Under the pieces are notes generated by a model that did no database searches, was not told the origin of the DNA, and saw nothing but the letters and a program-made list of their open reading frames with translations. Source: Halobacillus litoralis (GTDB lineage: Bacteria; Bacillota; Bacilli; Bacillales; Halobacillaceae). Taken from it: a stretch of 32,000 nucleotides of DNA. The DNA lies in contig NZ_WMEW01000003.1 of the NCBI RefSeq assembly GCF_009856355.1, positions 73,693 through 105,692 on the forward strand, written 5' to 3'. A program made the translations under genes and the position numbers. Shown here one piece after another: positions 1-32,000 of this stretch; position 1 is the stretch's first letter, and every line of letters starts with the position of its first letter.

Positions 1-159
1 GTTGGTATTCCCTCCGAATTTATCCCGGATCATTCCCCATAAAATAGGCAGACCGAGCAAACTCAGAATGATCAGCAGAAACACGCCTCCACTCATATCC
101 TCCCACCCACTTTCGCTTTGTTCCTTATCTATACGATTAGAAGGGGAATCGGGTTTCAT
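1..159 (-). CDS. Partial ORF (N-terminus only, runs off the left edge); small protein with one hydrophobic segment
   Basis: Not in the supplied track (<60 codons inside the window). The minus-strand frame is open from ATG 159..157, 3 nt after the TAG of the upstream lipoprotein gene, to position 1: MKPDSPSNRIDKEQSESGWEDMSGGVFLLIILSLLGLPILWGMIRDKFGGNTN... An alternative start is ATG 96..94. SD spacing is poor for both starts, so coding status is uncertain. Confidence 0.3.
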   Translation of the reverse strand, partial: MKPDSPSNRIDKEQSESGWEDMSGGVFLLIILSLLGLPILWGMIRDKFGGNTN

Positions 160-162
160 CCT

Positions 163-606
163 CTATGGGATCATCACAGGAAGCGTGTACGAACCGGTTC
201 CATTCTCCCATTCAGCGAAAACTTCAATCGTATACCGGCCTTCTGAATCCGGAAGAGTCACCTGCTCATTTTCAATCGGAAGCTCCTCCTGCCTTCCTTC
301 ATCATCCCAGATAAAAGCGGAGAGTTCCGGTGTTTTTCCACTGCTGAACGTGATTACTGCAGTCTTGTCACCGCCTGACGGTGCCGCTTCGACATTGTCA
401 GCAATCTCGTAAGGTGTTCCGGCATCCGCTGTCACTTGGCTGTCCGAAAACACCCCCTCTTTGGTCCATTCATACGTGCCTTTCGCCATCTCCGTCACTT
501 CTTTATTCATCGTCATAAAACCGTCCGGCGGTTCTGAAGTTCCGGAGCAGGCTGTAAGCAGCGCTCCTGTTAAAATTATCAGCCACAAAGCTGTTATCTT
601 TTTCAT
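163..606 (-). CDS. Hypothetical secreted lipoprotein
   Basis: 147-aa ORF with a signal peptide and lipobox (MKKITALWLIILTGALLTAC). SD AGAGGTGAG lies ~7 nt before ATG 606..604. The mature part is acidic; no family recognised. Confidence 0.75.
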   Translation of the reverse strand: MKKITALWLIILTGALLTACSGTSEPPDGFMTMNKEVTEMAKGTYEWTKEGVFSDSQVTADAGTPYEIADNVEAAPSGGDKTAVITFSSGKTPELSAFIWDDEGRQEELPIENEQVTLPDSEGRYTIEVFAEWENGTGSYTLPVMIP

Positions 607-724
607 TTTTTCTCACCTCTGAAGTTTACTCTACCTATAAAGAGTACACCATTTTGCTGAGGTATGGATAGTTCAAAATACATATCAAACATTCATTCTT
701 ATGTGTAGAAGCTGGTCCGCGTAT

Positions 725-754
725 AAAAAAACACCCCACTCGTCGAGTGCGGTG
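725..754 (-). terminator. Rho-independent terminator after the DUF2187-like gene
   Basis: On the minus strand, an imperfect GC-rich stem CACCGCACTCG/CGAGTGGGGTG is followed by a T7 run, ~30 nt after the stop at 785. Confidence 0.6.
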
Positions 755-784
755 CTTCTCATCCGTATACAGGAGATGCCGGAC

Positions 785-1072
785 TTACTTTTTGCTGCGT
801 TTTTTAATGGTATAGTTCTTATGAGCAACCACGGTCTTTTCGAAGTCAAAATTGTGCTCATGGAAATCTTCCATAATAGTAAGGTCACAGACAACGGAGT
901 TTGCCGGATTCGTAGACGTAACGACAGCTTCCAGCTGCTGGCCGTCTCTTTTGAAGGTAATGATATCTCCTTCATTTGCTTTATTTTCTTCTTTTATTTT
1001 ATCTGCTTCTTCTGCTTCCTTTTTGTTAAAGGCAGCATCTACAAGGCCTTTACTTAGATTTTCATCAGCCAT
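785..1072 (-). CDS. Small cytosolic protein, YkvS/DUF2187-like (tentative)
   Basis: 95-aa ORF with SD GGAAGGGG 8 nt before ATG 1072. The C-terminal half (GDIITFKRDGQQLEAVV...DLTIMEDF...VVAHKNYTI) resembles the short YkvS/DUF2187 family as I remember it. It is preceded by a K/E-rich N-terminal extension. Confidence 0.65.
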   Translation of the reverse strand: MADENLSKGLVDAAFNKKEAEEADKIKEENKANEGDIITFKRDGQQLEAVVTSTNPANSVVCDLTIMEDFHEHNFDFEKTVVAHKNYTIKKRSKK

Positions 1073-1341
1073 AAGAAATTCCCCTTCCTATTGAGTGTAG
1101 TTTCGATTTCGATTATGCCATGAGTCAGGCAGAGGTTTCCTATATCTATACCCTTAATCACGGGCTCTCATTCGCTCTGCTGAATTTAACAGCCATGATT
1201 TTTTCACAATGTCTGATTTTCCAGCACCGTTCACACTTTACAATAATGCGGGCCGGTTACGAAAGTCATCAGCTTTTATGAAACTATAAATTTTCTCGTT
1301 TTGGTTGAACGTCGTTTCATTACTTCAGAAGTCCTGGAGTC

Positions 1342-2727
1342 TTACTTTTCTTTCTTCTCCAACCAGGTTACACACTCCACGTGGCTCGTCTGCGGGAACA
1401 TATCCACCGGCTGGACTTCCTTCGTCTCATAGCTGCCATCTTCCAGCACCTTAAGATCTCTCGCAAGCGTGGATGGATTACAGGACACATAAACGATACG
1501 CTCCGGTTCCATATCAAGCATCGCCTTCAACAGCTCTTCGTCACAGCCTTTACGTGGCGGATCGACAACGATCACATCTGGACGAAGCCCTTGGTTGCGC
1601 CACCATGGCATCAACTTCTCTGCTTCACCGACGAAGAAGTCGGCATTGTCCATCTTGTTCAGACGCGCATTCTTTTTCGCATCAGTGACGGCTTCCGGTA
1701 CGATTTCAACGCCATACACTTTTTTCGCTTTCTGAGCTAAGAAAAGAGAGATGGTTCCGATGCCGCAGTAAGCGTCAATGACGGTTTCGCCGCCTCGTAG
1801 ATCCGCATATTCCAACGCTTTATCATACAACGTTTTCGTCTGAGTCGGGTTGACCTGATAGAACGATTTTGGCGAGATCATGAATTTGATGTCACCGATC
1901 GTGTCGTAAATGTACTCGTCGCCCCAGAGGACGTTCGTTTCTTTTCCTAAAATGACATTGGTCCGCGCGCTGTTCACGTTATGAACGATGGACTTCACAT
2001 TTGGAAAGGCATCACGGATTTCATTGATCATTTCATCTTTATGAGGCAGCTTTTTCGTTTTCGTTACGATAACGATCATAATGTCGTTCGTATTCTGCCC
2101 TGTGCGTACCATGATGTGACGCAACACACCTCGGTGGGTCTGTTCGTCATAGGCATCCAGGCCGTGCTTGGATGCGATACGGCGGACGGTTTCCACCATG
2201 CGGTCGTTCACTTCGTCCTGAATCAGACACGTATCCATATCAATGATGTTGTGGCTGCGCTTTTGATAGAAGCCGGTCATCAATTCACCGTCTTCCTTCT
2301 GTCCGACCGGGATCTGTACTTTATTGCGGTAGCGCCACGGATCTTCCATCCCCATCGTCGGGTGGACAGGCACGTGTTCCAGATGCCCGATTTTCTTCAT
2401 GTTGTCTTTGACCTGCTTCTGCTTCATATCGAGCTGCATCTGGTAGCTCATATGCTGAAGCTGACAGCCTCCGCACTGATAGAATACATCACACGGCGGC
2501 TCCACACGGTGTTCACTTTCCTCGCTCACCTTAAGGAGTTTACCGAATCCGAAGTTCTTTTTCACTTTCACGACCTTCACATCAGCCGTCTCGCCGGGAA
2601 GGCCATACGGTACGAAAAGCGGATAACCATCAACTTTCCCTACCCCATTGCCTTCATGCGTCAAATCCTCAAACATCACTTGTATCGTCTCATTCTTCTG
2701 TACAGGCGGCTTCACCTTCGCCATCAT
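1342..2727 (-). CDS. rlmCD: 23S rRNA (uracil-C5)-methyltransferase RlmCD (RumA family)
   Basis: 461 aa. It has an N-terminal TRAM-like domain, Fe-S cysteine cluster [17 protein letters not shown]-binding DAYCGIGT and catalytic VSCNP. SD AAGGA is 7 nt before the ATG. It sits downstream of dagK, as in B. subtilis (yefA). Confidence 0.93.
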
Positions 2728-2870
2728 TCATCCGTCCTTTATCTATATACTCTAACCGTAGTTTATCATATCTTTAAGTGCGGAGTCGCCCCGACAGCTG
2801 CGACAAGCATAAGAACAGCTTGTGGAGGCCTGCCGACTTCTACCTCAAACAATCCCCTCCCGAGCACTCA

Positions 2871-2912
2871 CAAACAAAAGAAAAGAACGCCACTGTCCCA
2901 ACAGCAGCGCTC
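2871..2912 (-). terminator. Probable terminator after dagK
   Basis: On the minus strand, directly after the TAA at 2919..2917, stem GAGCGCTGCTGT/GACAGTGGCGTTC (with G-U pairs) is followed by TTTTCTTTTGTTTG. Confidence 0.5.
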
Positions 2913-2916
2913 CCCC

Positions 2917-3825
2917 TTATTCTTCTTCCTTGAACTTATCTTCTGGTACAAAAAACTCCAGATGCCTGTATAAATTGACAAATTCCCCGGGCAATAATCC
3001 ACCGAATTCCCCGTCAATATTCAGCTGCATCTTTTCATCCGTCTTCACTTTCACACGGCTGGCCGTGGTGTGGATGAACTTCGGATGGTTCAGGTGATTT
3101 CCCTGAATCGCAAGTGTTGCCAGACGGGCAAACTCGGCGACGTTCATTTTTTCGATGATCATCAGATCGAACAGGCCGTCATCCATACGTGCGGACGGAG
3201 CCAGTTTCTCAAGTCCGCCGACGGAATTCGTGTTACTGACGAGAAACAGCATGATCTCTCCTTCATACCATTTGCCGTCATACTCGATTTCTACACGGGT
3301 CGGACGGATGGATGGCAGCATTTCAATGCCTTTCAAGTAATAGGCAAGCTGACCGATCATCGTCTTCAGTTTACTTGGTACTTCGTAGGAAACTTCGGTG
3401 ATTTTCCCCCCACCGGATATGTTCATGAAGTACTGGTCATTTACGCGTCCGATATCGAGAGGATGCGTATAATCCTCGAGGATGATATCGACGGCTTTAT
3501 GGATGTTTCTTGGGATGTGCAAGGCACGGGCAAAATCGTTGGTAGTCCCGACTGGAATGACGCCGAGTTTCGGTTTATGATCCTGTTCGGCAAGTCCGTT
3601 GATCACTTCGTTAATGGTTCCGTCGCCTCCTGCGGCTACAACGACGTCGAACTCCTGCTCGACGGCATAGCGGGCCGCCTTGACGGCATCACCGGCACAC
3701 GTTGTGGCATGGGCGGAGGTTTCATAACCGGACTGTTCGAATCTCTGTAAAATGTCCGGGAGAACCTTGCGAATGAGTTCTCGTCCAGAGGTCGGGTTAT
3801 ATATAATTCGGGCACGTTTCATCAT
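2917..3825 (-). CDS. dagK: Diacylglycerol kinase DagK (YerQ family lipid kinase)
   Basis: The track ORF extends to a GTG at 3933. SD AAAGGGGG followed by ATG at 3825 gives a 302-aa product starting MMKRARIIYNPTSGRE, the usual family N-terminus. The GGDGT motif is present (VVAAGGDGTINEV). Confidence 0.9.
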   Translation of the reverse strand: MMKRARIIYNPTSGRELIRKVLPDILQRFEQSGYETSAHATTCAGDAVKAARYAVEQEFDVVVAAGGDGTINEVINGLAEQDHKPKLGVIPVGTTNDFARALHIPRNIHKAVDIILEDYTHPLDIGRVNDQYFMNISGGGKITEVSYEVPSKLKTMIGQLAYYLKGIEMLPSIRPTRVEIEYDGKWYEGEIMLFLVSNTNSVGGLEKLAPSARMDDGLFDLMIIEKMNVAEFARLATLAIQGNHLNHPKFIHTTASRVKVKTDEKMQLNIDGEFGGLLPGEFVNLYRHLEFFVPEDKFKEEE

Positions 3826-3859
3826 ATGACCCCCTTTATCCAAGCTTGTTCCATCATAC

Positions 3860-3887
3860 ATCATATCTTTTTTTCCTGTTTTTGCAA
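3860..3887 (-). promoter_or_regulatory. Candidate sigmaA promoter for dagK
   Basis: Minus strand: -35 TTGCAA (3887..3882), 16-nt spacer, -10 TATGAT (3865..3860), ~35 nt upstream of the dagK ATG. Pattern match only. Confidence 0.35.
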
Positions 3888-3928
3888 ACTTTATATAGTA
3901 TATGACCGTTCGTCCTAAACCATACGAA

Positions 3929-3952
3929 AGCACGCACCCGGGAGTGCGTGCT
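3929..3952 (-). terminator. GC-rich hairpin between gatB and dagK (terminator or attenuator)
   Basis: Perfect 9-bp stem AGCACGCAC/GTGCGTGCT with a 6-nt loop, ~30 nt after the gatB stop. The downstream tract on the minus strand is only moderately U-rich (TTCGTATGGTTT). Confidence 0.45.
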
Positions 3953-3984
3953 TTGTCCCTCTATGATTGAGTCCAGGCTTCAGT

Positions 3985-5415
3985 TCAGCGCTTATCCATT
4001 TCTGCCAGAATGATTTTGTTTACCATCGGCGGGTTGGCCTGGCCTTTGGTTTCCTTCATGACCTGGCCGACGAGGAATCCGAGGGCGCGGTCTTTACCAT
4101 TTTTGTAGTCTTCGATGGACTGCGGATTGTTGTCCATGATTTTCACGATGATTTCCGTCAGCTGGCCTTCATCGGAAATTTGAACAAGTCCTTTATCCTT
4201 AACGATTTTCTCTGGATCGCCGCCGTTTTCCACAAGTTCTGTGAAGACTTTCTTGGCGATTTTAGAAGAAATCGTACCGTCTTCGATCAGCTGAATCATT
4301 TTAGCAAGAGATTCAGGTGTCAAAGCCAGGTCGGACAATTCTTTATAGTGCTTGTTCATGTAGGCGGATACTTCACCCATCATCCAGTTGGATGCCTGTT
4401 TCACATCAGCACCCTGGCCAATCGCTTCTTCGAAGAAATCGGACAGTTCCTTGCTGTTTGTGAGAACCATCGCGTCATAGGCCGGCAGCTCAAGCTCCTC
4501 GATGTAACGCTTCTTACGGGCATCCGGAAGTTCAGGAATTTCCGCACGGATGCGCTCTTTCCACGCTTCATCAATGTAAAGCGGGACAAGATCCGGCTCT
4601 GGGAAGTAACGATAGTCATCAGAACCTTCCTTCACACGCATCAGGATCGTTTCTTTCGTCTGCTCGTCATAACGACGGGTCTCCTGAAGGATTTCCCCGC
4701 CTTTCAGCAGCTCTGCCTGCTGGCGCTTCTCTTCGAATTCCAACCCTTTTTGAACGAAGGAGAAAGAGTTCAGGTTTTTCAGCTCGGTCTTCGTACCGAA
4801 TTCTTCCTGACCGATCGGACGAATGGAAAGGTTGGCGTCGCAACGCAGGGAACCTTCTTCCATCTTACAGTCAGAAACGCCTGTGTACTGGATGATGTTT
4901 TTCAATGCTTCCAGGTAGGCGTAGGCTTCTTTCGGAGAGCTGATATCCGGCTCGGATACGATCTCAACAAGCGGTGTACCTTGACGGTTGTAATCGACAA
5001 GGGAATAGCCGTCGTCGCTGTGGGTCAGCTTACCGGCATCCTCTTCCATATGAAGACGGGTGATACCGATGCGTTTTTTCTTTCCATCGACTTCGATGTC
5101 GATATAGCCGTTCTCTCCGATCGGCTTATCAAACTGGGAGATCTGATAAGCTTTCGGGTTGTCCGGATAGAAGTAGTTCTTACGGTCGAATTTCGTATCT
5201 TCAGCAATGTCACAGTTCAGGGCCATGGCCGCTTTCATAGCGAAATTCACCGCTTCTTCGTTCAGCACGGGAAGAACGCCCGGGTACCCGAGGTCGATCG
5301 GGTTGACGTTCGTATTCGGATCATCCCCGAACATGTTCGGAGACGGGCTGAAGATTTTAGAATCGGTTTTCAGTTCGACGTGGACTTCAAGTCCGATAAT
5401 CGTTTCAAAGTTCAT
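3985..5415 (-). CDS. gatB: Asp/Glu-tRNA(Asn/Gln) amidotransferase subunit B
   Basis: 476 aa with the canonical GatB N-terminus [17 protein letters not shown] and a C-terminal YqeY-like tail. The ATGA start/stop overlap with gatA is typical of gatCAB. Confidence 0.97.
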
Positions 5416-6884
5416 GAGCGCGCACCTCCAAGGGACGGGCGTTGGGTATGGTAATCAGTCGCCTGTTCGAAGGCGTGAGCGGCACGATAGACAGTACCTT
5501 CGTCAAAGTGTTTTCCGATGATCTGCAGGCCGATCGGCAGTCCTTCGCTGGAGAAGCCGCAAGGAATGGAGATGCCCGGAACACCGGCAAGGTTGACAGG
5601 AATCGTCAAAATGTCGTTGGCATACATGGTCATTGGATCGTCTACTTTGTCACCGACTTTAAAGGCTGGTGTCGGCGTTGTCGGGCCGACGATGACATCG
5701 TAGTCCTGGAACACTTTTTCGAAATCGTTCTTAATAAGCGTACGTACCTGCTGGGCTTTCTTGTAATACGCATCATAGTAACCGGAGCTGAGGGCGAATG
5801 TCCCAAGCATGATCCGGCGCTTCACTTCGTCACCGAAGCCTTCAGAGCGGGAGCGCTTGAACATATCCAGCATAGACTCTGCATCTTCGGCACGCTTGCC
5901 GTAACGGACACCGTCAAAACGGGCCAGGTTGGCAGATGCTTCTGAAGAAGAAAGCAGGTAGTACGTGGAAAGCGCATATTTGGAGTGCGGCAGGGAAACC
6001 TCTTCCCATGTCGCGCCCATTTTTTCATATTCTTTCAAGGCAGCCTGAACCGCTTCTTTCACCTCAGGAGCGACACCCTCGGCAAGGTACTCCTTCGGTA
6101 CAGCGATTTTCAAGCCTTTCACATCGCCTGTCAGAGACTCTGTGTAGCTCGGCACTTCCACGTTGGCGGATGTGGAGTCCATGTTATCATGACCGGCAAT
6201 CGTTTCCAGAAGGAACGCGTTATCTTCGACATTGCGTGTGATTGGTCCGATCTGATCAAGGGATGACGCAAAAGCGATCAATCCGAAACGGGACACACGG
6301 CCATAAGTCGGCTTCAGTCCGACAACCCCGCAGTAAGCGGCCGGCTGACGGATGGAACCACCGGTATCGGAACCAAGGGAATAAGGGACTTCGCCTGCAG
6401 CAACAGCCGCCGCAGAACCACCACTGGAGCCACCTGGGACATAATCCGTGTTCCACGGGTTACGCACAGCAGCGTAGCTGGAGTTTTCGTTGGAAGAACC
6501 CATCGCGAATTCATCCATGTTCAATTTACCAATGGTGACGGATTTCGCGTCGTTCAGCTTGTTGATAACGGTCGCGTCATACAAAGGATCGTTCAAGTTG
6601 GACAAAATCTGGCTGCCGGCTGTTGTACGGAGACCTTTCGTTACGATGTTGTCCTTCACACCGATCGGCAGACCGAACAGCTTTTCAGCTGCCGTTCCAC
6701 GCTCCGCATCCAGTTCCGCTGCTTTCGTCATGGCAGCTTCTTTATTCAGTGTGATGAAAGCCTGAATCTCTTCATCCACTTCGTCAATGCGCTTGTAGGA
6801 TTCCTCTACAAGGTCCGTCACTGAGATTTCTTTATTATGTAGCTTCTCCTGAAGCTCTTTTAACGTGTACTCAAATAAAGACAT
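5412..6884 (-). CDS. gatA: Glutamyl-tRNA(Gln) amidotransferase subunit A
   Basis: 490 aa with the amidase signature [12 protein letters not shown] and the [12 protein letters not shown] motif. It lies between gatC and gatB. Confidence 0.97.
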
Positions 6885-6896
6885 CGTTGAACCTCC

Positions 6897-7187
6897 TTAT
6901 TCCAAAATGGATGGGACTTTGAATTGTCCGTCCTGTTTGTCTGGTGCATTTTTCAGTGCATCATCCTGAGTGATCCACTTCTTCGGCTCGTCCTTACGCA
7001 TAACGTTTTTAAGGTCAAGGACGTGGGTTGTCGGCTCAACGCCTGTTGTATCGAGCTCATTCAGCTGTTCGGCATACGTAATGATGTCATCCAGCTGCTT
7101 CGTGAATGTTGCTGCTTCTTCATCCGTGATCGCAAGACGCGCAAGATTCGCGACGTGCTTCACTTCATCTTTACTGATTCTGGACAT
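6897..7187 (-). CDS. gatC: Asp/Glu-tRNA amidotransferase subunit C
   Basis: 96 aa, [24 protein letters not shown]... is typical GatC. SD GGAGGT is 7 nt before the ATG. It is the first gene of gatCAB. Confidence 0.95.
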
Positions 7188-7222
7188 AATGCGACCTCCA
7201 TTTCGATCTCACATAATATATG

Positions 7223-7252
7223 ATCATACCAAATTTAAGAATCCATTTTCAA
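7223..7252 (-). promoter_or_regulatory. Candidate sigmaA promoter of gatCAB
   Basis: Minus strand: -35 TTGAAA (7252..7247), 18-nt spacer, TG-extended -10 TGgTATGAT (-10 at 7228..7223), ~36 nt upstream of the gatC ATG. Confidence 0.55.
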
Positions 7253-7394
7253 CGTACGTAACACACCTTTTCTATCTTAACATATCCACCGTCCCCTGTC
7301 TTTTTCCGTGCGGATGGAAATTGACCGCCGTTTCTGACAGAAAATTGAACACCAGGATGGGAGGCATCCCCTCTTTTATGGAGCTGTTCAAACA

Positions 7395-7424
7395 TAAAAA
7401 ATCCCCGGTCCAGTGACCGGGGAT
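7395..7424 (-). terminator. Rho-independent terminator after the symporter gene
   Basis: Minus strand: stem CCCCGGTC/GACCGGGG, loop ACTG, then TTTTTTATG. It lies 15 nt after the stop at 7440. Confidence 0.8.
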
Positions 7425-7439
7425 GATGATACTAGAAGC

Positions 7440-8951
7440 TCAGCGTCTCGCTGCTTCATTGAATTCTTCAACGATTTCTTTCGGCGGTGTACCCATCAGA
7501 CTGACAATCACCGTAGCAAGGGTGCTCAACAGGAATCCTGGTACAATCTCATAAAGATCGAAGATACCGCCGCTCAGGAAGTCACCCCAGATAACAACAG
7601 TGACGGCACCGACGATAATACCGGCGAGCGCCCCGTTACGGGTGATGCCTTTCCAGAACAAGGACAGGATGATGATCGGACCGAAAGCGGCACCGAAGCC
7701 AGCCCATGCATAGGATACAAGGCCAAGAACAGTACTGTCCGGGTTACCGGCAAGAAGCACGGCAATCAGAGCGATACCGGCTACGGCAACACGTCCGACC
7801 CATACCAATTCTTTTTCTGTAGCGTTCTTACGGAACAATGCCTTGTAGAAGTCCTCTGCCAGTGCAGAAGAAGATACAAGAAGCTGAGAATCAATCGTAC
7901 TCATGATTGCAGACAAGATGGCTGCCAATAGAATACCCGCGATGATCGGGTGGAACAGAATTTGTGAGAACGTAATGAAGATCTTCTCAGAGTCGGCAAG
8001 CATCTGGATGCCGCCTTCAGTAATGACTTCAGCATTGAACGTGGACAAGTCCGCCACATCAGCTGTGTTGATGTAGGCAAGTCCGAACAAACCGGTGAAA
8101 ATGGCACCGTAAAGACCAAGGACCATCCAACCGATTCCAATCAGGCGGGCTTTCGGTACATCTTTAGGTGAACGAAGCGCCATAAAGCGGACAAGAATGT
8201 GCGGCTGACCGAAGTAACCAAGTCCCCAGGCTAGGGAGGAAATGATAGCCAGAGCACCGACACCCTGCACCATGTTCAAGTGGGATGGATCAATCTGGGC
8301 AACAGCGTCTGTCGCTGCGTTCCATCCACCAAGCTCAGATACAGCCACAATCGGCACAGCGATAAGCGCAAGGAACATCAGAATTCCCTGGACGAAGTCT
8401 GTCCAGCTTACTGCCAGGAAGCCTCCAAGGAACGTATAAGAGATTGTGACGATCGCACCGAGCCATAAAGCCTGTGTATAGCTTAAGGCAAATGAAGCTT
8501 CAAACAGCTTCGCACCGGCGACCATACCGGAGGAAGTATAGAAGGTGAAAAATAATAGAATGACAAATGCAGATATAACACGCAGCACGTGGGAGTTGTC
8601 ACGGAAACGGTTCTCAAGATAGTCAGGAACAGTAATCGAGTCATTCGCAACCTCTGTAAATACACGAAGACGACGCGCGACAAACTGCCAGTTCAAGTAG
8701 GCACCGATAGCCAGACCCACACCGATCCAAGCTTCAGACAATCCGGAAGCATAAATCGCACCCGGCAGACCTAACAGCAGCCAGCCACTCATATCAGAGG
8801 CACCGGCGGATAGTGCGGCTACTCCTGGTCCTAAACGACGACCGCCTAAGACGTAATCGGACAAATCAGATGTCAGACGATATGCGGCAAATCCGATACC
8901 CAGCATACCGATTAAGTAAATAATAAACGTTATTAACGTTGCAGTACTCAT
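7440..8951 (-). CDS. putP: Sodium/proline symporter (SSS family, PutP/OpuE type)
   Basis: 503 aa and multi-TM, with the PutP-type motif GASDMSGWLLLGLPG. It occupies the position B. subtilis gives to opuE, just upstream of gatC. PutP versus OpuE function cannot be decided from sequence alone. Confidence 0.9.
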   Translation of the reverse strand: MSTATLITFIIYLIGMLGIGFAAYRLTSDLSDYVLGGRRLGPGVAALSAGASDMSGWLLLGLPGAIYASGLSEAWIGVGLAIGAYLNWQFVARRLRVFTEVANDSITVPDYLENRFRDNSHVLRVISAFVILLFFTFYTSSGMVAGAKLFEASFALSYTQALWLGAIVTISYTFLGGFLAVSWTDFVQGILMFLALIAVPIVAVSELGGWNAATDAVAQIDPSHLNMVQGVGALAIISSLAWGLGYFGQPHILVRFMALRSPKDVPKARLIGIGWMVLGLYGAIFTGLFGLAYINTADVADLSTFNAEVITEGGIQMLADSEKIFITFSQILFHPIIAGILLAAILSAIMSTIDSQLLVSSSALAEDFYKALFRKNATEKELVWVGRVAVAGIALIAVLLAGNPDSTVLGLVSYAWAGFGAAFGPIIILSLFWKGITRNGALAGIIVGAVTVVIWGDFLSGGIFDLYEIVPGFLLSTLATVIVSLMGTPPKEIVEEFNEAARR

Positions 8952-8957
8952 GGTTTG

Positions 8958-9083
8958 TTATTCGCTCCTCTCAGTGAATAGGGAAATAAGTGATAGAATA
9001 ATTAGTATTGGCATTGGGACAAACAACCAGAACCAGGTCGCCCCGGCGATGGATGCTGATGCTGCAGTCGCGAGCTCAAACAA
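8958..9083 (-). CDS. Tiny single-TM ORF immediately upstream of the symporter (possible symporter accessory peptide)
   Basis: Not in the track (41 codons, TTG start). A strong SD GAAGGAGGTG sits 5-6 nt before TTG 9083..9081. The product is MFELATAASASIAGATWFWLFVPMPILIILSLISLFTERSE. Its TAA (8960..8958) is 6 nt before the putP ATG, and its last codons (GAGAGGAG) form the putP SD. Confidence 0.5.
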   Translation of the reverse strand: MFELATAASASIAGATWFWLFVPMPILIILSLISLFTERSE

Positions 9084-9143
9084 GTGGTTCACCTCCTTCA
9101 AGGCTTGTCATATACAGTGTTATGCATTTGTACCGACTTCTGG

Positions 9144-9168
9144 TTCCTGAGTCACAGAAACTCAGGAA
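9144..9168 (-). promoter_or_regulatory. Perfect 9-bp inverted repeat in the leader of the small-ORF/putP transcript
   Basis: TTCCTGAGT-N7-ACTCAGGAA lies between the candidate promoter (9191-9219) and the TTG at 9083. There is no U-tract on either strand, so it is not a terminator. It could be an operator or an RNA hairpin. Confidence 0.3.
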
Positions 9169-9190
9169 AACCAAACACGGATACAACTAT

Positions 9191-9219
9191 ATCATATAAC
9201 TTTTGACTGAACATTGCAA
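9191..9219 (-). promoter_or_regulatory. Candidate sigmaA promoter for small ORF + putP
   Basis: Minus strand: -35 TTGCAA (9219..9214), 17-nt spacer, -10 TATGAT (9196..9191), inside an AT-rich 300-nt intergenic region. Confidence 0.5.
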
Positions 9220-9396
9220 AAATTTACATATTTTTACCTATTTGAATAAATATCCGCAAATACCGCATAAAGATACGTATATACGATGTTTTGATGATAT
9301 TCATTCACAAAATTTCTTCAAAAAAATTTCACCTCTTTGGTTAAAATAGGGAATTATCCCCTTTTCTCTGCTACTTTAGTATGTACCTTCTATTTA

Positions 9397-9436
9397 TAAA
9401 AAAACCCCTCCTCTTATGATCGATAACAGAAGGGGG
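9397..9436 (-). terminator. Rho-independent terminator after the P5C dehydrogenase gene
   Basis: Minus strand: stem CCCCCTTCT/AGAGGAGGGG (imperfect) followed by TTTTTTTATAAATAG. It begins ~12 nt after the stop at 9449. Confidence 0.75.
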
Positions 9437-9448
9437 CCGTCCTGTGGT

Positions 9449-10999
9449 TCACAGCATCTCAGACGACGTTTTTCCCTGCATGTGCTGAAGCAGGTAATCC
9501 GGTCCACCCGCTTTCGAGTCGGTTCCGGACATGTTGAAACCACCAAATGGATGATAACCGACGATCGCCGCTGTACATCCACGGTTGAAATACAGGTTAC
9601 CGACGTGGAAGTCTTCCCGTGCTTTTTCAATATGATCGCGGTTGTTCGTAATAACTGCCCCCGTCAGACCGTAATCCGTCTGGTTTGCGATCTCGATGGC
9701 TTCATCAAAATTCTGCGCTTTCGTAAAGCCGACAACAGGACCGAATATCTCCTCCTGCATAATCCGTGCATCTGGAGCAAGATCGGCAAAAACAGTCGGC
9801 GCTATAAACCATCCTTTACTGTCATCCCCTTTTCCTCCGGTCATTAATCGTCCTTCACTTTTTCCGAGATCGATGTAGCTCATAATCTTGTCAAAGGCAC
9901 CCTGGTCGATGACTGGTCCCATATAGCGGCTGTTATCGGATGGATCGCCCCAGCTCACGTCCTCCTTCGTCTTTTGAACAACGCGGTCAAGCAGCTGATC
10001 GTAAATATCCTCATGAGCAACGACACGGGAACACGCCGAGCATTTCTGGCCGGAAAAACCGAAGGCAGAATACGTAATCGCATCTGCGGCCAGTTCCAGG
10101 TCCGCATCCTTATCGACGACAATGGTATCTTTTCCGCCCATCTCAATAATCGTCCGCTTCAACCACTTCTGTCCCTTATGAACTTTCGCGGCCCTCTCAA
10201 ACAAACGGGTGCCCACTTCACGGGACCCCGTGAAGCTGATGAAGCGTGTACGTGGATGATCGACAAGATAATCGCCGACTTCCTTCCCGCTTCCTGGAAT
10301 ATAATTGATGACGCCGTCCGGAAGCCCGGCTTCCTCTAGAACCTCCATCATCTTATAGGCAATGATCGGTGTCGCACTGGCCGGCTTCAATAAGACGGTA
10401 TTGCCGGAAACCATCGCCGCGACCGTCGTTCCACACATGATGGCGAACAGGAAGTTCCACGGGGAAATGACGACACCGACGCCGAGGGGTATGTAATGGA
10501 ACCTGTTGTTTTCAATCGGACGGGAGTTCACGTCGATCCCCTTATCTATTTCAAGCATTTGACGCCCATAATACTCCAGAAAGTCAATTGCCTCGGCTGT
10601 ATCCGCATCGGCTTCCTTCCACGGTTTCCCGCCCTCTTTGACGAGGTGGGCTGAAAATTCGTGCTTCCGGCGGCGGACAATGGCCGCAGCCCGGAAAAGA
10701 ATATCCGCGCGGTACGACGCCTTCGTCTTCCGCCACCACTCAAACGTCTCATCAGCCACCTGATGGGCTTTTTCCGCCAGGTCCTGATTGGCTTTCGACA
10801 CTCGGCCGATCACTTCCTTTTTATTGGCTGGGTTGACGACTTCGATCTTCTCGTCGGTCATTACCCGCTCCCCGCCGATGATTAACGGATAATCTTTTCC
10901 AAGGTCTGCCTCCACCTGCTTCAATGCAGTCTCCATGGCTTTTCGATTTTCTTCCAGCGCGAAATCTGTGAATGGTTCATGTTTGTAAGGGACCACCAT
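9449..10999 (-). CDS. rocA: 1-pyrroline-5-carboxylate dehydrogenase (RocA/PutC type aldehyde dehydrogenase)
   Basis: The track ORF starts at TTG 11104. SD AAGGAGG 8 nt before ATG 10999 gives 516 aa starting [13 protein letters not shown], the family-typical N-terminus. ALDH motifs EMGGKD and [13 protein letters not shown] (catalytic Cys) are present. Confidence 0.92.
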
Positions 11000-11075
11000 A
11001 AAAAACGCCTCCTTGAGAGTAAATGGGTGTACATTTAATTTTCTAAAAATTACTACAATTAGCACATCCACATTT

Positions 11076-11104
11076 ATTCTACCGTACCTGTATCCCTTAT
11101 TCAA
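11076..11104 (-). promoter_or_regulatory. Candidate sigmaA promoter of the P5C dehydrogenase gene
   Basis: Minus strand: -35 TTGAAT (11104..11099), 17-nt spacer, -10 TAGAAT (11081..11076), ~75 nt upstream of the ATG. The imperfect palindrome AACGGAATATCCCGTT (11104-11119) abuts the -35. Confidence 0.45.
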
Positions 11105-11271
11105 ACGGAATATCCCGTTCTATTCCCCTCTAAATCCCGGGCCGGTTAAACATTCTCAAATTCCCTGAGCATCGTACTTCCTGCTTCCGTTCCCTCTTTG
11201 ATCTTTCTAAATTCCTTCCGTTATACAGCATAAAAAACCTGTGTTAACCAGTTAGAGTGGTCCATTTGCAG

Positions 11272-11406
11272 GGTCACTTTCCGCTTATCGGTGGATGAAT
11301 GCCGCGGGCACGGCCTCAGCTAACTTGGTCAGGAAGATCGCCTGCCCAAGTGGATCTTCGGCCCGTGCTGTTCCCGCAGGCATCACCACCTAACGCTCCT
11401 CGTGCC
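11272..11406 (+). repeat. Copy 1 of a ~135-nt imperfect-palindrome intergenic repeat (candidate structured RNA / ERIC-REP-like element)
   Basis: By hand alignment it differs at ~12 positions from 20945-21079 and at somewhat more positions from the reverse complement of 13777-13911. It folds as one long hairpin. It generates the spurious MPRARPQLTW... ORF in the track. Confidence 0.85.
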
Positions 11407-11545
11407 GACGTTAGCATATATCGAAGAGGGATTGTACCCTGCTCAGGTTCGCAGATTCCAAAGAACGGCATGGGCTGCGCTATTGACGCTTGCAAAAGAA
11501 AAAGGGAAAGAAGAGGCGCTGATGACGGCTGCCTGCCGGAATATG

Positions 11546-11599
11546 AAAAAGACTGCCCGCCATCCAGCAAGGGTGAGCGGGGTGAAGGGGAGTCTTTTT
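11546..11599 (+). terminator. Long hairpin with flanking A/T runs (terminator-like) downstream of repeat copy 1
   Basis: AAAAAGACT(GCCCGC...GCGGGG...)AGTCTTTTT is followed by CGATTTT. The same 12-mer AAAAAGACTGCC opens the terminator downstream of copy 3. Confidence 0.4.
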
Positions 11600-11619
11600 C
11601 GATTTTAAAGAACTAACAA

Positions 11620-11733
11620 GGAGCGGTGCCCCTTCCACTCCTGCGGAAGAACGAGTGGGCCGAGATCACCGAGCGTGGGTTTTGCGAGGAAGCTCGGGAG
11701 CTCGTCCGCGGAAAGGGAAGGGGCTTACGCTCC
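11620..11733 (+). ncRNA. Candidate structured RNA domain (unassigned)
   Basis: A long-range helix GGAGCGgtGCCCCTTCC / GGAAGGGGCttaCGCTCC encloses a second helix CTGCGGA-agaa-CGAG / CTCG-TCCGCGG and a CCGAG/CTCGG helix. No credible ORF is present. Strand assignment is uncertain. Confidence 0.3.
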
Positions 11734-11747
11734 TGGCGGTAAGAAAG

Positions 11748-11796
11748 AAAAAAGCTTGTAAAGAAACAGGGGTTTCTCTACAAGCTTTTTCTTTGT
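11748..11796. terminator. Bidirectional rho-independent terminator (ends GH32 transcript; could also end a plus-strand transcript)
   Basis: AAAAAGCTTGTA-aa-GAAAC-aggg-GTTTC-tc-TACAAGCTTTTT has an A-run on one side and a T-run on the other. Confidence 0.7.
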
Positions 11797-11805
11797 TGTC
11801 AGGTC

Positions 11806-11852
11806 ATGCTTTCCCTGTACCGTTCACCAGGACCGGTTAGGCAGGGAAGCAT
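11806..11852. other. Additional long hairpin directly after the GH32 stop codon
   Basis: ATGCTTTCCCTG ... CAGGGAAGCAT forms ~11 bp with one bulge and a ~24-nt loop. It lies between the GH32 stop (11874) and the bidirectional terminator. Confidence 0.4.
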
Positions 11853-11873
11853 TGATAAGCCGGACGTCACCGG

Positions 11874-13448
11874 TTACCACGCTGAAGGTCGGTCGTAAAT
11901 TTGGAGCGATTTGATGTTCACATCCCCTTCTTTGCTGTAGATTTCAAGTCCACTGCTTTCAGGGAATGGGAAAATCCTCGTCGTTAAGACCTGCTGTCCA
12001 TCATTCGCAAACACCTCCACAGAGGACCGGTCTACGAAGATGTGCAGTTTAACGGTGCCATCCTCTAATCGGGAAGGCGCCCGGTAGACACCAGCAAACG
12101 AATCGTGGAAATCGGTTTTTCCTGAGTTCAGACGATCGGTGAATACGACGTCGTTTTTCGTATCATATCCGACTATGGTTTCTTCCTGCATATCCGGGGA
12201 ATATCGAATGCGGAATCCGAATTCCCCAGAGGATCCAGGTTCCATTTCCGCTGTAATCTCATAGGTTTCTTCTTCAAAACCATCAATCGTCTCTGAACCC
12301 TCCAGCTCGATACCAGCGGCTTCATATAAAAGCTCTCCACGATGATCTTTCAGTTCATCGGCGGGCTGCTGGATCAGCTGCACTTCTCCGTTGTTGTCTT
12401 TTTGAAGAGTGACCTCCCTCGGAAGCGACATCGCTCCCCGCCACGGGTCGGTTGGAAGGCTGGAGGCATACGTCCAGTTACTCATCCAAGCCATCCATAC
12501 CACACGATCATCCATGCCGTTAAAGGCCTGGGCTGCATAAAAGTCCGTCCCATAATCCACCCAGTTGATGTCATTGGACTTCTCCTGTCTTGTAAATACA
12601 GCACCGTCAAAATCCCCGAGAAAATACTGGCCGCCTGAACCGCCGGCGATACTGCCCGGATTCATATCTACCTGCAGCACCCAGCGGGTATCTTCCTCAT
12701 CTCCATCTACTGGAAGTTCAAAGAGTTCAGGCGTTTCCCAGACCCCTCCCTGGGCTCCTGTATCGCCGAACTCACTTAAGTATTCCCAATCCACCAGATT
12801 CTCCGATCCATAGAACATTACCTTTTTTCCTGCGGCCAGCAGCATGATGTATTTTCCTGACTGCTCATGCCAGATAACCTTGGGATCACGGAAGTCCTCG
12901 ATGCCGGGATTCGGTACGACCGGGTTTCCTTCGTGCTTCTTCCACGTCCTTCCGCTGTCCGTACTATAGGCGATCCGTTGATCCTGAACATTACCGGCAC
13001 TCGTATAAAAGGCGATCAGACCCCCTTCTTCACCTGGGAAGAGTCCACTTTTATTCTCTTTGTCGGCCATGATACTCCCTGAGAAGATCATGCCATGCTC
13101 ATCAGGCGTAAGCGCCACCTCCTGTTCCTCCCAGTGAACGAGATCCTCACTGACTGCATGTCCCCAGCTCATATTTCCAAACTGATCCCCGTCCGGATTG
13201 TATTGATAGAACAAATGGTATTCGCCTTCGTAATACACCATTCCGTTCGGATCGTTCATCCAGTTTTCCGCCGGCGTATAATGGTATTGGGGACGGAGCG
13301 ACTGATCATAAGAGATCTCCTCCCGTTCAGCCGCCTCCTCCTTTTCACTGATCTGCTCGGCCGGCGACACCGTCAGCATATAAATGACCAGGGACAGAAT
13401 GAGGACGACCGCACCTGTCAAAGCTGTAATTCGTTGGCGTGTAGACAT
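11874..13448 (-). CDS. Glycoside hydrolase family 32 beta-fructosidase (levanase/inulinase-like), N-terminally membrane-anchored or secreted
   Basis: Preferred start is ATG 13448 (SD GAGAGG 10 nt upstream; the track starts at TTG 13457), giving 524 aa. GH32 motifs are WMNDPNGMVYYEGEYHLFYQYNP, FRDPKV and the acid/base region VWETPELF. The N-terminal hydrophobic segment is ITALTGAVVLILSLVIYML. The C-terminal beta-sandwich region is present. Confidence 0.9.
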   Translation of the reverse strand: MSTRQRITALTGAVVLILSLVIYMLTVSPAEQISEKEEAAEREEISYDQSLRPQYHYTPAENWMNDPNGMVYYEGEYHLFYQYNPDGDQFGNMSWGHAVSEDLVHWEEQEVALTPDEHGMIFSGSIMADKENKSGLFPGEEGGLIAFYTSAGNVQDQRIAYSTDSGRTWKKHEGNPVVPNPGIEDFRDPKVIWHEQSGKYIMLLAAGKKVMFYGSENLVDWEYLSEFGDTGAQGGVWETPELFELPVDGDEEDTRWVLQVDMNPGSIAGGSGGQYFLGDFDGAVFTRQEKSNDINWVDYGTDFYAAQAFNGMDDRVVWMAWMSNWTYASSLPTDPWRGAMSLPREVTLQKDNNGEVQLIQQPADELKDHRGELLYEAAGIELEGSETIDGFEEETYEITAEMEPGSSGEFGFRIRYSPDMQEETIVGYDTKNDVVFTDRLNSGKTDFHDSFAGVYRAPSRLEDGTVKLHIFVDRSSVEVFANDGQQVLTTRIFPFPESSGLEIYSKEGDVNIKSLQIYDRPSAW

Positions 13449-13776
13449 ATACTTCAAACCTCTCTCTTAAAATCTCCGAGCTTATCTTATAGGGAGAGAA
13501 GCTTTCTTTCAACTAGTATCCGGCAGCAGTTCTTTAGACCCTGCCCCCGCATCACAGCAAAGATGAAATCCTTTTCCCGGGACATGGAAACGGGTTCAAC
13601 CCTCAAGGAAAAATGACTAAAGAACCAGAAAAACCGACCAAGGTCATTAAATAACCATACCTCCATTTACAGGGTACGGTTTCAGTTTGTTGAAAACCTG
13701 GTATTTTTCCAGAATCGCAGACCATTCTATTTCCGTGCACGAACGTTTTCAGGATCTTACATCTCCATGCAGCAAG

Positions 13777-13911
13777 GGCACGAGGAGCGTTCGGTGGTGA
13801 CACCTGAGGGAACAGCACGTACCGAAGATCCACTTGATCAGATGGTTTTTCTGACCAAGTTAGCTGAGATCGCGCCCGCGGCAAGCATCCACCGATAAGC
13901 GGAGCGTCGCC
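13777..13911 (-). repeat. Copy 2 (inverted orientation) of the ~135-nt imperfect-palindrome repeat
   Basis: The reverse complement aligns end to end with copies 1 and 3 and differs from copy 3 at ~21 positions by hand, many of them paired changes. It lies between the camS terminator and the GH32 gene, on their strand. Confidence 0.85.
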
Positions 13912-13933
13912 GTCAACCCTTCATAAGTGAAGA

Positions 13934-13964
13934 AAGCCGTACCCTGAAAATCAGGGTACGGCTT
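13934..13964. terminator. Perfect 13-14-bp hairpin immediately after camS (probable terminator)
   Basis: AAGCCGTACCCTGA-aaa-TCAGGGTACGGCTT lies 4 nt after the camS stop. The flank is T-rich on the plus side (CCTTTTATTTAT) and moderately so on the minus side (TCTTCACTTAT). Confidence 0.65.
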
Positions 13965-13968
13965 CCTT

Positions 13969-15114
13969 TTATTTATAGACATGCACAAACGGTTCTTTTT
14001 CCCCTGCGTTTTTAACAATCAGGCTTTCCGGCTCGTCCATGCTGTGAATGTTCACCTGCACACCATAGTGGTCCGGGAACATTTCAACGACGAGACTGTA
14101 GACATACTGGGTAAAACCAACAACCTCGGACTGGGACTGGAACTCAATCGGAATTTCAATCGTAACCTCCCGCAGGTCATTGTTTACGTAAAAACCATTT
14201 CCAATCATACCGACGAAGTTCGGAAAGTAATCGGACACTTCCTTTCTGAAGTCCGAAAATACCTGGGAATCATCAAAATGATCCGTTTCCGCTTCACTGG
14301 ATGGGAAAAGCACGTGCTTCTCGTCAATGCTGTCCCAGCCGCCAATGGAATTGGATGATTCTTTCACATATCCCTTGCTCAGGAAGTTGCCCGGTACTTT
14401 CGAGCTGGCTTCTTCTTCTTCATATAAAGCGAATACAACCGGTACATCCTTCAATTCCTCACGTTCGCGGATACGCTTAAGAATCTCCTCGGCATACTGC
14501 TTCCCTTTTGTCAGAAGCTCGTCCGTCGAATGGTTTTCTGAGTAATTCTTCCCGTCCGGTGTCTGGAAATTGTACACCGTCCGGAGAGAAATACCAATGG
14601 TGAGGCCTTTCAATTCTACGACGTTTTCTTCCTTCTTCACTAAGTAATCCTGTTCGACGATATTGGAAATATATTTCGGACTGTCACGGAATTCTTCTTC
14701 AGATGCCTCATCTTCATTGAGCTCCGGGTTCAGTCCACCTTCAGCGTCGCTCTCACGGGAAAGCCAGTTGAAAAGCGTACCGTCCGACAAATACTGGCCG
14801 GGCTGGAAAAAGTAGTCCTCCGGATCATAGTATTCCTTGGAATGACGGCGCAGGCCGCTCTCGAATTCATCGATATCGAGCCGGTTGCCCATCTGGTTCG
14901 TGGTGACTCCACGGGCGGATGACACCTTCGGACTGCTTTCGGTCAAAATCATCCGGTAATCCGTCTCAGACATCGTATAGTTGGGAACGATGGCCGATTG
15001 GTTATTGTTCTCATCGGTTGTTTCCTGTATGACTTCCTCTCTATTATCAAAAACAGGCGTACACGCGCTCACGAAAAGCACCGAACTAAGTAACAGTGCG
15101 TGCATCTTCCTCAT
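13969..15114 (-). CDS. camS: CamS-family (YerH-like) lipoprotein
   Basis: Preferred start is ATG 15114 (SD GGGAG 8 nt upstream; the track starts at GTG 15123), giving 381 aa. The signal peptide with lipobox is MRKMHALLLSSVLFVSAC. It sits directly after ligA, as yerH does in B. subtilis. Confidence 0.8.
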   Translation of the reverse strand: MRKMHALLLSSVLFVSACTPVFDNREEVIQETTDENNNQSAIVPNYTMSETDYRMILTESSPKVSSARGVTTNQMGNRLDIDEFESGLRRHSKEYYDPEDYFFQPGQYLSDGTLFNWLSRESDAEGGLNPELNEDEASEEEFRDSPKYISNIVEQDYLVKKEENVVELKGLTIGISLRTVYNFQTPDGKNYSENHSTDELLTKGKQYAEEILKRIREREELKDVPVVFALYEEEEASSKVPGNFLSKGYVKESSNSIGGWDSIDEKHVLFPSSEAETDHFDDSQVFSDFRKEVSDYFPNFVGMIGNGFYVNNDLREVTIEIPIEFQSQSEVVGFTQYVYSLVVEMFPDHYGVQVNIHSMDEPESLIVKNAGEKEPFVHVYK

Positions 15115-15126
15115 GCTTTCCACTCC

Positions 15127-17136
<2,010 letters not shown>

Positions 17137-17144
17137 TCACTTCC

Positions 17145-19379
17145 TTACGCTTTCGTAATCGGAGCATATCGGGCAAGCAGCCGTTTGATGCCTGTCGGTG
17201 CCGGGAATGCGATATCGAGTTCAAGCGCGTCTCCCTCACCCTGCACTTTGACGACGGTGCCGGTTCCCCATTTTTTGTGTGTCGCTTTATCTCCAGGCTG
17301 CCAGCCGATCTTCTCGCCTCCGGTCGATTCCTTCTTCTTCGGCTTCTTGGCCGAACGCTTCGGCGGCTCCTGGGTCTGCCTGCCGAACGGGGCCGTTTCA
17401 CGCTTCTTGTTGAAAAACGGCAGTTCTTCCTTCTGCTCACGTCCGTCGACCAGCTCTTCCGGAATTTCATGGATAAACCGGCTGATCGGGTTCATGTTTG
17501 TCCGTCCATACAACGTACGCATTTTCGCATGGGTCAAAAACAGCTGCTTCTCAGCACGGGTAATTCCCACGTAAGCGAGGCGGCGTTCTTCTTCCATTTC
17601 CTCCTCATCCATTAACGCACGGCTGTGCGGGAAGACATTCTCCTCCATACCGATGAGAAAGACGACGGGAAACTCCAGCCCCTTTGCGGAGTGAAGCGTC
17701 ATAAGCGTGACGGTATCATCACTACTAGGGTCCTCATTCATGGAATCGATATCCGCAATCAACGCAAGATCCGTTAAGAAAGCCACTAATGTTTTATCTT
17801 CAGCGTTTTCTTCAAAGTTCTTCGTTACGGATTTGAATTCCTCAATGTTTTCCAGACGGCTCTGAGCTTCAATGCTTTTCTCGTTCATAAGCATCTCTTC
17901 ATAGCCGGTTTTATCGATGACCTGCTGGACCATATCGGTCGCTGATAGAAACTCCTGCTGCTCGCTCCAGTTCTGGACCATTTTACGGAAGCTCATGATC
18001 GCCTTGGCCGCTTTCGCGCTGACGCCGACAAAGTCGACTTCCGCTGCTGCTTCATACAGCGAAATATCGTGATCGGCCGCATAAGCCATCATTTTGTCCA
18101 TACTCGTCTTCCCTACCCCGCGCTTCGGCTCATTGACGACACGCTGAAAGCTGAGATCATCATTCGGGTTGGCAATGAGACGCAGATAGGCAAGGAGGTC
18201 CTTGATTTCCTTACGGTCGTAGAACTTCGTACCGCCGATCATCTGATATGGGATGCCTGCTTTGACGAATGTTTCCTCGATCGTACGCGACTGGGCATTC
18301 GTCCGGTACAGGATCGCCGTATCCTGATAACGGAATTTCCCCTGCCTTACGAGGTCGCCGATTTTATCCGTAACGAAAAGAGCTTCCTCACGCTCTGTGC
18401 CGGCCTGGTGATAATGGATTTTTTCGCCGCCTTTATTGTCGGTCCAAAGGCGCTTCGGTTTCCGGCCGGAGTTTTTATCAATAACATTGTTGGCCGCATC
18501 GAGAATCAATTCTGTGGAACGGTAATTCTGCTCCAGGAGAATCGTCCGTGCATTCGGATAATCACTTTCAAAGTTTAGGATGTTTTGAATATCCGCTCCG
18601 CGCCAGGCATAGATCGACTGGTCGGAATCCCCGACAACGCACAGGTTCTGATACCGGCTCGCCAGATGCTTGACGAGCTGATACTGCGCATGGTTCGTAT
18701 CCTGATACTCATCAACGTGGATGTATTGGAAGCGGCGCTGATAGGTTTCCAGCACTTCCGGCACTTCATCAAACAAACGGAGCGTCTGCATGATCAAATC
18801 GTCAAAATCGAGCGACTGGTTTTTTCGCAGTTTTTTCTGGTAGCCTTTATACACTTCCGCCACCTGCTCCTCATGCGTACTGCCGGCCTGCTTGGCATAA
18901 TCTTCCGCTGTCATGAGTTCGTTTTTCGAATTACTGATCGCTCCGAGCATCGCCCGCGGATCCCACTTTTTCGGATCAAGGTTCAGTTCCTTCAGCACCT
19001 GTTTGATGACAGAAAGCTGGTCACTGGAGTCCAGAATAGAGAAATTGCGGTCATAGCCGATCCGGTCGATGTCCCGCCTTAAAATACGGACACACATCGA
19101 GTGGAACGTCGACATCCATATCTTTTCGCCGTCATTTCCGACAAGAGATTCCACACGCTCTTTCATTTCGCGTGCGGCTTTGTTTGTAAATGTAATCGCC
19201 AGAATGTTGCGGGGCGCTACATCTTTTTCACTGAGTAAGTAGGCAATCCGGTGGGTCAGCACCCGTGTCTTACCACTTCCGGCACCTGCCATAATAAGCA
19301 GCGGGCCTTCTGTATGGGTTACCGCATTGCGCTGTTCTGTATTCAAACCTTGAATCAAAGCATTCAACGCCTGAGTCAT
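17145..19379 (-). CDS. pcrA: ATP-dependent DNA helicase PcrA (UvrD family)
   Basis: 744 aa with Walker [19 protein letters not shown] and [15 protein letters not shown] motifs, plus a basic linker and a C-terminal Tudor-like tail. Confidence 0.97.
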
Positions 19380-20086
19380 GAACGTCCACCATCCTTCTTC
19401 TTTGTTGATTTGACTGCTTCCACCGTTTGAAGAGCCACTTGTATATCGTCATAGATGACATTTCCAACGACGACGACGTCTGCGGCGGCTGCCATTTCCG
19501 AAGCCTGCTGCATCGTCCGGATGCCGCCGCCGTAGACGAGCGTCGTTTCCTCCAGCGCATCCGCCACTTGCTTTACAAGAGCTGAATCACCGTAGGTCCC
19601 GCTGTATTCCATATAAAAAACCGGGAGGCGGAAAAGATGCTCGGCCATCCGGGCATATGCCAGCACGTCCGCTTGATCCGGCAGAGAACAGGACGTTTTT
19701 TGAAACACTTTAGCCTCGGGGTTAAGGACACAGTACCCTTCTGTCAGCATATCCGTCCAGTTGATCATATCGCTGTATTCTTTGACTGCTTGATGCTGCA
19801 CATCAAGCATCCACTTTTTATCTCCGCTGTTCAGCACCATCGGAATGAAATAAGCGTCAAAATCCGGAGCCACTGCTTCAACATCGGACACTTCCAGCAC
19901 ACAGGTGACGTCATACGCCTCCACCCGTTCCTGGAGATCGGTGACATTTTCAAAGGTTACGCCATCGGTACCGCCGATCATGACAGCATCCGTACCAGAT
20001 GTGCAGATGTCTTTTAAGTCTTCTTCCGAAATCGTTTTATTTGGATCCAGTTTAAACACATGATCCCACTTGCTTATATTGTACAT
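19376..20086 (-). CDS. pcrB: Heptaprenylglyceryl phosphate synthase PcrB
   Basis: Preferred start is ATG 20086 (SD GGAGG 6 nt upstream; the track starts at TTG 20104), giving 236 aa starting [17 protein letters not shown], which matches the PcrB N-terminus. It shares an ATGA overlap with pcrA. Confidence 0.93.
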
Positions 20087-20121
20087 TTCCGGCCTCCAAA
20101 ACAACAGTTATCCATTAGTCG

Positions 20122-20130
20122 ATTATAACA
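20122..20130 (-). promoter_or_regulatory. Candidate extended -10 promoter element for pcrB-pcrA-ligA-camS
   Basis: Minus strand: TGtTATAAT (-10 at 20127..20122), ~35 nt upstream of the pcrB ATG. The -35 (TCAACC) is poor. Confidence 0.4.
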
Positions 20131-20212
20131 AAATTTTCTCACCGGGTTGAGGGTTTCCCTCAGAGTGTAAATATTCTGTGAAAGAAAGCGGGAAAAGTCT
20201 GCTCGACACAAC

Positions 20213-20244
20213 GAAAAAGACGGCCGGGATTATTCTCGGCCGCC
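20213..20244 (-). terminator. Rho-independent terminator after the YitT-like gene
   Basis: Minus strand: stem GGCGGCCGAG/CCCGGCCGTC followed by TTTTTCGTTG, ~8 nt after the stop at 20253. Confidence 0.7.
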
Positions 20245-20252
20245 TTACATAT

Positions 20253-20852
20253 TCAAGAAGCAGGGTGTTCGGGAAGGAGACGGGAGGAGGTGAAGGTCAT
20301 CGTCACAAGACCCACACTCAAAATCGTAATCGCAGAAAGAAGCAGGGTTTCCATCGAAAACAGGAGCCCCCCTGCCCCGATAATAACCGCGTCAATGGCC
20401 AGAATAACGAATCCAACGTTCACCTTCATCCAATCGGCAATCATCTGCGCCAACAGGTCCGTCCCTCCAGTGCTCGTATGATGCCGGAGCATCAAACCGA
20501 TGCCGCCGCCGACAAGAGCCCCGCCGATGATAGAGCTGACAGCAGGATCGAGCGGCAGGTGATAGGCGCGCAGCCCCTGAAGCACATCAATGGAAAACGA
20601 GGAAACCAGCAGGCCGTGCAGGCTGTTGTAAAAGTACATGCGGAAATGAAACCAGGCAAGGGTGAAAATCGGGATGCTGAAGCAGATAATCGTCAGCCCC
20701 ACTTTCATCCCCCATATGTAATTGGCGATCATACCGATACCGATGATACCGCCGTCGAGAACATGGTCGGGAATAAGAAAAAAGTTGATGCCAAGCGAAA
20801 GAATCAAGCTTCCAGCAACGATCATGATTCCTTTCTTCACCATCTCTTTCAC
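20253..20852 (-). CDS. YitT-family (DUF161-type) integral membrane protein, short form
   Basis: 199 aa from a GTG start with SD GAGGGGGA 6 nt upstream. It is multi-TM, with FLIPDHVLDGGIIGIGMI and HHTSTGGTDLLAQMI repeats typical of YitT/YczE-like proteins. It lacks the C-terminal DUF2179 domain. Confidence 0.75.
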   Translation of the reverse strand: MKEMVKKGIMIVAGSLILSLGINFFLIPDHVLDGGIIGIGMIANYIWGMKVGLTIICFSIPIFTLAWFHFRMYFYNSLHGLLVSSFSIDVLQGLRAYHLPLDPAVSSIIGGALVGGGIGLMLRHHTSTGGTDLLAQMIADWMKVNVGFVILAIDAVIIGAGGLLFSMETLLLSAITILSVGLVTMTFTSSRLLPEHPAS

Positions 20853-20944
20853 CGGCCCGTCCCCCTCACCCTAGTCTATGCGCGACCACCGTTTTTAGAA
20901 GACGAAAAAAAGATGCCTTAACTTTCTTCTGATGTCCTATGACT

Positions 20945-21079
20945 GGTCACGTTCCGCTTATCGGTGGATGCTTGCCGCGGGCACGGCCTCAGCTAACTTG
21001 GTCAAGAAGATCGCTTGACCAAGTGGATCTTCAGCTCGTGCTGTTCCCGCAGGCGTCACCACCGAACGCTCCACGTGAC
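20945..21079 (+). repeat. Copy 3 of the ~135-nt imperfect-palindrome repeat
   Basis: It aligns full-length with copy 1. This copy has the best outer helix (GTCACGT/ACGTGAC) and a perfect apical helix (TTGGTCAAG/CTTGACCAA). It lies in the intergenic region between the YitT-like gene start and the yerC end. Confidence 0.85.
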
Positions 21080-21170
21080 AGCCACATAATGAGCAAAAAG
21101 AAAGGATCATTTTCTATGAAGCAAAAATCCGTTCCTGAATGTTGAAAAACACTAGTTTTTTCTACCCGCT

Positions 21171-21199
21171 AAAAAAGACTGCCGTAACGGCAGTCTTTT
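21171..21199. terminator. Bidirectional rho-independent terminator (yerC; possibly also a plus-strand transcript from repeat copy 3)
   Basis: AAAAAA-GACTGCCG-taa-CGGCAGTC-TTTT lies 2 nt after the yerC stop codon. Confidence 0.8.
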
Positions 21200-21201
21200 C
21201 T

Positions 21202-21504
21202 CTATTCTGTACGTTTTTCATGGACACGGTCGAGCGCTTTTGTATACGCGTCGTTGCCGTAGTTCAAGCAGCGCTTCACACGGGAAATCGTCGCCGTCGA
21301 AGCTCCAGTTTCCGTTTCAATTTTATGATAAGTGTAGCCATCTCTCAGCATGCGGGCCACTTCCAGACGCTGAGCCAGCGACTGCACCTCATTCATCGTT
21401 GCCAGATCATCGAAAAATTCATAGCACTCTTCAATGTCCTGTAATGAAAGAATCGCTTCAAAAAGCTGATCCAGCGTTTTTCCGCGCAATTTATCGATTT
21501 GCAT
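21202..21504 (-). CDS. yerC: TrpR-like YerC/YecD family protein
   Basis: 100 aa. MQIDKLRGKTLDQLFEAILSL...ETGASTATISRVKRCLNYG is a very characteristic YerC/YecD sequence with an HTH. Confidence 0.9.
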   Translation of the reverse strand: MQIDKLRGKTLDQLFEAILSLQDIEECYEFFDDLATMNEVQSLAQRLEVARMLRDGYTYHKIETETGASTATISRVKRCLNYGNDAYTKALDRVHEKRTE

Positions 21505-21516
21505 TCGGATTCCTCC

Positions 21517-22491
21517 TCAAAATTGAACCGCTGCGGATTCAGGTATAATGTTCACCCATGTATTTCCCGGGACGAACGGCACCTGTTCTCCCCCTTCATA
21601 TGGGAGCAGCCGTCCGTCTGTATTTCTCCACTCCACCTCTTTCATCGTCCCTTTCTGCAAAAGGTAGCTGCGGCCGCCGGAGGTAAGATCAACCTCACGC
21701 CGTCCGGCTTTATCGATGATTTGGTGGCGGGCCTCTATAATCCATACGTTATCGGCAGCGATCTGTTCCATCGTTAAACGATCCACGGACGGATTCCCGT
21801 CACTGAAACGGAGAAACCCCTCGTCGGAATACTGCCAGTGAACTTGTGTCCTGCTGCCGTAGGTAATGACGACATCTTCAGCAGGACGGCCGTCCGGGCG
21901 TCCATCCTTAAACAGCAGAGGGTTCGGCGGGGCCGTATCCACCCAGTCATTTTCCTCGACCACACGATCCAGACCTTCTGTCCAAAGGTAGGAATTATGC
22001 GGGGCGGAACGGTCCGGGGACCGGCGGAACAGCCAGCCATTATTGTCATAAACAGCACCATCCACAGCGTCCATGCTGCTGTCAGCAAGCTGCTGATATA
22101 TGGAATGGGACGCTCCGTGATAGGCGTAAAGAGCGTCATATCCATAGGCCAGCTCAAAATAGTATGGACGGGCGCTTCGCACCGGCCCGATTGTATCAGG
22201 AATGTCACTATGGAACAAAGCGAGAAAACGGGTGATCTGTCCTTCAGCAAGCACCTCATAGACGAGATCCGCATGACTGAGACCGGACTGGGGCCGGGCT
22301 TCGGGATGGTTATTAACCATCACACCAAGCGCACGCCCGTTTTCCTTCCCTGCAGTGGATTCCCCTGTTAAAGGAAAAACATCCCCGGCAGGGGCTGGGA
22401 TTTCTGCTGCTTTTTCCCCGGGAGTCTCTCCCGTCGATTGGCAGGCAGTAAGACCGGCGGCAAGCAGACAGATAAGCAGCAGCTTTTTCAT
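21517..22491 (-). CDS. yerB: DUF3048-family lipoprotein (YerB-like)
   Basis: 324 aa with signal peptide and lipobox MKKLLLICLLAAGLTAC. Its position between yerA and yerC matches B. subtilis. The family assignment rests on synteny and general resemblance. Confidence 0.8.
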   Translation of the reverse strand: MKKLLLICLLAAGLTACQSTGETPGEKAAEIPAPAGDVFPLTGESTAGKENGRALGVMVNNHPEARPQSGLSHADLVYEVLAEGQITRFLALFHSDIPDTIGPVRSARPYYFELAYGYDALYAYHGASHSIYQQLADSSMDAVDGAVYDNNGWLFRRSPDRSAPHNSYLWTEGLDRVVEENDWVDTAPPNPLLFKDGRPDGRPAEDVVITYGSRTQVHWQYSDEGFLRFSDGNPSVDRLTMEQIAADNVWIIEARHQIIDKAGRREVDLTSGGRSYLLQKGTMKEVEWRNTDGRLLPYEGGEQVPFVPGNTWVNIIPESAAVQF

Positions 22492-22526
22492 AGATGCACG
22501 TCCTTTAGATCATTCCCACTTATATT

Positions 22527-24272
22527 TTAACGCATTATCGAAGGAAAGAGTACCTCTTTCTTTTTCACATCGATGATTCCAAGTGGTGTGATCCGGATAA
22601 ATGGAAGATGCGTGGAAGACAGAAATAAGAGCGTATAGACCGGATCTGAGAAGGCAAATCCATAGGCTTTCAAATGGTTTTTCAACGTTTCCTCTTCTTC
22701 CATCAGTGTATTCATCGGCTCGTCGGACATGACTCCACCGAGTGGAAGAGCCAGTTCAAAGATGACTTCCCCTTTGTCGACAAGCACAACGCCGCCACCG
22801 ATATCTTTCATCCGGGCAAAGGCGGTCTGCATATCAGCTTTCGATTTTCCGGTCAGGACAATGTCCCCTGTACTGCTGTATGAACTGACAAGGGCCCCGA
22901 GTGAGGTCGTGAAACCTTTGATCAACGTGTTGACCTTCCATTCGCCTTCACGGTCCATCAGCATGAGAAATCCTTCGGAATGATCCTCCGGCAGCCGTTC
23001 CACGCCCGTGTCGGTATCTACTGCATAAGGCTTCATGATGACGTCGTTGATCATTTCCAGACCGACCGGCATGGAGAACTGCAGATCTTGTTCGGTCAGC
23101 TCCCAGTTCAGGGCCAGCTGATCAATCCCGTTTTTCTTCCATTCCACCTGGGACGGTGCTTCTACAGCCTGTCCATCCTTTTTCACCCATTCACCTTTAG
23201 CAAGAACAGAATGAGGCGTCGGATTATCTGGACTTGATAAGAAGTTCAAGTGAGCGACCCGTCCGGCATTCAGACTGCCGACACGGTTCTCAATCGTAAA
23301 ATGACGGGCGGAATTGTACGTGGCCATCATATAGGCATCAATATCGGGTACACCGGCATCGAGAGCAATCTGAATGCATTGATTGATCAGTCCTTCACGA
23401 TAAAAGCCAGGCGTAGACCCATCCGTCGTATACATCATATGGTCGAAGTGCTGGTGCCCTTTTTCCATAAGCCCCTGTAAAATATCCGGCAGATCAGGGC
23501 GGATCGAAGAGTAACGGAGCCCTGTCTGATAACCGATGGCGAGACGACTCAGCACATCCTCTGCTGTCATCGACTCGTGCTCGGAATCCATGCCGAGCAG
23601 ACGCATTTTTACGAGTGTTTTCTCCGATGCGCCGGGCAGATGGGCTTCCAGCGGCTTGCGGGACCGTTTCGTTTGCTGCATCCAATGAAGAATCTGTTCG
23701 TCCCCGTTATATAAGACATCCGGCCAGGCCGTCAGCTCCCCGCCCTGAATGACGGCGTCGTGCTCAATCCACGATTCGATCTGCTCATCAAACGCCTCTC
23801 TGTCATCATCCTTCAATACGGACTGGGGATCAAAACGCGCCCACCAGTACATTGAAGCAGGCAGGTTCATAAACTCTTCAAGCAGAGAAAACGCTTTCTC
23901 TTTGTCTGTTAAAAAAAGCCACATCAAGTTGTCATTAATGAGCGTTGTCGTTCCCGTGGCCGCTGCATATTCTCCAAGGCTCTGGGGATTATATAACTGG
24001 AATGGATGGGCATGCGGTTCAATATAACCCGGGACAATCCAGCTGTCCCTGCCATCAATCATTTCCGTTCCTTCTGTATGGGCAGGAAGCTCCTGACCCG
24101 TATAAATGATGCGGTCTTCATAAATCCAGATATGACCGGTCATCCACTGTTTTAAATACACGTTCAAGTAGGTTGTATTGGTAATCAGTTTCGTCGGCGC
24201 GACTTTACCGTCCATGACAGCTGCATGTTTCCGCAGCTGACGGTTGCGCCAGCGAAAGCGTGTTTCGTTCAT
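22527..24272 (-). CDS. yerA: Adenine deaminase-like amidohydrolase (YerA family)
   Basis: 581 aa with SD AGGGAGGT 7 nt before ATG 24272. An amidohydrolase metal-binding HxH motif is present (YIEPHAHPF). Length and position match B. subtilis YerA. Confidence 0.85.
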   Translation of the reverse strand: MNETRFRWRNRQLRKHAAVMDGKVAPTKLITNTTYLNVYLKQWMTGHIWIYEDRIIYTGQELPAHTEGTEMIDGRDSWIVPGYIEPHAHPFQLYNPQSLGEYAAATGTTTLINDNLMWLFLTDKEKAFSLLEEFMNLPASMYWWARFDPQSVLKDDDREAFDEQIESWIEHDAVIQGGELTAWPDVLYNGDEQILHWMQQTKRSRKPLEAHLPGASEKTLVKMRLLGMDSEHESMTAEDVLSRLAIGYQTGLRYSSIRPDLPDILQGLMEKGHQHFDHMMYTTDGSTPGFYREGLINQCIQIALDAGVPDIDAYMMATYNSARHFTIENRVGSLNAGRVAHLNFLSSPDNPTPHSVLAKGEWVKKDGQAVEAPSQVEWKKNGIDQLALNWELTEQDLQFSMPVGLEMINDVIMKPYAVDTDTGVERLPEDHSEGFLMLMDREGEWKVNTLIKGFTTSLGALVSSYSSTGDIVLTGKSKADMQTAFARMKDIGGGVVLVDKGEVIFELALPLGGVMSDEPMNTLMEEEETLKNHLKAYGFAFSDPVYTLLFLSSTHLPFIRITPLGIIDVKKKEVLFPSIMR

Positions 24273-24346
24273 GGAGCGTACCTCCCTGATTTCATTATGT
24301 TCTATCGTAACACAGGATATTCCAATCTGCTAAGGAGGAACCTGTT

Positions 24347-24589
24347 ATGAAACCGAATATCAGCCTGATCAACAGCATGATCCGGATTACAGCAGGCTTC
24401 AGCATGCTTACGTATTTGACGATCCGCGGAGCGCGGAATGAGGAGTCCTCCTCCCATCCGTTTCTGATCATGATGGCTTCCCTGAAAATTGCGGAGGGCA
24501 TCGTGCGCTTCTGTCCTCTCACCGCTTTATACGAAGAAGCGGCCGTAGAGACAGATGGAAAGGAAGAAGCATGGCCGCAGAACCTCTAG
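24347..24589 (+). CDS. Small membrane protein, YgaP-TM-like/DUF2892-like (tentative)
   Basis: 80 aa with SD AAGGAGGA 7 nt before the ATG. Two hydrophobic segments end in a RFCPL motif (IRITAGFSMLTYL ... KIAEGIVRFCPLTALYE), reminiscent of DUF2892. It is the only convincing plus-strand gene. Confidence 0.6.
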   Translation: MKPNISLINSMIRITAGFSMLTYLTIRGARNEESSSHPFLIMMASLKIAEGIVRFCPLTALYEEAAVETDGKEEAWPQNL

Positions 24590-24617
24590 AACGACTCCTG
24601 AAAAGGTGGAAAAGCTT

Positions 24618-24698
24618 ATGATGTTCCTGCCTCTTCTCTATCTTTTCAGCCGGTATAAAAGAAAAAAAGAGGAACAGACAGAAAAAACTGCAGGATAA
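24618..24698 (+). CDS. Possible 26-aa micro-ORF (hydrophobic N-terminus, basic C-terminus)
   Basis: SD GGTGGA lies 8 nt before the ATG. The product is MMFLPLLYLFSRYKRKKEEQTEKTAG. It ends at the pur-operon terminator hairpin. There is no other support. Confidence 0.2.
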   Translation: MMFLPLLYLFSRYKRKKEEQTEKTAG

Positions 24699-24725
24699 CA
24701 AAAAGAGCGGGGGAATGCCCCGCTC
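24699..24725 (-). terminator. Rho-independent terminator of the pur operon (after purD)
   Basis: Minus strand: stem GAGCGGGG/CCCCGCTC, loop CATT, then CTTTTTGTTAT. Confidence 0.8.
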
Positions 24726-24817
24726 CTGTTCATAAAGGATGAAATGATGTGTACTTTTTAGAATATGTGACTGATGTCGGTTTTGTCATTCTTACAATCA
24801 TCGGGACGATTGCCGCG

Positions 24818-26107
<1,290 letters not shown>

Positions 26108-26122
26108 TCATCCTTTCTTTAT

Positions 26123-27655
26123 TTAATGCTTAAAGTGACGCATTTTCGTAAAGACCATGGAAATGCCGTGCTTATTACAGGCATCGATCGAATCCTGATC
26201 GCGTTTCGACCCACCCGGCTGGATGATGGCTGTAACTCCAGCAGCCGCGGCCGTTTCAACCGTATCCGGCATTGGGAAAAAGGCGTCGGAGGCAAGAATA
26301 CTTCCTTCAGCTTTCTCACCGGCCTGCTCAAGAGCGATTTTGGCTGCACCAACCCGGTTCATCTGTCCGGCCCCGACACCGAGGGTGCGGTCCCCTTTGG
26401 CTACGATGATCGCGTTGGATTTGACGTGCTTCACAACTTTCCAGCCCAGCTTCAGATCTTCCATTTCCTGCTGGGAAGGCGCGCGTTCGGTCGCCACTTC
26501 CAAGTCCACTTGATCCAGGGATCCTTCGTCCGTATCCTGGACAAGCAGTCCGCCGTTAACGGTCGTCAGCTTATGGGAAGGACGGTCGGATTTCTTCATA
26601 TCCACCTTGAGTAAACGCAGATTCTTTTTCTTTGTAAGAATGTCGAGCGCTTCCTGGCTGAAGGCTGGAGCGATGATGATTTCGAGGAAAATCTCCTTCA
26701 GCTTGGCGGCTGTCTCTTTGTCCACTTCCCTGTTCAGGGCGACAATCCCTCCAAAAATGGACACGGGATCTCCTTCATAGGCTTTCACGTAGGCATCATA
26801 CAGGTTTCCGCCGACGCCGACGCCGCAAGGATTCATGTGCTTCACAGCGACAGCCGCAGGCTCATTGAATTCAAGAACGACTTCAAGCGCCGCATTGGCA
26901 TCCTGGATATTATTATAGGAAAGCTCCTTGCCGTTCAGCTGCTCCGCTTCTGCGAGGGACGTCCCCTCCACGGCTGCTTTCTTATAAAAAGCAGCACTCT
27001 GATGCGGGTTCTCCCCGTAGCGGAGTGACTGGACTTTTTCATATGTAACGGTATACGTCTCTGGATAGGCTTCTTCGGTCAGATCAGAGAAGTAACCGGC
27101 AATCACCGCGTCATAATTGGCGGTATGGCGGAACACCTTCGCAGCCAGGCGGCGGCGTTCTTCATAGGAAAGCTCTCCCTCGTTCAAGCCTTCGATGACT
27201 GTTCCGTAATCGGAAGGATCGACTACGACCGCTACATCTTCAAAGCTTTTCGCCGCTGCCCGCAGCATTGTCGGCCCGCCGATATCGACGTTTTCAATCG
27301 CTTCCGCTTCCGTCACCCCTTGTTTAGCAATCGTCTCTTTAAATGGGTAGAGGTTCACCGCTACAAGGTCAATCGTCTGGATATCGAGTTCATCCAGCTG
27401 TTCCATATGCTCTTTGTTGGACCGCTTGGCAAGCAGACCTCCGTGGACAGATGGATGCAGCGTTTTGACACGGCCATCCATAATTTCCGGAAAATCGGTC
27501 ACCTCAGAAATCGAAAGTACCGGAATGCCCGCTTCTTCAATGGTGCGTTTTGTTCCGCCCGTAGAAACGAGCTCATAACCCAGCTCATTCAGACGGCGGG
27601 CGAAGTCTGTTAATCCCTGTTTATCGGATACGCTCAACAGTGCACGTTTTTTCAT
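26123..27655 (-). CDS. purH: Bifunctional AICAR formyltransferase / IMP cyclohydrolase
   Basis: 510 aa with an MGS-like N-terminus ([15 protein letters not shown]) and C-terminal AICARFT ending TKMRHFKH. It shares an ATGA overlap with purN. Confidence 0.97.
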   Translation of the reverse strand: MKKRALLSVSDKQGLTDFARRLNELGYELVSTGGTKRTIEEAGIPVLSISEVTDFPEIMDGRVKTLHPSVHGGLLAKRSNKEHMEQLDELDIQTIDLVAVNLYPFKETIAKQGVTEAEAIENVDIGGPTMLRAAAKSFEDVAVVVDPSDYGTVIEGLNEGELSYEERRRLAAKVFRHTANYDAVIAGYFSDLTEEAYPETYTVTYEKVQSLRYGENPHQSAAFYKKAAVEGTSLAEAEQLNGKELSYNNIQDANAALEVVLEFNEPAAVAVKHMNPCGVGVGGNLYDAYVKAYEGDPVSIFGGIVALNREVDKETAAKLKEIFLEIIIAPAFSQEALDILTKKKNLRLLKVDMKKSDRPSHKLTTVNGGLLVQDTDEGSLDQVDLEVATERAPSQQEMEDLKLGWKVVKHVKSNAIIVAKGDRTLGVGAGQMNRVGAAKIALEQAGEKAEGSILASDAFFPMPDTVETAAAAGVTAIIQPGGSKRDQDSIDACNKHGISMVFTKMRHFKH

Positions 27656-28230
27656 TTGTATTCCTCCTTGGGTAGTAAAGACTGGATGACTTCTGGATAA
27701 AGGCGGTGCTCAACGGTCTGGATGCGGCGCTGGACGTCTTCTTTGCTGTCATCTCTATGGATATGGACAGGTTCCTGGGCAATAATCGGGCCGGTGTCCA
27801 TGCCATCGTCGACAAAATGGACCGTTACCCCCGTCACCTTCACCTGTTTGTCGAGCGCCTGTCCCACTGCATCTTTCCCAGGAAAGGCGGGAAGAAGGGA
27901 CGGATGTATGTTCAGAATTCTTCCTTCATAAGGAGCAAGCAGGGTCGGTCCGATCAGACGCATATAACCAGCAAGAACAATCCAATCCACATTCCTGGAG
28001 CGCAGGTCCTCGAGAATCGCCGCCTCGTAGGCAGCTTTATCTGAAAAAAGCTTCGGTGTATACACGACGGTATCGATTTCATGCCGCTGCGCCTTTTCAA
28101 TCACAGCTGCCCCGACCCGGTCACAAACGAGCAGCGCGACGCGGGCATCGAGGCTTCCTTCATCAATGGCCTTCACAATAGCATCGAAATTGGAGCCGGT
28201 ACCGGAAGCAAATATCGCCAGCTGCTTCAT
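27652..28230 (-). CDS. purN: Phosphoribosylglycinamide formyltransferase
   Basis: 192 aa with the FASGTGSNF and [10 protein letters not shown] motifs. Confidence 0.96.
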
Positions 28231-29231
28231 AAGAGCTGCACCCCCTGGTCACGAGTGACACGTCCAATGACCGCTGCTTCAGGACAGGCCGATAACGCCT
28301 GTTCCACTTCTTCTCCGCTGATGACCGCTGCCATCCCGATGCCCATATTGAAGACCCCGTACATTTCTTCTTCCGTGATGGAACCCTGATCCTGTAAGAA
28401 CCGGAACACAGGCGGGACGTCCCAGCTGCCCTGTTCAACAGCAGCTCCGAACCCTTCCGGAAGCATGCGGGGGAGATTCTCATAAAAACCGCCGCCGGTA
28501 ACGTGGGCCAGTCCTTTGACCTCGACCGCTCCGCGAAGTTTTTTGACCGGATCGACGTAAATGACGGTCGGTGTTAAAAGCACTTCACCAAGGGGCTGTT
28601 CCATGCCGGGATACACCTGTTCCAAATCAAGGTCGGCCACGAGTTTTCGTACAAGCGAAAAGCCGTTGGAGTGGATGCCTGAAGAAGGCAGGCCGATGAT
28701 GACGTCCCCTTCCTGAACAGAGTCACCAGTAATCAACTTGTCCTTATCAGCCATACCGACGACAAAACCGGCCAGGTCGTATTCATCTTCCTCATACATG
28801 CCCGGCATTTCTGCCGTTTCTCCACCTACAAGGGCAGCACCAGCCTGTTCACAGCCGTCCGCAATGCCTTTGACAATCTGCTCGATACGGGCGGGATCAT
28901 TCTTACCACAGGCGATATAATCGAGAAAAAGCAGCGGGTCCGCGCCCTGAGCCGCAATATCATTGACACACATCGCTACGACATCCACTCCTATCGTATC
29001 ATGTCGGTCGAGTTCGAAGGCCAGTTTGAGCTTCGTCCCCACCCCGTCGGTCCCTGTGACAAGCACCGGATGATTGTACGTCATGCCGCTGATATCAAAC
29101 AAGCCGGCGAAGGCTCCGAGCCCGCCGATGACTTCCCTGCGCATCGTCCGGCTGACATGCTTTTTCATCCGTTCCACAGCTTCATAACCGGCTTCGACAT
29201 CGACACCGGCCTGTTTATAGGATTGACTCAT
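28227..29231 (-). CDS. purM: Phosphoribosylformylglycinamidine cyclo-ligase (AIR synthetase)
   Basis: 334 aa. [26 protein letters not shown] and DGVGTK are typical of PurM. Confidence 0.96.
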
Positions 29232-29243
29232 CTGTATACCTCC

Positions 29244-30656
29244 CTACGCTTTCTCATATGGATGCATCGTGTTCGGATAGATTTCGGTCGGGTAATTCCC
29301 CGTAAAGCAGGCCATACAGCCGCCGTGCTTCAGAGATTCCTCTCCCTGATAGATGCTTTCATTCAATCCTTCTGTCGTTAAAAAGGCGAGACTGTCCGCA
29401 CCGATCTGTTCTTCCATCTCCTGAAGGGAATGGTTCGCGGCGATCAGTTCTCCACTGTTGGATGTGTCGATTCCGTAATAGCACGGGTTCTTGATCGGCG
29501 GGGAGGCAATTCTGACATGGACCTCTTTCGCTCCTGCCTCTTTGAGCATCTTTACAATCCGCCGGCTGGTTGTTCCACGTACAATGGAATCATCAACCAT
29601 AACGACTTTTTTCCCTTCGACGATCCCCCGGACAGCGGAAAGCTTCATCTTCACACCCTGCTCTCTCAGCTCCTGGGACGGCTGAATAAAGGTCCGGCCA
29701 ACGTAACGGTTTTTGATGAGACCGAGCTCGTAAGGAATACCTGAAGCCTCCGCATACCCGATCGCAGCGGAAATACTGGAATCCGGTACCCCTGTCACAA
29801 CATCCGCATCAACAGGCGCTTCTTCAGCCAATGTTTTTCCCATCCGTTTGCGGGAGGCGTGCACATTCTTCCCGTCCACATTGCTGTCAGGGCGGGAGAA
29901 GTAGACGTATTCCATCGAGCAGAGCGTACGCTGGATCGGTGCTGAAAACCGAATGGAATCAATGCCGTCATCAGAAATGACGAGCATTTCCCCGGGATCG
30001 ATTTCCCTTTCATACGTCGCACCGACAATATCGAAGGCGCATGTTTCTGAAGAGACCACCCAGCTGCCCCCTAAATGGCCGAGGCTGAGCGGACGCAGAC
30101 CGCGCGGGTCGTTAGCGACGAACATCCGGTCTTCAGTCATTAATAAAAAGGCGTACGCCCCTTTGATCATAGAAAGGGCTTCTGTAATCGCCTGCTCCAG
30201 CGGCAGATGACGCGCCCGCTTAATCAGGTGGGCGACAACTTCTGTATCCGATGTCGTCTGTAAAATGCTGCCCTGTCCTTCCAGCTGATTTTTCAACGCC
30301 TGTGCATTCACAAGGTTCCCGTTATGAGCAAGGGCGAGTCCGCCGGTTTGTGAACGGAACAGGAGCGGCTGGATATTTTCATAGCCGCCATCGCCTGCTG
30401 TCGCGTAGCGCACGTGACCGATGGACGCATGGCCGTGCAGGTCTTCCAGCTGGTTTTCGGAGAATACTTCATTGATCAGCCCGTGTCCCTTGGCGAGCTT
30501 CAGCTGCCCGCCGTCTGTCGTTACAATGCCCGCGCCTTCCTGGCCGCGGTGCTGAAGAGCGTGGAGACCATAATAGGTCAGCTGGGCAGAGTCCGGGTGG
30601 CCCCAGACACCAAAAATCCCGCATTCTTCATTTAAGCCTTTGATTTCACCAAGCAT
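29244..30656 (-). CDS. purF: Amidophosphoribosyltransferase (Fe-S type with N-terminal propeptide)
   Basis: Preferred start is ATG 30656 (SD AAAGGAG 8 nt upstream; the track starts 6 codons earlier), giving 470 aa. [19 protein letters not shown] matches the B. subtilis-type 11-residue propeptide before the catalytic Cys. C-terminal cysteines are [12 protein letters not shown]. Confidence 0.95.
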
Positions 30657-32000
30657 GAAAGAGCTCCTTTCCAAGCTGTTTTCAGCACAGATGTCTGTTC
30701 CTCCATCACAACGTCTTTCTGCTTCACTATATACATGCCGTCCCCTGTCACCGTTCCGATTTCACGCGCTCCGGCAGCCGCCTGTTCAAACGCTTCTTTA
30801 TTTTCCGGACGGATGGTTACAAGAAAGCGGGACTGGGTTTCTGCGAAAAGCGCGGACGTGAGGTCGCCCTCGAGCGTGACGTCACAGCCAAGTTCCTGAT
30901 CAAATAGAGTTTCCGCCAGAGCTACAGCCAGCCCTCCTTCGGAAACGTCGTGTGCGGACTCGACAAGGCCTGAACGAATGGCTGTCAGCAGCTGGTTCTG
31001 GCGCTGCGCTTCGATTTCCAAATCCAATTCCGGTGCTTTCCCGAAATGACGTCCTTCCAACAATCCCTGCAGTTCACTTCCGCCGAATTCCGCTTTAGTT
31101 TCACCGATGACATAAAGGAGATCACCGGCGGCTTTGGCATGCGAGCGGGTAATATGGCTGATATCCTCAATTAAACCGACCATACCGACAATCGGCGTTG
31201 GATAGATGGCCTGTCCGCCGAACGATTCATTGTAAAGACTGACGTTCCCGCTGATGACCGGAGTGCCGAGGGTGCGGCAGGCCTCACTCATGCCGTCGAC
31301 GCTTTTTTCCATCTGCCAGAAAATTTCCGGGTTTTCCGGAGATCCGTAGTTGAGGCCGTCCGTAATGCCTAGCGGCCGTCCGCCGGAGCAGACGATGTTG
31401 CGTGCCGCTTCCGCCACGGCAATCTGACCTCCCACTTCCGGATCGAGGTAAATGTACCGGGAGTTACAATCGGTCGTCATCGCAAGCGCCTTGTTCGTTC
31501 CACGCACACGCAGAACCGCGGCATCAGAACCCGGGGAGACGACCGTATTCGTCTGGACCATGTAATCGTACTGGTCATACACCCACTCTTTACTGGCGAT
31601 CGTCGGCTGCTGCAGAAGCTCAAGCAGGGTCTTCGTATAATCCGACACCACCGGCTTGTAATCCTCCATACGTTGAAACTCTTCATAGTAACCAGGCACC
31701 CGGGACGGCTGATGGTACACGGGAGCATCCTCTGCAAGGGAATCGACCGGAACATCGGCAGCTACTTCGCCGTGATGTTCCAGGCGGAATCGTTTCGTAT
31801 CGGTCACCTCACCGACCGCAACGGCTTCAAGATCATACTTCCGAAAGACAGCGGCAATTTCCTCTTCCCTGCCCTTCTCTACAACTAAAAGCATCCGTTC
31901 CTGTGATTCCGAGAGCATCATCTCATAAGCCGTCATATTCTCCTCGCGCTGTGGAATGTGATCCAGATTCATCGTCATACCAGTCCCTGCTTTACTTGCC
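30632..32000 (-). CDS. purL: Phosphoribosylformylglycinamidine synthase subunit PurL (C-terminal part; 5' end outside window)
   Basis: The frame stays open to the window edge (...[40 protein letters not shown]...), so the ATG at 31978 is internal. It overlaps the purF start by 25 nt. Confidence 0.95.

Follow-up and report, generated by a model that had tools for sequence, protein, structure and literature searches.

Hairpin Copies in the Window

The window, by which we mean the entire 32,000-nt stretch of Halobacillus litoralis DNA analyzed here, comes from a host whose YerC protein is 95% identical to Halobacillus proteins, and it carries four copies of a hairpin-forming sequence. Three of these, each 135 nt long, had been placed by the first-pass annotation at 11272–11406 on the plus strand (copy 1), 13777–13911 on the minus strand (copy 2), and 20945–21079 on the plus strand (copy 3); both coordinates and orientations were borne out, as was the intergenic placement, with every copy lying between called genes. 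The earlier estimates of about 12 differences between copies 1 and 3 and about 21 between copies 2 and 3 coincide with the exact counts of 12 and 21, and copies 1 and 2 differ at 22 positions by exact count. In a repeat search, copy 1 was 92% identical to copy 3, and each of the two was 86% identical to the inverted copy 2. Within the window, a degenerate pattern matched these three copies only, and it found no match in 100 shuffles. When scored with a covariance model, copies 1, 2, and 3 reached 115, 114, and 128.5 bits, respectively, and the same model recovered a fourth, divergent copy at 11613–11732 (33.1 bits, E 4.9e-9), which had been missed before. Conserved flanking parts of the copies, namely inverted repeats, a transposase remnant, and duplicated terminators, had likewise gone unnoticed.

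Fold, Covariation, and Strand

The long multi-helix hairpin initially drawn by hand is real: every copy folds well on either strand (z-scores -1.0 to -6.2), and 21 of the 27 positions that vary among the three window copies compared at first are paired. The proposed compensatory substitutions also hold, with G-C to A-T double changes at pairs 42-91, 61-71, and 62-70 (element numbering), and the internal loops TCAGCTAAC and GTGGATCTTC are indeed identical across the three copies. Loop invariance in our first alignment (A2) was partly forced by the search pattern, and in the class II members of the family, Watson-Crick pairs replace the internal loops. For 61 sequences in a structure-agnostic MAFFT alignment, covariation scored 0.305, compared to 0.117 after shuffling (0.305 was reached in 0 of 500 shuffles) and at most 0.118 when the pairing partners were slid; for 126 sequences aligned to the covariance model, the respective values were 0.390, 0.127, and at most 0.110. 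The helices are thus strongly supported by covariation across the family.

The functional strand had been assigned from the distribution of G-T pairs, and this assignment stands only in part. Within the three window copies, G-T wobbles do predominate on the strand that was named, but the rule fails family-wide: one-sided changes within subfamilies comprise 16 G-T and 24 A-C, an asymmetry that is not significant, and compensatory double changes are frequent (21). The two commonest conserved mismatches in helix P3 (24 and 14 of the 61 sequences) are A-C on the named strand and G-U on the opposite one, and the sole transcript evidence, that for the small RNA tsr24, comes from the opposite strand as well. 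The conserved internal-loop mismatches are all pyrimidine-pyrimidine on the named strand and purine-purine, with tandem G-A among them, on its complement, and this complementary strand is also favored at positions alternating between A-U and G-U. A kink-turn (GAGCC-GAA-GA / GCU-GA-GGC) can be drawn on the latter, although the covarying pair at columns 50-86 favors a bulge-free, symmetric tandem G-A loop, and the kink-turn motif is absent from class II members.

A Defective Insertion Sequence and Two Shorter Units

An insertion sequence (IS) with an internal deletion spans about 11221–11787, and copies 1 and 4 mark its two ends. The left boundary of this IS is a degenerate terminal inverted repeat, TTATACAGCATAAAAAAC (11221–11238, +), which aligns with CAGTCTGTAGAAAAAG, CAGGCTGTAGAAAAA, and GGCTGTAGAAAAAG, the sequences at the left edge of homologous Halobacillus kuroshimensis units (L050, L066, and L017). 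Copy 1, the left-end hairpin module (class I), is orthologous to its counterpart in L017 and homologous to that in L050. Next comes the 3' end of a transposase gene of the IS1182 family (11421–11557, +), in a decayed form that contains a stop codon and a frameshift. In a tblastn comparison with the transposase of locus L038, amino acids 395–423 matched 11421–11504 (48% identity, E 4e-4) and amino acids 422–442 matched 11495–11557, and the homologous spacer of L050 is 53% identical to the transposase C-terminus over 49 aa (E 9e-14). A 68-codon open reading frame at 11402–11608 (BLASTP E 0.018), in which a Pfam search found no domain, overlaps this remnant; it was rejected as protein-coding because L050 does not conserve the frame and because the sequence is that of the transposase remnant.

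On the 3' side of the remnant, spacer folding and a promoter/terminator scan located a bidirectional terminator-like hairpin (11546–11600). Copy 4, the right-end module (class II; 11613–11732, -), has the outer shell CGCTTTCCGCGG...CCGCAGGAGT in common with the other copies and a different interior, and is nearly identical to positions 3767–3886 of L050 and related to positions 5803–5920 of L003. The right terminal hairpin of the IS, identified by homology and by inverted-repeat and terminator scans (11752–11787), doubles as the terminator of a GH32 gene; its outer arm is a clear match to an IS1182-type inverted repeat (11773–11787, reverse complement AAGCTTGTAGAGAAA). Homology with L050 and L101 stops at ...CTCTACAAGCT, and the flanks beyond this point differ. 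The unit with copies 1 and 4 recurs amid unrelated flanks in L050, L066, and L101; in H. kuroshimensis, its boundaries are sharp and coincide with the inverted repeats, both of which are clear in L050, and in the window, the left one is degenerate. Because the window spacer is a transposase remnant, copies 1 and 4, at least, descend from a whole IS.

Copies 2 and 3 reside in shorter units at terminators. Copy 2 belongs to a MITE-like unit of ~251 bp (13683–13933) situated between two camS terminators, an intact hairpin at 13934–13964, recovered by repeat, terminator, and alignment analyses, and a decayed second hairpin at 13652–13682; their local alignment score of 26, reached by 0 of 2000 shuffles, identifies them as a duplicated target. 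The end of this unit is formed by a putative inverted repeat of IS1182-like type, CAGTTTGTTGAAAAC (13683–13697, +), located by inverted-repeat scan and alignment. The copy 3 unit (about 20936–21171) lies between the yerC terminator hairpin (21172–21200; terminator scan and alignment), which is its insertion target, and a decayed first arm of the same terminator on its left, GAAAAAAAGATGCCTTAAC (20904–20922), in which local alignment with 21170–21188 gave 16 of 17 identical bases and one single-base gap (shuffle p = 0.002). Abutting the yerC terminator is the terminal hairpin of the unit (21135–21171; inverted-repeat scan and alignment), composed of the inner arm CTGAATGTTGAAAAA and the outer arm TTTTTCTACCCGCTA, whose reverse complement, TAGCGGGTAGAAAAA, is an IS1182-like inverted repeat. 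Each of the two units has only one clear inverted repeat, and the proposed repeats are weak matches to the IS1182 type, with 4–5 mismatches of 15. In the relatives L111–L114, the interval between camS and the aldehyde dehydrogenase gene had no match to the hairpin model, and in the closest available relatives (YerC 95% identical), the intergenic DNA is too diverged to be aligned with the insertion sites.

Overall, the window contains four decayed hairpin copies that are relics of IS1182-family mobile elements, an ordinary transposon relic. These copies would derive from three insertions, at about 11221–11787, 13683–13933, and about 20936–21171. The first would comprise, in order, the left inverted repeat, copy 1, the last ~50 transposase codons, the terminator, copy 4, and the right inverted-repeat hairpin, and the ~250-bp, MITE-like units of copies 2 and 3 would have inserted at the camS and yerC terminators, hairpins being known targets of the family. 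These units may have been moved in trans by IS1182-family transposases that insert into DNA hairpins, such as terminators. Having lost the 5' end of the transposase gene, the window copies are probably inert.

The Hairpin Is Linked to IS1182-Family Elements

The hairpin family is a large one in Bacillales, and the 110 loci that we fetched (designated by L numbers) contain more than 150 copies; two genome-scan matches, L006 and L026, were left out as chance matches. Although the first-pass annotation could assign the repeat to no RNA family or IS terminus, the hairpin proved to be a module in the subterminal part of IS1182-family ISs. In autonomous elements of this family, it lies inside the terminal inverted repeats, for which the IS1182 consensus is CAGACTGTAGACAAA, and upstream of the transposase; some lineages have a second, inverted module 3' of the transposase stop codon, and in ISSep1, IS1272, L038, and L063, the module is present at the left end only. 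For instance, the 1843-bp Sporosarcina element L076 has inverted repeats at 2297–2311 and 4125–4139, modules at 2390–2508 (+) and 3935–4055 (-), and a transposase gene at 2519–3910 (-), and its annotated module-less relatives measure 1513–1575 bp. The same layout of inverted repeat, module, and transposase was found in L014, L102, L038, L044, L062, L116, and the annotated ISSep1 (L122), and on a Staphylococcus aureus plasmid (L121), the module adjoins sh-fabI, which is the context of IS1272/TnSha1. The transposases encoded beside modules match the Pfam families DDE_Tnp_1_6, DUF772, and DDE_Tnp_1.

The IS1182 inverted-repeat motif occurs in forward orientation 37–226 nt 5' of the module in 18 cases, 17 of them within 135 nt, and has no forward occurrence downstream of the module. 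At least 25 loci have module pairs in convergent orientation, and no case of the opposite arrangement was encountered. The modules are not themselves the terminal repeats of the IS, since the IS1182 inverted repeats stand outside them. In two transposase clades with only 23–28% identity, the core blocks of the module are nearly invariant and have the same place and orientation, and the left-end and right-end modules of one IS have lineage-specific variants in common; the hairpin is far better conserved than the accompanying transposases. Residing inside IS1182-family elements, the hairpin is not a free-standing RNA gene. Nor is it essential to the IS1182 family, because five of the six IS1182-family copies fetched from plasmids lack it; the module-less relatives appear intact. 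We consider it likely that the 135-nt hairpin is a conserved structured module located tens of bases inside the terminal inverted repeats of IS1182-family elements with a DDE transposase.

The family includes several other arrangements. No autonomous IS with a module of the window type was found among the fetched loci. The homology of eight Halobacillus and window copies covers the bare hairpin only and ends exactly at the hairpin foot, and at these boundaries, neither a target duplication nor terminal repeats of the hairpin itself are visible. In L116, a duplicated inner arm of the IS's own terminal hairpin borders the module, as though a unit bearing the module had inserted into the element secondarily. 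The Aquibacillus modules have a 52-bp mini-palindrome inserted at one site in helix P2. Ten copies in Lederbergia have terminal inverted repeats and target duplications of 8–9 bp. An ISL3 or IS6 origin of the Lederbergia terminal repeats was superseded by the IS1182 evidence, and a function as a single-strand origin (sso) or oriT was abandoned, as the Lederbergia unit is all but missing from 72,556 plasmids. The terminal repeat of a MITE in Bacillus sp. Marseille, GAGGCTGGGACAAA, is close to the left repeat of ISSep1, GAGCCTGGGACATAA, and in L115, the annotated IS lies between direct repeats of a 19-bp palindrome. DNA hairpins are the targets of IS1272/TnSha1 (PMC4923244).

With respect to the host genes, the copies favor convergent intergenic regions (36 vs 6) and show no orientation bias in tandem contexts (24 vs 22). 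The lack of both significant wobble asymmetry and orientation bias fits a role at the DNA level at least as well as an antisense RNA. A literature search with the core sequence strings returned no relevant paper.

Relationship to tsr24 and a Putative Antisense RNA

A search of the window against Rfam at the gathering threshold gave no match. The tsr24 model (RF02577) aligned to the minus strand of copy 3 with 40.2 bits (E 3e-6), below the gathering score of 50, and copies 1, 2, and 4 were not reported at E <= 10. Staphylococcal modules score 54–107 bits against the same gathering score; thus, the staphylococcal form of the module belongs to RF02577, which, like the location at IS1182 ends, is an outcome that the first-pass annotation had itself listed as refuting its interpretation, and the window copies are homologous to tsr24 without being formal members of that family. 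In particular, tsr24 matches the left end of ISSep1 over its full length with 106.6 bits, antisense to the transposase start. It is a small RNA of S. aureus, detected by RNA-seq and RT-PCR and reported as an intergenic sRNA rather than an IS component (Carroll et al. 2016, PMC4752604).

In ISSep1, the first transposase codons contain an antisense promoter, TTGGTA-18-TGnTATAAT; the promoter of the transposase itself is situated downstream of the module, and a terminator is found between the inverted repeat and the module. In the Sporosarcina IS, no promoter comparable to the antisense promoter of ISSep1 was found. In an intact IS, the module would most likely form the structured body of an outward-reading antisense RNA. 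The ISSep1 RNA would start inside the first transposase codons, cover the ribosome-binding site and the start codon, and end at the terminator hairpin adjacent to the left inverted repeat, and it would hold down translation of the transposase in the manner of IS10 RNA-OUT. Given the antisense match of tsr24 to the ISSep1 left end, the module is probably the body of an RNA-OUT-like antisense RNA. The observations that bear on the antisense role come from ISSep1 and from one Rfam family defined by RNA-seq.

Alternative Explanations

The symmetric, inverted modules at both ends of some IS lineages, together with the recognition of DNA hairpins known for the IS family, would also be compatible with action at the DNA level, whereby a subterminal cruciform or hairpin is bound by the IS1182-type transposase or a host factor in synapsis or target capture and any transcript is incidental. 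Recent one-sided substitutions without strand asymmetry, frequent compensatory doubles, and the unbiased orientation relative to host transcription point in the same direction. We nevertheless regard this possibility as rather unlikely, given that several elements, including ISSep1 and IS1272, have the module at the left end only, that relatives without it appear intact, and that purine-purine mismatches and A-U/G-U toggles favor one strand, which suggests a single folded strand. It is improbable that the hairpin is an autonomous palindromic MITE that targets hairpins and lands in IS1182 ends and beside terminators, that is, a parasite of the IS rather than an ancestral part of it. Against this, the module has the same position and orientation in highly diverged transposase clades, and the left-end and right-end modules of one IS have lineage-specific variants in common; moreover, the transposase remnant in the window spacer derives copies 1 and 4 from a whole IS, and the boundaries of the bare hairpins lack visible target duplications or terminal repeats. 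On the side of the MITE are the duplicated hairpin arm around the L116 module, the close IS relatives without a module, and the homology that stops exactly at the hairpin foot, and the mini-palindrome of Aquibacillus shows that nested insertion does occur.

It is very improbable, despite the very strong covariation and the sub-threshold match to an Rfam sRNA, that the hairpin is a structured non-coding RNA or cis-regulatory leader of the host (riboswitch or kink-turn type) with several paralogous copies and no relation to mobile DNA; the IS linkage by itself goes far toward refuting this. Physical linkage to transposases and IS inverted repeats, near-identical copies with terminal repeats and target duplications, and the preference for convergent intergenic regions in the absence of orientation bias all contradict it. 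The conserved internal loops can be drawn as a kink-turn or tandem G-A on one strand, but the search pattern accounts for part of their invariance, Watson-Crick pairs take their place in class II members, and the covarying pair at columns 50-86 is at odds with the kink-turn register. With the minus strand as reference, copies 1 and 3 precede P5C dehydrogenase/putP genes and a YitT gene; the downstream genes are unrelated, and a riboswitch or leader function of these two copies was rejected on account of the absent orientation bias and the IS linkage. The first-pass annotation had also pointed to RAYT or IS200/IS605-type transposases, and no HUH gene was found among the recurrent neighbors in the 110 loci. 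It is hardly credible that an HUH enzyme (RAYT or IS200/IS605 TnpA) moves the hairpin as single-stranded DNA, as it would a REP/REPIN- or PATE-type element: the sole recurrently linked transposase is the DDE enzyme of the IS1182 family, and the Lederbergia copies have terminal inverted repeats and 8–9 bp duplications. The long imperfect palindrome and the bare copies without target duplication would suit such an element, and inverted doublets with short linkers recall BIME/REPIN, but the doublets are explained as left and right IS ends.

A more novel reading, which we rate as slightly less likely than not, is that the hairpin is a deeply conserved functional module of the IS1182 family. It could serve as an antisense RNA of the RNA-OUT type whose tandem G-A or kink-turn-like loop binds protein, or else as a DNA hairpin for a hairpin-recognizing transposase. 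It may have been kept or exchanged across IS lineages with transposases that are less than 30% identical, and several small RNAs and intergenic repeats annotated in Bacillales could then be its relics.

Significance and Comparison with Known Systems

For the window, the repeats are of little consequence; as decayed transposon ends, they explain local differences in gene content relative to related Halobacillus genomes. Beyond it, tsr24 of Rfam can be reread as an antisense transcript of an IS1272/ISSep1-type left end, and the module offers a handle on the regulation or execution of transposition in the hairpin-targeting IS1182 family, for which the mechanism is listed as unknown. Because IS1272/TnSha1 disseminates triclosan resistance (sh-fabI), the module has some practical interest, and a covariance model could allow genome annotators to mask the hairpin family.

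The closest known systems are IS1272, ISSep1, and other IS1182-family elements of staphylococci and Bacillaceae. A short form of the module is located between the left inverted repeat and the transposase start of the annotated ISSep1, and also in the TnSha1/IS1272 context. The inverted repeats are of the same types (CAGACTGTAGACAAA and GAGCCTGGGACATAA), and insertion at hairpins or terminators is common to these elements and to window copies 2 and 3. In contrast to these elements, the window copies are defective, with ~50 decayed transposase codons, one degenerate repeat, and two single-module units, and the Halobacillus module differs from the staphylococcal form by an extra apical hairpin of ~35 nt. 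Many members of the IS1182 family lack the module entirely. The core helices and conserved blocks of tsr24 (RF02577) align with those of the module.

The RNA-IN/RNA-OUT layout of IS10, and that of art200 in IS200, resembles ISSep1 in the outward promoter, the overlap of ~35–40 nt in the start region, and the stable stem downstream. However, the putative ISSep1 RNA, at ~250 nt with a multi-helix hairpin of 100–135 nt, is much longer than RNA-OUT (~70 nt), the sequences are unrelated, and, unlike IS10 and IS200, some IS1182 lineages also have an inverted second copy in the 3' region. The analogy to ERIC that was drawn for the repeat at first sight is apt, ERIC-type interspersed imperfect palindromes being mobile-element-like repeats. 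Like the hairpin family, ERIC, REP/BIME, Correia, RUP, and bcr1 are intergenic imperfect palindromes of ~100–150 bp with many copies per genome, compensatory changes, a location near gene 3' ends, and inverted doublets. They belong to other taxa and have other sequences, and what sets the present family apart is that its parent IS family can be named and that its interior, rather than its termini, is conserved.

Hairpin repeats of the window derive from IS1182-family elements

The ~135-nt imperfect-palindrome hairpin repeat is a relic of known mobile elements, namely, a defective IS1182-family insertion sequence (IS) or MITE, and what is new is a Halobacillus member of this kind; under the refutation criterion given in the first-pass annotation itself (that the sequence proves to be an IS/MITE end), the novel element envisaged there is thereby refuted. 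Two by-products of the analysis, a conserved structured module and the rereading of the Rfam family tsr24 (RF02577) as an IS antisense transcript, lift the repeat slightly above an ordinary one in interest. The underlying observation itself is confirmed by the coordinates, difference counts, pattern uniqueness, and paired changes. Indeed, a repeat search recovered the three copies, all intergenic as claimed, in the annotated places and orientations, at 11272-11406 (copy 1, + strand), 13777-13911 (copy 2, reverse-complemented, - strand), and 20945-21079 (copy 3, + strand), and the earlier estimates of ~12 and ~21 differences became exact counts of 12 (copies 1 and 3) and 21 (copies 2 and 3), with 22 for copies 1 and 2. 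Within the window, a degenerate pattern matched only these three sites, with 0 matches in 100 shuffles. As had been described, helix changes are compensatory, with 21 of the 27 variable positions paired and three pairs showing a G-C to A-T double change, and both strands of the internal loop are identical across copies 1-3. A covariance model added a divergent copy 4 (33 bits, E 5e-9) at 11613-11732, on the strand opposite to copy 1 and 206 nt away from it.

Clustering of the proteins encoded within 2.5 kb of the elements yielded one recurrent family, with the Pfam composition DDE_Tnp_1_6, DUF772, and DDE_Tnp_1, which is annotated as IS1182-family transposase in plasmid records. The covariance model detected at least 25 convergent module pairs, (+) then (-), separated by 36-300 nt, and never the reverse order, (-) then (+), among its matches. 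A complete arrangement is found in Sporosarcina aquimarina (L076), where the left inverted repeat CAGACTGTTGACAAA (2297-2311) is followed by the left module (2390-2508, +), the transposase gene (2519-3910, -), the right module (3935-4055, -), and the right inverted repeat CAGACTGTAGACAAA (4125-4139). This element spans 1843 bp. Its annotated relatives that lack modules share these inverted repeats and are 1513-1575 bp long. The same layout recurs at loci L014, L102, L038, L044, L062, and L116. When up to three mismatches were allowed, the inverted-repeat motif was found in forward orientation 5' of a module 18 times, 37-226 nt away (no more than 135 nt in 17 of these cases), and never in this orientation downstream of a module. 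Because the module is absent from five of the six plasmid IS1182 copies examined, it is an accessory part of an IS1182 subgroup. It was found in two transposase clades with only 23-28% identity, its core blocks being nearly invariant between them.

Window positions 11221-11787 are homologous to a repeated unit of Halobacillus kuroshimensis (L050; shorter variants L066 and L101), the flanks of which are unrelated and the boundaries of which, at CAGTCTGTAGAAAAAG and ...CTCTACAAGCTG, are sharp. The spacer between the L050 modules still codes for a 49-residue stretch with 53% identity to the C-terminal region of an IS1182-family transposase (E 9e-14); in the window, the corresponding remnant, interrupted by a stop codon and a frameshift, is located at 11421-11557 (E 4e-4). 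Thus, copies 1 and 4 are the left-end and right-end modules of one internally deleted IS, the right terminal hairpin of which (11752-11787) now serves as the terminator of a glycoside hydrolase family 32 (GH32) gene. The H. kuroshimensis contig NZ_AUDY01000004.1 (L017) starts ~275 nt from the copy 1 orthologue, within the defective IS. Draft assemblies are apparently interrupted at this repeat family, which makes copy numbers taken from them underestimates.

Copy 2 lies in a 251-bp unit (13683-13933) with an IS1182-like inverted repeat, CAGTTTGTTGAAAAC, at one end. A copy of the camS terminator hairpin lies on each side of this unit, and the score of their alignment was reached by 0 of 2000 shuffles. 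Copy 3 lies in a similar unit, the terminal hairpin of which adjoins the yerC terminator; on the other side of the unit, the arm of this terminator recurs in decayed form (p = 0.002). IS1272/TnSha1, a staphylococcal IS1182-family element, inserts into hairpins and terminators, as reported for some other IS1182 members too (PMC4923244). On a plasmid of Bacillus sp. S3 (L115), the same 19-bp palindrome AGAGCACTTCAAGTGCTCT, a terminator-like hairpin, flanks an annotated IS1182-family element (697-715 and 2282-2300), exemplifying the long palindromic direct repeats of this family.

Gene content at the repeats

The IS relics at 11221-11787 and 13683-13933 lie on either side of the GH32 gene (11874-13457), the product of which is of the levanase or sucrase type and has a signal peptide. 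In four related Halobacillus contigs, camS is directly followed by an aldehyde dehydrogenase gene, with neither the GH32 gene nor hairpin copies in between; the GH32 gene looks like an IS-associated gain. In the relatives L111-L114 (10304-12170), a PALP-domain gene (~367 aa) and a convergent module pair lie between yerC and a YitT-family gene. The counterpart in the window (20853-21201) contains only copy 3, so that a gene-content junction coincides with the repeat.

A structured module conserved in Bacillales

The pattern CTCAGC-N6-36-TCTTC-N8-CTGNTCCCNCAGG, run over 185,579 species genomes, matched at least 110 loci. The matches listed are nearly all from Bacillales, including Halobacillus, Lederbergia, Sediminibacillus, Virgibacillus, Gracilibacillus, Aquibacillus, Thalassobacillus, Sporosarcina, Planococcus, Staphylococcus, Mammaliicoccus, and others, and many of these genomes carry at least 10 copies. 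The conserved core consists of CGCTTTCC-GCGGG-CACGGCC-TCAGC, a variable apical hairpin, and GGrTCTTC-GGCTCGyG-CTGTT-CCCGCAGG-AGTC, enclosed by an outer helix that differs completely in sequence among subfamilies while retaining complementarity. Covariation in the family is strong. In a MAFFT alignment of 61 diverse members, where the invariance of TCAGC and TCTTC is imposed by the search pattern itself, the score was 0.305 vs. 0.117 for shuffled data (0 of 500 shuffles reached 0.305), and slid partners gave at most 0.118; the covariance-model alignment of 126 members gave 0.390 vs. 0.127, with slid partners at most 0.110. Class II members, recovered among the covariance-model matches, keep the outer shell and have Watson-Crick pairs in place of the TCAGC/TCTTC loops.

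Ten Lederbergia copies of ~190 bp are bounded by terminal inverted repeats and flanked by AT-rich target duplications of 8-9 bp. In Bacillus sp. Marseille-Q3570 and Pseudalkalibacillus, a unit of ~310 bp carries the terminal repeat GAGGCTGGGACAAA, which is close to the left repeat of ISSep1, a staphylococcal IS1182-family element. Aquibacillus koreensis harbors a ~52-bp palindromic mini-element (AGGAATCACGAAAAATCC...GATTCCT) at the same site of helix P2 (CCGCGG|GCGG) in four different modules (L055, ~250-300 and ~630-680; L080, ~3190-3240 and ~3535-3590), with an apparent GCGG duplication, and may represent a distinct, very small mobile element that targets this hairpin. In Staphylococcus coagulans, three tandem 189-bp units (L084, 5705-6180) each combine a short module with an IS1182-like inverted-repeat hairpin, and a 202-bp contig of the same genome (L072) is a collapsed unit. 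In Virgibacillus senegalensis (L074, 2650-4700), a 1469-bp segment occurs twice in tandem; it contains the 3' portion of a gene for an LtaS-like sulfatase, a module, and a fragment of an IS1182-like transposase. The duplication is either genuine or was introduced by assembly at the repeat.

The folded strand and the possible role of the module

From the distribution of G-T pairs, the first-pass annotation had taken the + strand of copies 1 and 3 and the - strand of copy 2 as the folded one. Although G-T pairs do outnumber A-C mismatches on that strand in copies 1-3, this does not extend to the family, where, outside a few fixed positions, the two are about equally common (35 vs. 42); of the one-sided changes in subfamilies with an identity of 85% or more, 16 are G-T and 24 are A-C, alongside 21 compensatory doubles. 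Two positions of helix P3 toggle as A-U to G-U on the opposite strand only (24 and 14 of 61 sequences). The conserved internal mismatches are all pyrimidine-pyrimidine on the annotated strand and purine-purine, tandem G-A among them, on the opposite one. The latter could be drawn as a kink-turn, but the covarying columns 50-86 favor a symmetric loop. Among the elements of the loci listed, there was no orientation bias relative to neighboring genes in tandem contexts (24 vs. 22), and convergent intergenic regions were strongly preferred to divergent ones (36 vs. 6).

A short staphylococcal form of the module is present on 80 plasmids. In Staphylococcus epidermidis, plasmid NZ_CP035289 carries this form between the left inverted repeat GAGCCTGGGACATAA and a coding sequence annotated as IS1182-like element ISSep1 family transposase. 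On the Staphylococcus aureus plasmid NZ_CP025497 (L121), it lies at 2499-2595, 100 nt past plasmid-borne fabI, the setting of sh-fabI triclosan resistance (TnSha1/IS1272 context). The ~1.8 kb after this module have no coding sequence listed in the PLSDB table, and the IS1272 transposase is therefore probably unlisted or a pseudogene.

An Rfam search of the window gave a subthreshold tsr24 match on the minus strand of copy 3 (40.2 bits). The ISSep1 left end gives a full-length tsr24 match (106.6 bits), which runs antisense to the transposase, the tsr24 5' end overlapping the transposase ribosome-binding site and ATG. The tsr24 RNA has been detected in S. aureus by RNA-seq and RT-PCR (PMC4752604). 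Consensus scans of ISSep1 predict that a promoter with an extended -10 (TTGGTA-18-TGnTATAAT) reads outward from within the first transposase codons, that the transposase promoter lies downstream of the module, and that a terminator hairpin separates the inverted repeat from the module. A role at the DNA level, with the module being the hairpin recognized by a hairpin-targeting transposase, is a live alternative, consistent with the symmetric presence of modules at both ends in some IS lineages and with the absence of strand asymmetry. We propose an antisense-RNA role, in which the module would serve as the stable body of a transcript limiting the translation of the transposase, because the layout of the ISSep1 left end is the same as that of IS10 RNA-IN/RNA-OUT.
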